Shown here one piece after another: positions 1-64,000 of a stretch of DNA of 64,000 bases. This DNA is from a virus. How positions within the stretch are numbered: the first letter of the stretch is position 1; every line of letters begins with the position of its first letter. The DNA lies in IMG/VR virus record IMGVR_UViG_3300042516_005631, positions 1 to 64,000 of that record. One strand, 5' to 3'. Below the pieces are notes generated by a model. The model was given only the letters and a program-made list of their open reading frames with translations, did no database searches and was not told the origin of the DNA. The translations under genes were made by a program, and so were the position numbers.

Positions 1-310
1 CTTCTAAATTAAGCAAAGTGCTTTCTTGCCCAGTTACAATTAAATATATTTCGGCGTTGTTTGTTTTAGATAGATTGGTTAATCTAACATATTTTACAGA
101 AGATTTTACAAATGCTCCACCTGTTTGTTCTTCTTCACTATTAACAAAACGTAAAATTTCAACACCCGAACCACTAAATGTAGTAGGGATAGTATCAATA
201 CGTCTAACTATTTGGTTAATATTAGAGATTGTTACTAGGTTATGCGTTTTCTCCTGGTTTTGGTTTGGGAGGGTGATTTCTTCTGTAATGGTTACGTATA
301 AATTAGCCAT
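1..310 (-). CDS. Partial virion-associated protein downstream of the major capsid gene (runs off the window)
   Basis: Not in ORF track; hand translation from ATG at 310 gives MANLYVTITEEITLPNQNQEKTHNLVTISNINQIVRRID... open to position 1; late-type motif ATATGTATA at 321-329. Confidence 0.8.
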   Translation of the reverse strand, partial: MANLYVTITEEITLPNQNQEKTHNLVTISNINQIVRRIDTIPTTFSGSGVEILRFVNSEEEQTGGAFVKSSVKYVRLTNLSKTNNAEIYLIVTGQESTLLNLE

Positions 311-340
311 TTAATTTTATTATACATATTATCATATTAT

Positions 341-380
341 AAAAAAATAAAAAAGCCCCGCTTTATAAGCGAGGCTCTTT
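341..380 (-). terminator. Intrinsic terminator after major capsid gene
   Basis: Minus strand AGCCTCGCTT-ATA-AAGCGGGGCT hairpin followed by a long T run. Confidence 0.85.
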
Positions 381-401
381 ATTTTCGGTTGACCGTTACT
401 C

Positions 402-2081
402 TTATAGAGTGTTCAAATCACTAACCCAAATACGACCGTAGAATTCAGGACGGATCATTTTCTTAGCGTAACGAGTCAATAGACCTTTTCTTGGTGTGAA
501 AGTGTCTGGATCGTACACTAATGGAGTCATGATTAGAGGTACATATGGAGCGAATACAGCACCAGTTTCAAGGAATTGAGATCCTCTATAACCCATCAAA
601 ATTACATTTTCAGTCATGTATGGGTTTTTGTATACTGTATAACGGTTGTTCAAGTTACCTGATTTTTGGATACCAAATGCATAGCTTGCTTTTGTTACAT
701 CACCATCAGAAGATGAAGCAAATCCTGGGATTGATTCAAGGATAGTTGCTACTGAAGGAGAACATACTAGGAAGTTTGCACCACCACGTAATGTCTTTTG
801 GTGAATTTTGTTAGAAACTTTCTGCATTTTAGTTCCCAAAGTTTGGAACCACTGACCTTGTGTGTTGTAGAAGTTCAAATCAGATGCCCAAGCTGTTTTA
901 CCTGCATTCAAGTAATTGTTGTTTTTAGCTGACCAATATTCATCCCATGCAGAAGCATCTTGAATCAACATATCTAAGTTTTCTAGATCAATTTCTAGAG
1001 CAATGTACTCAGACATGATTGAAGTCAATTCAGCTTCAGCATCTAGTGATTGGTAAGCATTCAAATCTTGAGCGAATTCTGGTGTCCATTGTGCTTTCAA
1101 TTTTCTTGTTTTAGCAACAATAGCTTCAGATTTCATTTTGATATCGATTTGTGGGATAGCTAACGCATCAGCAGAAGTTGATTCAGCATTTGGATAACCA
1201 GCACCGCTGTTATCTTCGAAATCACCTCTAAAGTTATCAGCTGGTTGCATGTTGTAGAAAATAGATGAAGAAACACCTGCAGCTGGGATATCAGCTGAAC
1301 CTACAGCACCACTATAGATAAATGTGATTGCATTAGTACCATTTGTAGAAGTGTATTGTGGTAACAATTTAGCTGCAGTAGCTGAAGTTAAAACTGAACC
1401 AGAGGCTAATACGAATGCTCTAACACCTTTATAATCAGGGCGAGTTAATTGGCCAGTTACAGTTACAGCTGTATAACTACCAGTTGTTGAAGCTAATTCA
1501 GCAGTATATTCTAATTGAGCCCAAGATGCTGTTGCTACAGTTACACCTACAGAAGCTGAGAATTGGTTGATTGAATAAGCAAATCTACCAGCACCATATA
1601 AACCGCTAGAAGCATCAGCATTAGCACCAGGATTTGTGTTACCGTACATAGAAGATGAAGCAGCGTAAACATCTGCACCTGGTCCGAATTGAGTTGGAGA
1701 TCCAGCTTTAGCTGAAGCACCATATTGGAAATCCAAGAAGAATACAAGACCTGAAGGTAGATTCATTGGTTGTACTGACATGAATTCTTTAGTTGATAAA
1801 GAACCAAATACTTTACGTACCAATGGAAGAGCTACACCAGCCCATTGCTCACCTTGTCCTACGTTGAATGTACCACCACCTACGTTTGTAGAAGATTGTT
1901 CAACAACAAGTTGTTTTGCTTGGTTTTCGAGGATCAAAGCCATGTTGTTTTTTTCAACTTCGCTTCCTAGTCCTTCTAATAGGCCTGTTTTAGACCATTT
2001 GCTAGCCATACGTGCAGCATCACTCTGCATGTTTCTCCATCCGTTGGCTGAGCTTTCTAAAAGAGAATTAATACTTGACAT
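402..2081 (-). CDS. gp23: Major capsid protein, T4 gp23-like
   Basis: Motifs SVQPMNLPSGLVF, AKTRKLKAQWTPEFAQDL, DAEAELTSIMSEYIALEID, FAPYVPL, PRKGLLTRYA; follows scaffold and protease. Confidence 0.97.
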   Translation of the reverse strand: MSSINSLLESSANGWRNMQSDAARMASKWSKTGLLEGLGSEVEKNNMALILENQAKQLVVEQSSTNVGGGTFNVGQGEQWAGVALPLVRKVFGSLSTKEFMSVQPMNLPSGLVFFLDFQYGASAKAGSPTQFGPGADVYAASSSMYGNTNPGANADASSGLYGAGRFAYSINQFSASVGVTVATASWAQLEYTAELASTTGSYTAVTVTGQLTRPDYKGVRAFVLASGSVLTSATAAKLLPQYTSTNGTNAITFIYSGAVGSADIPAAGVSSSIFYNMQPADNFRGDFEDNSGAGYPNAESTSADALAIPQIDIKMKSEAIVAKTRKLKAQWTPEFAQDLNAYQSLDAEAELTSIMSEYIALEIDLENLDMLIQDASAWDEYWSAKNNNYLNAGKTAWASDLNFYNTQGQWFQTLGTKMQKVSNKIHQKTLRGGANFLVCSPSVATILESIPGFASSSDGDVTKASYAFGIQKSGNLNNRYTVYKNPYMTENVILMGYRGSQFLETGAVFAPYVPLIMTPLVYDPDTFTPRKGLLTRYAKKMIRPEFYGRIWVSDLNTL

Positions 2082-2113
2082 TTTGTTTTGTTTTTTGTTT
2101 TTAAATTAGTTAA

Positions 2114-3544
2114 TTAAATTAATCCAGCCAATTTTTGCATTCTTGCGAATACATCGTTTGACTCTACGATTGGTTGTTTTGTGGTAGGAGTAACAGTTGA
2201 TTTTGAAGCTCTACCTAGGTTTTCTTTAATAGTATTTTTAGCAACTTTAATTCCCTCATTTAAAGTTTCATATACCATTTTTACTTCACCTACGTTTTTA
2301 GCTTTGTCAAATGAACTTAATACTTTTACCTTTTGATTTTCGTTTAAGTTTTTAGCTTTGAAGATTTTGTTTGAGTAAAGCAACTTAGCGTTTAGTAAAT
2401 TGATTTCGTTGATTTCAGCTTTCAAAGTTTCAATTGTAGAAAGAGCTTCATTTAGTTCTTCATCCATCTTTTTCAATTGATATTCTTTAGAAGAAATATC
2501 TTGTCCTTTAGAGTATGATTTTATAGCACCTCCTAAAGCACCTACAGTACCACCGATAAGAGAAACTATACCACCTACAACATTTGGATTAATATTAATA
2601 AGATCACCTACTTTTGCTGAGACAACTTCACCTAGATCTTGATTTAGACCATAAATTAATGAAGCCATACCTAATACTGCGGCACTGATACCTAATTTGG
2701 TTGCTACTTTCCAGATTCTTTGGTCTTTTTTAAGATTTTCGATATCTTGTTTTACAACAGCTTTAAGATCTTCACCTTCAGCTTCAGATATAGTATCATC
2801 TTCTGCTTCTTCTTCACCAGCGGCAGCTACGCCAGCTATTTCTTCTTTACTTACTTCACCACTTTTAACGGCTGCTGCAAGTTTTTTAATTGCTGCTTCT
2901 ACTTCAGATCCTGATGGTAATCCTGATCCTGCTGCTTCGTCTACTTCTTCCATTTCTTCAATTTCTCTTAATAATTCTGCTAAATCTACTTCTTCTTCCT
3001 CTTCTTCAGCGTCCATTTCCATTTCTTCACCTTCTTCTTCGCCTTCTTCGCTTTCGAATTCAGGTCCTGCTTCCAACTCACCGTCTTTAATCATTTGTGC
3101 GATTACGTCTTCAATCATGTCCTTAATTTCATCGTCCGAAAGGTCTCCCATTTCCATGTCGCCTTCACTTTCTTCTTCTTCGCCTTCTTCTTCGGCTTCG
3201 TAAAGGTTTTCGCCTTCTCCTTCTTCTACTTCATCACCTTCTTCTAATTCTAGCTCTGCTAAAAGCTCTTCCAAATCAACTTCCATCATTTCATCTTTTT
3301 CTTCGTCTAAAGCTTTTTCGTCCATTCCAACACCAAATCCTTCTTCTGAATCTGCTGTGGCTTTTCCGAATCCTTCTTCTTCAAGATCTTCTTTTTCCAT
3401 TTCTTGAAGTTTTAAAGATAACATTGATTTCAATTGAGGTGTAAAGGCTTCTTCAAGAGCTGCTTTTGCGTTTGCTATAGCCATTTCTTTTACAGCTTTA
3501 GCTTCAGCGATTGCTTCTTTAAGCATTTCTCTGTTTTTTGCCAT
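2114..3544 (-). CDS. Prohead scaffold/core protein (acidic, coiled coil)
   Basis: Directly upstream of MCP, very Glu-rich, many LxE sites, C-terminal coiled coil ending RMQKLAGLI. Confidence 0.8.
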   Translation of the reverse strand: MAKNREMLKEAIAEAKAVKEMAIANAKAALEEAFTPQLKSMLSLKLQEMEKEDLEEEGFGKATADSEEGFGVGMDEKALDEEKDEMMEVDLEELLAELELEEGDEVEEGEGENLYEAEEEGEEEESEGDMEMGDLSDDEIKDMIEDVIAQMIKDGELEAGPEFESEEGEEEGEEMEMDAEEEEEEVDLAELLREIEEMEEVDEAAGSGLPSGSEVEAAIKKLAAAVKSGEVSKEEIAGVAAAGEEEAEDDTISEAEGEDLKAVVKQDIENLKKDQRIWKVATKLGISAAVLGMASLIYGLNQDLGEVVSAKVGDLININPNVVGGIVSLIGGTVGALGGAIKSYSKGQDISSKEYQLKKMDEELNEALSTIETLKAEINEINLLNAKLLYSNKIFKAKNLNENQKVKVLSSFDKAKNVGEVKMVYETLNEGIKVAKNTIKENLGRASKSTVTPTTKQPIVESNDVFARMQKLAGLI

Positions 3545-3685
3545 TTTTCCTAAATTTATTTTTTGTTGGGAAAGTACGTTTATTTAAAAAACGTAATAGA
3601 ATTCATTTAATTGATACCACATATATTGAGGGTGGTGGTATATTCCATTATATGTATGTATAAAACCGTTCAAAGTCGTAGAAAA

Positions 3686-3710
3686 CAAAAAAAGCTCTCA
3701 AAATGAGAGC
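3686..3710 (-). terminator. Intrinsic terminator
   Basis: Minus strand GCTCTCA-TTT-TGAGAGC followed by T7. Confidence 0.7.
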
Positions 3711-3734
3711 AATTTCTGTACCGGTTTGCATATT

Positions 3735-3992
3735 TTAAAATATTTTTTTCAGGATACTTATTAAATCAATAACATCATTTGTAATTTGTTCTTCATATTT
3801 TGAATTAGTTTCAATTCCAGGAAGATAATAATTAGACATATAATATGCTATTTCATTATCGAATAAATCTTGGATAAGTTTTTTAGTAACGTCGTTTAAT
3901 TTATTTGATTTTCTTAATTGAACAATTAAAGATTCCAAATATGATATAGCATTGTCTATATCTTTGTTTTCTTCATTAATATCAAACATCAT
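3735..3992 (-). CDS. Hypothetical protein
   Basis: 85-aa ORF overlapping the upstream ORF; followed by terminator. Confidence 0.6.
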   Translation of the reverse strand: MMFDINEENKDIDNAISYLESLIVQLRKSNKLNDVTKKLIQDLFDNEIAYYMSNYYLPGIETNSKYEEQITNDVIDLISILKKIF

Positions 3993-4167
3993 ACCCTTGG
4001 TCTTTTAAATGTTGTTTGATTAAATCACATTTTTTAGATATTTTATTTGATAAATTCATTAAATCTAATTCCTGGGATTGAGTTTTATATTCTTCTTCAG
4101 TAATTAATCCTGCAAGTTTTTGCATATGAAGAAATTCCTGGGTTAATTTTGGTTGATTTTGGTCCAT
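3982..4167 (-). CDS. Small protein with scaffold-like MQKLAGLI motif
   Basis: 61-aa ORF with late motif at 4176-4184; motif identical to scaffold C-terminus. Confidence 0.7.
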   Translation of the reverse strand: MDQNQPKLTQEFLHMQKLAGLITEEEYKTQSQELDLMNLSNKISKKCDLIKQHLKDQGYDV

Positions 4168-4174
4168 ATTTTAT

Positions 4175-4852
4175 TTATAAATATTTACTTCCTTTACTTC
4201 TATTATCTGAGTGGTATAAAGGTTGGGTATTTGAATAATGGAAGCATTCTTTTTGTTGGTTTGGGTCGGTTAAATCAAAAGAAGCACATGGTTTGATATG
4301 GTCTATTTCCCATAACATTCCATGATTTTCCCATGTCATATCATGTTTAAATTGTTGTTCAATATGTTGTTTATAGAATTCAATATCACATCCTATCAGA
4401 TCAATAGCAGAGTGAAATTTGTTTACTTTTCCTCCAGTTGTATGTCTTTTAATAGCATCTAAATATCTTCCTCTCAAAATTTGTTTTATTTTATATTGTG
4501 GATCTATTTGACGTCTAATTTTATTACGGTTATTTTGCTGTCCAGTTTGTTGTTGATATTGGTTCCATTTAATATTAAAACATATCTTACACAAACTAGT
4601 AACCCCAAATCGACCATTTTTTTGTGGTTTAAATTCAGATAACATCAATGTTTTTTCACAACAAGTACAGGTTTTATATCCTTCAGGAATAGGATTATTT
4701 AAACGTGGAGATTTTTTTGAATGATAATGTTTATTATGGTGGACATAACAACACTGTTTACATTCCCTTTGAAGACCATCTTTACGGGTTTTATTTTTCC
4801 CGTAATTATCAATTGATTTTTCTATTTTACAAGTAGGACAAAGTTTTACCAT
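4175..4852 (-). CDS. HNH homing endonuclease with N-terminal CxxC zinc ribbons
   Basis: Two CxxC..CxxC repeats plus WEIDHIKPCASF...HYSNTQPL...NRSKG HNH motif; own late motif at 4862-4870. Confidence 0.85.
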   Translation of the reverse strand: MVKLCPTCKIEKSIDNYGKNKTRKDGLQRECKQCCYVHHNKHYHSKKSPRLNNPIPEGYKTCTCCEKTLMLSEFKPQKNGRFGVTSLCKICFNIKWNQYQQQTGQQNNRNKIRRQIDPQYKIKQILRGRYLDAIKRHTTGGKVNKFHSAIDLIGCDIEFYKQHIEQQFKHDMTWENHGMLWEIDHIKPCASFDLTDPNQQKECFHYSNTQPLYHSDNRSKGSKYL

Positions 4853-4898
4853 ACGTTTTATTATACATATGGTAAAGACTTTGAAGAGTTAATTTGGA

Positions 4899-5531
4899 TC
4901 AGAAAATAGGGCAAGATCCTTTTGCGCAAAGAATTTCTGTTATTATCGAATTTGTGCGTGCGTAAGGATCTAGATATGTTGTTCTAGATTCATTTAATTG
5001 TCCATTACGCATCCAAGAGTCAGGATTAGAAGGGTTTGAAACTAAATCAAAAGTCAATAATTCAAAATCATCTTGTACTTCCATCACCTCACCCATTTGT
5101 TTGAGTGAACCCATTCCGCGAGATGAAATACCAATAGTTAAACCATTGTTAACTAAAGCACCTGCTATGCGGCCAGATACTGTTCCTTTTGGTCCTGGGT
5201 CGGAAAATATTTCAACTGTCCCCCATATCTCATCACCATCCCACCATATTTTTCTAATGGCGTGGGAAGCGTTTTTTAAGTTAATTACTTGGGAATCTGG
5301 GTGGTCTAATTCACCGCATGTTTCTGTGGTTTTTTGGTTTATTTTTTGTTGGAAGTTTTCAATTTCACGTTCCCACAACTCACGTTTGTAGTATCTTCCG
5401 TTACCGTTTTTTACCTCAACGGTAGCTAAAATACCTTCAACAAAGATGTTTCCATTACCTTTTAGCCCTTCTAAAAGGCGAACTGGTTGGGGAACAAAAT
5501 GTCTAGTCTCTATTAAAAGATGTTTATCCAT
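4899..5531 (-). CDS. gp21: Prohead maturation protease, T4 gp21-like
   Basis: KNGNGRYY, GELDHP, SHAI, GISSRGMGS, FDLVSNPS motifs. Confidence 0.95.
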   Translation of the reverse strand: MDKHLLIETRHFVPQPVRLLEGLKGNGNIFVEGILATVEVKNGNGRYYKRELWEREIENFQQKINQKTTETCGELDHPDSQVINLKNASHAIRKIWWDGDEIWGTVEIFSDPGPKGTVSGRIAGALVNNGLTIGISSRGMGSLKQMGEVMEVQDDFELLTFDLVSNPSNPDSWMRNGQLNESRTTYLDPYARTNSIITEILCAKGSCPIF

Positions 5532-5533
5532 GT

Positions 5534-7114
5534 TTAGTAATTTTCATCGTATGACATTTCCTCACCCATCATATTATCATCTAGGGGCATTTCTTCCATC
5601 ATGTCATCTTCAGTTTCGTCAATTACTTCTTTTTTCTTGCCTTTAGTTTTGCTAAGCATTTTTTCAACTTTTGATTTTGCTTGCTCTAGTTTTTTGATAT
5701 CTTTTTCAAGTTCTTTAACTTTTTTCTTGTCAGTTAAAGCTTTCATATCTTCATCCTCATCAAGTTTACCAAGTTGAGATTGTTTTTTATCGATCAATTC
5801 TTGAATTTTATCTAGTTTAGATTGTAAAATTTCTTGTTCTGCTTCTTTGTTAATTGCAGCTAAATCTTTTTCAACACTTTCACGTAAAGATTCTAATGTA
5901 TCTTCTTTTACTTCTTTTTTAGGGTTTGGTATAAAAAATGAAAGTCTTCCTTCTCTACCTACATTAACATTATTTAAAAGTGTATAATCGTCAGTTCCAC
6001 CTTCCCTTGTTGGAAGAGTAATTTTACCTCCAATATTATTAGCAGTATTTAAGAAACCTACAAACATTGGGTTGATATCGTATGGTAATTTTTTTAAGTT
6101 TTGTGGAGACAATAATCTAGAACGAATAGCAATTCCTGTAATTTGTTCTGGGTCTTTAGGGTCTTTTAATATTCTTAAGTGTTGGTTTTTCTTGAGTAGT
6201 TCTTCTGTTGCACCTTTAAGGTAAACATACATATCTTGTGGGTCTCTCTCTTCTCTTTCTTTATCGCTTGTTTTTGGACGAATAATAGTAGTCATTTGAG
6301 TAGCCTCTTCTAATTCAGCATCAATCATTTCTTGAATTGCTTTACGTAAAGTAATTTCTTCAAGTGATTCGCCGGCTTCTTTTCTACGTTTTAATTCCTC
6401 TTCGCGTTTTGCTTTTAATTTAGCTTTAATTTCCTCGTCACTGAATTTTTTAGATGGTTCTTTTTTAAATTCATCTTTCCAACTTTCTTTTTCCTCGTTT
6501 AAATTACCGTAGCCAGAAGATTTATATTTTCCAGTTGCTTCTTTTGGTGTACCTAAACCAGGTGCTTCAGTTGTGTATCCTAAATCTTTAACACCAAATT
6601 GACCATCTTTTGTATAGTGAATTGGATCTTTTGCTAAATTTTTCAATACAATATCTTTCAATTGCTGCATTGTTTTATCAGCATTTTTAGGATCTTTCAT
6701 TTCAGTATAATAACCCATCATGATTTGACCGAATATCAAATTGTCAGGATTTTTATCGTCTTTGTTATCAAAGTTATGTTCAAGATCTTTTTCTACAGGT
6801 TTAGAGACTTTTTTCTCCTCTGCTTTTACTTTTTCGTCTTCGTTTTCTTTTTTCTTTCTAGCTTCAGCTAAAAATGCCTCAAATGCAGTTTCGTATGTTT
6901 CCTTTTTTCTCGGCTCATATCCAGCAACAGCACTTAAACCAATTACATTTTCTGAAATTATGTTTTTGGTTTTTAAAGATGCAGTAGCTTCCTCAAATGT
7001 AGCATGATTTGGTACAATATTTGGGAATTGACGTTTAGCATCTGCAAGGAAAACACCTTTATGTCCTTTACCTTCTTTAATTAATAGATACTGATCTTGT
7101 AATGTTTTTTTCAT
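5534..7114 (-). CDS. Head-module protein, probable internal/core protein
   Basis: Charged 526-aa ORF between portal and protease, many L/I-x-E sites, C-terminal coiled coil. Confidence 0.65.
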   Translation of the reverse strand: MKKTLQDQYLLIKEGKGHKGVFLADAKRQFPNIVPNHATFEEATASLKTKNIISENVIGLSAVAGYEPRKKETYETAFEAFLAEARKKKENEDEKVKAEEKKVSKPVEKDLEHNFDNKDDKNPDNLIFGQIMMGYYTEMKDPKNADKTMQQLKDIVLKNLAKDPIHYTKDGQFGVKDLGYTTEAPGLGTPKEATGKYKSSGYGNLNEEKESWKDEFKKEPSKKFSDEEIKAKLKAKREEELKRRKEAGESLEEITLRKAIQEMIDAELEEATQMTTIIRPKTSDKEREERDPQDMYVYLKGATEELLKKNQHLRILKDPKDPEQITGIAIRSRLLSPQNLKKLPYDINPMFVGFLNTANNIGGKITLPTREGGTDDYTLLNNVNVGREGRLSFFIPNPKKEVKEDTLESLRESVEKDLAAINKEAEQEILQSKLDKIQELIDKKQSQLGKLDEDEDMKALTDKKKVKELEKDIKKLEQAKSKVEKMLSKTKGKKKEVIDETEDDMMEEMPLDDNMMGEEMSYDENY

Positions 7115-7566
7115 TGTTTTTGTTTTAATAAATCTACTGCTTTTTGAATGTATGCTAAAACCATTGAAGATGGTTTATAGATGTCATATGATCCTGGGTT
7201 AGCAGCATAATATTCTATGGTTTCGTTTTTTGCGTTTGATATAAGTGGGGATATTTCTTTAATTAAAGTTTCAATTTGTTCAAATTCTTTAACTCTGTCA
7301 TCTTGAAATTTATCTGCTCCTGTTTTTTCTTTTTCCTCTTCCCACAATTTTTTAATATCGTAAGATTTTGGTTTAATATTCGGAACATTTTTAAATCCCA
7401 ACTTATAATAATAAATATTCTTAGCTCCTTTAGCGTTTTTATTTTTGTTAAATGCCTTTGGAGTAGCATAGCCTTCTCCTTGCCCAGCAGTAAAAGAAGC
7501 ACCACCAACATTAGTAGCGCTCATTTCTTTGAGTTTTTTACGAATTATTTCTTTTAACTTATCCAT
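7111..7566 (-). CDS. Head-module hypothetical protein
   Basis: Coupled to neighbours; leader MDKLKEIIRKKLKE; GEGYATPKAF motif. Confidence 0.7.
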   Translation of the reverse strand: MDKLKEIIRKKLKEMSATNVGGASFTAGQGEGYATPKAFNKNKNAKGAKNIYYYKLGFKNVPNIKPKSYDIKKLWEEEKEKTGADKFQDDRVKEFEQIETLIKEISPLISNAKNETIEYYAANPGSYDIYKPSSMVLAYIQKAVDLLKQKQ

Positions 7567-8416
7567 TTACAGCTTCTAGTTCATTAATTAGATCACAATA
7601 CTGCAACAAATCAACTAAATCATTGTCTGTTATTTTAGCATTTTTTAATGGTGGGTTAATTACAGATATAATTTCGTTAATTTTAATTTGGGTAACTGGG
7701 TTTTTTGTTTTCTTGTTTAGATTTTTTAGTTCAGTTTTAATCTCGTTTATTTTGTTTGTATAAAATTCTTTTAAACGAGGTGTATTATCTATTGAATTGA
7801 TATATTCTTTTAAAATGAGTTTTTGGTTTAAACTCAAATCATCGTATTTGTTATTAAATTTCTCCATTAATATTTTGTATGCAAGAAACTTAACATCTTT
7901 ATCTGATTTTTCTATTTCCTCTAGTACTTCATCCTTTGCAGCATTTCCTTTGATTTGAGCTGCTGTTAAATGCTCTAAAATAGTTATTTTATTTGAAATA
8001 GATTGTTCAGGGTTAGTTGGAGTTGTGGAATGTGTGATTTCTAGCAATGTATAGAAAGCAGCATATACTTTATAATTAGGTAATTTATGATTAAAAAATG
8101 TATTTAAATCATAGTGTTTTTGGATTTCACTAATTAGATTGTATTTTTGTCTTTTAAGTACTCCTCTATTTAATGCTTTAGAAGAATCAACTAAAGTAGA
8201 AACCACAACATTAGCTTTTGCTTCAGTTAAAGTGGTTTTCTTTAATAAAGTTTCATATAACTTGTACTCACGACCTAATTCCGTTTTAACGAAATACTTT
8301 TTAAGTATATCTTTTGCCGGGGAATCCTTACCATCTAGTGTGTCTGTGGTTATTTGACGAACTAAAAGTTCAAAAAGTATACCCGTATTTTTATATTTTG
8401 AATGACGAATTAACAT
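7559..8416 (-). CDS. Head-module hypothetical protein (portal-adjacent)
   Basis: 285-aa helical ORF starting MLIRHSKYKNTGILFELLVRQIT; head operon context. Confidence 0.75.
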   Translation of the reverse strand: MLIRHSKYKNTGILFELLVRQITTDTLDGKDSPAKDILKKYFVKTELGREYKLYETLLKKTTLTEAKANVVVSTLVDSSKALNRGVLKRQKYNLISEIQKHYDLNTFFNHKLPNYKVYAAFYTLLEITHSTTPTNPEQSISNKITILEHLTAAQIKGNAAKDEVLEEIEKSDKDVKFLAYKILMEKFNNKYDDLSLNQKLILKEYINSIDNTPRLKEFYTNKINEIKTELKNLNKKTKNPVTQIKINEIISVINPPLKNAKITDNDLVDLLQYCDLINELEAVNG

Positions 8417-8419
8417 ATT

Positions 8420-9139
8420 TTATTTTTTCCAAATGTATTTGTATGCTGTTTTTCTTTTTCCATTAACACATTCTGTTATAGCAGGGATACCATTAGGTTT
8501 ATTAATAAATATAGCAGCTTCTGTTATAGAGGGAAAAGTTTTAATTAAATTATTATTTAAGTCGTATTGTGTAATAGGTGTTTTTTTTAAAGAAGGTTTT
8601 CCTTTTTTTGAATCACTAATTTTTTGTGATCTTTCATTGTTATTTATCAACCATGGGAGAGTTCCTCTTTCTTTTCCTTTTTTACTTTGAGATTGAGATT
8701 CACACCATTGTAAAGATTTTTTAATTCCTTTTTTACAACCTGCTTTTCCTTTTAAATATGAATAATCTCTATTATTATGGGATAATTTCATATTATTTTT
8801 AGCTTGTTCTGTTTTAGGTTTACTTTTTTTAATTTTAGTTTCAAGGGAATCTTTTCTACCGTATTGACCATCACCTCCATCAGTAAGATTAGTTAATATT
8901 CCTTGATTTTTATCTTTTCTACCATATAATGATATGAATTCTTTTTCTTTTTGACAAGCTTCTTCCCAAGTTAAATCATCTAATATTATTTCAATTTTAT
9001 ATTCTTGTTTATATGCTATATCTTTCCAAGAATATGATCTTCCTTTTTTATTATATGCCCTTTTATATTTTTTATCACTCCCAATTCCTATATAAAAAGG
9101 AATATTTTCAGAAGTAACATGTCTATAAATATAAGCCAT
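8420..9139 (-). CDS. GIY-YIG-type homing endonuclease with NUMOD3/NUMOD1-like DNA-binding repeats
   Basis: AYIYRH...PFYIGIG, LTNLTDGGDG, KISDSKKGK, C-terminal FPSITEAA...TAYKYIWK. Confidence 0.85.
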   Translation of the reverse strand: MAYIYRHVTSENIPFYIGIGSDKKYKRAYNKKGRSYSWKDIAYKQEYKIEIILDDLTWEEACQKEKEFISLYGRKDKNQGILTNLTDGGDGQYGRKDSLETKIKKSKPKTEQAKNNMKLSHNNRDYSYLKGKAGCKKGIKKSLQWCESQSQSKKGKERGTLPWLINNNERSQKISDSKKGKPSLKKTPITQYDLNNNLIKTFPSITEAAIFINKPNGIPAITECVNGKRKTAYKYIWKK

Positions 9140-9173
9140 AATGTTTGTTTATTTATAAATATATGAAAATTTG

Positions 9174-11072
9174 TTACTCTCGTATTTGTGATTCATCTAA
9201 CAATGAATTTCCTCTAATATCTGATTCAAAAATCATTTGTTTTTTCTGATTTTTAATAGCATTAAAGGCATATGCATTTTTATTTCGTGAATTTTTTGTT
9301 TCAAGAGCTAATGGAGAACCGCCTTTATATTGTGGTTTAATTGAATCTGATTCATCGTTGTCTTTGGTTACGCCTGATCTTCCAATTCTATCTTTTCCAA
9401 AAGCATTGTCTTGTGTGTTTCTATCTGTTACATTTTCTTTTGGTCTTCCAAGTGGTTCTTTTTCGTCATATCCTTCAGGTACCTCCCCATTTTCGTATCT
9501 TTGTCTTCCATATAAAGAAGCTAAATCATGTGGTGTACCGTAAGATTTACCTGTTTCAAGTGGATCATTTCCTTCATTTTCAACTTGAGTTAAACGGAAT
9601 TTACGTTTAGCATCTTGTAGAATCAAGTCTCTATACTCGTCATATTGATCCTCACTCATATGGAATAATCTTTCATATATAAAATCAGTAGGGAATATTT
9701 TAGCTTCAACCATACTATTAGCTAATTCTACTTTTTCCTTCATTAATGCTACTCTTTCTTGATCATATATAATTGAAGGTGTAGTTAATGAAAGTTCAAA
9801 ATTTGTTAAACTCTCGTCGGTATAACCTTGAGCATATAAATGAACTAATGCTATTTTAGTTAATTCTGAGATGAGAATGCGTTGGATACGCTCAATAGTA
9901 CGGGCAAAACGAATATCTTCTGCTGCTAATGTTGCTTTACCAGTTAAGTCTTTTTCATATCCCATAAATGCTTTAGGTACTTTTAAAGCAGCAAATAATT
10001 TATCTCTTAAATATTCAACATCCTGTATACCATCGTATTGTAAACCACCTAAATTATCTATTTTTGTTGCTTGATCATTACCTCTAACAGGAATATAAAA
10101 ATCTTCAAGTAAATTTTGCATATTGTACTTCAAGTTATAATCACCTGTTTGTTGATCAATGTATGGAGTACGTTTCATTTTGGAAATTGTTTTCTGCATG
10201 AAATTTTCTACTTCAGCTGGTGCAATGTTTCCAACATTAATGTAAAATATACGTTTTTCTGGGGCGCGAACAATTCTATGAATTAACATCGCGTCTTCCA
10301 TCATTGTATATTGCTTAAATAACTTACGACCTGGTTCTAGATATGATCTACCATAGGGTAAAAAGTTAGTATCCGTTAATAAACGGAAATGAGCCATTTC
10401 GTAGTTATCAAAATATATATCTTTAGCTTGACCACCAGCATTTGGTACATTATAATAACCATAATCTGAAGGGGATGAAATACCATCTGGGTCAAATCTA
10501 AATCTTACAGACATTGGATGATCTGTATCATATCCATCTTGTCTTTCAATATGGAATGCATTGTATGGAATTACATTATATACACCGAATTTTTCTGCAA
10601 TCTCTAATTTTAAGAAGAAATCACCATACTTACACATGTTACGAACCCAAGGCCATAAATTAAATTCTACATTTAATACATCGTAAAATAAATTGTATAG
10701 GATTCTTTGAATATCTTCGTCAGATGATTTAATCTGTAATACCTCACCCATATCATTACGTAAAGTACTCTCGTCAGCTATAATATCTAAAGCAGAGGCA
10801 ACAATTGCATCTGTATCCATTGCATCATATTCTGAGTATAGGGTAGGTCTAAGTGTTTGGTAGTTAAAACTACTTTGATATCCATAAATTGATGAATGGG
10901 AATTTGTCCATACTCTATTAAATCTATCTACTAGAGCATTTGTTTCATATTCACCTGATATTTGGATTTTATTTATATCAACTACTTTAAGTTGGTTTCC
11001 TCCATCATTACGAATGATTACGTCTGTTGAAAATAGTCGTTTTAATCTTGAAAATAATCTAGTATCTGCCAT
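9174..11072 (-). CDS. gp20: Portal protein, T4 gp20-like
   Basis: MEDAMLIHRIVRAPEKRIFYINVGN, EDFYIPVRG, YLRDKLFAALKVPK, EDIRFARTIERIQ. Confidence 0.96.
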   Translation of the reverse strand: MADTRLFSRLKRLFSTDVIIRNDGGNQLKVVDINKIQISGEYETNALVDRFNRVWTNSHSSIYGYQSSFNYQTLRPTLYSEYDAMDTDAIVASALDIIADESTLRNDMGEVLQIKSSDEDIQRILYNLFYDVLNVEFNLWPWVRNMCKYGDFFLKLEIAEKFGVYNVIPYNAFHIERQDGYDTDHPMSVRFRFDPDGISSPSDYGYYNVPNAGGQAKDIYFDNYEMAHFRLLTDTNFLPYGRSYLEPGRKLFKQYTMMEDAMLIHRIVRAPEKRIFYINVGNIAPAEVENFMQKTISKMKRTPYIDQQTGDYNLKYNMQNLLEDFYIPVRGNDQATKIDNLGGLQYDGIQDVEYLRDKLFAALKVPKAFMGYEKDLTGKATLAAEDIRFARTIERIQRILISELTKIALVHLYAQGYTDESLTNFELSLTTPSIIYDQERVALMKEKVELANSMVEAKIFPTDFIYERLFHMSEDQYDEYRDLILQDAKRKFRLTQVENEGNDPLETGKSYGTPHDLASLYGRQRYENGEVPEGYDEKEPLGRPKENVTDRNTQDNAFGKDRIGRSGVTKDNDESDSIKPQYKGGSPLALETKNSRNKNAYAFNAIKNQKKQMIFESDIRGNSLLDESQIRE

Positions 11073-11078
11073 ATAATT

Positions 11079-12668
11079 TTATATTAACCATGAGATATCC
11101 TCTTGATCATTTGAATAAGGATTATCTATTTTGAATGGGTTATTGTTATGTTTGTTTGGTTGTTGAGATGAATATCCTCCAGAATACCCATGATGATTAG
11201 TACTTATACCATTAAGCATACTTTTGGTCATCTCCATACCATTTTGTCTTAATTTAAATGCTGTTTCTCGTAAAAATGCTGCAATAGAAAATCCCATAAT
11301 TAAATCATCATTGTAACCAGGTTGTGCTTCTGGTCTACCATTTCTCCATATAAATACTTTCATTTCCTCCATTAGTCTAGCAGACTGAATAATTGCACCT
11401 CTATCTCTAACAGCTTCTTGGAATTTTCCAATTGATATTGGACGTGTAGCAGAAGACATTGTAAAACCTGGTGTCATTTTACTATGGTCCATATATGGGT
11501 CAAAATAGCTATCCACTGTTAAAGCATTTCCTTTAGGTGAAAAATACAAATTATGATACCCTCTATCAAGGATAGTTTGAATAGTTGACCAAGCTATACT
11601 AGAATTTTCTGGGGCTAGTAGGGCATTATTGTATTCTGTTGCTATTGCTACAAGTAAGTAACCAAAATCTTTTGTACCAATTTGTCCTTTATATTCACCT
11701 ACTTGTTTATATGTTTCGATATCAATTATATGAAACGTAGAATAATCGGCTCCATCACCTCTAGCAACATCCGCTGTAATTAAGTAGTTACGTGAGTAAT
11801 CCGCTGGTTCCCAAATCCATAAATTTTGGTCAACTCCACGTTTTTCAAGTGGTTCTCTTATATATGTTTTTTCGTAAAAATCTATTTCATCTGCTAGAAA
11901 TACTGTATCACCAGAGGTACTAAAATCACAGTCACATTCTTGTGCTGCCATTTTAGGTCCCAAATCAGCATCTTGCTGATCTCTCCACGATTGATCTCTT
12001 TCAGGATGTACACTCCAAGGTAAACGAATAGGTAAAAAACTATTTTCACCCATTTCGGAAGCAACCCATGTTTTATGAAACCAGTTACCTGTACCATAAG
12101 GTGTAGATAAAGCAATACATCCACCACCAGTAGCTAAGGTTTGTTGAGCTGAGGCCCATATCTCACCTATGTTGTTAATGAATGCTGCCTCATCTATTAT
12201 TAGTAAAGAAACTGCTTCTGAACGACCGGCATCACTGGATGCTGAAGTGGCTTTAATTTGGGAGCCATTTGGTAGTCGTAATGTTAATTTATTAGCTTCG
12301 TCTGGTTTGGATGGAAACTTAAGCCATGAAGGTAAGTTTTCATACATAAACTTAACCTTTGTAACCATATTTTTTGCAGTATCCTGTTTTGTTGCAATAC
12401 AAAGTACATTCTTGTCTTGATGAAACATCATTAACCACAAAGAATATCCTGCAGATAATGTTGATATACCTAACTGTCTGGATTTCAAAACAATTGAGTA
12501 TGGGTTTTCTTGGAATAAAGTTAAAACACGCTCTTGAAATGGATATAGGTTAAATTGAATACGTCCGCGTTTTGGATGCTGGATATAGCAATATTTTTTC
12601 ATAAAATATGCCGGGGATGCAGCGCATTTAATATATTCTTCTCGTATTGCTTGTTTTAAATCAGACAT
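11079..12668 (-). CDS. terL: Terminase large subunit, T4 gp17-like
   Basis: LYPFQ, LKSRQLGIST Walker A, LIIDEAAF Walker B, STPYG, ADVARGDGADYS and NDDLIM nuclease motifs. Confidence 0.97.
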   Translation of the reverse strand: MSDLKQAIREEYIKCAASPAYFMKKYCYIQHPKRGRIQFNLYPFQERVLTLFQENPYSIVLKSRQLGISTLSAGYSLWLMMFHQDKNVLCIATKQDTAKNMVTKVKFMYENLPSWLKFPSKPDEANKLTLRLPNGSQIKATSASSDAGRSEAVSLLIIDEAAFINNIGEIWASAQQTLATGGGCIALSTPYGTGNWFHKTWVASEMGENSFLPIRLPWSVHPERDQSWRDQQDADLGPKMAAQECDCDFSTSGDTVFLADEIDFYEKTYIREPLEKRGVDQNLWIWEPADYSRNYLITADVARGDGADYSTFHIIDIETYKQVGEYKGQIGTKDFGYLLVAIATEYNNALLAPENSSIAWSTIQTILDRGYHNLYFSPKGNALTVDSYFDPYMDHSKMTPGFTMSSATRPISIGKFQEAVRDRGAIIQSARLMEEMKVFIWRNGRPEAQPGYNDDLIMGFSIAAFLRETAFKLRQNGMEMTKSMLNGISTNHHGYSGGYSSQQPNKHNNNPFKIDNPYSNDQEDISWLI

Positions 12669-12670
12669 AG

Positions 12671-13099
12671 TTATTTAACTAATGCAAATGTAAGAAAAGA
12701 AATTAATACTCCCACGAATCCTCCTCCAAGCCATTTAATACCTTCTCTAAGATTTTTATTTTCTGTGGTTAGTTTTTCAATATCTTTTTCTAGACCTTTA
12801 TTTACTACTGATTGGGTTTCTTTTATTTCAGCGTATTTTTGAATTTGGGTAATGTAATTGGTATCTTTTTTTATATAAACTCTTATAGTACTATCTTTTT
12901 CAACTATAGTTTCGTTTAGTTGTTTTACAAGCTTTTGAGTTTTTTCCAGTTCAGCTTTTGCTGAATCACCTTTAACTAAATCTGCAGCTATTTTTTGAGC
13001 GGTTTTATGGTCAAAACAGATCTTATTTATATCGCTTTGAGAAAAAATCGTCAAGTTGCTGTGGAGTATAATTAAGAATATCCCTAATTTTTTTACCAT
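12671..13099 (-). CDS. Membrane-anchored coiled-coil protein (possible spanin-like)
   Basis: N-terminal hydrophobic stretch, coiled coil, C-terminal TM helix; overlaps upstream membrane gene; start uncertain. Confidence 0.55.
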   Translation of the reverse strand: MVKKLGIFLIILHSNLTIFSQSDINKICFDHKTAQKIAADLVKGDSAKAELEKTQKLVKQLNETIVEKDSTIRVYIKKDTNYITQIQKYAEIKETQSVVNKGLEKDIEKLTTENKNLREGIKWLGGGFVGVLISFLTFALVK

Positions 13100-13379
13100 A
13101 ATATTCACGTACATCTGCTATTTCTTTGTTTGTGTTGTTTATCTCGTTATTTAATGAATCTATTTTGTTTTGGTGGTAAAATATAGATTTATCTAATTGG
13201 AGTTGTTCTTTTTGTAATTCTGTTATTACACGAGCTAAACTATCGATTTGTTGTTTTTGTTTATCGTATTTAGATAAATCAACATTAGATGGTTTAAATA
13301 GTATCCATAATAGGAGTAAAATGATCGCACCCAAAATTAGGTGCGATACATTTAAAGTTATGGATTTATCTTTTATCAT
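13023..13379 (-). CDS. N-terminal TM plus coiled-coil protein (possible i-spanin-like)
   Basis: HLILGAIILLLLWILF TM then heptad-rich region. Confidence 0.6.
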   Translation of the reverse strand: MIKDKSITLNVSHLILGAIILLLLWILFKPSNVDLSKYDKQKQQIDSLARVITELQKEQLQLDKSIFYHQNKIDSLNNEINNTNKEIADVREYYGKKIRDILNYTPQQLDDFFSKRYK

Positions 13380-14248
13380 TATTCTACATCTCTACCAGCT
13401 GCTCGTTTCAAATCATCAAGCATTGATTTTGAAAATTTAAATTTATCTTTTGCTAATTTTAATATTCCGTCAATTTTAGCTTTATCTTCTTTATTTTTCT
13501 TAACAGATGCTAAAAATTGATTAAATTTTATTTTCTTTTCTTCAGGTGTAGAACCTAATTCTTTTGCTGTTTCGTCTTTTTCTAATTCTTTAGCTGAAGG
13601 TCCTTCTTCATCGTCTGATTTAGTTTCTTTAGCTTTAGGTTCAGATTTAGGTGCTGCTTCTTTTTTTTCTTTTTTAGGTGCTTCTGGTTTTTCTTCAGAT
13701 GCTTTTCTACCGCGTTGACCTTTTTCTGTACCTAATACTTGAGCGGCAGCGTCTTTTTCAATTGTGTTAGTTGCAATATCGTCTTTAAATTTATCTCCTG
13801 CTTTTTCAGCATCAAGCATAACTTTAGTTAATAAATCTTGCAAATTAATATCGTGTTCTGCTTTAAGTTCTTTTTTAAGTGCAGATACATATCCTTTTAA
13901 TCTTGCATTTTTACCTTCACCTGAAAATACTGGGTTTTGTTTTAATTTGTCGATGGTTGCTTTTTCAGCTGCTTTAACTGCTTCTAACTCGCCTGTTTTA
14001 CCTTGTTTTTCCAATTGAGTTTTTAATTGTACCATACTAGCCATTTCCGCTAATTGTTCAATTTCATTTAATTGAGTTTCAGCAACACCAGTTTTTTGCA
14101 ATTCAGCTTTTTTCTTTTGTAAAGCTTTAATTTCTAAATCAGTAGCTTTAAGGGCTGCCATTTGGGCTGCTTTATCTTCAGCATCACCTTCTCTTAACGC
14201 AAAAGCAATTTCTTCACGTACTATTTCGAGTAAACGAGTTTTTTTCAT
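13379..14248 (-). CDS. Probable internal head protein (K/E/A-rich)
   Basis: Late motif at 14265-14273; leader MKKTRLLEIVREE; low-complexity charged. Confidence 0.65.
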   Translation of the reverse strand: MKKTRLLEIVREEIAFALREGDAEDKAAQMAALKATDLEIKALQKKKAELQKTGVAETQLNEIEQLAEMASMVQLKTQLEKQGKTGELEAVKAAEKATIDKLKQNPVFSGEGKNARLKGYVSALKKELKAEHDINLQDLLTKVMLDAEKAGDKFKDDIATNTIEKDAAAQVLGTEKGQRGRKASEEKPEAPKKEKKEAAPKSEPKAKETKSDDEEGPSAKELEKDETAKELGSTPEEKKIKFNQFLASVKKNKEDKAKIDGILKLAKDKFKFSKSMLDDLKRAAGRDVE

Positions 14249-14272
14249 TTTAATATAGTTTATTTATAAATA

Positions 14273-14803
14273 TTATGAAAATAGCGTTTGTTTAACTTTC
14301 TGTATTCTTTCCTCAACACTACCCGTTAAAACTGTAAAGTTTTTAGTTTTATGAGGGTATTTTCTTAATATTTTTTGAATTTCAAAATCAACTTCATCTC
14401 TATACTTAGCATCTGTTGTTCTAACACCATTATCCTCTATTTCAACTCCCTCAGGTGATATGTAAAATATGTAATCATATTCATTAATTAAGTGGGAAGC
14501 TGCTTGGTTAATCTCGTCACCTATATAGTACGGAATTGAATTAGCTAAACGTGTAAAAGCCATTACATCTATAACTGTGCGGTCTGTTATAACTTTTTCC
14601 ATAAGTAATTCAGAGGCACGTTCAGCTAAAAATACAAATTGACCTTTTATTGTTGAGTCAGTATTTAATGGTATACCTAAATCACGTAAATATTTTGAAC
14701 GTTCTGTTGCAAAATAATATTCTTTAAATTCTGGTAATTCTTTTAATGCATTAACTAATGTAGTTTTACCTACAGACATTGTTCCTGTAAATCCTATTTT
14801 CAT
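14273..14803 (-). CDS. P-loop kinase/ATPase, NadR-type AAA_28-like
   Basis: GFTGTMSVGKTT Walker A, ITDRTVID, YDYIFY, EDNGVR. Confidence 0.8.
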   Translation of the reverse strand: MKIGFTGTMSVGKTTLVNALKELPEFKEYYFATERSKYLRDLGIPLNTDSTIKGQFVFLAERASELLMEKVITDRTVIDVMAFTRLANSIPYYIGDEINQAASHLINEYDYIFYISPEGVEIEDNGVRTTDAKYRDEVDFEIQKILRKYPHKTKNFTVLTGSVEERIQKVKQTLFS

Positions 14804-14818
14804 AACTTTATTTTACTT

Positions 14819-15076
14819 TTAATGATTTATTAAACTTTTTAAAACATATATAAGATCTTTAGCTTCATCTTTTAATACTTTTAAATATTTTGAAGCATTT
14901 TCTCCTTCATATTCCCCTATACTAGAAATATTTTTAATTAAAACATGACATGCTTCTTTTATATCTAAAAAATCACTGTCTAAATTATTCCAATTAATTT
15001 GGGTTAATAAAGATTCTATAGTTTTAATATAATTAGAAGCTAATACTTCAGCAAGTAATTTAGATATTCTTTCCAT
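14819..15076 (-). CDS. Hypothetical protein (possibly 3' part of a frameshifted gene)
   Basis: 85-aa ORF starting within an A8 run of the upstream short ORF. Confidence 0.55.
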   Translation of the reverse strand: MERISKLLAEVLASNYIKTIESLLTQINWNNLDSDFLDIKEACHVLIKNISSIGEYEGENASKYLKVLKDEAKDLIYVLKSLINH

Positions 15077-15185
15077 TTTTTTTCAATATTTTTTTAGCTT
15101 TTTCAATAGCTTGGCGAATAAATAAAATATCTTGATCAATCTGTTTTACTTCAGATTCTGTTAATTGTTTTTTCTTCTTTTTCAT
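15060..15185 (-). CDS. 41-aa ORF MKKKKKQLTESEVKQ... (possibly 5' part of the same gene)
   Basis: Hand translation; ATG 5 nt after the oxidoreductase stop. Confidence 0.5.
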   Translation of the reverse strand: MKKKKKQLTESEVKQIDQDILFIRQAIEKAKKILKKNGKNI

Positions 15186-15190
15186 TTTAA

Positions 15191-16483
15191 TTAGTTTTTA
15201 AGTAATGACTCTGATATTAGAATACCATGGGCTCCACTAACACTAATTCCTCTTGCACTTAAAGCATCCCCAGCAAAGTGAACATTTGGATAATCCACCA
15301 AAGATAAATCGGAATAGTTTACTAACGGCTCTGCAGAGAGATATTTAACTTCTGGTATGTAAATCCCCCAATCATCTTTTAATGTTGGGAATACTTTTTT
15401 CATATCTTCAATAAAATCTTCTACATATTGAAAGTAACCACCCATTACCTCTCTTACACCATCTAAAAATTCAATTTGATATGATGTTACATTATTACCC
15501 TCTGATGTTTGGGATGGAACACGAGTTGGGCTATAATATAAACCAGTTCCATTAAATTGTAATTTATTTACTACATTACGTGACCAAGTGAATGGATCTT
15601 CAATACCATTAATTTCCATTAAAATACCAAAGTTAGTCATATTATTTCTATATGCTTCGTCTTTTTTAGCGTGACCATTATAGCTGTGGTCTCCATATGT
15701 TTCCTCTACAGCAACATAAGCGGCATTATTGTTTGTACAGAATGAACGTAACGAAACACCTTTATCGTCAAATTTTCTATATAACTTAAAGTCATATGAA
15801 ATGTCGATTAGTTTTTGAAAATGTTCTTGTGGTGCTTCAAATCGAACTCCAATTTGCACTGATTTAGGTTCATCTGGTAGGTTATATTCTTGGGCTAATT
15901 CTTGGGCGAAATCAATACCTGATTTTCCTACTGCAAAGATGAGTTCATCATATGAAATAGGGTCAAATTTGTCCATTCTTACAAAGTCAAAAAAGAAATC
16001 AATTTCAGTTACTTTAGTTTCCCATTTAAAATTAACACCTTTAGACACTAAATAATCGTACCAATTTTTAGCAATTTCAGATAGATAATCTGTTCCAACG
16101 TGCCATACAGGAAATAAACGTAAACCAAAGTATGGTTTAATAAATTCAGGTTCAGATTCAGGATTTGAACATTGTACTTCCTCTGGTTTAGGGTGGAAAC
16201 GTTTAAAATTAGTAATCACTTGATCCATTAATTCCATTGCTTTTTCCTCACCACAATATTTTGATAATTGACCTCCAATTGCTGTGTGGTAAGTTAATTT
16301 ACCATCACTCCAACCTCCAGCCCCTAAAAATCCTGTCATTACCTCTTCAGGTTTTCTACTATATGGATCTTTACCCATATCAATTATGGTAATTAATTCT
16401 CCCGGATATCCATTATCCACTAATTTAGTTGCAGCATTTACACCTGCTACACCTGCTCCTACTATTACTATTCGTTTTTCCAT
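15191..16483 (-). CDS. FAD-dependent oxidoreductase (COG2509/HI0933-like)
   Basis: IVIVGAGVAG Rossmann motif, GFLGAGGWSDGKL, IGVRFEAP, RSFCTN, FAGDALSARGISVSG. Confidence 0.88.
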   Translation of the reverse strand: MEKRIVIVGAGVAGVNAATKLVDNGYPGELITIIDMGKDPYSRKPEEVMTGFLGAGGWSDGKLTYHTAIGGQLSKYCGEEKAMELMDQVITNFKRFHPKPEEVQCSNPESEPEFIKPYFGLRLFPVWHVGTDYLSEIAKNWYDYLVSKGVNFKWETKVTEIDFFFDFVRMDKFDPISYDELIFAVGKSGIDFAQELAQEYNLPDEPKSVQIGVRFEAPQEHFQKLIDISYDFKLYRKFDDKGVSLRSFCTNNNAAYVAVEETYGDHSYNGHAKKDEAYRNNMTNFGILMEINGIEDPFTWSRNVVNKLQFNGTGLYYSPTRVPSQTSEGNNVTSYQIEFLDGVREVMGGYFQYVEDFIEDMKKVFPTLKDDWGIYIPEVKYLSAEPLVNYSDLSLVDYPNVHFAGDALSARGISVSGAHGILISESLLKN

Positions 16484-16500
16484 TATTTATTTTAATAATT

Positions 16501-16543
16501 TAAATATACAAAAAAAAGTAGCCCAATCCAAAGATCGGGCTAC
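16501..16543 (-). promoter_or_regulatory. Terminator hairpin overlapping a Bacteroidota-type housekeeping promoter
   Basis: Stem GTAGCCC/GGGCTAC followed by T8; TTTG-N20-TATATTTA upstream of the oxidoreductase ATG. Confidence 0.6.
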
Positions 16544-16592
16544 AACTCCAAAAATATTTTTTAATCAACTAGGCTATGAATCTGTCTATATG

Positions 16593-16889
16593 TTAATCTG
16601 TTGTTCCAGGTGTTAAACGTGGATCAGCAGCTGGTGAATCAGTTGGAATGCTTGGAAAATTTTTTCCAATTCCTTTTGCAACAAGTAAATTCAATTGTTG
16701 AGCTTCATCTGCTGAAAGGTTGTTAATCATAGAATTTAATGCTGTATCTCCGGCTTCTTTAATTTGGTTTAAAGCACCACGAATTAGGGCTATTTGTTGA
16801 GGATCTCTTTCTTCAGATAACACTTTAAGTATTTCTTCTTTGATGAGAGACCACATTGCATTTTTTAATTTTGGATCTGATTTTTTCAT
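16593..16889 (-). CDS. Hypothetical protein, probable internal head protein
   Basis: Start reassigned to ATG overlapping the upstream stop; LIKEEILKVLSEE leader. Confidence 0.65.
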   Translation of the reverse strand: MKKSDPKLKNAMWSLIKEEILKVLSEERDPQQIALIRGALNQIKEAGDTALNSMINNLSADEAQQLNLLVAKGIGKNFPSIPTDSPAADPRLTPGTTD

Positions 16890-17146
16890 AATTTGTATAT
16901 TTTTAATTTTAATGTTCCTGTTCCTTTTATCACACGATGCCACTCATGTCTTGGTATAAATATATGTTCTTTTAGTGAGGTAGGCAAACAATTATCTAAT
17001 TGAATTTGCCAATCTGTATCTTCTAGTATTTCAAGGGTTCTATCTTCATTATCGCGGTGCCATAACAGTTCAATTGGGTCTATATTTTCGTTAAATTCAC
17101 GAATAATATATTTGTCTGTAACTTCTATGTCTGTGTATGGGGTCAA
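16886..17146 (-). CDS. Small cupin-like protein
   Basis: LLWHRDNEDR...FIPRHEWHRVIKG pattern of a cupin double-stranded beta helix. Confidence 0.65.
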   Translation of the reverse strand: MTPYTDIEVTDKYIIREFNENIDPIELLWHRDNEDRTLEILEDTDWQIQLDNCLPTSLKEHIFIPRHEWHRVIKGTGTLKLKIYKL

Positions 17147-17733
17147 GAAGTAAATTTATTTAAATGGTCAAATACAATATAAGTACATCTTTCTAAAACC
17201 TCACTAAATAATTCTTCATTATTGTCGTCTAATTTTGTAAATTTAACTTTTTTCCACCAATTTTTTTCTTTAAAATTGATTTTTTTATTTTCCATTAATG
17301 TAATTAAAAGTCTAGTTAAATGTAAACATTCATGGGGAACTATACGTTCTTGAGTTAAATTTGATATTCTATCTAAATTAAAAAATATAAATAATTTACT
17401 ATCATATACATTAGTTAATCCAGCAATAAAAGCATCTTTTTTTTCGTTTTTATGTTTTTCCAGAAATTTAATACAATCTTCTTTTTTTAAACCAGCAATT
17501 TCATCTGTTTGGAATGCTTCAAATATAGATAAACTGTTTTTTCCTAAAATTAATTGAAATGGTTTTAATGTAATTTTTTTACCATCAAAAGTAGTAAATG
17601 GCTTTATAGTAATTGTTTTATGAACTACTACATCTTTACCTTTTTTTAAATTTTCAGAGGAAAAAATTTTTTCTTCTAAAATTAATTTTTTAGATAAAAT
17701 GCTTTCATTTAATATGTCTATAAGTTTGATCAT
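17143..17733 (-). CDS. Hypothetical protein with HExxH zincin-like motif
   Basis: PHECLH plus downstream NEELFSE; leader MIKLIDILNE. Confidence 0.65.
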   Translation of the reverse strand: MIKLIDILNESILSKKLILEEKIFSSENLKKGKDVVVHKTITIKPFTTFDGKKITLKPFQLILGKNSLSIFEAFQTDEIAGLKKEDCIKFLEKHKNEKKDAFIAGLTNVYDSKLFIFFNLDRISNLTQERIVPHECLHLTRLLITLMENKKINFKEKNWWKKVKFTKLDDNNEELFSEVLERCTYIVFDHLNKFTS

Positions 17734-17978
17734 TTTTCTTTAGGTAAAAACCAATTTGAACACCATTTTGAAGGGTCTTTAATTTGATTTCCTTCATTAT
17801 CTACTAGTTCAGCCGTTCCCATATGTTCTTGATAATATGAATTACCACACATATGCTTTTCATCTTCTACATAGTAAAATTTACAAACATGACAACCAAA
17901 TCCTACAGGTGAATACATGTATGGAGGTGATTGCTCTGATTGGTTTGCTTCTTTAAGTAAATCAGTTAGTTTAATCAT
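17730..17978 (-). CDS. Small Cys-rich putative metal-binding protein
   Basis: GCHVCKFY...HMCG...WCSNW; leader MIKLTDLLKE. Confidence 0.7.
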   Translation of the reverse strand: MIKLTDLLKEANQSEQSPPYMYSPVGFGCHVCKFYYVEDEKHMCGNSYYQEHMGTAELVDNEGNQIKDPSKWCSNWFLPKEK

Positions 17979-18138
17979 CTTGTTTATTGATTTCTTTACC
18001 TGCTTTTACAGCTGATTTATATGCTTTTGAGCCTTTTGAAGATGGTTTTTCTCCACGTTCGCGTTTAGCACGTATGTTAGCCCATAAACCAGGGCGTTCT
18101 TTAAGTACTTCTTGTATAATTTTTTCTAGTCTATTCAT
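17971..18138 (-). CDS. 55-aa basic protein, probable internal head peptide
   Basis: Not in ORF track; MNRLEKIIQEVLKE-RPGLWANIRAKRERGEKPSSKGSKAYKSAVKAGKEINKQDD fills the gap with overlaps on both sides. Confidence 0.75.
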   Translation of the reverse strand: MNRLEKIIQEVLKERPGLWANIRAKRERGEKPSSKGSKAYKSAVKAGKEINKQDD

Positions 18139-18769
18139 CACCTAATACATATTTAACTTTATATTGCTTGTTACATATTGTATTTGCTTTTCCTATCAAA
18201 TGACATCTTACTGTTTCATGATGGATGTTTAAATCTGAAGCTAGGTCATAGTAACTATTATATTGTTGGATAAATTCTCCATTTGTATTGTATAAAGCTA
18301 CAGATTTTCCTTTACCTTTATTTGGGCTAGTTCTACCTTTATGGGCTTCAGATACTCCCGGTTTAGGCCCATCGGGTTTACCTTTTTTAGAGGTTGTGGA
18401 TCCTTTCTTAGCTTTAGATATTTTATCACATCTCTCTTTTGTAAATTTTTTCCCAGTTAGTTTTTCACTAACAGTGAGTTTGGTTTCTTCTTTATGAAGA
18501 TCATTTCCTCTAGCATCGTTAGTTAAATTATAGAACATCGGATTGGTAGCTGCCTCAAAGTGTTCTAACCATTGGGATTCTATTTCACGAGCATTTCCCT
18601 CACCTTGCCAAATTATATCTCTTGTAAAATTATTTTTACCGTATTTTTTTAGAGCATCTTTTATTACTCTACCACTACCATAATAATTTTCATCTATTTG
18701 AGATTTTCTAGAAGAACCAATATACTTTTTTCCATTTATAATATTGGTTATAAGATAAACATAAGCCAT
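18131..18769 (-). CDS. GIY-YIG (Seg-like) homing endonuclease
   Basis: AYVYLITNIINGKKYIGS...YYGSG...KKYGKNNF; NUMOD3-like KISKAKKG; own late motif at 18775-18783. Confidence 0.88.
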   Translation of the reverse strand: MAYVYLITNIINGKKYIGSSRKSQIDENYYGSGRVIKDALKKYGKNNFTRDIIWQGEGNAREIESQWLEHFEAATNPMFYNLTNDARGNDLHKEETKLTVSEKLTGKKFTKERCDKISKAKKGSTTSKKGKPDGPKPGVSEAHKGRTSPNKGKGKSVALYNTNGEFIQQYNSYYDLASDLNIHHETVRCHLIGKANTICNKQYKVKYVLGDE

Positions 18770-18799
18770 TTTATTATAAATATTGGTAGGGCCGATTTC

Positions 18800-19801
18800 C
18801 TACCAAAAACCGCTAAAGTTTTTTGAACCTCCTAATTGTTTCCAATAACGACCGATTCTACATGACCAATATCGCGCTTTCGTACGATCAGTAGCTTGAG
18901 CACATTTATGTCGTTTAGCAAAAGCTTGTCTAGCTTTAGGATCATTAATTTTTACAGATAGGCCTGTTGTATCTCCAAAAGATACTTTTTTAATTTTACC
19001 TTTATTTCTAACGTAAACGTAGAATTTTTTAGATCCACCACGTTTTGGTTTTCCAATTGGTGGAGTTTTCTTTTTATCAACTTCGTTTAATGATCCATAA
19101 TAACGATGTCTTTTAGTATATGTATTTGATTTTGGATTCCAATACACTGCCCAAGTTTCATTTTCACCTTCGGGTGTTGTATCAAAAACATATCCACTTA
19201 ATCTTTCATCATCTCCAGGTTTTGTTTCATCAGGAGTATATTGAGTAGGGCGTTCTGGTTCTCTAGTAGTTCTATGGAGTGCGCTATATTCTCCTGTTTT
19301 AAGGTTTTTATAAACAGTCCATTGTTCTGTTTCTTTATTTGGGCCTGTTTCTCTAGAGATATAAGCATCTGGTTCTTCATCCTCTGTTGGGGCTCTTTCA
19401 TCAGAATAATATCTTTCTTCCTCTAACATAGGTAAATCTAAAGGTACTTTTTTACCTTCATACATTCCATATTCACCTAAATTAGTTTCAAGTAAAATTT
19501 CTTTATCGTCATCATTCACATGAATAATTTCACGTAAATATAAATAACGAGCTTCCGACCATAAATTAAGAAATGATTTAGAACCATATCGGAACGTGTT
19601 TTCGGTGAGTGGGAGTTTATTATCCACGTGATATCGCAGATTTTCCGACAATATATCTTTTTTAACTAAACTCTCATTTAGTACTACACCAGTATTACCT
19701 ACATTGTCACAATCGTGACATCCACAATTGCAAGAATCTTTTTTAGGTGGAGTAGATAGTACTTCTTTTATAAGTTGTCTTAAGCGTTCCATTTTATCCA
19801 A
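18800..19801 (-). CDS. Modular head-associated protein with internal duplicated domain and basic Cys/His C-terminal domain
   Basis: CNCGCHDC N-terminus, two ~55-aa repeats, C-terminal KFYVYV..KKVSFGD..FAKRHKC..ARYWSCR. Confidence 0.7.
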   Translation of the reverse strand: MDKMERLRQLIKEVLSTPPKKDSCNCGCHDCDNVGNTGVVLNESLVKKDILSENLRYHVDNKLPLTENTFRYGSKSFLNLWSEARYLYLREIIHVNDDDKEILLETNLGEYGMYEGKKVPLDLPMLEEERYYSDERAPTEDEEPDAYISRETGPNKETEQWTVYKNLKTGEYSALHRTTREPERPTQYTPDETKPGDDERLSGYVFDTTPEGENETWAVYWNPKSNTYTKRHRYYGSLNEVDKKKTPPIGKPKRGGSKKFYVYVRNKGKIKKVSFGDTTGLSVKINDPKARQAFAKRHKCAQATDRTKARYWSCRIGRYWKQLGGSKNFSGFW

Positions 19802-20789
19802 ATATTTTTCCGAAATCTAAATATATAGCACTTTGTTTAGCAGCAAAATTATCTAATAAATTTTCGTTATTTTCTATTTTCTCAAAATCTATTTTGAAAA
19901 ATTTAATACTACCATTTTTTAATACATTAGCTAAATACCCACCATTTCCTGGTTTTCTGCTTAGTTTAGATTCAACCATTTTATATGCCATAGCTTGGGC
20001 ACCTTCTTTTGCTTCAGTTGGATTACCTAATTGATTGTTTACTACATCTATATTTTGTTTAATAGTAGCAAATACATTATATTGGGAAGCTAATCTTTCT
20101 AAATCAGGAATACGTTCAAGTTCAAGTACTTGCTCAAATGCTGGGAGTAGATCTGTTCCTTTAAAATTGGTTGGGTTAATAGCGGGTCCTTCTTTTTTGG
20201 CACCTAGGGCTTCACTTAATGCTTTAATACCAAATATAATACTTAATAATTGAAGATTATCTCTATCTGTTCCAAAACGACCTAGACCAATTTTTCCAGT
20301 ATGGGATTTATATGCTTTAACTTCAACACCTTTTCCACCAATAAATAAATCTGGGTCATCGCCAGATCTACCTATTTTAACTTCAGTTCCTGAATATTGG
20401 TAGAGCCAATAAAGAGCGACTTCACCATTTCCAACACCTTTAGTTTCGCCTTCTTCTTCACCTTTTTTAGGTGGGGCTACATTATACAATTTATCAAATT
20501 CACTTTTATCTTCGGAACTTACTTGTTCCATAAAAGTTCCTTCTTTCATTGTATATTTTCCTCTAGGTTTAGGTATAGGTTCACCTTCTTTTAATCCTAG
20601 AGCTTTTCGAATTACACCATTATATATTTCTTCTTCTGTACCTTCATTAATAGATGTTGATTTTGGTTGTAAAGTAGCTTCATTTATTAGTTTATGAAGC
20701 AATTCAACATCTTTAGGATCCTTCATATCAGGATATCCTTTAGGAAACTTATAAGCTATACTATGTAAAAATTGTTCTAAAATATCCAT
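19794..20789 (-). CDS. Hypothetical protein with possible PD-(D/E)XK nuclease fold
   Basis: GNGEVAL...DDPDLFIGGKGVEVKAY. Confidence 0.6.
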   Translation of the reverse strand: MDILEQFLHSIAYKFPKGYPDMKDPKDVELLHKLINEATLQPKSTSINEGTEEEIYNGVIRKALGLKEGEPIPKPRGKYTMKEGTFMEQVSSEDKSEFDKLYNVAPPKKGEEEGETKGVGNGEVALYWLYQYSGTEVKIGRSGDDPDLFIGGKGVEVKAYKSHTGKIGLGRFGTDRDNLQLLSIIFGIKALSEALGAKKEGPAINPTNFKGTDLLPAFEQVLELERIPDLERLASQYNVFATIKQNIDVVNNQLGNPTEAKEGAQAMAYKMVESKLSRKPGNGGYLANVLKNGSIKFFKIDFEKIENNENLLDNFAAKQSAIYLDFGKIFG

Positions 20790-21262
20790 TATGCCTCTGG
20801 TGTTTCTTCTGCTGGTGGGGTTTCAGCTGGGGCTTCTTCTGTTGGTGGGGTTTCACCTCCTAGTTCAGCTTCTGCTTCTCCTCCTGCTGTTTCTTCTTCT
20901 TTTGTTCCGTATCTTAATATACGAGCAATAGCTTGTGCTGCTCTTTCTTCCTCGGGTAAATTAAGTAAATAATATTTTTTTCCTTCAACTTGAGCTATCC
21001 AACTACGTGTACCATAAATTAAATAAAATTCTTGTCCATTTTTTAAATTAATACGAAAAGTGGTAGGACGAGGTGATACCCAATCAATTGAATCTAGAAA
21101 ATTATCGTATTCATTTGTCAATAAATCAACTATAACTTTTTTAAGTTCAGGGAATTTAGTTAGCTCATCGTATTGAGCAGCTTCTTCAGGTGTTATCTTA
21201 TTTACAGTATACACCTGTTTAACTAAACCTCTGATTCTATTTTTAAGTTGATCGCGAGTCAT
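20789..21262 (-). CDS. Hypothetical protein with acidic Pro/Glu tail
   Basis: 157-aa ORF, TAATG-coupled. Confidence 0.7.
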   Translation of the reverse strand: MTRDQLKNRIRGLVKQVYTVNKITPEEAAQYDELTKFPELKKVIVDLLTNEYDNFLDSIDWVSPRPTTFRINLKNGQEFYLIYGTRSWIAQVEGKKYYLLNLPEEERAAQAIARILRYGTKEEETAGGEAEAELGGETPPTEEAPAETPPAEETPEA

Positions 21263-22149
21263 TATTTTTTATTGTTAAGTTTAGCTAAAATAGCTTCTTT
21301 AATTTTTGCTTTCATAGCCTGTGAAGTAGCAATTTTACCTGCTTTCTCATTAGACATACCTTGAGCTTTTAATGCATCATATATTTCACCACGTTTTTTG
21401 ATTTGTTTTTTAGACATTTCATCAATAGACACAGTATCTACCATAGCATCAATTTGAGGTTCTTTTAATTCAAATTCAAGATAATTTTTTGCACTACCTA
21501 ACATAGTACATGCTTTTGTAATTTTGGATTGCCACCAAGCTGGTAGATCAACTTCTTGTTCTGATTTATCAAATGGTTTTAGTAGATTATATAATGCAAG
21601 AGCATTTTGAGCAATTTTATAAAGTTCACCTTTAATCATGTGTGGTTCATCATCTTGATGGCCTAGATCTAGATCTTCTGAAATGGGCTCATCTGCAATT
21701 AATTCTTCCTCTGATTCGTATTCATCAATTACACCTTTACCTTTTAAAATATCAGCTTGAGTTACTTTACCATCACCTGTTAAATCAGGGAAAGATTTTT
21801 TCTTTTCATCTAGCGGTTTAGATAAAGCCGCTTGAATCATTTCTTTTAGTTTTTGTTCTTGATCCATTGGTTCTTCAGTTGGTTGCTCTTCTGTAGGTGC
21901 TTCTTCAGGTTGTTCAGCTTTTTTCTTTACTTGATTAACAGCAATTCCATAAGCATATAATTCACCATCAGCTCCTTTAGTACTATATAATTTATCTAAA
22001 CGAGTATTGATAATTGATTTAAATTTATCTAATATCTCTTGAGATTGTTCGGCAGTTGGGATAAAACCCTCATTTAAAGAACCAAAAGATCCAACGGGAG
22101 TTCCGTTGGATGTTTTGTTAATTGTTTTTTTGGCTCTTTTTTTTTGCAT
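21262..22149 (-). CDS. Modular probable internal head protein
   Basis: Multiple LxE sites, PDLTGDGKVTQADIL Ca-loop-like motif, LPAWWQSKITKA. Confidence 0.65.
   Translation of the reverse strand: MQKKRAKKTINKTSNGTPVGSFGSLNEGFIPTAEQSQEILDKFKSIINTRLDKLYSTKGADGELYAYGIAVNQVKKKAEQPEEAPTEEQPTEEPMDQEQKLKEMIQAALSKPLDEKKKSFPDLTGDGKVTQADILKGKGVIDEYESEEELIADEPISEDLDLGHQDDEPHMIKGELYKIAQNALALYNLLKPFDKSEQEVDLPAWWQSKITKACTMLGSAKNYLEFELKEPQIDAMVDTVSIDEMSKKQIKKRGEIYDALKAQGMSNEKAGKIATSQAMKAKIKEAILAKLNNKK
22089..22111 (-). terminator. Hairpin/terminator downstream of the Hc1-like gene, inside the 5' end of the next ORF
   Basis: ATCCAACGG-N5-CCGTTGGAT 9-bp perfect stem followed by CTTTT on minus strand. Confidence 0.5.
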
Positions 22150-22150
22150 T

Positions 22151-22324
22151 TTATGCCTCTTTGTCTTCTGCAGTTGAAGTTTTCTTGAATTCAGCTGCTA
22201 GTTTTTTAATTGTGTTAGCTGCACTACGTGCTCTACCACGAGCTGCTTTTGAAGATTTAGCATGGTTTGCCTCTAAATCAGCTACAGCAACTTTGATTGC
22301 TTCTAAAATTTCAGTTGTGTTCAT
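22151..22324 (-). CDS. Histone H1-like protein (Hc1 family, Bacteroidota type)
   Basis: Not in ORF track; MNTTEILEAIKVAVADLEANHAKSSKAARGRARSAANTIKKLAAEFKKTSTAEDKEA resembles the KAAxxRARK...EFRK pattern. Confidence 0.75.
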   Translation of the reverse strand: MNTTEILEAIKVAVADLEANHAKSSKAARGRARSAANTIKKLAAEFKKTSTAEDKEA

Positions 22325-22356
22325 AGATTTTATTTTATATAGATTTAATTAATTAC

Positions 22357-22806
22357 TTATTCCCCTCCACCAATGTATTCGCTAACGAAAAATTTAAGTG
22401 TGTTTCCTACTTGTGTTTCAAGTTTTTCATTATTCATACCTTTTGCAATTTTAAAGGCAGACATTAAGTGATCCATAAGTTCACCTTCAGTTCCCTCCAT
22501 ATCAGCAGCTACATCTTCTAAACCACCACCAGCGGCAGGTGCTTCTTCAGCAGGAGCGTCTTCTGCAGGTATTTCTTCAGTTGTGTCAGTTGTTTCAACA
22601 TCAGTTGTTTCAACATCTTCTACTTCCTCGTCTTTTTTCTTTTTAGCTTCATCTAGATCTTCTTCTCCACCTAATTCAGCTAAAATCATTTCACGAATTT
22701 TACCACGAAGATCTCCTTCACTTAAATTTTCTTTTTTTAATATTGGGTTTAAATTCTCAATAGCTTTACTTTCTTTTAAGAATTTTTTTAAATCAAAATT
22801 GTCCAT
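22357..22806 (-). CDS. Acidic probable internal head protein
   Basis: Leader MDNFDLKKFLKE; late motif at 22825-22833. Confidence 0.7.
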   Translation of the reverse strand: MDNFDLKKFLKESKAIENLNPILKKENLSEGDLRGKIREMILAELGGEEDLDEAKKKKDEEVEDVETTDVETTDTTEEIPAEDAPAEEAPAAGGGLEDVAADMEGTEGELMDHLMSAFKIAKGMNNEKLETQVGNTLKFFVSEYIGGGE

Positions 22807-22808
22807 TT

Positions 22809-23429
22809 TTATTTGTTATTTGGGTATAAATATTCGGAAAGTAATGTTCCTATCACTCCTACTTTTTGTCTTATAAAAATCCATTCAGGAGTTATAATAT
22901 TATGTTCATCAATAAATGAAATTCCCATCACACCTATTAAATGATTATTTAAATCATATAATCCAACCATACATAATGATTTTGTTTTAAATTGTGATGT
23001 TAATACATCAACACCAAATGTATTTTCTTCAATTTCTACATTTAAAATCTCAAGTTCTCCATTTTGATGGACTTGAGATAATGCTTTACCAAATAAAGAT
23101 ACTGGAATGTTTTGGAAGGTGGTTTGTAGTGGGGGGAGTACAGGGTTGTATTTTTCGTAAAACATAGAAAATTTCTGGATTGATTTTCCTGTTGGGTAAA
23201 AATGTCCACCGTTATGAAATTGGGCTATCCAAACTCGATCACAATTTAATTCTTGCATTATGTCCTCTAATTGATGATCAATTAAAGCACTTGCTTCTAG
23301 AGCTTCTGTCATTAAAGCACCTTTTTGGGATTTTTCCATTTTTAATTTGAACCAGTTAACTATGATGGGTCCTACAACAGCTGTGATTAACGCTACTAAT
23401 ACAGTTGTTAACATTGCAAAAGTTTCCAT
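22809..23429 (-). CDS. N-terminal TM plus GAF-like domain protein, possible T4 gpT-type holin
   Basis: TM MLTTVLVALITAVVGPII; DRVWIAQFHNGG...LIGVMGISF GAF-like pattern. Confidence 0.6.
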   Translation of the reverse strand: METFAMLTTVLVALITAVVGPIIVNWFKLKMEKSQKGALMTEALEASALIDHQLEDIMQELNCDRVWIAQFHNGGHFYPTGKSIQKFSMFYEKYNPVLPPLQTTFQNIPVSLFGKALSQVHQNGELEILNVEIEENTFGVDVLTSQFKTKSLCMVGLYDLNNHLIGVMGISFIDEHNIITPEWIFIRQKVGVIGTLLSEYLYPNNK

Positions 23430-24001
23430 TATTTTTTTAAAGAATTTAAGTGTTTAACCATCTCATCTAAAGCGTTTTGAGCACGCTCTTTATCTATTCC
23501 ACCAACCCATTTTTGAATTTCACCATTTTCAGAGACATAATTTTGATTTCCTTCTGAAAGGGTAGTTTCAAAATAACTTTTATATTCTTCTATTTGTTTA
23601 TCTATTTCAGCATTAAATGTAGAATTAATATAGTCTTGCCATTTACCTTCTACTTTAAGTTTAGTTTCAAATTTTGATCTACAATCTAGGCAATGCCCGT
23701 ATGACTTGAAATAAAATGGATCTAATTGTTTATCCATTATTTGTTTACAATCAGGACAAAATAAAGGAACTGCTGCTTTTTTAAATTTATCTAATTTAGT
23801 AATATTTTCTTTAATACCATCTCTAATGGTCCAGGTTTTTCCACCTTGTTCCCAAATATCACCTTCTTTGTGTTCTTCTTGAGTTTCACCGTTATAACCA
23901 ATTCCAACTGTAGTTCTATCACCATGTTTACCTTTGACTAGGTTACGGAGACGTTCTACATCTCGTTTTTGAAATTGTTTCTTTAAAACGTTATCTGACA
24001 T
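23429..24001 (-). CDS. Zinc-ribbon hypothetical protein
   Basis: HKEGDIWE..GKTWTI; CPDC...CLDC. Confidence 0.75.
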   Translation of the reverse strand: MSDNVLKKQFQKRDVERLRNLVKGKHGDRTTVGIGYNGETQEEHKEGDIWEQGGKTWTIRDGIKENITKLDKFKKAAVPLFCPDCKQIMDKQLDPFYFKSYGHCLDCRSKFETKLKVEGKWQDYINSTFNAEIDKQIEEYKSYFETTLSEGNQNYVSENGEIQKWVGGIDKERAQNALDEMVKHLNSLKK

Positions 24002-24524
24002 ATTTTTTTAATTGGTCAATGGTATTTGCTGCTGAGGTATGTAGGATTCCTATTCCTCCGGCTTCATTCCATCTATTAATTGTATCTTCTCTATCGTCTA
24101 TAAGTATACGATTTTTTGCTGAGAGTTCTTGTTTAAATCTAGCAGGTTTAAAGTAAATATTTTTCATTCCATCTAAGCGTTGAACCCACTCACGTTTTCC
24201 TTGTTTAGAACCAGGATCAATTGAAGGTGCAGTTAGAATATATGGGTTATATTGTTTAATATAATCCCAAAGTATTTGACCATCAGACATCCATGGTAAA
24301 TTAACCCAATAATCGTATTCTGTTAATCCTTTTTCTTCTAGACTTTTCTTTAATAAATTCCAAAACCCGTCTTTACCTTGTTCATTAGCGTGTTGAGTAG
24401 ATTTGCCAGTTAGTTCTTCATATCCTTTATCAAAATCAACTAATACACCATCCATATCACAAAAAATGATATATTTTGGTTTAATAGCTTCGTATAAATC
24501 TAGTAAATTGGGAGTTTTTTTCAT
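23991..24524 (-). CDS. HAD-family phosphatase, 5'(3')-deoxyribonucleotidase-like
   Basis: FCDMDGVLVDF, ILTAP, GKREW, ILIDDR, WNEAGGIGILH. Confidence 0.88.
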   Translation of the reverse strand: MKKTPNLLDLYEAIKPKYIIFCDMDGVLVDFDKGYEELTGKSTQHANEQGKDGFWNLLKKSLEEKGLTEYDYWVNLPWMSDGQILWDYIKQYNPYILTAPSIDPGSKQGKREWVQRLDGMKNIYFKPARFKQELSAKNRILIDDREDTINRWNEAGGIGILHTSAANTIDQLKKYVR

Positions 24525-24586
24525 TTTAAAGTTTATATAAATCTACAACAAGTCTTTTACTTTTTCAAGTAATTTTTTAATTAAAA

Positions 24587-25570
24587 TTAACTCCATTCAG
24601 TAATAGTATCTGTCCAATTTCTAAACATCATATTACCTTTTTCATATGCTTCACGTTCGATTTCAGGTAAATCACCTTCCTCGTTTGTGTTTTGGGTTGT
24701 AATATTTTGTAATTTACCATTACAGTTTTGTTCGTGGTGAATCATTTCATGTGCAAATGAACGCATTATATCTTTTGGATGGCGATCCATTGTGTAAAGT
24801 ACAATTGATTTTTCATTTGGATTATAATATGCTGTTTTACCAAAGAAATCTCTAGCATTTTCAACATCATCTTCTATAAATTTTACTTTAGGTAAAGGTC
24901 GAATATTCATTCCTTTACTTAACATGTATTGAATTAAAGAAGATAACATTGTAGGATAACTGAATTTGCTAGGTTCAGCATACATGATTTCTTTGATGGG
25001 AGTTTTGGTTAATATAGACCAAATCTTGTCTCTATCTTCATCAGACAATTCAGTAGGTAAATAACGTTGAAACGATTCATATTCACCATTTAAAACAGCT
25101 AATCTAGCGTTTGTGCCGCTTATGCGATCTCCTTCTTCTTCGCTTTTAATTACAATAGGTTCAAAGTTATCGTATTTTCCTTTTAAACTGTCAAAGCGTT
25201 TCAAATCACCCATGTCTTCCTCTCCTCTAATTCCTACTACAGGAAAGTAAAAACTTGTTGGGTCATTTTTAATAATTGAGCTTACATCTGTTATAGGGGA
25301 TGGTTTTTGAGAAATTTGGATTTCAACATTAGATGGTAAATACTTTTTGTAAATATCCCATATTTGTTCACTTTCCTCTTTTGTAATTCCATCTCTATCT
25401 TTATGTCCTATTAAAACAAGAGCTTTTGATATCTCAGGACGTTTTGCAATCTCGCTAACTAAATAAAAATGACCTAATGTGGGTGGTTTAAAACCACCAG
25501 GAATTAAAGCAATACCTTGTTTGGTTTCCTCTAATATGGGCTGTATGATTGATTTAACTAGTGAATTCAT
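24587..25570 (-). CDS. HIGH-type nucleotidyltransferase (cytidyltransferase/NMNAT-like) fused to a HExxH domain
   Basis: PGGFKPPTLGH, ISGTNAR; C-terminal RSFAHEMIHHEQ...EREAY. Confidence 0.82.
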   Translation of the reverse strand: MNSLVKSIIQPILEETKQGIALIPGGFKPPTLGHFYLVSEIAKRPEISKALVLIGHKDRDGITKEESEQIWDIYKKYLPSNVEIQISQKPSPITDVSSIIKNDPTSFYFPVVGIRGEEDMGDLKRFDSLKGKYDNFEPIVIKSEEEGDRISGTNARLAVLNGEYESFQRYLPTELSDEDRDKIWSILTKTPIKEIMYAEPSKFSYPTMLSSLIQYMLSKGMNIRPLPKVKFIEDDVENARDFFGKTAYYNPNEKSIVLYTMDRHPKDIMRSFAHEMIHHEQNCNGKLQNITTQNTNEEGDLPEIEREAYEKGNMMFRNWTDTITEWS

Positions 25571-26309
25571 TTACTTTATTTTTTGCTATATCAAACGTAT
25601 CAAATTCACGTTCTATATCTAAAAGTATTTTTATTTCTTGGTTTGTTTTTTCTTTTTCAGCTTTTGACTTTGCTAATTCCTCAGGTGATTTTAATTTTCC
25701 TACTGGTTGGGGAAATAATCGTTGGATTTTTTCAGGGTTAAAAGAAGTATCAACTTCATATCCTGGGGGGTCATTATTTATTATAATAATATTGTTTTCA
25801 AATGATTGTCTGTAGGTATCAATATTTTTTACTACACCTTCCCAACTTTTTAATACAGCACTTGTAGGTAAACTTCTACCACGTTGAGCGTTACGTTTTA
25901 AAGATGTCATAGGTGATACATAAATTAATATCATGAATGTATCGTATCCCATCGCCTCTAAATCTTCTTTCTTTTTAAGTAGTGGCCTTGAAGCAGCACC
26001 TGTACCATCAATTATGATGTTTTCTAAATTGGATAAAGCTTGGGTTTCTTTCTCTTTAGTTACTGCTCTAGCTTTTCCCATCAATTTAGCGGCAGTTGAT
26101 AGTTCTTCAGGTGACATTGAGGCAAAATCTTCTTTACCTAATTCTGTTTTTAAAAGTTCTTCATAAACATCATCTACGTTTATTACTTTAAATTTTTGAA
26201 GACCTAATTGATTAAGTATAGTTGTTTTACCAGATCCAGCAGGCCCAGCCATAAAAATAGCTTTAGGTTTTGCTTGAACCTCTTTAAGTAATTGAACCAG
26301 ACTTATCAT
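25554..26309 (-). CDS. P-loop kinase (zeta toxin/AAA_33/PNK-like)
   Basis: FMAGPAGSGKT, INVDD, IIIDGTG, SLKRNAQRGRSLP. Confidence 0.85.
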   Translation of the reverse strand: MISLVQLLKEVQAKPKAIFMAGPAGSGKTTILNQLGLQKFKVINVDDVYEELLKTELGKEDFASMSPEELSTAAKLMGKARAVTKEKETQALSNLENIIIDGTGAASRPLLKKKEDLEAMGYDTFMILIYVSPMTSLKRNAQRGRSLPTSAVLKSWEGVVKNIDTYRQSFENNIIIINNDPPGYEVDTSFNPEKIQRLFPQPVGKLKSPEELAKSKAEKEKTNQEIKILLDIEREFDTFDIAKNKVNEFTS

Positions 26310-26320
26310 ACTTATACATA

Positions 26321-27094
26321 TTACAAGTTTCGTTTAGCTACTGTTCTAAATTCAGTAAATACTGGGGAATGTGTTGGATTTTCTAGGTCAAATAAACGTT
26401 TTACTGTTTTAAAAATATCAATATTTTCCTCAAACGAACGAGTAGATTCAACTACTTCCCATCCTTTACCTTGCATTTTATCTTTTTTAGCTCCACGTTT
26501 TGAAGATTTTAACCATAAAATACCATAATGATCTATTTTTCTACCAAAACATTCTTCATAACATTGACCATAAACTGCAGTTTGGAGTTCATATGTTGTT
26601 TGTAGTTGATTAGATGTTTTTAAATCTAATAACCATAATTCACCATTAATTTCTACAATCAAGTCACACGTACCAGCTACTTTTAATACATCTGAAAATA
26701 AATGGACTTCGGTTTCAATTAATGTGGGTTTAATGGTTTCCCAAAATTCAACAAAACGTAAAAACATTTGCCAAACATCTGGATTATATTGGGGGCGACC
26801 TTTATCATCTAAAAATCTTAATTCTTCTCCATTTAAATAAGCTTCACATAACTCATGAACTTGAGTACCTTCTTCAGCTGCTTTTTTAACAATGTAATCA
26901 GATGCAAAACCAACTTGTTTAAGCCAATTTTCAAAGAATTTACCTTTTGGGTAATATCCCAAAACATATGTTACAGATGGATAATATTTTCCATTTCTTC
27001 TATAATAACGGGAATCAGGTAAGGTTATTTGTTGAGCGTCATCTGAAATTTCTAAAATTCGATCATAGGATTTTTTAATATTCCTTTTTTTCAT
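26321..27094 (-). CDS. PD-(D/E)XK exonuclease (Cas4/RecB-like)
   Basis: YPSVTYVL, GTQVH, AGTCDL, LLDLKTS, QTAVY. Confidence 0.88.
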   Translation of the reverse strand: MKKRNIKKSYDRILEISDDAQQITLPDSRYYRRNGKYYPSVTYVLGYYPKGKFFENWLKQVGFASDYIVKKAAEEGTQVHELCEAYLNGEELRFLDDKGRPQYNPDVWQMFLRFVEFWETIKPTLIETEVHLFSDVLKVAGTCDLIVEINGELWLLDLKTSNQLQTTYELQTAVYGQCYEECFGRKIDHYGILWLKSSKRGAKKDKMQGKGWEVVESTRSFEENIDIFKTVKRLFDLENPTHSPVFTEFRTVAKRNL

Positions 27095-28017
27095 ATAGTT
27101 AAAAGTTTTTTCTCCATTAAATTATATTGGGTTAATGGGGAAACTGTTTGTACAAGTTTTGTGAAATTTTCAAAACCCATTTCACTTGGGTCTTTTCCTT
27201 GCATCTCTACAAGATAAACTTCTTTTCCAATATCTAAAAGTTGCTCGCAAAAACCAAGGGCTTGTTTTAGAGCATCTGTGTCTAGGGCAATATAGATTTT
27301 TTGTACCTTAGAGGTAACAATTTTTTTCATTAAGTTAGATTGGATATTTTTTCCAAATAATGGAATAGCATTTCGTTTTATTGCTATTGCATCAAATGGG
27401 CCCTCACATAGTATAATTGGTAAATCCCAATTAATAAACAACTCAAACGGTATTATATCGCGAGACGTTTCTGGATTGCGGTATTTAGTGAATGGGTCTT
27501 TCTCGAATGATCTCGCGGTGAAATAATTTAATTTACCGTTGTTATCATATGATGGGATAACAATCATATTATTATATGGGCCTGAGTCGCAATAACCTAT
27601 ATTATATTTTAAAATATCTTGGTTAGATATATTTCTTTTTTTAAGATATACTAGAGCATGTCTTGCTGTAAGGTCTTTATTATGGATAAAGGTTTTAAAT
27701 TCTTTGGGAAGTTCTAAAATAGAGTGAACTATTTCTGTGTCTTCAATGGTAACGTTTTTTACTAGTTTTCCAAGTTCTTGAAAATATGTAGCATCAACTT
27801 GAACTTGTTTAAATAAACTTTTAATTGTTTTACCTCTTTTACCACAAACCCAACATTGCCAAGGGTTATTTCCTTGATTATTTTCAGTAAAATTAACTTC
27901 AAGTTTTGGTTTATGGTGATGGCAAAAAGGGCATGTGTATGCTTGATTACCACGAGCGGTACGTTTTCCTGTTCCTAAAACAGAGTTTACTAAATTAACT
28001 AGTAATTCATTTACCAT
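27091..28017 (-). CDS. DNA primase (zinc finger plus TOPRIM), T4 gp61/DnaG-like
   Basis: CPFCHHHKPKL..CWVC, ARSF, LCEGPFDA, IALDTDA, KDPSEM; start set at second Met. Confidence 0.92.
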   Translation of the reverse strand: MVNELLVNLVNSVLGTGKRTARGNQAYTCPFCHHHKPKLEVNFTENNQGNNPWQCWVCGKRGKTIKSLFKQVQVDATYFQELGKLVKNVTIEDTEIVHSILELPKEFKTFIHNKDLTARHALVYLKKRNISNQDILKYNIGYCDSGPYNNMIVIPSYDNNGKLNYFTARSFEKDPFTKYRNPETSRDIIPFELFINWDLPIILCEGPFDAIAIKRNAIPLFGKNIQSNLMKKIVTSKVQKIYIALDTDALKQALGFCEQLLDIGKEVYLVEMQGKDPSEMGFENFTKLVQTVSPLTQYNLMEKKLLTI

Positions 28018-28034
28018 GAATATAAGATACAACT

Positions 28035-28481
28035 TTATTTTTGGGTAACAAAGTCTTTTGCAAAAAATTTACCTAAAATATTAGTATTAAGCCATTCATT
28101 TGATTCTAAAACACCTAATTGAAATTGATATTTACATTCAAAATAGGTAAGTAGTTTTTTATTAGGTACAAAATGAATTATTTCACGTGTGAATTCTTCT
28201 TGTTTTCCTTCTTTTATTTTTTGTTTGATGAATTCTTCTGAACCATAATAGGTTTTCCAGTCAGATTCTTTTTGGATTGTTTGTGTAGTTGATTTACGTC
28301 CTCTACCGGTTTGTTCAGCTAATTCTTTTTTGGTTAGTTTTTTCTTTACATTATGGTATAAAGATTTTTTACCTAAATACTTTTTTCCTGTTGGGATATG
28401 GGTTGTAATATATATAAAACCATAAGAACCTTCAAGTATATCGCTTATTGCAGATATTACTTTCTTTTGATATAACCACAT
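28035..28481 (-). CDS. GIY-YIG endonuclease, T4 endonuclease II (DenA)-like
   Basis: YGFIYITT..TGKKYLGKK, ESDWKTYYGS, FTREI, NTNILGKF. Confidence 0.8.
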   Translation of the reverse strand: MWLYQKKVISAISDILEGSYGFIYITTHIPTGKKYLGKKSLYHNVKKKLTKKELAEQTGRGRKSTTQTIQKESDWKTYYGSEEFIKQKIKEGKQEEFTREIIHFVPNKKLLTYFECKYQFQLGVLESNEWLNTNILGKFFAKDFVTQK

Positions 28482-28487
28482 TTAAAT

Positions 28488-29192
28488 TTAAAATATTTTA
28501 ACTCTAATATTGTAATTTGATCCACCACCGAATAAACCTAAAGGTGTAACTGTAATACTATTTAAAGATGCTATTTGATAAGTATAATCTACTCCTTGAG
28601 AATAAATGTTGTATGGATATGATGGAGGAAAACTAATAAGATCTCCTATAATTACATCAACAAAAAAACTATTTAAATTGTGAGTAATAGTAAATGGAGT
28701 TGCTGTGTTTATAATTCGTTGTTCACCGTACATACGATCATCAAATAATGATGATGAATTAAATGAAGATATTTGACCTGTTGAATTATTGTAAAATAAT
28801 AATTTAGAGGTAGAAGAATCTGTTAAGTTTATTATTGATAAAGAACCAGTAATAATTACACTTTGACTAAGAGGTGTTACAAATGATGATGTAGTAGCTC
28901 TTGATGCACTTAAAGCATAAGATGAACTTAAAGCATAAGATGAACTTAAAGCATATGAAGCACTTGTTGCAAATGATGATGAGATAGCATGAGAAGAACT
29001 AATAGCGTATGATGCAGTTAAAGGATTTACTAAACCTGGTTCTCCATTTATAGGACCAGTCATATTAAATGAGCCTGAAAGGGTGATGTCGTATGCTTCT
29101 GTTCCTGTAAAAGCATCAATAGATTGAGTTATATGATATGCCTCAACTGTGTTTCCTGTTTCAATTCCTACTTGAGTAAGTGTATTTGCCAT
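28488..29192 (-). CDS. Tail/fibre-associated protein with SYA hexapeptide repeats
   Basis: ASYAISSSHAISSSFATSASYALSSSYALSSSYALS; C-terminal ITHNLNS; late motif at 29197-29205. Confidence 0.7.
   Translation of the reverse strand: MANTLTQVGIETGNTVEAYHITQSIDAFTGTEAYDITLSGSFNMTGPINGEPGLVNPLTASYAISSSHAISSSFATSASYALSSSYALSSSYALSASRATTSSFVTPLSQSVIITGSLSIINLTDSSTSKLLFYNNSTGQISSFNSSSLFDDRMYGEQRIINTATPFTITHNLNSFFVDVIIGDLISFPPSYPYNIYSQGVDYTYQIASLNSITVTPLGLFGGGSNYNIRVKIF
28903..28956. repeat. 3 x 18-bp tandem repeat
   Basis: gatgcacttaaagcataa gatgaacttaaagcataa gatgaacttaaagcatat. Confidence 0.9.
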
Positions 29193-29204
29193 TTTGTATA
29201 AATA

Positions 29205-30242
29205 TTATAAATCCAAATTAACTAATATTGTTGTATCAGTAACTTGTGAAATTGGTAAAGGTTGAGCTAACTTAGCAACAGCTATAAGTTCTTTATTATT
29301 ATTATATAAACCTATAGTTGTTACATATGGTGTAAAATATGAACCTGTGGCCCAAGGATAAATATTTGAATTTAAAGCTGAAAGATCGTATCCATCATAT
29401 ACTGCATCGTCTTCATATATTAATACATCATCGTAATAATTTATATCATATCCTTGATCAGGAGGACCTAAAAGTGTTGGGTTTTGGGAAAAATTAAATT
29501 CATTTTGTCTAATAGTACATTTATATTGGGTTTCATATATTGTAGTTGTACTTTGAAAAGAACAGGTTAAATTACTTCCGCTTATAAAACCGTTTATAAA
29601 ATTAAAAGTAGCACCACCATATAAGCCTGAACCATAGGTTATGTAACCATATCCATCATCAACGCCAACGACTCCATTGCTAGTTAAAGTTATTATTCCA
29701 TGTTCATAAATTACATCTCCAAATTTTTGAGAACCGGAAATCATATTTCCTAAACCATCATCTGTAATAATAATATTTCCATCTGAAATAGTAACAGTAC
29801 CTGGGTTTAAATATTCTCCAAATAGATTTGAGGGGATAGATATTACTCCTATAGTAGCATTTGATTCTGTAGGTAAATATCTGTATGTAGGTAATGTTGT
29901 GGAAAGATAATTATAGTAATTTGGAGTGTAAGCTGGTCCTGTAATAGTTCCATCTGTATTAAAAGAGGCAGTATTGACTGGGGAACCTGATGGGTTGGTT
30001 AAATAATTTGAATAATATAATTCTTTTATAGAACGATATATTAAAATTTCATCTTGAATATGAATTTGACCAGTTGGATATGAACCAGAAACCCATAAAG
30101 GTGAAGTAATGTTTCTCCCAATATATCTATCAATTTCTACATTTGGGTCAATAAGTTCACTTCCTTTAAAAGTAAATGATTTATTTACCTTAAAAGGTGA
30201 GACGACAACGTCAGAAGTTATGAATGGTTTGTAGACGCTCAT
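29205..30242 (-). CDS. Baseplate/tail structural protein
   Basis: C-terminal PYVTTIGLYNNNKELIAVAKLAQP; paralogous to the next gene. Confidence 0.75.
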   Translation of the reverse strand: MSVYKPFITSDVVVSPFKVNKSFTFKGSELIDPNVEIDRYIGRNITSPLWVSGSYPTGQIHIQDEILIYRSIKELYYSNYLTNPSGSPVNTASFNTDGTITGPAYTPNYYNYLSTTLPTYRYLPTESNATIGVISIPSNLFGEYLNPGTVTISDGNIIITDDGLGNMISGSQKFGDVIYEHGIITLTSNGVVGVDDGYGYITYGSGLYGGATFNFINGFISGSNLTCSFQSTTTIYETQYKCTIRQNEFNFSQNPTLLGPPDQGYDINYYDDVLIYEDDAVYDGYDLSALNSNIYPWATGSYFTPYVTTIGLYNNNKELIAVAKLAQPLPISQVTDTTILVNLDL

Positions 30243-30248
30243 TCATTC

Positions 30249-31256
30249 TTAAAAATCAAGTTTTACTCTGATTAGAGCTTCTTTTGTAAAATCTTTTAAT
30301 AATGGTCTTGACATTTTAGCAACTGCTAAAAGTTCATTTGAATCATTATACATTCCTACTGTTGTAATATAAACTTGAGGAGCATTTATGAAATTATCAT
30401 AAATTACCTCACCAGTAGAACCTGATATGAATGATGGGTTTTCTGAGTAATTAAATTCACTATTTCTTGCTCTAACAAACACATAATCTGATGTAATTGT
30501 TTCTTCTGAATTTAGAGCAAATGAAGCAGCTCCACTAATAGTATTGAATAGTATTCTATTATTTAATCCATCTGAGTTATTTGAACGAGATGGGGCAATA
30601 TTAATAGATTGTGAAATTGCTTCTGGGTTTAAAATAATTGTTCCTAAATCAGGAAATACTAAACCGTATGAACCATATCCAGTTACATACCCACTGTTTA
30701 GTAAAGATCCTGCAGTTCCGTTTGAGCCGGAAATTAATTGGTAAACACGAGATGAACCAATAAATGTATTTACTGGGTTGTCTTGAGAGTCGTCTGTTAA
30801 ATTAATTGTTCCACCAGGTCCAGAAAGTTGTAAATTTAATGAGCCAGGGAAAAGTGATTGTTTATATCTTGCTCTCTCAATAGATAAAACCCAAAAATAT
30901 GAACCTGTTATAACATTAGTTCCTTTTCCAAAAATAAAACTAGCATTCTCGTCCTCTAGAATTAATGCACGATATTGACCATACATTGTTTTTGTTGGAG
31001 AAGCATGTGGAACAATTGGATTAAACCATGTACTACCACTTCCTTCAGAATCACAATATACTATATCAAATTGAACTTCTTGATCAGCTGAAGAGGTGTT
31101 GTAGATACTTAAATAATAGCTCCCTGCCGAACTTGCTTCTTGAACAGAACTAGTAAAAAATGTTGATAATGTTGGGGCTCCATTTGACCATAATGTAGAA
31201 GTAATTGAATCACTACTTACTACAAAATCTTCAGGATCTAATCTTTTAAATGACAT
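30249..31256 (-). CDS. Baseplate/tail structural protein
   Basis: EFNYSENPSF, YITTVGMYNDSNELLAVAKMSRP; S/T/G-rich. Confidence 0.75.
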   Translation of the reverse strand: MSFKRLDPEDFVVSSDSITSTLWSNGAPTLSTFFTSSVQEASSAGSYYLSIYNTSSADQEVQFDIVYCDSEGSGSTWFNPIVPHASPTKTMYGQYRALILEDENASFIFGKGTNVITGSYFWVLSIERARYKQSLFPGSLNLQLSGPGGTINLTDDSQDNPVNTFIGSSRVYQLISGSNGTAGSLLNSGYVTGYGSYGLVFPDLGTIILNPEAISQSINIAPSRSNNSDGLNNRILFNTISGAASFALNSEETITSDYVFVRARNSEFNYSENPSFISGSTGEVIYDNFINAPQVYITTVGMYNDSNELLAVAKMSRPLLKDFTKEALIRVKLDF

Positions 31257-31267
31257 CGTTTGCTATT

Positions 31268-31924
31268 TTATTGAGTTTTATTAATTGTAATTGGAATAGT
31301 TAATCTAGCACCACTATCTAAACCTACTACAGTTAATGTAGCAGAAAGTTGAGTATTTGAACCAAATAAAGTATTTACAGTAGTTGCTCTTAAATTAATT
31401 TGAGAACCAATTACTGTTGTAGAAACATTAGTTCCTAATGTAGTTGTTGTATTTGCTGTAGTAGCAGCAGTAGTATTAATACCAATACCTGTAAATGTGG
31501 ACATTAAACGAACATCTGAAATAGTAGCTGAGTAACCGCTAGTTTCATAGGTTTGAGTATTACCTAAATAATTTAAAGTTTGAGGAGTAACTGCAAGTGA
31601 AGCTCCTTGAACTAATGTAATAGCAGAATAACCTAAATCAAGTACAGGTAATTTAGCTGTTCCACGAGGTAAAGTAGCTAATTTATATTTCATAATTTGA
31701 GTTTCAAGAGGAAATGCCTCAAGTAAAGGCATATTATCAATTGCTTCTCCATAAAATGATGAACCTGAGGGGTGATTTGGATTATATAATGTATAATCTA
31801 TCTCGTCATCTGCTAATGCAAATTGTGTAATTCTAAAAGAACCATCATTTTTAGCTAAAAGTTCTCTACCTTTTGTTGTTAAAATTGCGTCTACTGTGAC
31901 AACTTGATTATTTAAATATCCCAT
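31268..31924 (-). CDS. Baseplate/tail structural protein
   Basis: MGYLNN..DAILTTKGRELLA..ITQFALADDEIDY; structural context; late motif at 31955-31963. Confidence 0.75.
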   Translation of the reverse strand: MGYLNNQVVTVDAILTTKGRELLAKNDGSFRITQFALADDEIDYTLYNPNHPSGSSFYGEAIDNMPLLEAFPLETQIMKYKLATLPRGTAKLPVLDLGYSAITLVQGASLAVTPQTLNYLGNTQTYETSGYSATISDVRLMSTFTGIGINTTAATTANTTTTLGTNVSTTVIGSQINLRATTVNTLFGSNTQLSATLTVVGLDSGARLTIPITINKTQ

Positions 31925-31965
31925 TATTTTGTTTTATTGTAGATGTATTATACTAATAAATATTG

Positions 31966-34900
31966 TTAGAGCAAACCTTTCTGTGTAAGATCCGTAATAA
32001 ATGTATCAACATTTTTATTTAATGATGGAGTTACATATTCTGGGGTTATGATATATGGTCCTTCTGTTCCAGTAGGTCTAAATCCTTCAATTATAATTTG
32101 TGAAGCATCATCAACATATCTTCTGATTAAGAAATGATCTAAATCAATTGATGCTGAAGGTAAATTGTTTCCAAATTGGACTTCAATTGATCCTGTTTGA
32201 GATACTCTTTCATTATCTGTTTCAACAGTATTATATACTTTTTTAACAACAAATGCGCTATTTTCGTTACCCTCAAATCTAAATTCATCTCCGTATTTTA
32301 TAGACCATGGTAATGATATTGGGTTAAATCCAGAACCAGAAATGTCAACTTGGTAGAATCCTTGATCATAAAATTCATTTAATATTGAATTAGATGATGT
32401 TATAGCATATAATTTTGTATTATCTGGGTAACCCCAAAGTGAATTAATGCCTGAAGATGTTACTTGAACATTTGTTGGGGATGGGATTTGGCTAACTTGA
32501 AAATAAGATGAGTTCTTTTTAAATCTAATTCCTGGGGAAATTGGTCCAAGAGTAGAGGTAAAATGTCCAGCTCTTACAAATATTTGATCATTTGGTTGAA
32601 GATCTTGTGGTTGAATAGAATAATTAAAATCAATACTACTAAATGAAATATCATTTGGAGTTACATTATTTGGTTGGGGACCAACGTTTATAGATTGAGC
32701 AATTTCATCTAATATAGTTTCATCTGAACCCCTTCTTTTAATTAATCTAGCAATAGCATAATGAGTTTGAGCAGCATACACACCAGCTCTTAATACAGGT
32801 TCAATATGAATTTTAATTTGTAAAGTTACATTTTCATCAATAACGCCTTGATCAACTACATATGCATTACCTGACCATAAACCTGGGGAACCTATAGATA
32901 CAACATTATTGAAATCTATTCCTGAATAGTTTCCATCTGTAAAAATAGGAAAAGAAGCTGATGGAGATGCTTTAGCAGTATAATTATCTACTGCTGAGGA
33001 TCCAATAAAATCTGTGGTAAAAGACATAGTAACATTATTCCAAGATGCTGGGGAATGTCCTATTTGGGTATATAAAATTGGTTCAATGCGGGTACCTCCT
33101 CTAATTACTGTTCTAAATTGAGAGGCTACTCCACTTCCTTGAGTTGGAGTTGTAATTCTAATTCTATCTCCAGTTTGAAAATTTTGTTGAATTATTGGAA
33201 GTGAATTTTGGGATGTATTTGGAATACTTACATCTCCATTTTCATCAATTAAATATTTAACAAATATAGCAGATGCATTCATACGTTCAGGTGGCCATCC
33301 TCCAATTGAAGGAGCATAAGCTACATATGATTTTACACTTTCGATAGTTGGAAGTTTACCATATGTTCCTTGATCTGAATATCCAGGAATGGTATTTGGT
33401 GGGGAATATTGGTTTAGTTGTTGAGATGTTGATTTTGAACCTAAATATCTTGGTGTAATTACACGTTGTGAGGTATAATTTGAATCTTGTACTTTTGCTC
33501 TAGTTGCATTACCATTTATAAGAGCATTAAAATTAACTGGTTCTGTTAAACCTCTTGAATAATCAACATCCATATAGTATGAACTATTTCTTAATTCAAA
33601 AGCGTTATTTAATAATGCATTTTGATCACTATTATAGAAATTTGGGATACTTATGTCTGGTTCAATTATAAATTGTCCACTAGAAGCACTTACTGCTCTA
33701 CTTTGGGTAATAAGTAAATTTACCCCAGTAAGATTAACATCCTTTCCTCCTTTTCTTGTAAGGGTAATTATATCTTGTGAAAGTCCATAATATGAAGCTG
33801 ATATAGTTCTAGTTCCTGTAAATGAAGAGGGGAAAGTGGTAGTTGATAAATTAGTTATATTACCTCCTCTATTAAGTGAAATAGAACAGGTTCCTGAACT
33901 TCCTGCACCTGATTGGGATATATTAAAAGATGATGTAATAGAAAGTAATGTATTTGGAGTATTTTCTAAAGTATATTCTCCTGATGAAGTATTAAAATAC
34001 CCAATAATATTTCCTAATTCAATATTATAATTATTAATAGGTTGTTCTACAGGATTAAATGAAATTAATGTTGTTCTAGAAGAGGAAACATAATAATTTA
34101 ATACTTGGTTTTCAGTATCTGTTGGATTATATGTGTTATAAAGAGAATTAATATTATTTGAAATTAAAGTTACAGTATAAATAAAATATTGAGATGTTTC
34201 ATTTAATTTAATAACATCATATACTAAATTTACATTTTCTCCAAGTGAAAAAATAGGGGTAGGAATTATTATTTTATCAAATTGATCTAAAGAAATACTA
34301 TAATCATTCCCATTAAGGTCAATTTTAGCAATTTTTAAATATTTAGGAGTATAATTTCCTGGGGAAATAAGTTTTTCAAAAAACAATATTTCTCCATTTT
34401 CTGGGGAAGTAAGAGGGTTTAAATAATTATTTTCAAATATTAAATCTTCTACAGATGAAGTACCATAGTAATATACAGGTTTGTAAATCATAAGTGCATT
34501 ATCATTAGGATATGCTTCACCTAATACACCATTTGATATTAATATTGTAGATCCGCTAAATTCACCGTTATAAAACTCATCTTGTGAATTGTGTAATACA
34601 AGTACTGAACCTGAAGGAGTAGTTAAATTTTCGTACCAACTTTGAGATACATTTGAAATTGAATTAAATGAGTCAAATACGCCTCCTGTTTGACCTTCAA
34701 AATGCTCTACAGTTCCTTCTTGATATCCATTCCAAGTTGGTTTTAAAGTACCCGAAATATCTAAATTTTGCCACTCCATTTGTGGTTGTGGGTATTTATT
34801 TCTTTCAAGTAAGTGTTGTTTAATTACAATTCCAGCTGCTAAACTCGTACGTGCAGGTACAAAGTCTCGAATCATTTTAAATAATGAATTGTCAAAGAAT

Positions 34901-37900
34901 TTAATTAAACGAATAAAATCAACTAGATCATAATTTTTAGTATACTTTTGAAAGTATTCATTTCGTAATTGATCTAAAGCAGGGTATGTAACAGCTGAAG
35001 ATGATCTTAATCTTGGGTCTCCAATAAATTCACCTATATTAAAATATCCTAATTGATCAACTATATCTTCATTTATTTCATTTTGGGGAGAAAAAGCTAC
35101 CTCTAAATAATTAATACTTGGAGTATAACTTTGAGATATATTAGCCATTTGAGATAATGACATGTAAGGAGATAAAGTATCTCCCTCAGGTATTACGTTA
35201 TTTTCTACTCTAATTTTATCTGAAACTGTATTTCTAATGCCTGCTATTGGTTGGTCAGCAAATGTATATTCTATATTCGGGACAAAATTAGGTGAAGCAT
35301 CATAATAAAAATTACTATCAGAGGCAAATGAATGAGTTATTTGCCAAGATCCAGTTATTTTAGGATGAATTGAAATCGATGCTGTATATAATTCTCCACC
35401 AATAGAGGCTCTAAAAGCTAATTCATTTGGTGAACTATTTAATGTATTTCCCTCAATTGAATGTGGATTCATTGTATAATCCGTAAATACACTTTCACTT
35501 ATTGGAACTGTATAATATCTAATTTCTTGATATGAACCTGTAAATGGTATAAATGATCCTGCTAGAGTTCCTGCTTCATCATATACTCCAACATCATATG
35601 CTGATATGTCATATCCTACAGTACCTGAAATGGAGAAACTAACAGGAAAATAACTTGTAGAAGTATTAGTCCAAGCGTTAGTAGCATATGTTATGGAACT
35701 AGATGCTTTAAATCCTAAAATAGTTCCATTATCTCCCCCCTCATATATCTTATTTTGGGAATGTAATGTATAAGTATCTGATTCTTTTGTAATCATTACA
35801 GACCACCATCCACCATCATAAAATGGTAAATAAACACTTGCGGTTTGACTTGAATTATTTATATCTGGGTAAAATACTACATTAGCGTATTGATAATAAG
35901 GGTCAATTATTGATCCTGAATATGATCCACTTGAATATGCTGATCCTGTGTATGTTAAGGTTAATGCACTCCCACCATCTCCATACCATAAACTTTGAGA
36001 GTATAATATGTTGGATGTAGGTAAACCATCTGTTTTAAATCGAAATGCTAATGTTGCGGGAACATCATTTGGAGCATTCCAATCTGGGTTTAATTTCCAA
36101 GATGAAGAAATAAAATTGCTTCCTGAGGTATTAAATGCATAGTTAAATTCATTTTGCCAATAATCCCAATCATTGTAATCTATTTTATCTTTTCCACCAT
36201 ATTCATTAATTCTTAATATAGTATCAGGAATACCATATGAAGTTATTAAAGCACGTAAACCAGGTAATGTTCCTTTTGCTTTAAGTAGGTATGGTAAGTT
36301 ATGGTAAATACGTTTATATAGCGATTTATTTACATCATCTAACGGCATATAATCATTAGATGCAGATATAAAATATTCAATATATTCAAATCCAGAAGGA
36401 GCAGGTAAAGAACCTGTCATATTTGGGAAAGGAAATAAACCACCTTGAGGAGTTAAACCTAAAAATGCTGTATATAAATCCTCGTTTGAAAAATTATTTT
36501 GATATAATTTAATCCCAAAATCACGAATAACATCAGCTACTATATCTTTTGAAACACCGTATTCTAATCGGTTATCAGCATTATATTTTTGAGTTACTTC
36601 ATTATAATATATCCAAATATTATCGTAATGTTGAGCAACCATTTGAACAAACAATTCATACTGTTGGTTAGCTGGATCGTCTCTTAAATATTCTGGAATA
36701 GAGTATAAAAGATTATCTTTATTGGTATTGTCATATAATGATGCTGAGTAAAGAAGTCCTCCAAAATATGGGCTATATTCATTTTCACTTCCAATCCAAG
36801 TTAAAACTACTACACTATCAGATTTAGCTAATTCATATGGTTTTTGTGTGTTTGTTTTAGGCCAAGCGTATGGGTTATTTTCATAATATAAAAAATATTC
36901 ATAACCATCAAAATTAGTTATAATATTATTTATTTTACTTTCATATACTGCCGCACTACTACTAATTGAAGTAGGTGAATTAATTGTATTATTTAATACA
37001 GCAATAGATGAAGAATACTGTTCTATTAATTGGATTTTAGAATAAAAATTTTCTAAACGAGTTTGGGCTGAACTAAAATGGATATAGTTTTCGAATGAAG
37101 TATAATCTACATTTATATCAATTTCTTTTTCTTCTAATAAACTGTTTAATTGTTGAATTGAACTTGTTAAAGAAGTAGATATTAAATCACTATATGATAA
37201 ATTTTGAGTTGAATTATTTACTCTATCTTTTAAATCTATATTAAAGTTAGGTCCACTTATGTTTTCAAAATCAACAAAAACAATAGGTTCATCCTCAAAT
37301 GTGACTTGATATGCTGATGGTTCTTCAAAGGTGGTTACAATCCATAATGTAGAATTTATATCAAATTCCTCTGGTAAAGGTTCATATAATTTAACAAGTA
37401 CTGTTGGGTTAGTTGGATCAAGATTATCTAACTGGATGTTATTAGCTATAGGTAATTGGTTGTCTCCAAAATTTAAATAGAAATCTAGGAAATAAGTACT
37501 AGTTTCTCTTTCTTGAATAAATTGAGTAGTTTGTTCAACTATATCTAAATTTAAAAGTGTAGTACTATCTAAACGTAGTTCAGTTCTGTCTGAGGATATT
37601 TCAGTTATGTATAGTTGTTGGAGATCAGAGCCTATTTTTTTATTAAGAAAATTAAAATACGTTATATATTCACCTTGATCAAATCCATTATCTATAAGTA
37701 ATTGTTCAGGATCTATTGTAATTTGAGATACGTTTCCATCATTTCCAGCAGATTGACCATCATTTTGTATAGTATAGTCAATAAAATTATAATCAAAAGT
37801 AATTATATTACGATTATTATCATATACAAAATATTCTATGTAACTTGAAGGTCCAAAAGAAGTACTTAAATCAAATGTTGAAATTAAATTTGTATCTTGT

Positions 37901-37959
37901 CCTTCATATATTTGAGAAGTAAAATCTTGTGTATCTATTTGAATAATTTCTGCTGCCAT
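31966..37959 (-). CDS. Large baseplate wedge-like protein (1997 aa)
   Basis: IPEYLRDD, NLPYLLKAKGT..GLRALITSYGIP..ILRINEYGG, FVPART motifs of wedge/P2 gpI-like type; follows gp6-like gene. Confidence 0.75.
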   Translation of the reverse strand: MAAEIIQIDTQDFTSQIYEGQDTNLISTFDLSTSFGPSSYIEYFVYDNNRNIITFDYNFIDYTIQNDGQSAGNDGNVSQITIDPEQLLIDNGFDQGEYITYFNFLNKKIGSDLQQLYITEISSDRTELRLDSTTLLNLDIVEQTTQFIQERETSTYFLDFYLNFGDNQLPIANNIQLDNLDPTNPTVLVKLYEPLPEEFDINSTLWIVTTFEEPSAYQVTFEDEPIVFVDFENISGPNFNIDLKDRVNNSTQNLSYSDLISTSLTSSIQQLNSLLEEKEIDINVDYTSFENYIHFSSAQTRLENFYSKIQLIEQYSSSIAVLNNTINSPTSISSSAAVYESKINNIITNFDGYEYFLYYENNPYAWPKTNTQKPYELAKSDSVVVLTWIGSENEYSPYFGGLLYSASLYDNTNKDNLLYSIPEYLRDDPANQQYELFVQMVAQHYDNIWIYYNEVTQKYNADNRLEYGVSKDIVADVIRDFGIKLYQNNFSNEDLYTAFLGLTPQGGLFPFPNMTGSLPAPSGFEYIEYFISASNDYMPLDDVNKSLYKRIYHNLPYLLKAKGTLPGLRALITSYGIPDTILRINEYGGKDKIDYNDWDYWQNEFNYAFNTSGSNFISSSWKLNPDWNAPNDVPATLAFRFKTDGLPTSNILYSQSLWYGDGGSALTLTYTGSAYSSGSYSGSIIDPYYQYANVVFYPDINNSSQTASVYLPFYDGGWWSVMITKESDTYTLHSQNKIYEGGDNGTILGFKASSSITYATNAWTNTSTSYFPVSFSISGTVGYDISAYDVGVYDEAGTLAGSFIPFTGSYQEIRYYTVPISESVFTDYTMNPHSIEGNTLNSSPNELAFRASIGGELYTASISIHPKITGSWQITHSFASDSNFYYDASPNFVPNIEYTFADQPIAGIRNTVSDKIRVENNVIPEGDTLSPYMSLSQMANISQSYTPSINYLEVAFSPQNEINEDIVDQLGYFNIGEFIGDPRLRSSSAVTYPALDQLRNEYFQKYTKNYDLVDFIRLIKFFDNSLFKMIRDFVPARTSLAAGIVIKQHLLERNKYPQPQMEWQNLDISGTLKPTWNGYQEGTVEHFEGQTGGVFDSFNSISNVSQSWYENLTTPSGSVLVLHNSQDEFYNGEFSGSTILISNGVLGEAYPNDNALMIYKPVYYYGTSSVEDLIFENNYLNPLTSPENGEILFFEKLISPGNYTPKYLKIAKIDLNGNDYSISLDQFDKIIIPTPIFSLGENVNLVYDVIKLNETSQYFIYTVTLISNNINSLYNTYNPTDTENQVLNYYVSSSRTTLISFNPVEQPINNYNIELGNIIGYFNTSSGEYTLENTPNTLLSITSSFNISQSGAGSSGTCSISLNRGGNITNLSTTTFPSSFTGTRTISASYYGLSQDIITLTRKGGKDVNLTGVNLLITQSRAVSASSGQFIIEPDISIPNFYNSDQNALLNNAFELRNSSYYMDVDYSRGLTEPVNFNALINGNATRAKVQDSNYTSQRVITPRYLGSKSTSQQLNQYSPPNTIPGYSDQGTYGKLPTIESVKSYVAYAPSIGGWPPERMNASAIFVKYLIDENGDVSIPNTSQNSLPIIQQNFQTGDRIRITTPTQGSGVASQFRTVIRGGTRIEPILYTQIGHSPASWNNVTMSFTTDFIGSSAVDNYTAKASPSASFPIFTDGNYSGIDFNNVVSIGSPGLWSGNAYVVDQGVIDENVTLQIKIHIEPVLRAGVYAAQTHYAIARLIKRRGSDETILDEIAQSINVGPQPNNVTPNDISFSSIDFNYSIQPQDLQPNDQIFVRAGHFTSTLGPISPGIRFKKNSSYFQVSQIPSPTNVQVTSSGINSLWGYPDNTKLYAITSSNSILNEFYDQGFYQVDISGSGFNPISLPWSIKYGDEFRFEGNENSAFVVKKVYNTVETDNERVSQTGSIEVQFGNNLPSASIDLDHFLIRRYVDDASQIIIEGFRPTGTEGPYIITPEYVTPSLNKNVDTFITDLTQKGLL

Positions 37960-38321
37960 TATTGTGGGTTAGCTAATGTTGTTCCTGTTTGTAACTCTAC
38001 TATTTGTTTTTGAGCATCAAGTAATTCTGTTCTTAATTGAGCTATTTCGTTTTGTAATGCAGTTATTTCTTCTTGATTTGCTTCAAAATTAATATATTCA
38101 CTACTTTTTTTAATTAAAAATTCATGTGAATTAATTTCCCCAGTTTCAGGTATATCGTAAAATAACTCATTATACATTTCAAAAAAATCATTTACAGTAG
38201 GTTGTTCATCAATCTGTTGTTGGATTGTTTGAACACCTAACTGTTTGAAAGAAGTATCTATAACTTTAGTATAATCTCCTTTATTATATACTTGTTTATT
38301 AAATGTAATATTTTCAGCCAT
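37959..38321 (-). CDS. Baseplate-module protein with C-terminal coiled coil
   Basis: Coupled on both sides within the baseplate operon. Confidence 0.7.
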   Translation of the reverse strand: MAENITFNKQVYNKGDYTKVIDTSFKQLGVQTIQQQIDEQPTVNDFFEMYNELFYDIPETGEINSHEFLIKKSSEYINFEANQEEITALQNEIAQLRTELLDAQKQIVELQTGTTLANPQ

Positions 38322-39496
38322 TAATTAATAACTTTAAAGTAATAATCATCATCAAATATTAATGTAGAACCATTAATTATAGTTTTAATTAAAATTTTAT
38401 AATATCTTTCCGGTTCTAAACCACTCATATAAACATCAAAATAATTACCTTTATTGTCAGAACTAATTTGAGTATATTGTTCATCGAAGTTAATAACAAA
38501 TTCATTGGTAGCCAAGTCTTTTATAGCATAGTATGAACTAGTTGGTAAATAATTTAAATTAGTAAATAAAGAGGATGTTTGATATACTCTAGTAGGGTAT
38601 AAAGGACTTACATTAATATAAAATCTATTTACACTCTCTGGGTTAAATATTCCTGGGTTTTCAGCTAAAGACATTTTAAGGTCTGTTGTATTAACAACAG
38701 GTGAATTTTCTGTTATGACTGAAGTATAATCTCTCCATCTAAATTCTAATTGGGGAGGGTAAATAGTATTAGTATCAACACTATAATATTTTAATACAGG
38801 TTGAACATATTGACTAGTATTAAATTCTTGTGAACCCGTTAATTTAACAATAAATCCATAATTTGGAATAGTATCAGTATACCAAGTTTGAACTATTGGT
38901 TTTACATTTACTGTTATATCTTTATTATCTCGTAATCCAAAAGATTGAGTTTGGGGTAATCCCATACTACTACCTTGGATAAATGAAGGGTCAGCATATG
39001 TGTATGCTACATAAAATAAATCTTCGTTATCATAAAACCAATTTCCTCCTCCAGGTTCAGAATAAGTAGAATTATATGATCCAGTATATCCATACCCGTT
39101 ATATGATCCACTTAGACTCCATAATCCTGAATTAGAGTAATTGGAATAGTTCCAGGAGGCTCCATCTTGAACTTGGGGGCTATCTAAGTAATGACCTGTT
39201 CCATTATTCCATTGTTGAGCTATAGGTCTAATTTCCAAAGAAGCATCTAAATTTATACCTTGTGCTGTAGCTATGAAATTTCTTAAAAATACATCGTATT
39301 CTTTTTCTCCAATTTTATTAACAATATCTTTTATTTCATTATTGTCAAATTGAATTAAATATCTAGAAACTGAAGGGTTTCCATCTATACCGAGGATATT
39401 GAATGCTTCACATATTGCATCTAATCCAGTATTCATTGAAGGGTAAGAGGAATATAGAGTTGTATCCTGTTGAGGGAAAATTTTATAAATAGCCAT
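38321..39496 (-). CDS. Baseplate-module structural protein
   Basis: MAIYKIFPQQDTTLYS, NYGFIVK, YSVDTNTIYPPQLE, GLEPERYYKIL. Confidence 0.72.
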   Translation of the reverse strand: MAIYKIFPQQDTTLYSSYPSMNTGLDAICEAFNILGIDGNPSVSRYLIQFDNNEIKDIVNKIGEKEYDVFLRNFIATAQGINLDASLEIRPIAQQWNNGTGHYLDSPQVQDGASWNYSNYSNSGLWSLSGSYNGYGYTGSYNSTYSEPGGGNWFYDNEDLFYVAYTYADPSFIQGSSMGLPQTQSFGLRDNKDITVNVKPIVQTWYTDTIPNYGFIVKLTGSQEFNTSQYVQPVLKYYSVDTNTIYPPQLEFRWRDYTSVITENSPVVNTTDLKMSLAENPGIFNPESVNRFYINVSPLYPTRVYQTSSLFTNLNYLPTSSYYAIKDLATNEFVINFDEQYTQISSDNKGNYFDVYMSGLEPERYYKILIKTIINGSTLIFDDDYYFKVIN

Positions 39497-39523
39497 TTAT
39501 AATGTTTTATTATAAATATGCAA

Positions 39524-41368
39524 TTATAAAGGAACTACTTTACCTTTTATATCAGAATTTGGATATCTTACCTCAAAAATACTAGGATCTAATGATGGAT
39601 AAATAACTAAATTTTGAGTAGCTGCTGTTATATCATAAGCATATTGGGAATATCCTGAAGAGGTTCCTGCTTTATTTGATATAGAAATATTTTTTACTGT
39701 TTGGACTCCTGAAATTTTATCAAGTAAGATATATAGATCTCTTAATATAATAGGTTGGTTGAGTTGCCATTTAGAAATAATAAAATAATCTTGTAAAGCT
39801 TTAATGCAACTTAATAGTACTTCATTATTATTATATTCTGGGAGAACTATGATTTCAAAATCAACTCCTATATTAATTATAAATGCATCTCTAATTTCAA
39901 TATTATCACCAATCATTCTATATTGGGATAAATAGGTTCTTAAATTATTTTTTAAAGCACTTCCAGCATAATCTAATTGGCCACTTGAATTTTGAGATAA
40001 AACATATAGATTTAAAGTTTCAATAGTTGATACTTGATTATCTGTTAATTTAGGTTGTTCAATATATGCTTTAGATATAGCTCCATAATTTGAAGGCATA
40101 CTTAAAGCTCTAATTAAATAGTCATCTGCTGTAACTGAACGTTTTTGGGATGCTATAGAAACTAAAGTATTTTGACGGATTTCTTCAATTGTATCTCCTG
40201 CTTTACCACCTGAAGCTGCTAATGGGTTATTTGCTGCTAATGAATTAAATATATAATTTGATATAACAGCATTTAAATTTATTTGATTAAATTTAGCACT
40301 GGTTGGGGATACAGTTGTTAATGTATTTGCTGGGATATTAGATTCAACTCCTCCACCACTTAAATATCTTACTGTTAATGTAGTGTTTGATGGAGCAATA
40401 CCGTATGTTCCTGTGTATAAAAAGTTAACAGGTGAATATGCTGTGGTTAGTTTATCTTTAATAAAAGGTAAGCCTATACCTACATTATTTGCATTTGGAG
40501 ATATTTCCTCATCTATATTATTTGGGGATCCTACACCAAATTGTAATTGAATCGTATCTGGTGATATAATTCTAGTAGCAAAACGTCTTTGGATTTTTTT
40601 TAATCGAAGTAAATAAGCAGCATCTGTTCCAGCATTTGGGTCATTTATGTTAGTATTTTTAATACTATCTAAAACCATTTCTTGACCTAAATGATCTACT
40701 TCATACCACTTATTTCCATCTGAATCTGTAACATCTAGAATTTGAAGAAAATTATTTGATGTTAAATTTATTGTTGCAAATTGTTCGGGGGTAGTAAAAT
40801 TAAATGTTTGGGTTGAAATGTTTGAGGAAATAGCATTTCTACTTTTCTTTAAAAGAAAATATTGAGGTACATTTCCTGCTATTTGGTATACAGAAACTTC
40901 AGTTGGGTCTTGTGAACTTGAAATAGAAAAATCAACTTTATCTTGTATTAAGAATGTTGTTCCGTTTTGGGATGATATTGTTGAATTTTCTGAAATAGTT
41001 AGAGCATAATCATAATCAGGGACAATTTCACCTCCTACATTTTTAGCAGGTAACTGTTGGTAAAGATCTACAGTTACTTGAGCTGCTGTTGAAACTTTTG
41101 GTTTATATCCAAACATATATGCTAATTCATATACATTATTATTTTGTTGAGCATATTGGATAAATGTTTCTTGCAATTGGTTATCTAAATAGAAACTTAA
41201 AACATCCCCAACATATGCTGCTTGTTCCATAAACATCATACCAGGTGATGCAGGGGAAAAATCATTATATGTGTTTGGGAAATATGTTTGAGCATATTCG
41301 ATTAATCGTTGTCTAAAATCTGAAAAATCGCGATTAATGTATTTTATATCTCTATTTGTATTAGCCAT
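39524..41368 (-). CDS. gp6: Baseplate wedge subunit, T4 gp6/baseplate J-like
   Basis: YINRDFSDFRQRL..YFPNTYNDFS, LSFYLD, QKRSVTADDY. Confidence 0.9.
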   Translation of the reverse strand: MANTNRDIKYINRDFSDFRQRLIEYAQTYFPNTYNDFSPASPGMMFMEQAAYVGDVLSFYLDNQLQETFIQYAQQNNNVYELAYMFGYKPKVSTAAQVTVDLYQQLPAKNVGGEIVPDYDYALTISENSTISSQNGTTFLIQDKVDFSISSSQDPTEVSVYQIAGNVPQYFLLKKSRNAISSNISTQTFNFTTPEQFATINLTSNNFLQILDVTDSDGNKWYEVDHLGQEMVLDSIKNTNINDPNAGTDAAYLLRLKKIQRRFATRIISPDTIQLQFGVGSPNNIDEEISPNANNVGIGLPFIKDKLTTAYSPVNFLYTGTYGIAPSNTTLTVRYLSGGGVESNIPANTLTTVSPTSAKFNQINLNAVISNYIFNSLAANNPLAASGGKAGDTIEEIRQNTLVSIASQKRSVTADDYLIRALSMPSNYGAISKAYIEQPKLTDNQVSTIETLNLYVLSQNSSGQLDYAGSALKNNLRTYLSQYRMIGDNIEIRDAFIINIGVDFEIIVLPEYNNNEVLLSCIKALQDYFIISKWQLNQPIILRDLYILLDKISGVQTVKNISISNKAGTSSGYSQYAYDITAATQNLVIYPSLDPSIFEVRYPNSDIKGKVVPL

Positions 41369-41370
41369 TT

Positions 41371-41775
41371 TTAAAGTTGTATTTCTAAAGTATCAGTTAT
41401 ATTAGTATTAATTACTGAATATTTAAGGGTTACAGTAATTTGGTTTAAATCTTCTTGTCCAGCTACAATTAAATCTGCTACATTTATATTTGGGAAATAT
41501 AATGAAAGTTTAGCATTTATATCTTCTCTAAGAAAATTTAAATTATCTGCTGTAATTTGTTCAAATATAAAAGCACGTAATCCACCTCCAAAAGTCGGAT
41601 TTAATGGACGTTCTCCAGGATTAGTTAAAAAGAAATTAATTAAGTTGTTTTTAATGGCATCCTTAGTTTGATAATTTGAAATAAAAACAGCAGGTCCATT
41701 TAATGGAAGATTTACCCCAACAGCAGCATTTGCATTTAAATCAATTGGATATATCTGTTGAGGGCTAAATGCCAT
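41371..41775 (-). CDS. gp25: Baseplate gp25/GPW-like protein
   Basis: IKNNLINFFLTNPGERPLNPTFGGGL..IFEQ. Confidence 0.92.
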   Translation of the reverse strand: MAFSPQQIYPIDLNANAAVGVNLPLNGPAVFISNYQTKDAIKNNLINFFLTNPGERPLNPTFGGGLRAFIFEQITADNLNFLREDINAKLSLYFPNINVADLIVAGQEDLNQITVTLKYSVINTNITDTLEIQL

Positions 41776-42110
41776 TATTTAGTATTTAAAAGTCCCATAA
41801 TTTGGTCCATTCCTAATTCACCAGTACCTAAATTACCATTTACAGGATCACTTGATTGAGGTCTAAATGTTGATTGAACGTCATTTGAGGTAAAACTTAA
41901 AGCTGTTTCTCCCAATACATCTTTATATTTTTGTCTCAAATCCATAGTTGGTTGAGTAAATGTAGGTTTTGGAGTTTCTACGGGTTGGATAGATTCTCTA
42001 ATAACTGTTTTAGGTGAGCGAACTGCTTCTAAAAGAATATCTTTTAATTCTTCTTGGATTGCCTCTCGTACTGCTTCTTTAATTAATTTTTTTAATCCGT
42101 CGGTTTTCAT
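41775..42110 (-). CDS. Hypothetical protein
   Basis: Leader LKKLIKEAVREAIQEE; late motif at 42116-42124. Confidence 0.7.
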   Translation of the reverse strand: MKTDGLKKLIKEAVREAIQEELKDILLEAVRSPKTVIRESIQPVETPKPTFTQPTMDLRQKYKDVLGETALSFTSNDVQSTFRPQSSDPVNGNLGTGELGMDQIMGLLNTK

Positions 42111-42128
42111 ATGATTATAAATATAGGG

Positions 42129-43892
42129 TTAATCTGCTTTTAAATCATTTTGTTGTATATAAAATATAAGTTCATCAATTAATATCTGATCAATTGATGA
42201 AAAAGACCATTCTCCTTTCAACATTACTACACCACTTTTATTTCTAGCTATAGCTCTTCTACGTTTTAAAGAATTAGTTGTAGTTTCAGTTTCAACTCCC
42301 ATTTCAAATCCATTTACATTTATTACTATAGGGGAATTATTTGATTGTTGTTGAGTTAAAGCTATTAATTCAGCTGAAAGTTGTTCTTGGGTTAATTCAT
42401 TATTAGGTGAACATTGTTGAATTAAGGTATCGAGTAAACTTAAATATTGTAATAATTGGGTTAAAACTTGTCTAACTATAACTAATATAGTTAATAAACC
42501 AACATTAGTTGATTTTAATCTATCAATAGTTTTACTCAATATTTTATTAATTCCTGGGGGAAATGGATTAAGGAATGATGGAGTATTATCTGCTGTAAAA
42601 AGGGTAGCATCTAATAATATTAAAGCTCCTTCTGTTATACCTAAAATTTTAGTAGCATTATCTATAATTTTTAATGAATTATTTATTTGTTTTACTAATT
42701 TATTTTTACGGGAAATTAATTTACTTAATTCCTCTGGGGTAGGGCAAGAAATTTTATCTTTTAAATCTGATGTTTTGGTTTTACCTTGATCTATTAATTG
42801 GGCGGCTTTTGTAATTCCAAATTGGGATATTAAAGTTATAGCTAATGGTAAAGCAGTTTGTTTGAGATTTATAACCAAATCTGTAAGTTTCTTTTGAGCA
42901 AAATATTCAGGGGTTTTCTTTGAATCAGATAATTTATTTATTTGATCTGGTTTTAACTGGGAGGCCTCTATTTTATCTGTTTCAGTAGCAGTTTGAATAG
43001 GGGTCATTTGAATAACACCTAAATCTTCTTTTACAGTACCATCTCCTTTATATGGATTTTTTTCTATAATTTCATAACCAGGAGCAGAAATAGTTACTGT
43101 AGGAGGTAATGGAGATTCAGGTAATTCAAGACTAACTTCTCCTTTACTATTTGAAGTTGTTGGTTGGGAAATTATTGATGTAGTGGAAGATGTTGGTTGA
43201 GTAATTTTAAATGGGGGGTATTTATTTAATGTTATTTCATCAGTATACCCATTATCATTAATTTCTCTTAAAATACTAGCTTCATATTCTTCATATGTTT
43301 TATAAACTATATTATCAGCAACCTCTGAAAATTCAGGGTAATCACTACCATAATATATAGTTTGGATAAATTGACCATTATGATAAATCTTAGCTCCCCA
43401 TTTAAAAAAATCTGGGTTATTTGGGTTATTAATAGGGATTTTGGTTATATTATATGAATATGGGCCTACTTCAGTAGAATTAGGGATGGTGGTAGATTTA
43501 TTAGTTGGTGGTGGTGGAGGTGGTTCGTTAATTGTTATTTTAGCTCCTTTAACTGGTTGATTTGAATTATTATCTATAATTTTACCTTCAGTTTTAGTTG
43601 TTGAGGTAGTTTTGGATGTTAAAGGAAGAATCTCAACAGGGGTATTAGGTGGGGGTGGAAATAAAGGTCTAGTAGTAACTAAATCTTGTAACATTCCATT
43701 AAGTATTTGAAACTCTACATCTTTTTCAACTTCAATTAATGTATAATTATTTTCATATATTGGAATATTAGTACTAACTTCTTTGCCTTGATAGTATATT
43801 TTAATATCATAAAATATACCTTTTAAATTTTTTATTTCATATATTTCATATATATAATCCCCAATCTTTTTCTTTAGTACTTTTGTTCCCAT
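42129..43892 (-). CDS. Baseplate-module protein with carboxypeptidase-regulatory-like Ig domain and helical C-terminus
   Basis: GKIIDNNSNQPVKGAKI...TTSNSKGEVSL..ISAPGY; long amphipathic helices. Confidence 0.65.
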   Translation of the reverse strand: MGTKVLKKKIGDYIYEIYEIKNLKGIFYDIKIYYQGKEVSTNIPIYENNYTLIEVEKDVEFQILNGMLQDLVTTRPLFPPPPNTPVEILPLTSKTTSTTKTEGKIIDNNSNQPVKGAKITINEPPPPPPTNKSTTIPNSTEVGPYSYNITKIPINNPNNPDFFKWGAKIYHNGQFIQTIYYGSDYPEFSEVADNIVYKTYEEYEASILREINDNGYTDEITLNKYPPFKITQPTSSTTSIISQPTTSNSKGEVSLELPESPLPPTVTISAPGYEIIEKNPYKGDGTVKEDLGVIQMTPIQTATETDKIEASQLKPDQINKLSDSKKTPEYFAQKKLTDLVINLKQTALPLAITLISQFGITKAAQLIDQGKTKTSDLKDKISCPTPEELSKLISRKNKLVKQINNSLKIIDNATKILGITEGALILLDATLFTADNTPSFLNPFPPGINKILSKTIDRLKSTNVGLLTILVIVRQVLTQLLQYLSLLDTLIQQCSPNNELTQEQLSAELIALTQQQSNNSPIVINVNGFEMGVETETTTNSLKRRRAIARNKSGVVMLKGEWSFSSIDQILIDELIFYIQQNDLKAD

Positions 43893-43893
43893 A

Positions 43894-45129
43894 TTAACTA
43901 GTCTTTACAAAATTAGATTTAATAGTATCTATTTGTTGTAAGATTCTATTTAAATTATTTGAAGCAACAGTAGCTGTTGTATTCATTATAGCATCTGGGG
44001 TAGGTACTCCTCCTGGGTAAATTTGGGAGGATTGGAGTGCTGTTGAAATATTAAGTAATTCATTTATTACTATTTTTAATAATTGTACTGTATCATCTCC
44101 TTTTAGAACTGGTTGGGTAGCATTTTTATTACCTAATCTAATATCTCTTCCGTCTATATAGACTTGTTTAGCTTCTAAATTTATACTATCATTTGAGGAT
44201 AAACCAATTGATTTTTGTCCACTGATTAAAACACTATCAGATTTTGCATTTAAAATTACTCTATCTGAGTGTAAAATAATTTGAGGTAAATTAAATGTAG
44301 CTGGGGTAATTGGTGGTGTAGTATAGGAAATAAAATTTTCGTTAGCTAAACTTAAAGTAGATAATTTTTGGGTTGAAGTTAAATAAATTGAAGATAAATC
44401 TTTTTTTATATTTTCTATAATAGGCTCAGCCCCAAAATCACTTGAATTTGGGTCTTGTCCATTTCTTAATATTGTAATTGGATCACCATTATTTCCCGCT
44501 GAAGACCAAGTATTGGAATATTGTCCTGTAATTTTTGAAGTATTACCTAAACGTAAACTATTTCCCCATCTTCCTTCATATATTACGTCTCCTGAAAATG
44601 GGAGTAAAGGGTGAATATTACTTTTTTCATTGAAAGTATCTTGTGGTGAAGTTGAAGTGCTTACGGTAGGAAGATTATTATCTACCACGTTAACAGCTCC
44701 TACCCCTACTTGAGAATAATCAACTTTTTGAGAAGATGGTTTAGTATTATTATATGGTGATGGTTGTATATTAGCGTTTGGAGCTGCCGCTCCATATAAA
44801 GAAACAGGTCCTTCCCAAACGTATTGACCACCAAAAGAATTAGGTGCTAATGTTTTCCAAACCCAAACATATTCATTTATTATAGGATATTTTCTTATAG
44901 ATGTATTGGATGGATAAACGTTAGTAAGGATTTTTCCAGTATCAACTCCTGTTGGGCTAATTTTATTACCTGAAAGGACTCCTATCTGATCGAATCCTTG
45001 AGAAGGATCTAAATTTATTGAGGTAACTCTAATTAAAAATCTTGTTACTTCAGGTGTTGGATTTGGATTGGGTGATTTATTACCCAAAGCCCTATTGGTC
45101 ATTGCAGGAAATCCAAACTTATGTGACAT
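43894..45129 (-). CDS. Baseplate hub/spike protein (gp5-like)
   Basis: GDVIYEGRWGNSLRLG, QIILHSDRVILNAKSD beta-helix-like tail, QPVLKGD. Confidence 0.7.
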   Translation of the reverse strand: MSHKFGFPAMTNRALGNKSPNPNPTPEVTRFLIRVTSINLDPSQGFDQIGVLSGNKISPTGVDTGKILTNVYPSNTSIRKYPIINEYVWVWKTLAPNSFGGQYVWEGPVSLYGAAAPNANIQPSPYNNTKPSSQKVDYSQVGVGAVNVVDNNLPTVSTSTSPQDTFNEKSNIHPLLPFSGDVIYEGRWGNSLRLGNTSKITGQYSNTWSSAGNNGDPITILRNGQDPNSSDFGAEPIIENIKKDLSSIYLTSTQKLSTLSLANENFISYTTPPITPATFNLPQIILHSDRVILNAKSDSVLISGQKSIGLSSNDSINLEAKQVYIDGRDIRLGNKNATQPVLKGDDTVQLLKIVINELLNISTALQSSQIYPGGVPTPDAIMNTTATVASNNLNRILQQIDTIKSNFVKTS

Positions 45130-45467
45130 TAATTTTTTGGGTTAAATTTTTTAACTTCGTTTAATAACTGTTGTTTTTCCTCTTCAGTCATACCAAACCC
45201 TTCTTCACTTGATTTACCACTAGCAATAGCACGTTGTGCTATAGTAGCCATTTTAATCAATTGTTCATCGTTTTTAATACCTAATTCCATATATTCTTTA
45301 ATTAATGGAACTATTAGGGTAGCATCACCAATATCGTTTATGAGAGGTTTTAATTCACCTATTAAAGCATTGATTTGGGCTTCTTTTTTCTTTGAGTTAT
45401 CGTAAATTTCCTTTAATAAATCCGAAAATTTTTTCTTGCCCCAAATATTTTCTTCTAAGTTACTCAT
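45129..45467 (-). CDS. Hypothetical helical protein
   Basis: 112-aa ORF with late motif at 45479-45487. Confidence 0.75.
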   Translation of the reverse strand: MSNLEENIWGKKKFSDLLKEIYDNSKKKEAQINALIGELKPLINDIGDATLIVPLIKEYMELGIKNDEQLIKMATIAQRAIASGKSSEEGFGMTEEEKQQLLNEVKKFNPKN

Positions 45468-45493
45468 ATTATTTTGGGTATAAATATGAAAAA

Positions 45494-46195
45494 TTAAAAT
45501 TCTATATATCCTTCATCTAGATAAAATAGATAATTCTTTTTAAATATATCGTATAAAATATTCGCTATTTTTGTAATTTTGGGAGTCTTTACATCTGGGA
45601 TCATTTCATGTATGTAAATGTAAAGTGCTTTTTTATTGAATATGTCTATTTGGTCTCGTTTTCTAAATAACTCTAAAATAGCATCTGCAATTTTTGCATC
45701 ATATTCTTTTGGGAAAAAATCATATATGTTTTCTGTTACATAATCAACATATTGATCTATAAAATAAGATAATTTATCTTTTTGAGGAGAAACAGAATCT
45801 AAAGTATATGAATATGAATCATCTTGTTCAAGTTCAGCGATGGCTACTTTTTTAATTTTACTTTTATAATTTTTATCGTTATATAAAATACACCAACGTT
45901 TAACTATAGTTCCAAAATATGAATATGCTTTAGCTCCATTATTTGGATTAAATAAATGGATTTTGGAAAGTAAAAATACTATGATTTCATGTTGTAAATG
46001 CTCTAAATCCTCTACTTCAGTATGGTAAAATTTAAAAGTATGAATTATATTTTGAGTTAATTTAAAAAATGCATAATGTATTTTTTCCTCGTATATTTTA
46101 CTTTTTAAAGCCGGGTTTTCAGTGTTATTATATAATACAATAGCATCTTCGGTTTCTTGGGTAAAGTAGTTTTTATTTTTAGCTTTCCTAGCCAT
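45494..46195 (-). CDS. Phage late sigma factor, T4 gp55-like
   Basis: KNYFTQETE..IVLYN, FNPNNGAKAYSYFGTIVKR resembles the gp55 region-2 motif; start set at MARK. Confidence 0.7.
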   Translation of the reverse strand: MARKAKNKNYFTQETEDAIVLYNNTENPALKSKIYEEKIHYAFFKLTQNIIHTFKFYHTEVEDLEHLQHEIIVFLLSKIHLFNPNNGAKAYSYFGTIVKRWCILYNDKNYKSKIKKVAIAELEQDDSYSYTLDSVSPQKDKLSYFIDQYVDYVTENIYDFFPKEYDAKIADAILELFRKRDQIDIFNKKALYIYIHEMIPDVKTPKITKIANILYDIFKKNYLFYLDEGYIEF

Positions 46196-46196
46196 T

Positions 46197-46484
46197 TTAG
46201 TTGAACTTTCTAAGATTGAATTCATTTAGTATTTCTTGCAGGTTTACAATTGATTGGAATATTACACCAACATCATCATCTTTTTCAAACATACCTCCAC
46301 GGTCTATTTCTTTAAGTTTTTTGTCTGAAATTTCAATTACACGAGATAATCTGTCTAAATATTCCAGATAACCAGCTAAAATATCTTCTGATTTTTCTTG
46401 TTTTTTCATCAAGTTGAAAGTCGTGAATCCTAGAATCACGACTAACACTGATAAGACGCAAATGGCAACTATTAACCCTATCAT
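46197..46484 (-). CDS. Membrane protein
   Basis: N-terminal TM, FEKDDDVG motif. Confidence 0.75.
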   Translation of the reverse strand: MIGLIVAICVLSVLVVILGFTTFNLMKKQEKSEDILAGYLEYLDRLSRVIEISDKKLKEIDRGGMFEKDDDVGVIFQSIVNLQEILNEFNLRKFN

Positions 46485-47275
46485 ATATTATCTAATAAAT
46501 TTTTTAAACCATTACTTTTAAATGAACCTAATGCCTTTTCCTTTGTTGAGGTCTTTTTAGACATGTTTGGTTTATTCCCCAATGTATAATTATCCTTTTT
46601 AATATCCACGGACTTTTTACCTTCTTTTAATTTAGGTAACCATTCACGTTCAAATTCAATACGTGCTGCCATTAAGTCCGCCTGATGTAAAATAAAAGGA
46701 AGTGATGTTCTTGGTTTTTGTTCTGGCATGAAATTTAAGAGATATTTTTTATTTGCCTCATCGTATAAACCATCATGAGTTTGAATAGCAACCATTTCAT
46801 TAAATGTATACTGGATACCATGGGATTGAAGTAAAAATAACCCTCTATCAGGTACTGAAGCGAATGGAACTTTAGTATTAAACATATAATCTTCTCCAAG
46901 TTTATCTTTACGCCATTGATCAGTTTGAGGGATATATGAATCTTCTTCTTCACTACCCATTTTACCTAAATCATGATTTAATGCTGAGAATATTAATTCT
47001 TCAACTGTGAAAGTAGACATATCAGCTTCTTCACTTGCCCATAAATCATATTGTTTTAAAGCACATCGAATAACGCGTAAAACATGTTCTACATATCCTC
47101 CAGGAAAAGCATTATGGTATTCTTTTTTATGCGCAGCAGGCATTAACATTAAACGTTCAGAATATTGATTATAAAATTCTAAAACTTTTTCTTTACGTGG
47201 GGAAGAAATATAACCATCAATATAAGACATTAATTCTTCCCAATTATCTTGGATTTGTTCGGCTGTTAGATTCAT
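46481..47275 (-). CDS. HD-domain phosphohydrolase (YhaM-like)
   Basis: HNAFPGGYVEHVLRV, LNHDLGK, HDGLY, LHQADL. Confidence 0.88.
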   Translation of the reverse strand: MNLTAEQIQDNWEELMSYIDGYISSPRKEKVLEFYNQYSERLMLMPAAHKKEYHNAFPGGYVEHVLRVIRCALKQYDLWASEEADMSTFTVEELIFSALNHDLGKMGSEEEDSYIPQTDQWRKDKLGEDYMFNTKVPFASVPDRGLFLLQSHGIQYTFNEMVAIQTHDGLYDEANKKYLLNFMPEQKPRTSLPFILHQADLMAARIEFEREWLPKLKEGKKSVDIKKDNYTLGNKPNMSKKTSTKEKALGSFKSNGLKNLLDNI

Positions 47276-47291
47276 AACTTTTATTTATTAA

Positions 47292-47459
47292 TTAATTTTC
47301 ACGTTCTACAATTGATTGAGTATCGTCTCTCAATTCAAGTACTTCTTGTAATATTTGACGAGCTGCTTCAACATTTCTTTCATTTAAAGCGTTTCTCATA
47401 CGTTTTAATTTACTTTCTAGAGACTCCAAGCGTCTCAATACTAATTCTTTATTTTTCAT
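47292..47459 (-). CDS. 55-aa coiled-coil protein
   Basis: Not in ORF track; MKNKELVLRRLESLESKLKRMRNALNERNVEAARQILQEVLELRDDTQSIVEREN. Confidence 0.7.
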   Translation of the reverse strand: MKNKELVLRRLESLESKLKRMRNALNERNVEAARQILQEVLELRDDTQSIVEREN

Positions 47460-47554
47460 TTTTATTTATTTACTTATTTATTTATTTATTTTATAACCTT
47501 TATTTATTTCAATAATGTAATATTAAAATATAAATTAAAGATAATAACCTTCTT

Positions 47555-48007
47555 TTAGGGAGTCACGTTTTCTTTTTTAATTAGAGACCTTTTTACAAAA
47601 TCTTGTATTTTTTTAAGGAAAGCACATTTTTCATATTCCTCCAAACCTTCAAAATATCGTAATACCACTTCAAGATATTCTATAAAATCTTCTGAAGCAT
47701 TATCCTGTAGAGCTAATTTCCAATCTTTTTTCCTTAAATTACATTCAGAAATCCAAAACCAAGCTCGATTATACATCATAAAATCCCCAGCTTCACCTAA
47801 ATCGGCAGTATCCATTTTAGGTTGCATATTTGAGAAAAATTTTAGAAGTTGATTTTTAAACCCAATACCTTGAGATACCATTTTAATAAACATCTTAACT
47901 TTAAAATGGGGAGTTTCTTTAAAGGCCTCTAAATCTTTTTTGAGTTTCTTATCTTCCTTATCTCCTTCATTGAACCCAAATAATGCAAATATTCCTCCTA
48001 TATTCAT
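47555..48007 (-). CDS. Hypothetical protein with UVR-like C-terminal motif
   Basis: YFEGLEEYEKCAFLKKI. Confidence 0.7.
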   Translation of the reverse strand: MNIGGIFALFGFNEGDKEDKKLKKDLEAFKETPHFKVKMFIKMVSQGIGFKNQLLKFFSNMQPKMDTADLGEAGDFMMYNRAWFWISECNLRKKDWKLALQDNASEDFIEYLEVVLRYFEGLEEYEKCAFLKKIQDFVKRSLIKKENVTP

Positions 48008-48048
48008 ACTCTTATATGTATATATAATTTCCTAATTGAATCCACGTA

Positions 48049-48309
48049 TTAATTCGTTGATTTTAAATGGTTAATTTTTGATTCTAAATTCTCAAGTTTA
48101 AGCTCTAATTGTGAAATTGATTTTTTCAAATCATCATAAGCTTTAATTGGATTGATAAAATCGGGATTTGCAGGGTGATATTGCCAAAACTCATCCAACA
48201 TCCCATAATCCTCCACCAATTGATTTTGAATGGATGCAACCTTCATTTCTAGTTCTTGCAGTTCCATATCTATAATTTGTTGATACATATTTAAATTTTT
48301 ACTAGACAT
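48049..48309 (-). CDS. Hypothetical coiled-coil protein
   Basis: ORF track; start uncertain. Confidence 0.65.
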   Translation of the reverse strand: MSSKNLNMYQQIIDMELQELEMKVASIQNQLVEDYGMLDEFWQYHPANPDFINPIKAYDDLKKSISQLELKLENLESKINHLKSTN

Positions 48310-48754
48310 ATTTTTCTCCTATTTGTTCTATAACTTGTTTAGCCTCTTCCAACGATACTCTAAAAAATTCTTTTTGAGTATTAACTCTTTGTTTTTTAAA
48401 ATATTTATGAACTTCACCCTCTATACGCTCACCTTTAAAACACTTATAAGCCCATTCAACCTCAAACCCTAAAGGTATTCCTGTTCCACGAGAAATTTGA
48501 TTTGCTCTTATGAATGGATCTTTTGCAGTATAACCTATTTTAACCATTTCGGGCATCGCGGGATTTGATAATATATAAACCCATTCATCACCCTCGCGGC
48601 CAACGAATAGACCTCGTTTTTTACCCGTGTAATACGTTATTTCATCCCAACCGTCTTGCTGCTCTTGAACCGTAAAATATGTTGGTGGATTATTTGAGTA
48701 ATCTTCAGAACAAGGAATATATTTTTTAGCTTCTTCATGTGTAATTCGTTGCAT
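48302..48754 (-). CDS. T5orf172/MUG113-like GIY-YIG domain protein
   Basis: WVYILSNPAMPEMVKIGYT..R..GIPLGF...EVH...EFF. Confidence 0.85.
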   Translation of the reverse strand: MQRITHEEAKKYIPCSEDYSNNPPTYFTVQEQQDGWDEITYYTGKKRGLFVGREGDEWVYILSNPAMPEMVKIGYTAKDPFIRANQISRGTGIPLGFEVEWAYKCFKGERIEGEVHKYFKKQRVNTQKEFFRVSLEEAKQVIEQIGEKYV

Positions 48755-48772
48755 AACCTTTATTTTTTACTT

Positions 48773-49015
48773 CTAAAACCTAGCTTGCGCTCCAGACCCT
48801 TTATACCAAGGTAATCCTTCTCTTGTGCGTAAACGCTCCTTCCACTGTTCCTCCGTATATTTAATCCCATTTAAATAATACTCGCGTAAACGCATGTTAC
48901 CTTGTGGAATTACCGCGGGACCCTCCCAATTATGTAACTTACCATCAAACATAAACATTTGAGTTCCATCAGCGGTTGTAATTTTTCTAGACGGTTGATA
49001 CTTTTGATTTTCCAT
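48773..49015 (-). CDS. Hypothetical protein
   Basis: DGKLHNWEGPAVI..EYYLNG motif typical of small phage proteins. Confidence 0.75.
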   Translation of the reverse strand: MENQKYQPSRKITTADGTQMFMFDGKLHNWEGPAVIPQGNMRLREYYLNGIKYTEEQWKERLRTREGLPWYKGSGAQARF

Positions 49016-49018
49016 AAT

Positions 49019-49267
49019 TTAAAATTGTTTATATTTATTAATTAAACTATTATTTTTCTTGATCATCAATGAACTAATAACACTAATAGTTCCAATTCCT
49101 AGAGCTATTAAAGCAAGACCAACAATTGTGAAAATATTGTTTTGAAATTTTTCCAACAACAACATGGAAGTTTGTGACAATGAAAACAACCCAAGTATAA
49201 CAGCTTTTACTTTAAGTGATTTGTTTTCTTCTTTTAGCTCTTCAATTCTTTTTTCTATTTCAAACAT
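49019..49267 (-). CDS. Two-TM membrane protein
   Basis: Two hydrophobic segments; host-type promoter upstream. Confidence 0.65.
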   Translation of the reverse strand: MFEIEKRIEELKEENKSLKVKAVILGLFSLSQTSMLLLEKFQNNIFTIVGLALIALGIGTISVISSLMIKKNNSLINKYKQF

Positions 49268-49290
49268 AACCTTTATTTTTATTTATACTA

Positions 49291-49322
49291 CAAATATACA
49301 AACCAAAAATCAAGTAACCAAG
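49291..49322 (-). promoter_or_regulatory. Bacteroidota-type sigma70 promoter
   Basis: CTTG-N20-TATATTTG matches the TTTG(-33)/TAnnTTTG(-7) consensus. Confidence 0.65.
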
Positions 49323-49356
49323 GATCTTTTAAAGAATCTAATCACTAAGTTAAACT

Positions 49357-49704
49357 TTAATAAGATAAAGCAAGAGTTATCCCACCAGTTCCTCTTAACC
49401 TTAAAGTAGTTCCATCAACATTAGTTGCTGGGGTAAAAATAAAGGAATTTGTTGATGTTGGTAAAACAAACCCTGCAACATAATCTGTTATGTTTGAGCC
49501 GGCTATATTTGTAAGTGAGGAAAACGAGCCTGAAGTATTTTTTGGGGTTGAACCATCAAACTGGTAGTTAAATGGTGTTTTCATAAAAAAGTAACTTGAA
49601 CCTGAATTATTTGTTATAGAAAAGGTGTAAGCTGTTCCTGCTGTTAAATTAATTGAGGAAGTACCTTCATATAAAGAGGCAAAGGGATAATTTATAGTTG
49701 GCAT
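49357..49704 (-). CDS. S/T-rich beta protein, possibly virion-associated
   Basis: Composition like structural genes; late-type motif ATATTTATC at 49718-49726. Confidence 0.65.
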   Translation of the reverse strand: MPTINYPFASLYEGTSSINLTAGTAYTFSITNNSGSSYFFMKTPFNYQFDGSTPKNTSGSFSSLTNIAGSNITDYVAGFVLPTSTNSFIFTPATNVDGTTLRLRGTGGITLALSY

Positions 49705-49737
49705 TTATCGTTTTGACGATAAATATTTGAAAAAATA

Positions 49738-49974
49738 TTATTTTTTAACTGTCCAACTTAAAAAACCGTTAAGCCATTTTTTACGTTTAGTACAACTACA
49801 TTCTTGTAGGCCAAAAAATTCTTTGTAACGTTCTTGGGTAATACCAAGTTTAGTTAAAGCAGATTCAACAACATCACCTAAACCAACTACTGTTGTTGGG
49901 TTTGTGTCTTGGGTAATTCCATTAGCTTCTAATTCTTGGATTAATTTGTCTAGTTCTGGTCTTACGTCGCTCAT
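49738..49974 (-). CDS. Small hypothetical protein
   Basis: GLGDVVE..TKLGI...CSCTKRKKWLN. Confidence 0.7.
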   Translation of the reverse strand: MSDVRPELDKLIQELEANGITQDTNPTTVVGLGDVVESALTKLGITQERYKEFFGLQECSCTKRKKWLNGFLSWTVKK

Positions 49975-50090
49975 ATTTTTTTGTTTTGGAATAAATATTT
50001 GGAAAATTCATAATGTGCACAAATTATTATTGATATATAACCAAATAATAAAAGGAAAGGCATTTTAATTAAGTTTTTTATTGTTTTCAT
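49971..50090 (-). CDS. Small TM protein
   Basis: Start reassigned to MKTIKNL, TAATG-coupled to the upstream ORF. Confidence 0.5.
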   Translation of the reverse strand: MKTIKNLIKMPFLLLFGYISIIICAHYEFSKYLFQNKKI

Positions 50091-50203
50091 TATGTGTGTG
50101 TTAAATAGGCAATAGCTATACCCGCAAATATACCTATTAGGGTTCCATGAAGAAAACCCATCCACCAAATTTGTTGTTTTTTTTCGTCGTTATCTAAAAG
50201 CAT
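50090..50203 (-). CDS. 37-aa TM peptide
   Basis: Hand translation MLLDNDEKKQQIWWMGFLHGTLIGIFAGIAIAYLTHT. Confidence 0.55.
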   Translation of the reverse strand: MLLDNDEKKQQIWWMGFLHGTLIGIFAGIAIAYLTHT

Positions 50204-50204
50204 T

Positions 50205-50420
50205 TTATTCTGATTTAAATGTTTTGTTGTAGTATTGTTCTGCTACGTTTGGAGTCATTTCTGCCCATTCATACCACGCATATTCAAAAGCATCAATTAT
50301 CTGCTCCTTTTCTATTTGTAAAGCGTATTCAAAAGTTATTTTCCATTCATCATAATCAAATGGTTTATCTTTTTGACCCTCTAATATTTTTAAAAGCCAT
50401 TGTATTGCTGTTGGTTTCAT
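50205..50420 (-). CDS. Small hypothetical protein
   Basis: MKPTAIQWL..EKEQIIDAF..AEQYYNKTF; promoter-like TTGG..TATATTTC upstream. Confidence 0.75.
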   Translation of the reverse strand: MKPTAIQWLLKILEGQKDKPFDYDEWKITFEYALQIEKEQIIDAFEYAWYEWAEMTPNVAEQYYNKTFKSE

Positions 50421-50697
50421 ATGTTTGAAATATACGTATATCCTATGTCGATGCCAAGGATTTTTATAAAAGAAAAGATTTGATTTTTGTGAATTTTTAT
50501 CCCCTTTTACATTTTGGAATTTTGGGTTTCATTTGGGGGTATATAAAGATATACAATGTCGATGTGTAAAGATCGTTTACGAGCTGTGAAGTGGTCTAAG
50601 CACCGTCCCTCACCACCCCGCCATATATTGACAACGGCGCGCGTGGGGCGATATGGCTATACCCATACCATATATATACGGCGGTACGGCCACAGGA

Positions 50698-50886
50698 TTA
50701 CCACCCTTGTACTTTGATCTTAGATCCTACCACCACACCATTTTCAAACCAGTAAAACACCAGCTTACCCTCAGGCGTTAAGACCGTGATTGTGGCTTGA
50801 TCTAAGTTACCGTCTATGTTCTGGATTCTGGGTCTATTAATCTTGATGAATGTGTCTACGCTCATGGCCCCAAAAGCCCGGATCAA
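50698..50886 (-). CDS. Hypothetical protein
   Basis: 62-aa ORF in a GC-richer segment; start uncertain. Confidence 0.45.
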   Translation of the reverse strand: MIRAFGAMSVDTFIKINRPRIQNIDGNLDQATITVLTPEGKLVFYWFENGVVVGSKIKVQGW

Positions 50887-50941
50887 CCGGGCTCACAGGG
50901 CGTATAATTAAAAAGATAAGTGCTGTCTCTCCAGCTGTCAT

Positions 50942-51010
50942 TTATTTCTCAAATACCATTATCATTACCGATCCAACAACCACTAAACCAAATATTACTG
51001 CTACCACCAT
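50942..51010 (-). CDS. 22-aa hydrophobic micropeptide
   Basis: MVVAVIFGLVVVGSVMIMVFEK, starts 1 nt after the previous stop. Confidence 0.45.
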   Translation of the reverse strand: MVVAVIFGLVVVGSVMIMVFEK

Positions 51011-51011
51011 T

Positions 51012-51080
51012 TTATCCTAGATTTACTAATATCAAATATTTAACTCCAATTACCAAACAACTTAATCCTAATACTACCAT
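51012..51080 (-). CDS. 22-aa hydrophobic micropeptide
   Basis: MVVLGLSCLVIGVKYLILVNLG directly downstream of the promoter element at 51101. Confidence 0.5.
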   Translation of the reverse strand: MVVLGLSCLVIGVKYLILVNLG

Positions 51081-51132
51081 TTGCTCTTTATTTATACTTT
51101 AATATACGAACTTTATTTTAAATGAGGTAGTC

Positions 51133-51453
51133 CTAAGCTGCTACCTCATTACCATCGCTCTTAACTTGAGCTGGTCGTCCTCGTTTCAAAGTACCATTTG
51201 CTCTTTTACTCTCTAATTCAGCTAATCTCATTTGTCTTACTGAATTTGGATTTACAGGTCGTCCTTGGCCAATACCGTTTGCTTTATTCTCTGCTTGTTT
51301 AGCTAATCGAATTTGTCTTTCTGAATCAGCTACTACAGGTCGTCCTCGTTTCAACTCTCCACTATTTCTTTTTAATTCTAATTCTTTTAATCTTAATTGT
51401 CTTACACTGTTTTCATTTACAGGACGTCCTAATTTTTTTACTTCATTTTTCAT
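51133..51453 (-). CDS. Repetitive basic protein with four GRP (AT-hook-like) motifs
   Basis: KLGRPV, KRGRPV, GQGRPV, KRGRPA, spaced about 28 aa apart. Confidence 0.8.
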   Translation of the reverse strand: MKNEVKKLGRPVNENSVRQLRLKELELKRNSGELKRGRPVVADSERQIRLAKQAENKANGIGQGRPVNPNSVRQMRLAELESKRANGTLKRGRPAQVKSDGNEVAA

Positions 51454-51523
51454 AACTTTTTTCTTTTTAAATTTAACTTATTTTCTTAACTTATTTATAC
51501 TGTAATATACGAATTACATTTTA

Positions 51524-51679
51524 ATTAACTTAGTCCTGAATTAACATTTTACTAATAAATTCTAAACACTCATCTTTATTATTAAAACTAAATCTATTTC
51601 CATTTTCATCATTAAAAAACCACCCTACTCTTTCATCAAATTTAACTAATATTCCTCTATAAACAAACATATTATTCAT
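51524..51679 (-). CDS. 51-aa cytosine-free early protein
   Basis: Hand translation MNNMFVYRGILVKFDERVGWFFNDENGNRFSFNNKDECLEFISKNVNSGLS behind promoter 51704. Confidence 0.65.
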
Positions 51680-51720
51680 CTTTTATTTTTTTAATTATAC
51701 ATCAATATACGAATTACTTA

Positions 51721-52047
51721 TTAAATTAACTCTTCCTGTTTTAAAGCAAATTGTTTCAATTCTTCTAGTTTATTATTTAATAATTCAATCATTTCAAGTT
51801 CACTTCCTCCAAAATAAAATACTCTACTCTTCATTCCTGGTACTTTCATTTCAAAACAATTATACAATCCTTTAGCTAATCCTCTTCTAAGCATATCAGC
51901 ATACTTCTTATTTGCTTCCCCTCCTTTACTCTTTCTATAATAACCAAATACTTCCTTTTGAATTTGTCCTTCAGTAGCTATAACTGTTAAATCTAAAAAT
52001 TCTACTATTTGCTTTACACTGTTTTGTTTTCTTCCTTTAAACCCCAT
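51721..52047 (-). CDS. Hypothetical early protein (possible winged helix)
   Basis: 108-aa ORF behind promoter 52074. Confidence 0.7.
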   Translation of the reverse strand: MGFKGRKQNSVKQIVEFLDLTVIATEGQIQKEVFGYYRKSKGGEANKKYADMLRRGLAKGLYNCFEMKVPGMKSRVFYFGGSELEMIELLNNKLEELKQFALKQEELI

Positions 52048-52107
52048 TTTCTTATCTTTTTTAATTATACTTCAATATACGAATTATTTATTAATTAATT
52101 TAGTCCT

Positions 52108-52214
52108 TTAATTTCTAAATAAAATACTTACAATTTTCTCATCTTCAACATTCAATTCTTTCACATCTAAAGTTTGATAAAAGAATGTATCTTCATCTAA
52201 GTCATTATCACTTA
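52108..52214 (-). pseudogene. 5'-truncated gene remnant
   Basis: Frame ..LSDNDLDEDTFFYQTLDVKELNVEDEKIVSILFRN* has no in-frame ATG; nearest ATG is ATG-ACT-TAG. Confidence 0.45.
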
Positions 52215-52250
52215 AATATACGATTCAATACTAAATTAATTTACTCCTAA

Positions 52251-52406
52251 TTAAAACCCAATTAAATCAATTGCTATTTCTCCTGTACTTTTACCATTAT
52301 AGGTAATCTCATAATTTGGGTCCATCCCGGAAATCATAATATGGGCGATAAGATCCCCAATCGTTTTAAACTCTACCTCGTAATAATCACAATTTAAACT
52401 ATACAT
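52251..52406 (-). CDS. 51-aa early protein, paralogue of 54301-54456
   Basis: MYSLNCDYYEVEFKTIGDLIAHIMISGMDPNYEITYNGKSTGEIAIDLIGF. Confidence 0.8.
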   Translation of the reverse strand: MYSLNCDYYEVEFKTIGDLIAHIMISGMDPNYEITYNGKSTGEIAIDLIGF

Positions 52407-52469
52407 AATTTATCATTTTTTAATTATACTTTAATATACGAATTATTTATTAATTTTACTATTCCTAAC

Positions 52470-52670
52470 TCAACAAAACTTATCTAATAAACCCTTATTC
52501 TCTAATTTAATTAAACAATTATTAACATTATAAGGATTCTTTCTTTTATAATTTTTCAACTCATCATTTACTAAATCCAAAAACTCCTTTTCATCATCCT
52601 CACTTACAAAATCAACTTCATCATATTCATTAATAAACAAATTTAACTCTTTAATACTTTCAAATTTCAT
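52470..52670 (-). CDS. Acidic early protein (nearly cytosine-free)
   Basis: Behind promoter 52695. Confidence 0.7.
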   Translation of the reverse strand: MKFESIKELNLFINEYDEVDFVSEDDEKEFLDLVNDELKNYKRKNPYNVNNCLIKLENKGLLDKFC

Positions 52671-52726
52671 ATCTTATCTTTTTAATTATACTGAAATATA
52701 CGAACTTAATTTTAACTCTGTTATTC

Positions 52727-52921
52727 CTATTTTAAATTAATAATTAAATCAAATAATAAATCCTCTAAACTATCATCACCCTTCCAACCTCTCTTATACA
52801 AATAATACTCCTTTACATCTTCTAAAGTTTCTAATTTATCAATATCTTTTTTTACCTCTAAAGCAAAATCCTCAAAACTCACTTCACATTCAAATTCAAA
52901 TACTTTTTCTGTTAATGTCAT
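52727..52921 (-). CDS. Acidic early protein
   Basis: Behind promoter 52946. Confidence 0.7.
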   Translation of the reverse strand: MTLTEKVFEFECEVSFEDFALEVKKDIDKLETLEDVKEYYLYKRGWKGDDSLEDLLFDLIINLK

Positions 52922-52982
52922 CTTTTATTTTTTTAATTATACATCAATATACGAATCTTAATTTAATTAACTTAGTCCTGAA

Positions 52983-53186
52983 TTAACTAAATGATTCAAT
53001 CAAATCAGTTGCAATGTAAACGTCTCTACAAATCAATTCTTCAAATGAAAATACCCCTACTGTACCAAATGCTAATTTTACTTGTGCGTCCCATAATTTG
53101 TAATTTGTAGTACGCTTTAAACGCTGTTCAATACCTTTTAATTTAATCGTTAATTCTAATTTTTCTTTGTTGCTTAATCTGCTCAT
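52983..53186 (-). CDS. Hypothetical early protein
   Basis: Behind promoter 53209. Confidence 0.7.
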   Translation of the reverse strand: MSRLSNKEKLELTIKLKGIEQRLKRTTNYKLWDAQVKLAFGTVGVFSFEELICRDVYIATDLIESFS

Positions 53187-53226
53187 ATGTCTTTTTTAAT
53201 TATACCTGAATATACGAATTATATTT

Positions 53227-53340
53227 TTACTCTACTATTCCTAAAATTAAACTTAATATATATAAAACAATTAAAGGCATTGCAATTGGGAATACTACTT
53301 TACCAAATAAATCATTTAAACCCTTGTTTCTCTTTTTCAT
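53227..53340 (-). CDS. 37-aa TM peptide
   Basis: MKKRNKGLNDLFGKVVFPIAMPLIVLYILSLILGIVE. Confidence 0.55.
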   Translation of the reverse strand: MKKRNKGLNDLFGKVVFPIAMPLIVLYILSLILGIVE

Positions 53341-53343
53341 ATC

Positions 53344-53469
53344 TTAATTCCATCTAATTACACAATCATCAAATTCTAGTATTTCTAATAGGTTTGAATT
53401 TAAAATAATTCCAACAGCCATCTCTTGTTTGATTAATAATCTCAATAATTTAATTTCTGCTTTTGTCAT
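53344..53469 (-). CDS. 41-aa early protein
   Basis: MTKAEIKLLRLLIKQEMAVG... behind promoter 53494. Confidence 0.55.
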   Translation of the reverse strand: MTKAEIKLLRLLIKQEMAVGIILNSNLLEILEFDDCVIRWN

Positions 53470-53840
53470 AACGTTTCTTTTTAATTATACTTTAATATAC
53501 GAATCAATTTTTAAAGACACTAGTCCTTAATTAAGCAGTAAGGTGGCCTGCAATTTATTGCAAGCTTTTCTTTTATTTTAACAAACGTTCCATCACAGGT
53601 CATTCTGATGGGCTTATCCTGGGTATGTTTTGTTGTAGGAGAACATCCAAACTCATTCATTTACCAACACGAATACGCTATTTTCCGCCATGTTTTGTAG
53701 GTCCTGGGGATATTTCTGTGTCCTAATGCTGTTGCTATCCGTTACCCGTTTCCATTATGGAGAATACATTGTATTCAGTAATACATATGTGAAGGTAATG
53801 CCTTTTTATTGCTTTTCCAACTATTTTTTTAATTTCTTTT

Positions 53841-53871
53841 ACCCCCCTCTCCCCCAAGGGGGACGGGGGAG
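53841..53871. other. GC-rich inverted repeat in non-coding island
   Basis: acccccctctcccccaagggggacgggggag. Confidence 0.6.
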
Positions 53872-54000
53872 TCGCATTTTTTGTATATATTTTTGGAAAG
53901 AACGTAAAGGGGACGTGGCGATGTGGGGAAGGGTTAGACCCTAACATTCCCTAACACACCCTTAGTGACCTATATTTTCCACATACTATTTTAATTAATT

Positions 54001-54285
54001 TTCATTTCATTTGATAATTGACGTTTTGTGGTGATTGACATCCTTTCGGTAATTTCTGTTATTTATTGACGTTTTTCGTTCCGTGACGATTTTCATTGGT
54101 AATTTTTATTTTATGATAATTTCCGTTTTGTGGTGATTTTCATTGACGATTTTCATTCCCCATGTTGATTTTCATTCCACATAAACTAATCTAAACATTA
54201 GTTTAGCTTACATGTTAATTTCTATTCCTTGCGTTTATCTGTTGGTGATTTCTATCTTTGACGATTTCCTTGATAATTGACGTTC
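54001..54285. repeat. Cluster of degenerate ~10-bp iteron-like repeats
   Basis: About 14 copies of minus-strand AAAT(C/T)R(T/C/A)CA, plus longer duplicates ttgataattgacgtt, cgttttgtggtgatt and gattttcatt. Confidence 0.7.
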
Positions 54286-54300
54286 CTCGTTTTATACACG

Positions 54301-54456
54301 TTAAAATCCAATTAATTCAATTAACATTTCCCCTGTTAATTTTCCATTTCTAGTTATTTCATAATTAGGATCCATTCCTACTTGCATCGCATAATTAATC
54401 AATTCATCTATTGAACTAAACTCCTCTACAAAATAATTACAATTTAAACTATACAT
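54301..54456 (-). CDS. 51-aa early protein, paralogue of 52251-52406
   Basis: MYSLNCNYFVEEFSSIDELINYAMQVGMDPNYEITRNGKLTGEMLIELIGF. Confidence 0.8.
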   Translation of the reverse strand: MYSLNCNYFVEEFSSIDELINYAMQVGMDPNYEITRNGKLTGEMLIELIGF

Positions 54457-54508
54457 TTTTTTCTTTTTTTATTTATATCCTGAATATACGATCTCTATTT
54501 TATGTTTC

Positions 54509-54709
54509 TTAGTCCTCTAAATCTTCTATAAATTTAGTTTTGGTAAGTATTTCTGTTCCCCATTCAATGTCATCATCCACTTCCTCACCTTCACCACGTT
54601 CTTCTCCTTCTATTATTTTCAATTCTGCTTCTTCTTGTGAATTAGCTTCAACAATATATTGTATTGTTTTAGTTGATTTTACTTCTGTTGTAATTCTAAA
54701 TACTTTCAT
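54509..54709 (-). CDS. Small acidic protein (DpnD/PcfM-like pattern)
   Basis: YIVEANSQEEAE; paralogue of 54947-55135. Confidence 0.75.
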   Translation of the reverse strand: MKVFRITTEVKSTKTIQYIVEANSQEEAELKIIEGEERGEGEEVDDDIEWGTEILTKTKFIEDLED

Positions 54710-54718
54710 TTTTTTTTC

Positions 54719-54898
54719 TTAATTATATCGTTGCATAATAATATCAGCAAATGCATAAAACTGATCAAAATCATCCTCTCTCATTAATGTTACTGCACTT
54801 TGAAATTCTAATATAAATGCTTCTCGTTTTGGTGAATTATCAACCAATTCAATATCATCTGCTAAGTGTTCAATTTGTTCAAACATTTTTTCTTTCAT
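54719..54898 (-). CDS. 59-aa early protein
   Basis: MKEKMFEQIEHLADDIELVDNSPKREAF... behind promoter 54927. Confidence 0.65.
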   Translation of the reverse strand: MKEKMFEQIEHLADDIELVDNSPKREAFILEFQSAVTLMREDDFDQFYAFADIIMQRYN

Positions 54899-54946
54899 AA
54901 CTTTTTTCTCTCTTTATTTATACCGTAATATACGAAATTTATTTTA

Positions 54947-55135
54947 CTAATCTATTTCCTCTTCTACAGTAATTACTTCACTTCCCCAATCATATTGTTC
55001 ATCAAATGTTATTCCATCACATCGGTGTTCTCCGTTTTGTAATTGTTCAAGTGCTTCCTCTAGTGAATCCGCTTCAATAAGATATTCTATTGTTGCTTTT
55101 ACTTGTACCTCTGTTTCAAATCTGAATTGTCCCAT
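54947..55135 (-). CDS. Small acidic protein (DpnD/PcfM-like pattern)
   Basis: YLIEADSLEEALE. Confidence 0.75.
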   Translation of the reverse strand: MGQFRFETEVQVKATIEYLIEADSLEEALEQLQNGEHRCDGITFDEQYDWGSEVITVEEEID

Positions 55136-55136
55136 T

Positions 55137-55433
55137 TTATCTACTTGTTACTGATTCGATTACTTCTGTTCCTGAATTGATCATTGCTATTACTCCACCC
55201 CACATATTTTCATCTGCTTCCCATTCTACTTCGTGTTTTGCATGTTTCATTTGCCAATTACTTATTGAAAATCCCATTCCATCTATTTTAAAATCACCTT
55301 CACTATTTTTCTTAAATCTTAAATAATGAACATTATCACACATACATGATACTGTTTTGAATATGACCTCTCTAGCTCCTTCTTTAATAGTTAATTTAGG
55401 TTGGTTTAATCTTAATTCTCTGTATTTACTCAT
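55137..55433 (-). CDS. Hypothetical early protein
   Basis: Behind promoter 55468. Confidence 0.75.
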   Translation of the reverse strand: MSKYRELRLNQPKLTIKEGAREVIFKTVSCMCDNVHYLRFKKNSEGDFKIDGMGFSISNWQMKHAKHEVEWEADENMWGGVIAMINSGTEVIESVTSR

Positions 55434-55492
55434 AACTTTTTATTTTTTCTTTTTTTATTTATACTGTAATATACGAACTTTATTTTAAATCT

Positions 55493-55663
55493 CTATTTCC
55501 CTAAAATTTCATCTAAATTTTCTTTAATATATTCCTTTACATCACTATACTCAAATCCATCATTTAACATTTGATCTGCTATTTCATTAATAGCTGTTGT
55601 TAATTGTACTGCTGATTCGAATGTTAATAGATTTTCAATTCGTTCTCTTTTTTCAAAATTCAT
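55493..55663 (-). CDS. 56-aa early protein
   Basis: MNFEKRERIENLLTFESAVQLTTAINEIADQMLNDGFEY... behind promoter 55686. Confidence 0.65.
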   Translation of the reverse strand: MNFEKRERIENLLTFESAVQLTTAINEIADQMLNDGFEYSDVKEYIKENLDEILGK

Positions 55664-55739
55664 GTCTTTCTTTTTTATTTACTGAAATATACGAAAGCCC
55701 CTTTAATTTGGGGCTTCCTTTACTAAATTTTATTTTAAT

Positions 55740-56087
55740 TTATTCCTCTGTTGAATTTTCATCTTCAATGTCATCTTCTTCCTCAACCATAAATTCATCA
55801 AGTACTGCATTTACATGTTCCATTATTTCATAAACATTAACATCTATATCAGTTACTCGAATAGTATTATTGTAATCTAATTCCAATTCTACACTATCTA
55901 GATCAACTAAACCACGACTATTATTATCCATTACTAACTCAATTTTGTTAGATATTTTATCTACTAGTTTTGGGGTAAGTCCTCCTGTCTCAATTTGTTT
56001 AATCAATTCAATTACTTTATCAATATCAACTGTTGATGATAATACTTTTGCTGTTTCTAGTTGTTCAATTAAATGTTCTTTTTTCAT
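55740..56087 (-). CDS. Acidic early protein
   Basis: Behind promoter 56114. Confidence 0.75.
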   Translation of the reverse strand: MKKEHLIEQLETAKVLSSTVDIDKVIELIKQIETGGLTPKLVDKISNKIELVMDNNSRGLVDLDSVELELDYNNTIRVTDIDVNVYEIMEHVNAVLDEFMVEEEDDIEDENSTEE

Positions 56088-56130
56088 ATCTTTTTCTTTT
56101 TTTATTTGAGTGAAATATACGAAAGCCCTT

Positions 56131-56373
56131 TTAAATAAGGGCTTCCTTTTTTGTTTTCTCTACTATAAAAGAAATTGCTCTTTGGTTTTCTGGTAATGTA
56201 TTATCTGGTTTAATTCCCAAATCTTCCATTAACCCGTTTATTTTAGCCCAATCTGATACTGAACGTAGTGTAATGTTATTATCTTTTCCAAATAGACTTT
56301 CATCTACTTTAATTTGTAAAAATAATTCTGCTTCTTTTTGTTGAATTACTTCAATCATTTGTTTTTTTGTCAT
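56131..56373 (-). CDS. Hypothetical early protein
   Basis: Behind promoter 56390. Confidence 0.7.
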   Translation of the reverse strand: MTKKQMIEVIQQKEAELFLQIKVDESLFGKDNNITLRSVSDWAKINGLMEDLGIKPDNTLPENQRAISFIVEKTKKEALI

Positions 56374-56480
56374 AACCTTTATTTTCTTTAATATACGAAC
56401 TTAAATTGGATAACCTATGTCCCTTGCTCCAAAATCTAGCTCTTCCATTTGAGCTAGTATTGCTAATGCTTCCTCGTCAC

Positions 56481-56660
56481 TCATTTGTTTAGTTTCATTT
56501 TTAACTTTAAATCACTAATTGTCATTTCAACAAAACCAGCAGTCATTATTGGTGTTTTTCCACTTTGCTCTACTTTTTCAATTTCAGCGATCATATCTGC
56601 TTGTACTTTGTCTAATCCATCATTGATTAGAAACTTCTCAAAACCATTTAATTTGCTCAT
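56481..56660 (-). CDS. 59-aa early protein
   Basis: MSKLNGFEKFLINDGLDKVQADMIAEIE... behind promoter 56691. Confidence 0.65.
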   Translation of the reverse strand: MSKLNGFEKFLINDGLDKVQADMIAEIEKVEQSGKTPIMTAGFVEMTISDLKLKMKLNK

Positions 56661-56716
56661 AACTTTTATTTCTTTTTTTATTTATACTGTAATATACGAA
56701 ATTTCTATTAAATCTC

Positions 56717-56947
56717 CTATGCCCTCATTACTAAATTTAAGGGCACATTAAAACCGTCCGGATCAATTACAGGTACAAATTCACCTTCATCTTCATCCAT
56801 CACGTATTCAATATCTAACCAATCTGTAACATCACAATCTTCATTATTTATTACTAGTTTTGCTGCTTCACCACAATCTGAGAGTATAACACCATAACCA
56901 CAACAATTTGAATATGTGTAATAACCATGGATTTTTTCTTTTAACAT
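56717..56947 (-). CDS. Hypothetical early protein
   Basis: Behind promoter 56972. Confidence 0.7.
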   Translation of the reverse strand: MLKEKIHGYYTYSNCCGYGVILSDCGEAAKLVINNEDCDVTDWLDIEYVMDEDEGEFVPVIDPDGFNVPLNLVMRA

Positions 56948-56988
56948 AACCTTTATTTCTTTTTATACTTTAATATACGAAATCTATT

Positions 56989-57366
56989 TTAATCTTCTTC
57001 GTCCTCTATTTCAAACGTTTTATTTTTTAATTCTACTTTAAGTGCGTCCAATTCTTCTTTTAATCGTTCAATAAACGATTCTTCTCCATCATCACCTGCC
57101 AATAACCAATCTATACGTTGAGCATATATTTCTGCTTTGCGGAGCATTTCATAGCCTTTTTTAAATTCCTCTATAATTTCATCTGAGTATTTGTAGTGGT
57201 TTAGGTCCTCTGGGTATTTTTCGTACCATTCTCTATCTCTGTAATAGCCTTCTTCTTTTAATTCACGTGGTGTTTTTGGTCTACCACTTCTAGCTATTTC
57301 TTGTTCAATATCATCAGCTATGTATCTGATTTTGTATTGGTTGTAATCAAATGTTCCTCCACTCAT
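56989..57366 (-). CDS. Hypothetical early protein
   Basis: MSGGTFDY...RIDWLLAGDDGEESF. Confidence 0.8.
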   Translation of the reverse strand: MSGGTFDYNQYKIRYIADDIEQEIARSGRPKTPRELKEEGYYRDREWYEKYPEDLNHYKYSDEIIEEFKKGYEMLRKAEIYAQRIDWLLAGDDGEESFIERLKEELDALKVELKNKTFEIEDEED

Positions 57367-57402
57367 AATTTTCTTAATTTATTTTAATATACGAAATTTA
57401 TT

Positions 57403-57810
57403 TTAATAACCTTCGTCCTTTACTATCCAACCTTTATCAATCAAATGACCAATAAACCCTCTAAATTCAGCTATGCCTTGTTCATCTAACATTTCCTCTG
57501 CTTCCGGCATACTTTCAGGATTTCCTTCATAAACACCTATAAACCATCTAGGATTATCTGAATTATCTTTTTTCCAATCATCTCTATTTGCAGGGCGTTT
57601 ATCTGTTATTTCAACCCAGGAATCAGCATAAATATCTGTTAAATCTTTTGCTTCGTCTTTCAATATAACTGTTGCTTCAAAACACCATTCATCTGATTCC
57701 CAAGTACAACTTAAACTATTTGTAACATCTCTTGGTTTGATTTCCACTATTGGTAATGTAGATGTTTCTCTAACATACCATACTCCGTCTACTTGTATTC
57801 TATCTTTCAT
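57403..57810 (-). CDS. Early protein, paralogue of 61454-61843
   Basis: RIQVDGVWYVRE..WESDEWCF..ITDKRPA. Confidence 0.8.
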   Translation of the reverse strand: MKDRIQVDGVWYVRETSTLPIVEIKPRDVTNSLSCTWESDEWCFEATVILKDEAKDLTDIYADSWVEITDKRPANRDDWKKDNSDNPRWFIGVYEGNPESMPEAEEMLDEQGIAEFRGFIGHLIDKGWIVKDEGY

Positions 57811-57846
57811 TTTCTTTTTAATTTATTGGAATATACGAAAAGGGTA

Positions 57847-58230
57847 TTAAATACCCTCTTCCTCTAATTCTTCTACTAAAATATCTACTGTTGAACGTCC
57901 TAATTTATTTACTAACCAAATACCACCTATAGTTAAACAATAAATATATTCTATTCCACTTTCAAACCCATAATCAAACAAATCTGGTACATTTGGAAAT
58001 GTTTTGAAATGTAAATCTTCTCCTCTATCACGATGATATGCTATTGTCCATAAGATTGATTCCCCTAACGCTGAGATATCCCCTAGTTCCATTAGTTTTT
58101 CGGTTTTTTCTCTATCGTAGTGGTTAAATAATTTTTTACCTACTCCATCTAAATAACCATCAAAATGACAATAAATTGATGTTACTGTTCCGTCTTGATT
58201 TTCAATTGCTATTCTACTTCTTGTTGCCAT
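57847..58230 (-). CDS. Hypothetical early protein
   Basis: MATRSRIA..SIYCHFDGY..GVG..LGDISAL..YHRDRGE. Confidence 0.82.
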   Translation of the reverse strand: MATRSRIAIENQDGTVTSIYCHFDGYLDGVGKKLFNHYDREKTEKLMELGDISALGESILWTIAYHRDRGEDLHFKTFPNVPDLFDYGFESGIEYIYCLTIGGIWLVNKLGRSTVDILVEELEEEGI

Positions 58231-58288
58231 AATTTTTCTCTTTATTTATACTGTAATATACGAAATTTCTTTAATATCTTCTATTCCT

Positions 58289-58669
58289 CTATTTTTTATC
58301 AATTATCACTTCAACTTTAATTTCTCCATCTACAAAACGACTAACCTGAAAGTATTCTACTTCATCCATTGCTTTAATGTCTTTCTTTAATTTGTTTAAA
58401 GTTGTTTTATTTTTAATTGAGCCACAACTAAATGCAGGTGAATCAAAATACTTGATTCGATATGCTCCATACGGGTTTGTGTTTTTAACTATTTTCCAAT
58501 CATCATCAGTCAATAAGTCTAGTCTTTTATTTCTATCTTTAATTGTTGCTGAGTAGTGGTAGCCACAATTTTGGCAATTTACATATTGTTCTCCTGTTTT
58601 GTAATAGAAATCACTAAACGCTTCGTGTTCACAGTTTGGACACTCTATTTCATCTATAAAACTTCCCAT
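58289..58669 (-). CDS. Zinc-ribbon early protein
   Basis: CPNC..DFYYKTGE..CQNCGY. Confidence 0.78.
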   Translation of the reverse strand: MGSFIDEIECPNCEHEAFSDFYYKTGEQYVNCQNCGYHYSATIKDRNKRLDLLTDDDWKIVKNTNPYGAYRIKYFDSPAFSCGSIKNKTTLNKLKKDIKAMDEVEYFQVSRFVDGEIKVEVIIDKK

Positions 58670-58670
58670 T

Positions 58671-59243
58671 TTAATCTTCTCTTGTAATACTTTCTAAACC
58701 AAACAAATAAGCTAATACTGTTTCTTCCATTCCTTCATAACATGTAAGTTCCATTGATGTTAATATCTCAGCTACAGTTGATGAATTTTGTACCTTTTCA
58801 ATAGCTTTCATACAATGGTTAGTGTTAGTTTTGATTGTTTTAATAATATCTTCAATTTGATCTACTGTATCGTCGTCAATATCTTGTATTGACATTTTAA
58901 CATCTTGTAGCATATCAAATTCAAAATCTTCAATATGTCCTTCTAACATATTTATAACTCGTTGCTTACCTTCTTTAAAATTAAATTTCATAACTTTCTT
59001 ATTTTCTTCAAATATACGACCTTCTTTTTGCTGAGAAACTTCCTCTACTTTTGTAAATTGATGTTCAAAATAACCACCATCTGCTTGTTCACCTGATAAT
59101 TCATCTCGAATCCATTTTACAAAAACATATTCTTCATCATTCCATCCAATGTAATACTCTTCAACTATAGCTGTTGCTCCTTTTTTAGCTGCGTATGTAC
59201 CTTCTCCTTCAAATTCTACTATGTCTCCTTTTTTAAATTTCAT
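58671..59243 (-). CDS. Apparent fusion of two early genes (internal promoter and ATG at 58991)
   Basis: MKFKKGDIV N-domain reads through a full promoter element at 59011-59044. Confidence 0.7.
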   Translation of the reverse strand: MKFKKGDIVEFEGEGTYAAKKGATAIVEEYYIGWNDEEYVFVKWIRDELSGEQADGGYFEHQFTKVEEVSQQKEGRIFEENKKVMKFNFKEGKQRVINMLEGHIEDFEFDMLQDVKMSIQDIDDDTVDQIEDIIKTIKTNTNHCMKAIEKVQNSSTVAEILTSMELTCYEGMEETVLAYLFGLESITRED

Positions 59244-59400
59244 CTTCTAATTTCTTTTTTATTCCATCCAATATCATATTTACCCCATCATATACTTCAT
59301 CAATTAGATAAAGGTTAGGATGGTATTCATCTATAAGTTCATTTAATTGAAATACAAATGCTTTTAATCGTTCTGGGTTGTTTTCTGCAAATTTATTCAT
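59233..59400 (-). CDS. 55-aa early protein
   Basis: MNKFAENNPERLKAFVFQLNELIDEYHP... behind promoter 59425. Confidence 0.6.
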   Translation of the reverse strand: MNKFAENNPERLKAFVFQLNELIDEYHPNLYLIDEVYDGVNMILDGIKKKLEDEI

Positions 59401-59441
59401 AACTTTTATTTTTTTCTTACTTGAAATATACGAAAGGCTCT

Positions 59442-60203
59442 TTAATTAGAGCCTTCCTTTTTTACTTGTTTTGAAAATTTATCTAACAATTCCTCTGAAT
59501 TCATTTTCTCAAATTCAGCATCATATTTTTTATGAAGAATTTCTTTATTTTGATATGTGTTTAATGTAAGCTGAATGTAACTACCTGATTCAAATTTAAC
59601 TTCAATAACATCAAATGTACCACTATATCTTGAATAGTCACTTTTAACCGTTATTGTAGCATTTGGGTACAATTTTGTATACTTTTCAACTGTACTTAGT
59701 TTTAAACCGTTTTTCTTTTTATATTCCTCCAACAATTGTTCTTGACGGGAATTGTATGTTTTTAATTTTTCAAGTAATGTTGCAGGTTTAATGTAGCGAT
59801 AATTATCTTGAATAGTACTACAATTAACTTTATCTCTTTCAAATTCAATATTGAATGTAGAATCAACCAATTCATTTGGTTTTGAATATGTATCAAATTG
59901 TTTTCCTTTCAAAAAAATACCCCCACCAATTGCTTTATATGTTATTTCAGCTCTAAAATCAGTTTTGTTATAGGAATAACCTATTGTTGTTTCATTAGTA
60001 ACAGTTTCTACTTTAAATGTATTAACAAAATCAACATCTTTAACAAAACCATTGTTGATAAGCAATTGCTCGCGTTGTTTGTTTATACTCTCATTTGTAT
60101 TAGCAATATCTTCTCTAATTTTGATAAATTCTGCTATTTTTTGTTCTTGTTCAGGTGTAAATAATATACCATCAAATAAACTTAATTGAATTCCTTCTTT
60201 CAT
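59442..60203 (-). CDS. Hypothetical early protein
   Basis: 253-aa ORF behind promoter 60229. Confidence 0.8.
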   Translation of the reverse strand: MKEGIQLSLFDGILFTPEQEQKIAEFIKIREDIANTNESINKQREQLLINNGFVKDVDFVNTFKVETVTNETTIGYSYNKTDFRAEITYKAIGGGIFLKGKQFDTYSKPNELVDSTFNIEFERDKVNCSTIQDNYRYIKPATLLEKLKTYNSRQEQLLEEYKKKNGLKLSTVEKYTKLYPNATITVKSDYSRYSGTFDVIEVKFESGSYIQLTLNTYQNKEILHKKYDAEFEKMNSEELLDKFSKQVKKEGSN

Positions 60204-60245
60204 AACTTTCTTTTTTTATTTATACTTTAATATACGAAATCTATT

Positions 60246-60416
60246 TTACTTTTCTTTGTCCTTCATTAATTCTTCTCCAAAATCAGAATTTTTACACCAC
60301 AATTCCCACATTGCATTAAACCATGCTGGGCCATCTTCTTCATATGTTAGTCCTTCAACAGTTGCATGTGTGTTTCTAACCAAAAACGCTGTCCAATTTA
60401 ATAACCAAGGTTCCAT
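60246..60416 (-). CDS. 56-aa Trp-rich early protein
   Basis: MEPWLLNWTAFLVRNTHATVEGLTYEEDGPAWFNAMWELWCK... behind promoter 60437. Confidence 0.65.
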   Translation of the reverse strand: MEPWLLNWTAFLVRNTHATVEGLTYEEDGPAWFNAMWELWCKNSDFGEELMKDKEK

Positions 60417-60458
60417 TTTCTTTTAATTTATACTTTAATATACGAAATCTCTTTTAAA

Positions 60459-60845
60459 TTAACTATTCCTTTTTGCTAATATCTTTTGATATTCTTCTTC
60501 ACATAAAGTTGTATACCAACCTATATCTGTTCTCAATTGTCCTGGTTTGCCTGTTACCTCGCATGTTTGGTAGCTTAAATCTTCTGCTTTGCTTATACGC
60601 GCATGCATTTCATCTGATGCTTCATTGATATAGAAGCGTAGACCACCAAATTTTTCCTTTATTTGGCATACTTCTTTGTTCCAACCCAATTCAATCAAAT
60701 CAGTGATAAGGTCTTTTATTAGTTGATACCAACCTGAATCGCATTCAAAGAATCCTGCATTCGTTATTGGTTCTCTATTTGAGTACATGCCATTTTCCAA
60801 CCCACCTATGGATTGTAGAAAATCGTTCATTTCTTGTTCTGTCAT
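60459..60845 (-). CDS. Hypothetical protein
   Basis: ECDSGWYQLI, QIKEKFGGLRFY, TCEVTGKPG..WYTTLC. Confidence 0.82.
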   Translation of the reverse strand: MTEQEMNDFLQSIGGLENGMYSNREPITNAGFFECDSGWYQLIKDLITDLIELGWNKEVCQIKEKFGGLRFYINEASDEMHARISKAEDLSYQTCEVTGKPGQLRTDIGWYTTLCEEEYQKILAKRNS

Positions 60846-61093
60846 AGTTGTTCTATTTCTTGTTTAACTTGTTGCCAACTCGTTAAAGAGCCTGCGATAA
60901 GGCCTTTAGCATGTGGGTGTAAATCTTCTGCTACTTCAAGTGATTCTTTTAAGTCTTTTAATATCTCATCTACTGCAATTAAAGCACATTGTTTAGCTGT
61001 TGGATGATAAATTATAGAATAGTCTGCTAACTTCTGTTTTCTTATGTTCATAAAAGCTTCAACTAGCTCTTCTGCTTTTTCTTTTGGTGTCAT
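60842..61093 (-). CDS. Hypothetical protein
   Basis: MTPKEKAEELV..AKQCALIAVDEIL..WQQVKQEIEQL; start reassigned. Confidence 0.78.
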   Translation of the reverse strand: MTPKEKAEELVEAFMNIRKQKLADYSIIYHPTAKQCALIAVDEILKDLKESLEVAEDLHPHAKGLIAGSLTSWQQVKQEIEQL

Positions 61094-61094
61094 T

Positions 61095-61403
61095 TTATTC
61101 TGGTTCTTGGTATAATCCTGCTGATTCATCATCTTTCATCATTTGAATCAATTTTGATTCCCTAACATATTTTCGAATTAAAGCAATAATTACTTTAGGT
61201 TCCTCAGCAAATTTTATTTTATCATCATTTTTAATTCCAAACCAAGCAATGTTGAAACCATGATTTGCTGTAAAATCTTCTGATTTAATTCGAATACCAT
61301 TTACTTTATCTAAGTAGATCCATGGATAATTTCCAACCAATTCTATTTCGATACCACAACGTCTTAATCGTTTAACTAAAATTGAAATTACGTCTTCTCC
61401 CAT
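61095..61403 (-). CDS. Hypothetical protein
   Basis: GIEIELVGNYPWIYLDKVNG..ANHGF. Confidence 0.75.
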   Translation of the reverse strand: MGEDVISILVKRLRRCGIEIELVGNYPWIYLDKVNGIRIKSEDFTANHGFNIAWFGIKNDDKIKFAEEPKVIIALIRKYVRESKLIQMMKDDESAGLYQEPE

Positions 61404-61453
61404 TTTTTTAATTTAATTTAATATACGAAAGCTCTCTTACGAGAACTAGTCCT

Positions 61454-61843
61454 TTATTTTGTTAACCAACCAATACTATTCAAATATAAAAGAAATGCTT
61501 TAAATTCCTCTAAACCTTGTTTATCAAACATTTCTCTTGCATCAATCATTGAATCAGGATTATCTTCTAACACACCAAACATAAAGTTCGGATTATCAAC
61601 ATCATCTTCAACCCAATCTTTTCTATCTGCAGGACGTTTATCTGTTATTTTAATGTATGGGTCCGGGTAATGATCATCTAATGTTTCTGCTCCATCTAAC
61701 ATAATCACAGTTGCAACAAAACACCAGTCGTTTGATTCCCAAATACGTTCCATACTGAATGTAATATCTTTTTCTTTTATTTCAGGTGTTGGGTTAGTTT
61801 CTCTAACATACCATACACCGTTTACTTGAATTCTTTCTTCCAT
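61454..61843 (-). CDS. Early protein, paralogue of 57403-57810
   Basis: RIQVNGVWYVRE..WESNDWCF..ITDKRPA. Confidence 0.8.
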   Translation of the reverse strand: MEERIQVNGVWYVRETNPTPEIKEKDITFSMERIWESNDWCFVATVIMLDGAETLDDHYPDPYIKITDKRPADRKDWVEDDVDNPNFMFGVLEDNPDSMIDAREMFDKQGLEEFKAFLLYLNSIGWLTK

Positions 61844-61844
61844 A

Positions 61845-62201
61845 TCATTTATTTTCAGTTATTTCAATTAACTTTTTAAGACAAGCAAATTCTGCTTCTT
61901 CATAGGTGGTAAAATTTTCAAATCCATGTTCATTATTTCCTAAATCTTCCCATCCACTACAAAAACCATCACCACTAAAGTTAATAAAATTACATAATTG
62001 ATACTTCTCTCTAAACCATCTAAATGCTTGTTGGTATAGTGGTGCTGATGTAAATCCTCTTCTTGAGTAGTTAGGGGATGTATTTTTCATGTTGTCTAAA
62101 ACAAATTCATTTTCAACCCCATAGTATCCAAAACAAGGTTCATCAAATCCAAGTTGCTTCATCTTTAAAGCTAACTCATAAGGTACAAATTCTTTTTCCA
62201 T
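61845..62201 (-). CDS. Hypothetical protein
   Basis: MEKEFVPYELALKMKQLGFDEPCF..APLYQQAFRWFREK..TYEEAE. Confidence 0.8.
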   Translation of the reverse strand: MEKEFVPYELALKMKQLGFDEPCFGYYGVENEFVLDNMKNTSPNYSRRGFTSAPLYQQAFRWFREKYQLCNFINFSGDGFCSGWEDLGNNEHGFENFTTYEEAEFACLKKLIEITENK

Positions 62202-62251
62202 TCTCTTAATTTTCTCAAATATACGAAATTTTTACTTTAAAACCTATTCCT

Positions 62252-62506
62252 TTACTTTAATATAAAATACATTGACAACAAAGCACCTATTGTATAACCT
62301 AAAGAACTAGCCAATGCTAAAAAAAACCTACCTTTCCATGTTTTTTCATCTGCAACAAAACCAGCAAATGGTAAAGCAATAAACGGACCTACAAATGCCC
62401 AAAACATTGTGCTTGTAATGCTTTTATCTGCTACTGAGCTGATGTACATTGTACTTCCAACTTCTAAAATTAGAGCTGATATAGAAATGATTAAATACCT
62501 ATTCAT
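62252..62506 (-). CDS. Small multi-pass membrane protein
   Basis: Start reassigned to MNRYLII; three hydrophobic segments. Confidence 0.7.
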   Translation of the reverse strand: MNRYLIISISALILEVGSTMYISSVADKSITSTMFWAFVGPFIALPFAGFVADEKTWKGRFFLALASSLGYTIGALLSMYFILK

Positions 62507-62732
62507 GGTAATTAAAGCAAACAGCCATATATGTTGGTACATAAAACATTTGTCCTGCACATTCATTATATTTTGTATGTTCTTCGTGTGGCAGGACTTC
62601 AAAGTATGACTTTTCCTCGTCATACGAAATTAGACGTGCTTTCATAGTTGGAGAGATGTTGGTAAATGTTACTCTACCAACTGCCTCTCTAATATGGTTA
62701 AGAGTTTTAACACGTTGTGTTACTTGTCTCAT
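62499..62732 (-). CDS. Hypothetical protein
   Basis: Coupled on both sides. Confidence 0.65.
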   Translation of the reverse strand: MRQVTQRVKTLNHIREAVGRVTFTNISPTMKARLISYDEEKSYFEVLPHEEHTKYNECAGQMFYVPTYMAVCFNYHE

Positions 62733-62932
62733 TTTTTCATTCTATAAACTATAAATGCAATCAAAAGAGCTGTTCCTGCAATCAGTATAGCTGCTGAAAT
62801 TGGTATCCAAAGCGGGGCTGTAACCCACCACCAACTCCAAGTAATATGACCTGTTAATTTTAAAGTCATAAATATAAGGAATAGTATCATACCAATTCCA
62901 ATTCCGTTTGTGTTTGTTTTTTTATCGCTCAT
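62729..62932 (-). CDS. Small membrane protein
   Basis: LFLIFMTLKLTGHITWSWWWVTAPLW. Confidence 0.8.
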   Translation of the reverse strand: MSDKKTNTNGIGIGMILFLIFMTLKLTGHITWSWWWVTAPLWIPISAAILIAGTALLIAFIVYRMKK

Positions 62933-63068
62933 TTATATATTTTTCTGTTATTTTAATTTGACGCTCTAATATGTCTATATACTTGTCACGTGATTCAATG
63001 TCTTTCTTTAAAATTTCAATTATTTCCTGTTGAATCTCAATTATTTTCTCTAGTTGTTTTCTCTTCAT
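62922..63068 (-). CDS. 48-aa coiled-coil protein
   Basis: MKRKQLEKIIEIQQEIIEILKKDIESRDKYIDILERQIK... Confidence 0.5.
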   Translation of the reverse strand: MKRKQLEKIIEIQQEIIEILKKDIESRDKYIDILERQIKITEKYINER

Positions 63069-63225
63069 TTTTATTTTCTTTAGATTCTTTTATTTCAGCA
63101 TAAATTATAGCATAAACAATTGTTAGAATAAATAGAAATAGTGTTTCTACTGTGAAAAAATAAAGCCCTGCTACTATAGCGGCTAATACTAAAAGTGTTG
63201 TTGTTGTTTGTAAATGTGTATTCAT
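63037..63225 (-). CDS. Small membrane protein
   Basis: Two hydrophobic segments; behind promoter 63248. Confidence 0.65.
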   Translation of the reverse strand: MNTHLQTTTTLLVLAAIVAGLYFFTVETLFLFILTIVYAIIYAEIKESKENKNEEKTTRENN

Positions 63226-63285
63226 TTTCTTTTTTTTAATTTATGTTAATATACGAAATTTCTTTTGCTCATAAACGTCCTTTTT

Positions 63286-63322
63286 TAAAAAACCTGCCGT
63301 ATGTTCGTATCCACACGGCAGG
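63286..63322 (-). terminator. Intrinsic terminator after the tRNA-like element
   Basis: Stem CCTGCCGT/ACGGCAGG followed by T6 on minus strand. Confidence 0.7.
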
Positions 63323-63348
63323 AAAAGAAACGGTTATGAAGCGTTTTG

Positions 63349-63455
63349 TAGTCAGAACAGGATTCGAACCTGTAAGTGGGTTTATTCATTTCATTCTTAT
63401 ATCACCCTTTCATATAATCTTCTAGATAGCGTCTAACCAATTCCGCCACCTGACT
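63349..63455 (-). tRNA. tRNA-like element (Leu-type D arm, no canonical anticodon arm)
   Basis: Acceptor AGTCAGG/TCTGACT, D arm GCGGAATTGGTTAGACGC, T arm ACAGG-TTCGAAT-CCTGT; ~55-nt atypical middle; no encoded CCA. Confidence 0.7.
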
Positions 63456-63464
63456 ATTTTTTGC

Positions 63465-64000
63465 TTAGGCAGCTATAAATTCAGCTGCCATTGCAAATAA
63501 TTTTTGATTGATTTCTAGGTCTTGTTTGAAATTTTTCACTTTACGTGCTTTTCTTATTTTAGCACCTGACATATATGTGAATCCTCCATCCAATATTTTC
63601 TCTTGGATCACATTAAATACTGACCATAAATCACTGCCTTTATCTTCAGGGCGAGTTGGTTCAAGTAACAAATCTAAATCAATGTTCATTGCCTCAACTT
63701 GTTCTTCCTCGAATCGAGTTGTCAATGCTTTTTTAGCTAATTCTTTTGCTTGCTCCTCATTCAATTGGATAGCTTTCATTTTATTCATTGATTCAACTGT
63801 TAATGGTAATTGTTCAACCATAGCACGGATTTGTGTTTGCAATTCCTCAAATGTGTAACCCATGTGACGCATTTTTACATCATTGAATTGCTCAGTGGAA
63901 ATAACTAAACCATTTTCACATACCAAACGAAACAAACCAGCTGTAAATGTAAATGCATTTTTTCCGTCATTTGAATTTGTTAATAGGATTTGTGGAAATA
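63465..64000 (-). CDS. DUF932/DUF945-family protein (5' end outside the window)
   Basis: PQILLTNSNDGKNAFTFTAGLFRLVCENGL, RPED..DLWSVFNVIQE. Confidence 0.85.
   Translation of the reverse strand, partial: FPQILLTNSNDGKNAFTFTAGLFRLVCENGLVISTEQFNDVKMRHMGYTFEELQTQIRAMVEQLPLTVESMNKMKAIQLNEEQAKELAKKALTTRFEEEQVEAMNIDLDLLLEPTRPEDKGSDLWSVFNVIQEKILDGGFTYMSGAKIRKARKVKNFKQDLEINQKLFAMAAEFIAA

What the first reader, a model, noticed from the sequence alone, without database searches (positions are those of the whole stretch)
50940..52930. Early genes written almost without cytosine on the coding strand
Seen: the plus strand has no G over 51539-51710 (172 nt), only 2 G over 52441-52692 (252 nt) and none over 52721-52826. 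The mRNAs are therefore nearly C-free. The bias reaches the proteins: 51524-51679 has no Ala, Pro, Thr, His or Gln, and the only Cs in 52470-52670 are in its single Pro codon. G is common on the same strand, so low GC does not explain it, and late genes use C freely. Inference: selection against C in the earliest transcripts or DNA. Candidate pressures are ddhCTP chain termination (prokaryotic viperins), CTP depletion, C-containing endoribonuclease sites (e.g. MazF ACA), or restriction, since such skew removes all G/C-containing palindromes. Alternative: strand-specific C>T mutation near a terminus or under heavy transcription.
Basis: partly seen in the sequence, partly recalled or inferred. 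Interest (0 to 1): 0.8.

Follow-up and report, generated by a model that had tools for sequence, protein, structure and literature searches.

The report
Phage early genes written without cytosine
Three tiny early genes of this Flavobacterium-type phage are spelled almost entirely with A, G and T, and natural selection demonstrably keeps cytosine out of them, a kind of gene I found described in no paper and whose purpose is still open.

Summary
Three small minus-strand genes (51530-51679, 52470-52670, 52727-52921) have 1.0-2.1% C on the coding strand. Other early genes have about 9-11% and late genes 12-15%; G stays near 20%. The trait belongs to single promoter-to-stop units, and C-free units are interleaved with normal ones that have the same promoter.

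Across related phages the C content of 464 promoter-proximal ORFs is bimodal. The C-free class holds 28 ORFs from 19 unrelated families, some up to 585 nt.

Selection is ongoing. Sixteen diverged copies of the 66-codon gene show 53 polymorphic columns and no new C, against about 23 expected (P~1e-10). Gln, His and CGN-Arg codons are lost as thoroughly as Ala codons, which C>T mutation alone cannot achieve.

The cultured relative Flavobacterium phage immuto has one such gene (immuto26A_128). All G in its DNA is replaced by fdPreQ1. Two other fully G-modified phages (CP220, phiST) have no C-free genes.

Restriction avoidance and mutation bias are disfavoured. The agent (CTP-directed block such as ddhCTP, C-dependent RNase, or modified template G) is unresolved. 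This scan has reported the same phenomenon before on other phage DNA.

The parts
52727..52921 (-). C-free gene, 64 aa, 4 C in 195 nt (2.1%), G 22.6%
   Evidence: The 4 Cs are in three Thr codons and one Ala codon. A 91% identical homologue in L125 also has 4 C.
52470..52670 (-). C-free gene, 66 aa, 2 C in 201 nt, both in the single Pro codon (CCT); predicted three-helix protein of unknown function
   Evidence: It has 42 protein homologues. In 16 of 17 unique DNA copies the only C-containing codon is codon 46. AlphaFold pLDDT is 84, with no fold or family match.
51530..51679 (-). C-free gene, 49 aa, 2 C in 150 nt, both inside the AGGAC box of the downstream promoter
   Evidence: Its homologues in L126 (70% identical) and L015 (53%) have 5 and 9 C.
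51721..52047 (-). Intermediate gene, 108 aa, 5.8% C
52251..52406 (-). Ordinary-composition gene (10.3% C) lying between C-free units; paralogue of 54301-54456
51133..51453 (-). Ordinary-composition gene (12% C), 106 aa with four RGRP/GRPV repeats; conserved in more than 25 related loci
50942..51080 (-). C-poor last unit of the array (4 C in about 140 nt) with two 22-aa hydrophobic micro-ORFs
   Evidence: It is conserved at about 81% in L041 and L131.
52937..52955 (-). Promoter-like element TTCGTATATTnnnGTATAA heading the 52727-52921 unit
52686..52704 (-). Promoter-like element heading the 52470-52670 unit
52424..52442 (-). Promoter-like element heading the 52251-52406 unit
52065..52083 (-). 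Promoter-like element heading the 51721-52047 unit
51695..51713 (-). Promoter-like element heading the 51530-51679 unit
51495..51513 (-). Promoter-like element heading the 51133-51453 unit
51092..51110 (-). Last promoter-like element of the array
50872..50892 (-). GC hairpin plus T-run (GCCCGG-TTGAT-CCGGGC-TTTT), terminator-like end of the promoter array
   Evidence: Read from the sequence. Composition returns to normal downstream of it.

Best explanation
Individual early promoter-to-stop cassettes of this T4-type, Flavobacterium-like phage are kept free of cytosine on the message strand by continuing purifying selection against every single C. The selection is not on a motif and is not a regional mutation bias.

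Shown: the trait is real, specific to C, defined per transcription unit, recurrent in many unrelated gene families and phages, and actively maintained.

Inferred: each C in these messages is a separate liability (single-hit logic). The genes concerned therefore have to be expressed under a condition in which cytidine positions fail. My preferred agent is something that acts on C during or after RNA synthesis. The first candidate (about 30%) is a CTP-directed block of transcription: ddhCTP-type chain terminators made by prokaryotic viperins, or CTP starvation. A C-free message needs no CTP at all, just as a laboratory G-less cassette needs no GTP. The second candidate (about 20%) is C-dependent endoribonucleases. 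On this reading the C-free genes would encode proteins, probably counter-defence or take-over factors, that must be made even while that agent is active.
For: (1) Only C has a depleted class. 28 of 464 unique promoter-proximal ORFs have less than 2.5% C, against 2.4 expected from a beta-binomial fit of the main mode, and none are depleted in G, A or T. There are 41 C-poor blocks and 0 G-poor blocks on the promoter strand.
(2) C is depleted at all three codon positions. Arg uses CGN 0 times in 77 against 33.5% in normal genes, Ser uses TCN/AGC 5 times in 131 against 66%, Leu uses CTN 3 times in 349 against 24%, and NNC codons are 0-2% against 3-28%.
(3) 19 unrelated families are involved. Some families contain both C-free and normal members, for example 1 C against 36 C.
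(4) Within this window, C counts per unit in transcription order are 24, 5, 2, 23, 19, 2, 43, then 4, and promoters and leaders do not differ between the two classes.
(5) The 66-codon family has 53 polymorphic columns (42 with A/G) and 0 new C. About 23 were expected from neighbouring control families, Poisson P 8e-11, and 16 expected (P~1e-7) even using the lowest control ratio.
(6) Continued exclusion of single Cs from genes that have only 0-2 C fits a single-hit mechanism and does not fit threshold mechanisms.
(7) Bacterial viperins make ddhCTP chain terminators (PMC10732462).
Against: No agent was identified, and no viperin, RNase or CTP-metabolism link could be tested because I had no host genome. 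Prokaryotic viperins are, to my knowledge, rare, and are thought to act mainly on phage-encoded single-subunit RNAPs, whereas this phage shows no RNAP of its own in the parts I scanned. The C-free proteins have no recognisable function, so their role as counter-defence factors is a guess. Early timing of expression is inferred, not shown. The phage group fully replaces G in its DNA, which offers a rival DNA-side reading of the same pattern.
Confidence: 0.5

Rival explanations
1. Template-strand reading. In this phage group every G of the virion DNA is replaced by the bulky base fdPreQ1. A C-free message means a G-free template strand, so these would be the only genes whose template carries no modified base. 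The host RNA polymerase could then transcribe them at full speed from the injected DNA, making them a composition-encoded immediate-early class or kick-starter genes.
For: The cultured syntenic relative immuto has dG completely replaced by fdPreQ1, inserted by DpdA3 after replication (PMC10516641), and it has one C-free gene, immuto26A_128, with 5 C in 357 nt. DpdA3 and QueE homologues occur in related contigs, including G005, which carries the closest homologues of two of the window's C-free genes. A cost per modified base would give the single-hit logic. Mid-sized 7-deazapurine substituents are only partly tolerated by bacterial RNAPs (PMC4838386).
Against: Two other fully G-substituted phages have no C-free gene: CP220 (214 ORFs, minimum C at least 6%) and Cellulophaga phiST (112 ORFs, minimum 7.7%). 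All other early and late genes of immuto-type phages carry 9-15% C and must also be read from modified DNA. In PMC4838386 the inhibition was judged to act at initiation, not per template base, and promoters of C-free and normal cassettes are the same. DpdA3 and Que genes were not found in this contig, which is only 59% complete.
Confidence: 0.2
2. Rho-proof or structure-free messages. Rho loads on C-rich, G-poor unstructured RNA, and without C an RNA cannot form G-C pairs. C-free messages would therefore escape Rho-dependent silencing of foreign transcripts and stay unfolded for SD-less translation in Bacteroidota.
For: C-free messages are predicted to be less structured, at -10.3 against -14.8 kcal/mol per 100 nt, P 2e-16. 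Leaders are A-rich and lack a Shine-Dalgarno sequence. An earlier scan note describes the mirror case, a G-free C-rich leader read as a Rho loader.
Against: Both effects need many Cs or pairs, so selection should fade once C is scarce. Instead single new Cs are still excluded from genes with 0-2 C and the distribution peaks at zero. All early genes already have C at about half the level of G.
Confidence: 0.1
3. Mutation, not selection. Transcription-associated or enzyme-driven deamination of C on the exposed non-template strand (C>T) has erased C from very heavily transcribed cassettes.
For: T rises where C falls, at third codon positions from 36.6% to 48.0%. Cys, Phe and Tyr are enriched, as expected from CGT>TGT, CTT/TCT>TTT and CAT>TAT changes.
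Against: Adjacent units with indistinguishable promoters keep 10-12% C. Gln, His and CGN-Arg, which need transversions or would pass through stop codons, are depleted 14-17-fold or completely. In mixed families C-containing codons are replaced conservatively (Q to E/N/D, H to N/D/E) rather than along the C>T path, though from only 66 codons. No T>C back-mutations have accumulated while neighbouring genes gain C normally.
Confidence: 0.05
4. Restriction-proof DNA. A strand without C cannot contain any palindromic site that includes G or C, which would protect first-entering DNA, as in the T5 first-step-transfer region.
For: The logic holds: no G/C-containing palindrome can exist in a stretch where one strand lacks C. 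The C-free units lie at the distal end of the early array in this contig.
Against: C-free units are 175-240-nt islands separated by C-containing units, and in other phages they sit in the middle of arrays, so the DNA molecule as a whole stays cleavable. The terminase is T4-like, and no genome end is evident here. In the cultured relative, DNA with fully modified G already resists enzymes whose sites contain G.
Confidence: 0.02

Closest known systems
ACA-less, MazF-resistant mRNAs (natural site-free genes and the engineered single-protein-production system; from my own knowledge, Suzuki et al. 2005)
   Same: A message escapes a sequence-directed RNA attack by not containing the target, and synonymous and amino-acid choices are bent to achieve that.
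   Different: Here the whole nucleotide is banned in every context. ACA is among the few residual C contexts, so no specific motif is being avoided. No RNase has been identified.
G-less cassette transcription templates (laboratory tool; from my own knowledge, Sawadogo and Roeder 1985)
   Same: A transcription unit that lacks one nucleotide can be transcribed without that NTP and is immune to chain terminators of that NTP.
   Different: The cassette is an artificial, non-coding tool. Here natural protein-coding genes achieve the same property for C and are kept that way by selection.
PeSL (promoter-early stem-loop) cassettes of T4-type phages (Arbiol et al. 2010; named in earlier scan notes, not read here)
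   Same: Arrays of small, swappable early genes, each with its own copy of a conserved early promoter, in a T4-type phage.
   Different: No composition trait has been described for PeSL cassettes. The promoter here is different: AGGA-N20-TTCGTATATTnnnGTATAA, with a Bacteroidota-like version in immuto.
Fully 7-deazaguanine-substituted phage DNA made by DpdA3 (immuto fdPreQ1, phiST dDG, CP220 dADG; PMC10516641)
   Same: The cultured relative and related contigs carry this pathway. 'No C in the message' is the same statement as 'no modified base in the template strand'.
   Different: The modification is genome-wide while the C-free trait affects 1-8 small genes per phage. Two of the three fully modified phage groups have no C-free genes. 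The pathway was not found on this incomplete contig.
C depletion of coronavirus genomes attributed to CTP supply, viperin or APOBEC (preprint 10.1101/2020.06.20.162933; abstract seen)
   Same: The idea that availability of, or attack on, cytidine nucleotides shapes viral sequence composition.
   Different: That depletion is a mild, genome-wide drift in an RNA virus and may be mutational. Here the trait is a near-absolute, gene-by-gene ban in a DNA phage that has been shown to be selective.
Restriction-site avoidance and the site-poor first-step-transfer DNA of coliphage T5 (from my own knowledge)
   Same: Early-region sequence composition acting as passive immunity.
   Different: The mosaic of short units does not protect a DNA molecule. 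See the restriction rival explanation.

Membership tests
Promoter-delimited early gene cassettes of T4-type phages (PeSL-like) | Many co-oriented copies of one conserved early promoter, each directly upstream of a small ORF | tested here: met
   There are 22 copies on the minus strand from 67172 down to 51092, each 10-50 nt upstream of an ATG, against about 1 expected by chance.
Promoter-delimited early gene cassettes of T4-type phages (PeSL-like) | Stem-loop paired with the promoter at cassette borders | tested here: inconclusive
   Hairpins were seen only at 51121-51150 and 50876-92. C-free units cannot form G-C stems. I did not examine this systematically.
Promoter-delimited early gene cassettes of T4-type phages (PeSL-like) | Cassettes shuffled between related phages | tested here: met
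   The same families appear in different orders and with different neighbours across loci. For example, L146 and L147 carry different C-free genes downstream of the same family-11 gene.
Motif-avoiding (e.g. ACA-less) RNase-resistant mRNAs | A specific short motif is absent while the nucleotide is otherwise used | tested here: not met
   All C contexts are depleted. The residual Cs include ACA (9), TCA (10) and ACT (21).
Restriction-proof leading DNA (T5 FST-like) | One contiguous first-entering segment is free of sites | tested here: not met
   C-free units alternate with units carrying 19-43 C, and in other phages they lie mid-array. The order of DNA entry is not testable with these tools.
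Deaminase or transcription-associated C>T hypermutation footprint | Losses follow the C>T path and are not maintained once the mutator is gone | tested here: not met
   Gln, His and CGN-Arg are removed completely. Zero C gains against about 23 expected.
Phages with fully 7-deazaguanine-substituted DNA (DpdA3 type) | Encodes DpdA3 plus the FolE/QueD/QueE(/QueC/QueF) pathway | tested here: inconclusive
   No match in this contig, which CheckV rates 59% complete. By synteny with immuto the pathway would lie off-contig. It is present in the relatives G005, G006 (QueE only) and G007, and in immuto.
Phages with fully 7-deazaguanine-substituted DNA (DpdA3 type) | dG absent from virion DNA | not testable with these tools
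   This needs LC-MS of virion DNA. It has been shown only for immuto, phiST and CP220 (PMC10516641).
Rho-evading (rut-free) transcripts | A low C/G ratio is sufficient, with no selection on single Cs once C is scarce | tested here: not met
   Single-C gains are still excluded from genes with only 0-2 C, and the distribution peaks at zero rather than levelling off at a low value.

The most novel reading that the evidence does not exclude
'Three-letter genes' are a general, so far undescribed phage strategy. A small set of early messages is written without cytosine so that they can be made and survive while a cytidine-directed host attack is in force, such as ddhCTP-type chain terminators, CTP depletion or C-dependent RNases. 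An equivalent reading is that they can be read from fully G-modified injected DNA. C-freeness would then flag the encoded proteins, here 19 or more unrelated families of unknown function, as first-line counter-defence or take-over factors.
Probability: 0.4. Interest if true: 0.9.

Novelty: categorically new. Interest (0 to 1): 0.8.

Why it matters
If selection really bans one nucleotide from whole protein-coding genes, base composition itself is being used as a functional property of a message. That goes beyond codon bias, motif avoidance and strand skew. It would point to a cytidine-directed process in infected Bacteroidota cells strong enough to remove five amino acids from proteins. It would also give a purely sequence-based flag for a set of otherwise unannotatable early phage proteins that are probably important in the first minutes of infection. 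The trait exists in a cultured pair (Flavobacterium sp. LMO8 and phage vB_FspM_immuto_2-6A, gene immuto26A_128), so the idea is directly testable. It may also show how host RNA polymerase copes with DNA in which every G carries a bulky 7-deazaguanine group.

Tried and rejected
- **Function of the C-free proteins.** Pfam and PHROGs scans of the window's small proteins and of eight larger C-free proteins from other phages gave no family. The AlphaFold model of the 66-aa protein (pLDDT 84) had no Foldseek match in PDB or BFVD. The ESM Atlas returned only noise-level hits.
- **Structured RNAs.** The Rfam and tRNA scans found nothing in the flagged region.
- **DNA similarity.** A 4-kb query against cultured phages gave no match.
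- **Promoter subtype.** In this window the C-free units have GTATAAttaaaaa while upstream units have GTATAAataaaaa. That difference did not hold across loci, so I rejected a separate promoter class.
- **G-poor sub-lineage.** An earlier scan note claims that a sub-lineage of a 66-codon C-free gene is written with minimal G instead. I could not reproduce this in this family: the divergent members L146 and L147 have 3% C and 21% G.
- **Other fully G-modified phages.** The prediction that they also have C-free genes failed for CP220 and phiST.
- **DpdA in this contig.** Pfam TGT, and the immuto DpdA3 and QueE proteins, gave no hit, but the contig is only 59% complete.
- **Host-clade genome handle.** My attempt to get one through GDP-mannose dehydratase returned only unrelated phyla, so I could not test how common viperins are in Flavobacteriaceae.
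- **Literature.** Searches for cytosine-free phage genes, ddhCTP with early genes, and CTP depletion with phage found no precedent.
Full report
**1. Setting**

The window is the first 64 kb of a single 95,454-bp phage contig, which CheckV rates 59% complete. Nearly all genes are on the minus strand.

The phage is tailed and T4-type. [quoted passage not shown]

A conserved promoter-like element, TTCGTATATTnnnGTATAA with an AGGA box 20 nt upstream, occurs 22 times on the minus strand from 67172 down to 51092. About one copy would be expected by chance. Each copy is followed by an A-rich leader without a Shine-Dalgarno sequence and then an ATG. The flagged interval is the distal end of this array. 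The array ends in a GC hairpin plus T-run at 50872-50892.

That the array is 'early' is an inference from this architecture. I found no phage RNA polymerase, sigma factor, or nucleotide-modification or CTP-metabolism gene in the roughly 60 proteins I scanned.

**2.

These intervals contain the three longest G-free runs of the genome (172, 157 and 106 nt). In shuffles of the early region the longest run averaged 71 nt and never exceeded 147. The lowest G count in any 250-nt window is 2, against at least 7 in shuffles.

Coding-strand C compares as follows:

| Gene or class | C on coding strand |
|---|---|
| 51530-51679 | 1.3% |
| 52470-52670 | 1.0% |
| 52727-52921 | 2.1% |
| Other array genes | about 9-11% |
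| Structural genes | 12-15% |

G stays at 20-23% in the three genes.

Two details need correcting. The first ORF does contain one Gln, and its two Cs lie in the AGGAC box of the next promoter. Also, the interval is a mosaic. Counting C from the predicted transcription start to the next promoter gives, in transcription order, 24, 5, 2, 23, 19, 2, 43, and then 4 in the last roughly 140 nt.

**3. It is a class of genes, not a local accident**

Homologue searches added 34 more loci.

I took the first ORF after every promoter copy, which gave 464 unique ORFs. Their coding-strand C content is bimodal, with a main mode at 10-11% and a separate spike at 0-2%. A beta-binomial fit of the main mode predicts 2.4 ORFs below 2.5% C, and 28 are observed. 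No ORF is depleted in G, A or T. On the promoter strand there are 41 C-poor blocks of at least 250 nt and no G-poor blocks, and block edges coincide with cassette edges.

The 28 ORFs fall into 19 unrelated BLAST families. Some are long: 585 nt with 5 C, 429 nt with 1 C, 369 nt with 1 C, and 324 nt with 0 C. L147 adds a 465-nt gene with 4 C.

Some families are C-free in every member. Others contain both states, for example 1 C against 36 C in family 46. The state is therefore gained and lost, and is not a by-product of one protein's composition.

**4. It acts on the nucleotide and reaches the protein**

In the C-free class, C is 0.8, 1.5 and 0.5% at codon positions 1, 2 and 3. In the main class it is 10.3, 14.7 and 8.4%.

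Synonymous choice is absolute:

| Codon family | C-containing codons, C-free class | Main class |
|---|---|---|
| Arg (CGN) | 0 of 77 | 33.5% |
| Ser (TCN/AGC) | 5 of 131 | 66% |
| Leu (CTN) | 3 of 349 | 24% |
| NNC codons | 0-2% | 3-28% |

Ala, Gln, His, Thr and Pro are 6-17 times rarer. Cys, Phe, Glu, Asp and Asn are enriched.

**5. Selection is ongoing and gene-specific**

The 66-codon gene (52470-52670) has 42 protein homologues at 77-94% identity. It varies at about 20 positions yet almost never uses a residue that requires C.

Of 17 unique DNA copies, 16 have C only in codon 46, either CCT (Pro) or TCT (Ser). Those 16 copies are 85-97% identical to each other and have 53 polymorphic columns. 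Of these, 42 involve A/G, 21 involve T against A or G, and none shows a newly gained C.

Control families in the same loci have C in 27-50% of their polymorphic columns. Using A/G changes as a clock and the seven control families as the yardstick, about 23 C-gain columns are expected and none is seen (Poisson P 8e-11). Even the lowest control ratio gives 16 expected.

Third positions vary more than first and second positions (29 against 12 and 12 columns), so the gene is a real coding sequence under protein-level constraint.

**6. What this excludes**

*Mutation bias.* Units with indistinguishable promoters and leaders sit side by side with 2 and 23 C. Gln, His and CGN-Arg cannot be removed by C>T changes, because CAA would become a stop codon, yet they are gone. 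In mixed families the replacements are conservative (Q to E/N/D, H to N/D/E), although this rests on only 66 codons. Back-mutations to C do not accumulate.

*Restriction avoidance.* Islands of about 200 nt inside C-containing DNA cannot protect the molecule, and in other phages the C-free units lie mid-array. In the cultured relative every G is already modified and the DNA resists enzymes with G in their sites.

*A specific RNase motif such as ACA.* ACA is among the residual contexts.

*Threshold-type effects (escape from Rho loading, unfolded mRNA).* These fit the direction of the bias. Predicted folding energy is -10.3 against -14.8 kcal/mol per 100 nt. They do not fit the continued exclusion of single Cs from genes that have almost none.

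**7. The cultured relative and the G-modification lead**

[quoted passage not shown] It has a related promoter family with a Bacteroidota-like -33 GTTGC element. Exactly one of its 223 ORFs is C-free: immuto26A_128, 118 aa, with 5 C in 357 nt and 24.9% G.

Its genome encodes FolE, QueD, QueE, QueC, QueF and DpdA. Published mass spectrometry shows its dG completely replaced by 7-(formylamino)methyl-7-deazaguanine, inserted after replication by a DpdA3-type enzyme (PMC10516641).

DpdA3 and QueE homologues occur in related contigs. One of them, G005, carries the closest homologues of two of this window's C-free genes. Neither was found in this contig, but by synteny that genome segment is missing from it.

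A C-free message is by definition a G-free template strand, so these would be the only genes whose template carries no modified base. I tested the obvious prediction on two other fully G-substituted phages.

- Campylobacter phage CP220 (dADG) has 214 ORFs, all with at least 6% C.
- Cellulophaga phage phiST (dDG, flavobacterial host) has 112 ORFs, with a minimum of 7.7% C.

Complete G replacement is therefore not sufficient. Bacterial RNAPs tolerate small 7-deazapurine groups perfectly and mid-sized ones partly, with the effect judged to lie at initiation (PMC4838386). That leaves room only for an effect specific to the bulkier fdPreQ1.

**8. Most likely working**

Shown: there is per-unit, per-site purifying selection against C in particular cassette genes.

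Inferred: every C is an independent risk for that message.

I put about 50% on an agent that acts at cytidines during or after RNA synthesis. That divides into about 30% for CTP-directed interference (viperin-type ddhCTP chain terminators, per PMC10732462, or CTP starvation) and about 20% for C-dependent ribonucleases. The remaining weights are:

- about 20% on the modified-template reading
- about 10% on Rho or RNA structure
- about 5% on mutation
- about 2% on restriction
- the rest on something unknown

The logic that only one to eight genes per phage need the trait fits genes whose products must be made while the block is in force. The proteins themselves give no functional clue.

**9. Novelty**

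Eight full-text searches found no description of C-free phage genes. Earlier notes of this same scan report the phenomenon on other phage DNA. They include a 142-codon gene in a Flavobacterium-type phage and another T4-type phage of Flavobacterium-like bacteria, with the same open conclusion. I treat those notes as agreement, not as evidence.

**10. Limits**

- No host genome was available, so the defence repertoire could not be examined.
- Expression timing, DNA chemistry of this particular phage and protein functions are untested.

Noticed in passing
window 53660-54300 (minus strand), especially 54084-54267: A GC-richer stretch without good ORFs inside the promoter array. It carries 7 copies of AAATYRYCA within 184 nt (iteron-like), followed by a G/C-rich hairpin region. 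It is conserved at 74-84% in related loci (L041, L131, L120). It could be an origin or a protein-binding array. There is no Rfam match.
   Followed up: partly
window 50942-51080 (minus strand): Two consecutive 22-aa, strongly hydrophobic micro-ORFs (starting MVVLGLSC... and MVVAVIFG...) follow the last promoter of the array. The unit is also C-poor (4 C in about 140 nt) and about 81% conserved in two related loci.
   Followed up: partly
window 51133-51453 (minus strand): A 106-aa protein built from four repeats, each containing an RGRP/GRPV motif that resembles an AT-hook, which would suggest minor-groove binding to AT-rich DNA. It has normal C content and homologues in more than 25 related loci, often right next to the 66-codon C-free gene.
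   Followed up: no
window 52251-52406 and 54301-54456; 54509-54709 and 54947-55135: Two pairs of paralogous small early genes within the array. The 51-aa pair has 10.3% and 4.5% C, so paralogues differ in C content.
   Followed up: no
L155 10950-26230 (Flavobacterium phage immuto, record 60.9-76.2 kb): About 25 copies of a related promoter, GTTGC-N16-TTCnTATATTTAGGTATCAataattaaaaca. The -33-like GTTGC box occupies the place where this window's phage has an AGGA box. The two phages therefore share the downstream element but differ in the upstream one.
   Followed up: partly
window 63349-63455 (minus strand): An Rfam tRNA match (32 bits, 107 nt) that ARAGORN does not call. An earlier scan note describes it as an anticodon-less tRNA-like RNA.
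   Followed up: no
window 58289-58669 (minus strand): A 126-aa early protein with a weak zinc-ribbon match to the Lar restriction-alleviation family (E 2.5e-4, below the Pfam cut-off).
   Followed up: no
G000 77.8-88.2 kb (L153/L154): A large cluster of glycosyltransferases, GDP-mannose 4,6-dehydratase and FkbM-type methyltransferases, syntenic with a similar cluster in phage immuto. Its substrate (virion, host surface or DNA) is unknown.
   Followed up: no
L015 (about 1.6 kb plus flanking blocks) and L084 (first 2 kb): These are the longest runs of consecutive C-free cassettes: 1,640 nt with 31 C against 353 G, and 2,016 nt with 29 C against 414 G. Some relatives therefore carry five to eight such genes in a row.
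   Followed up: partly
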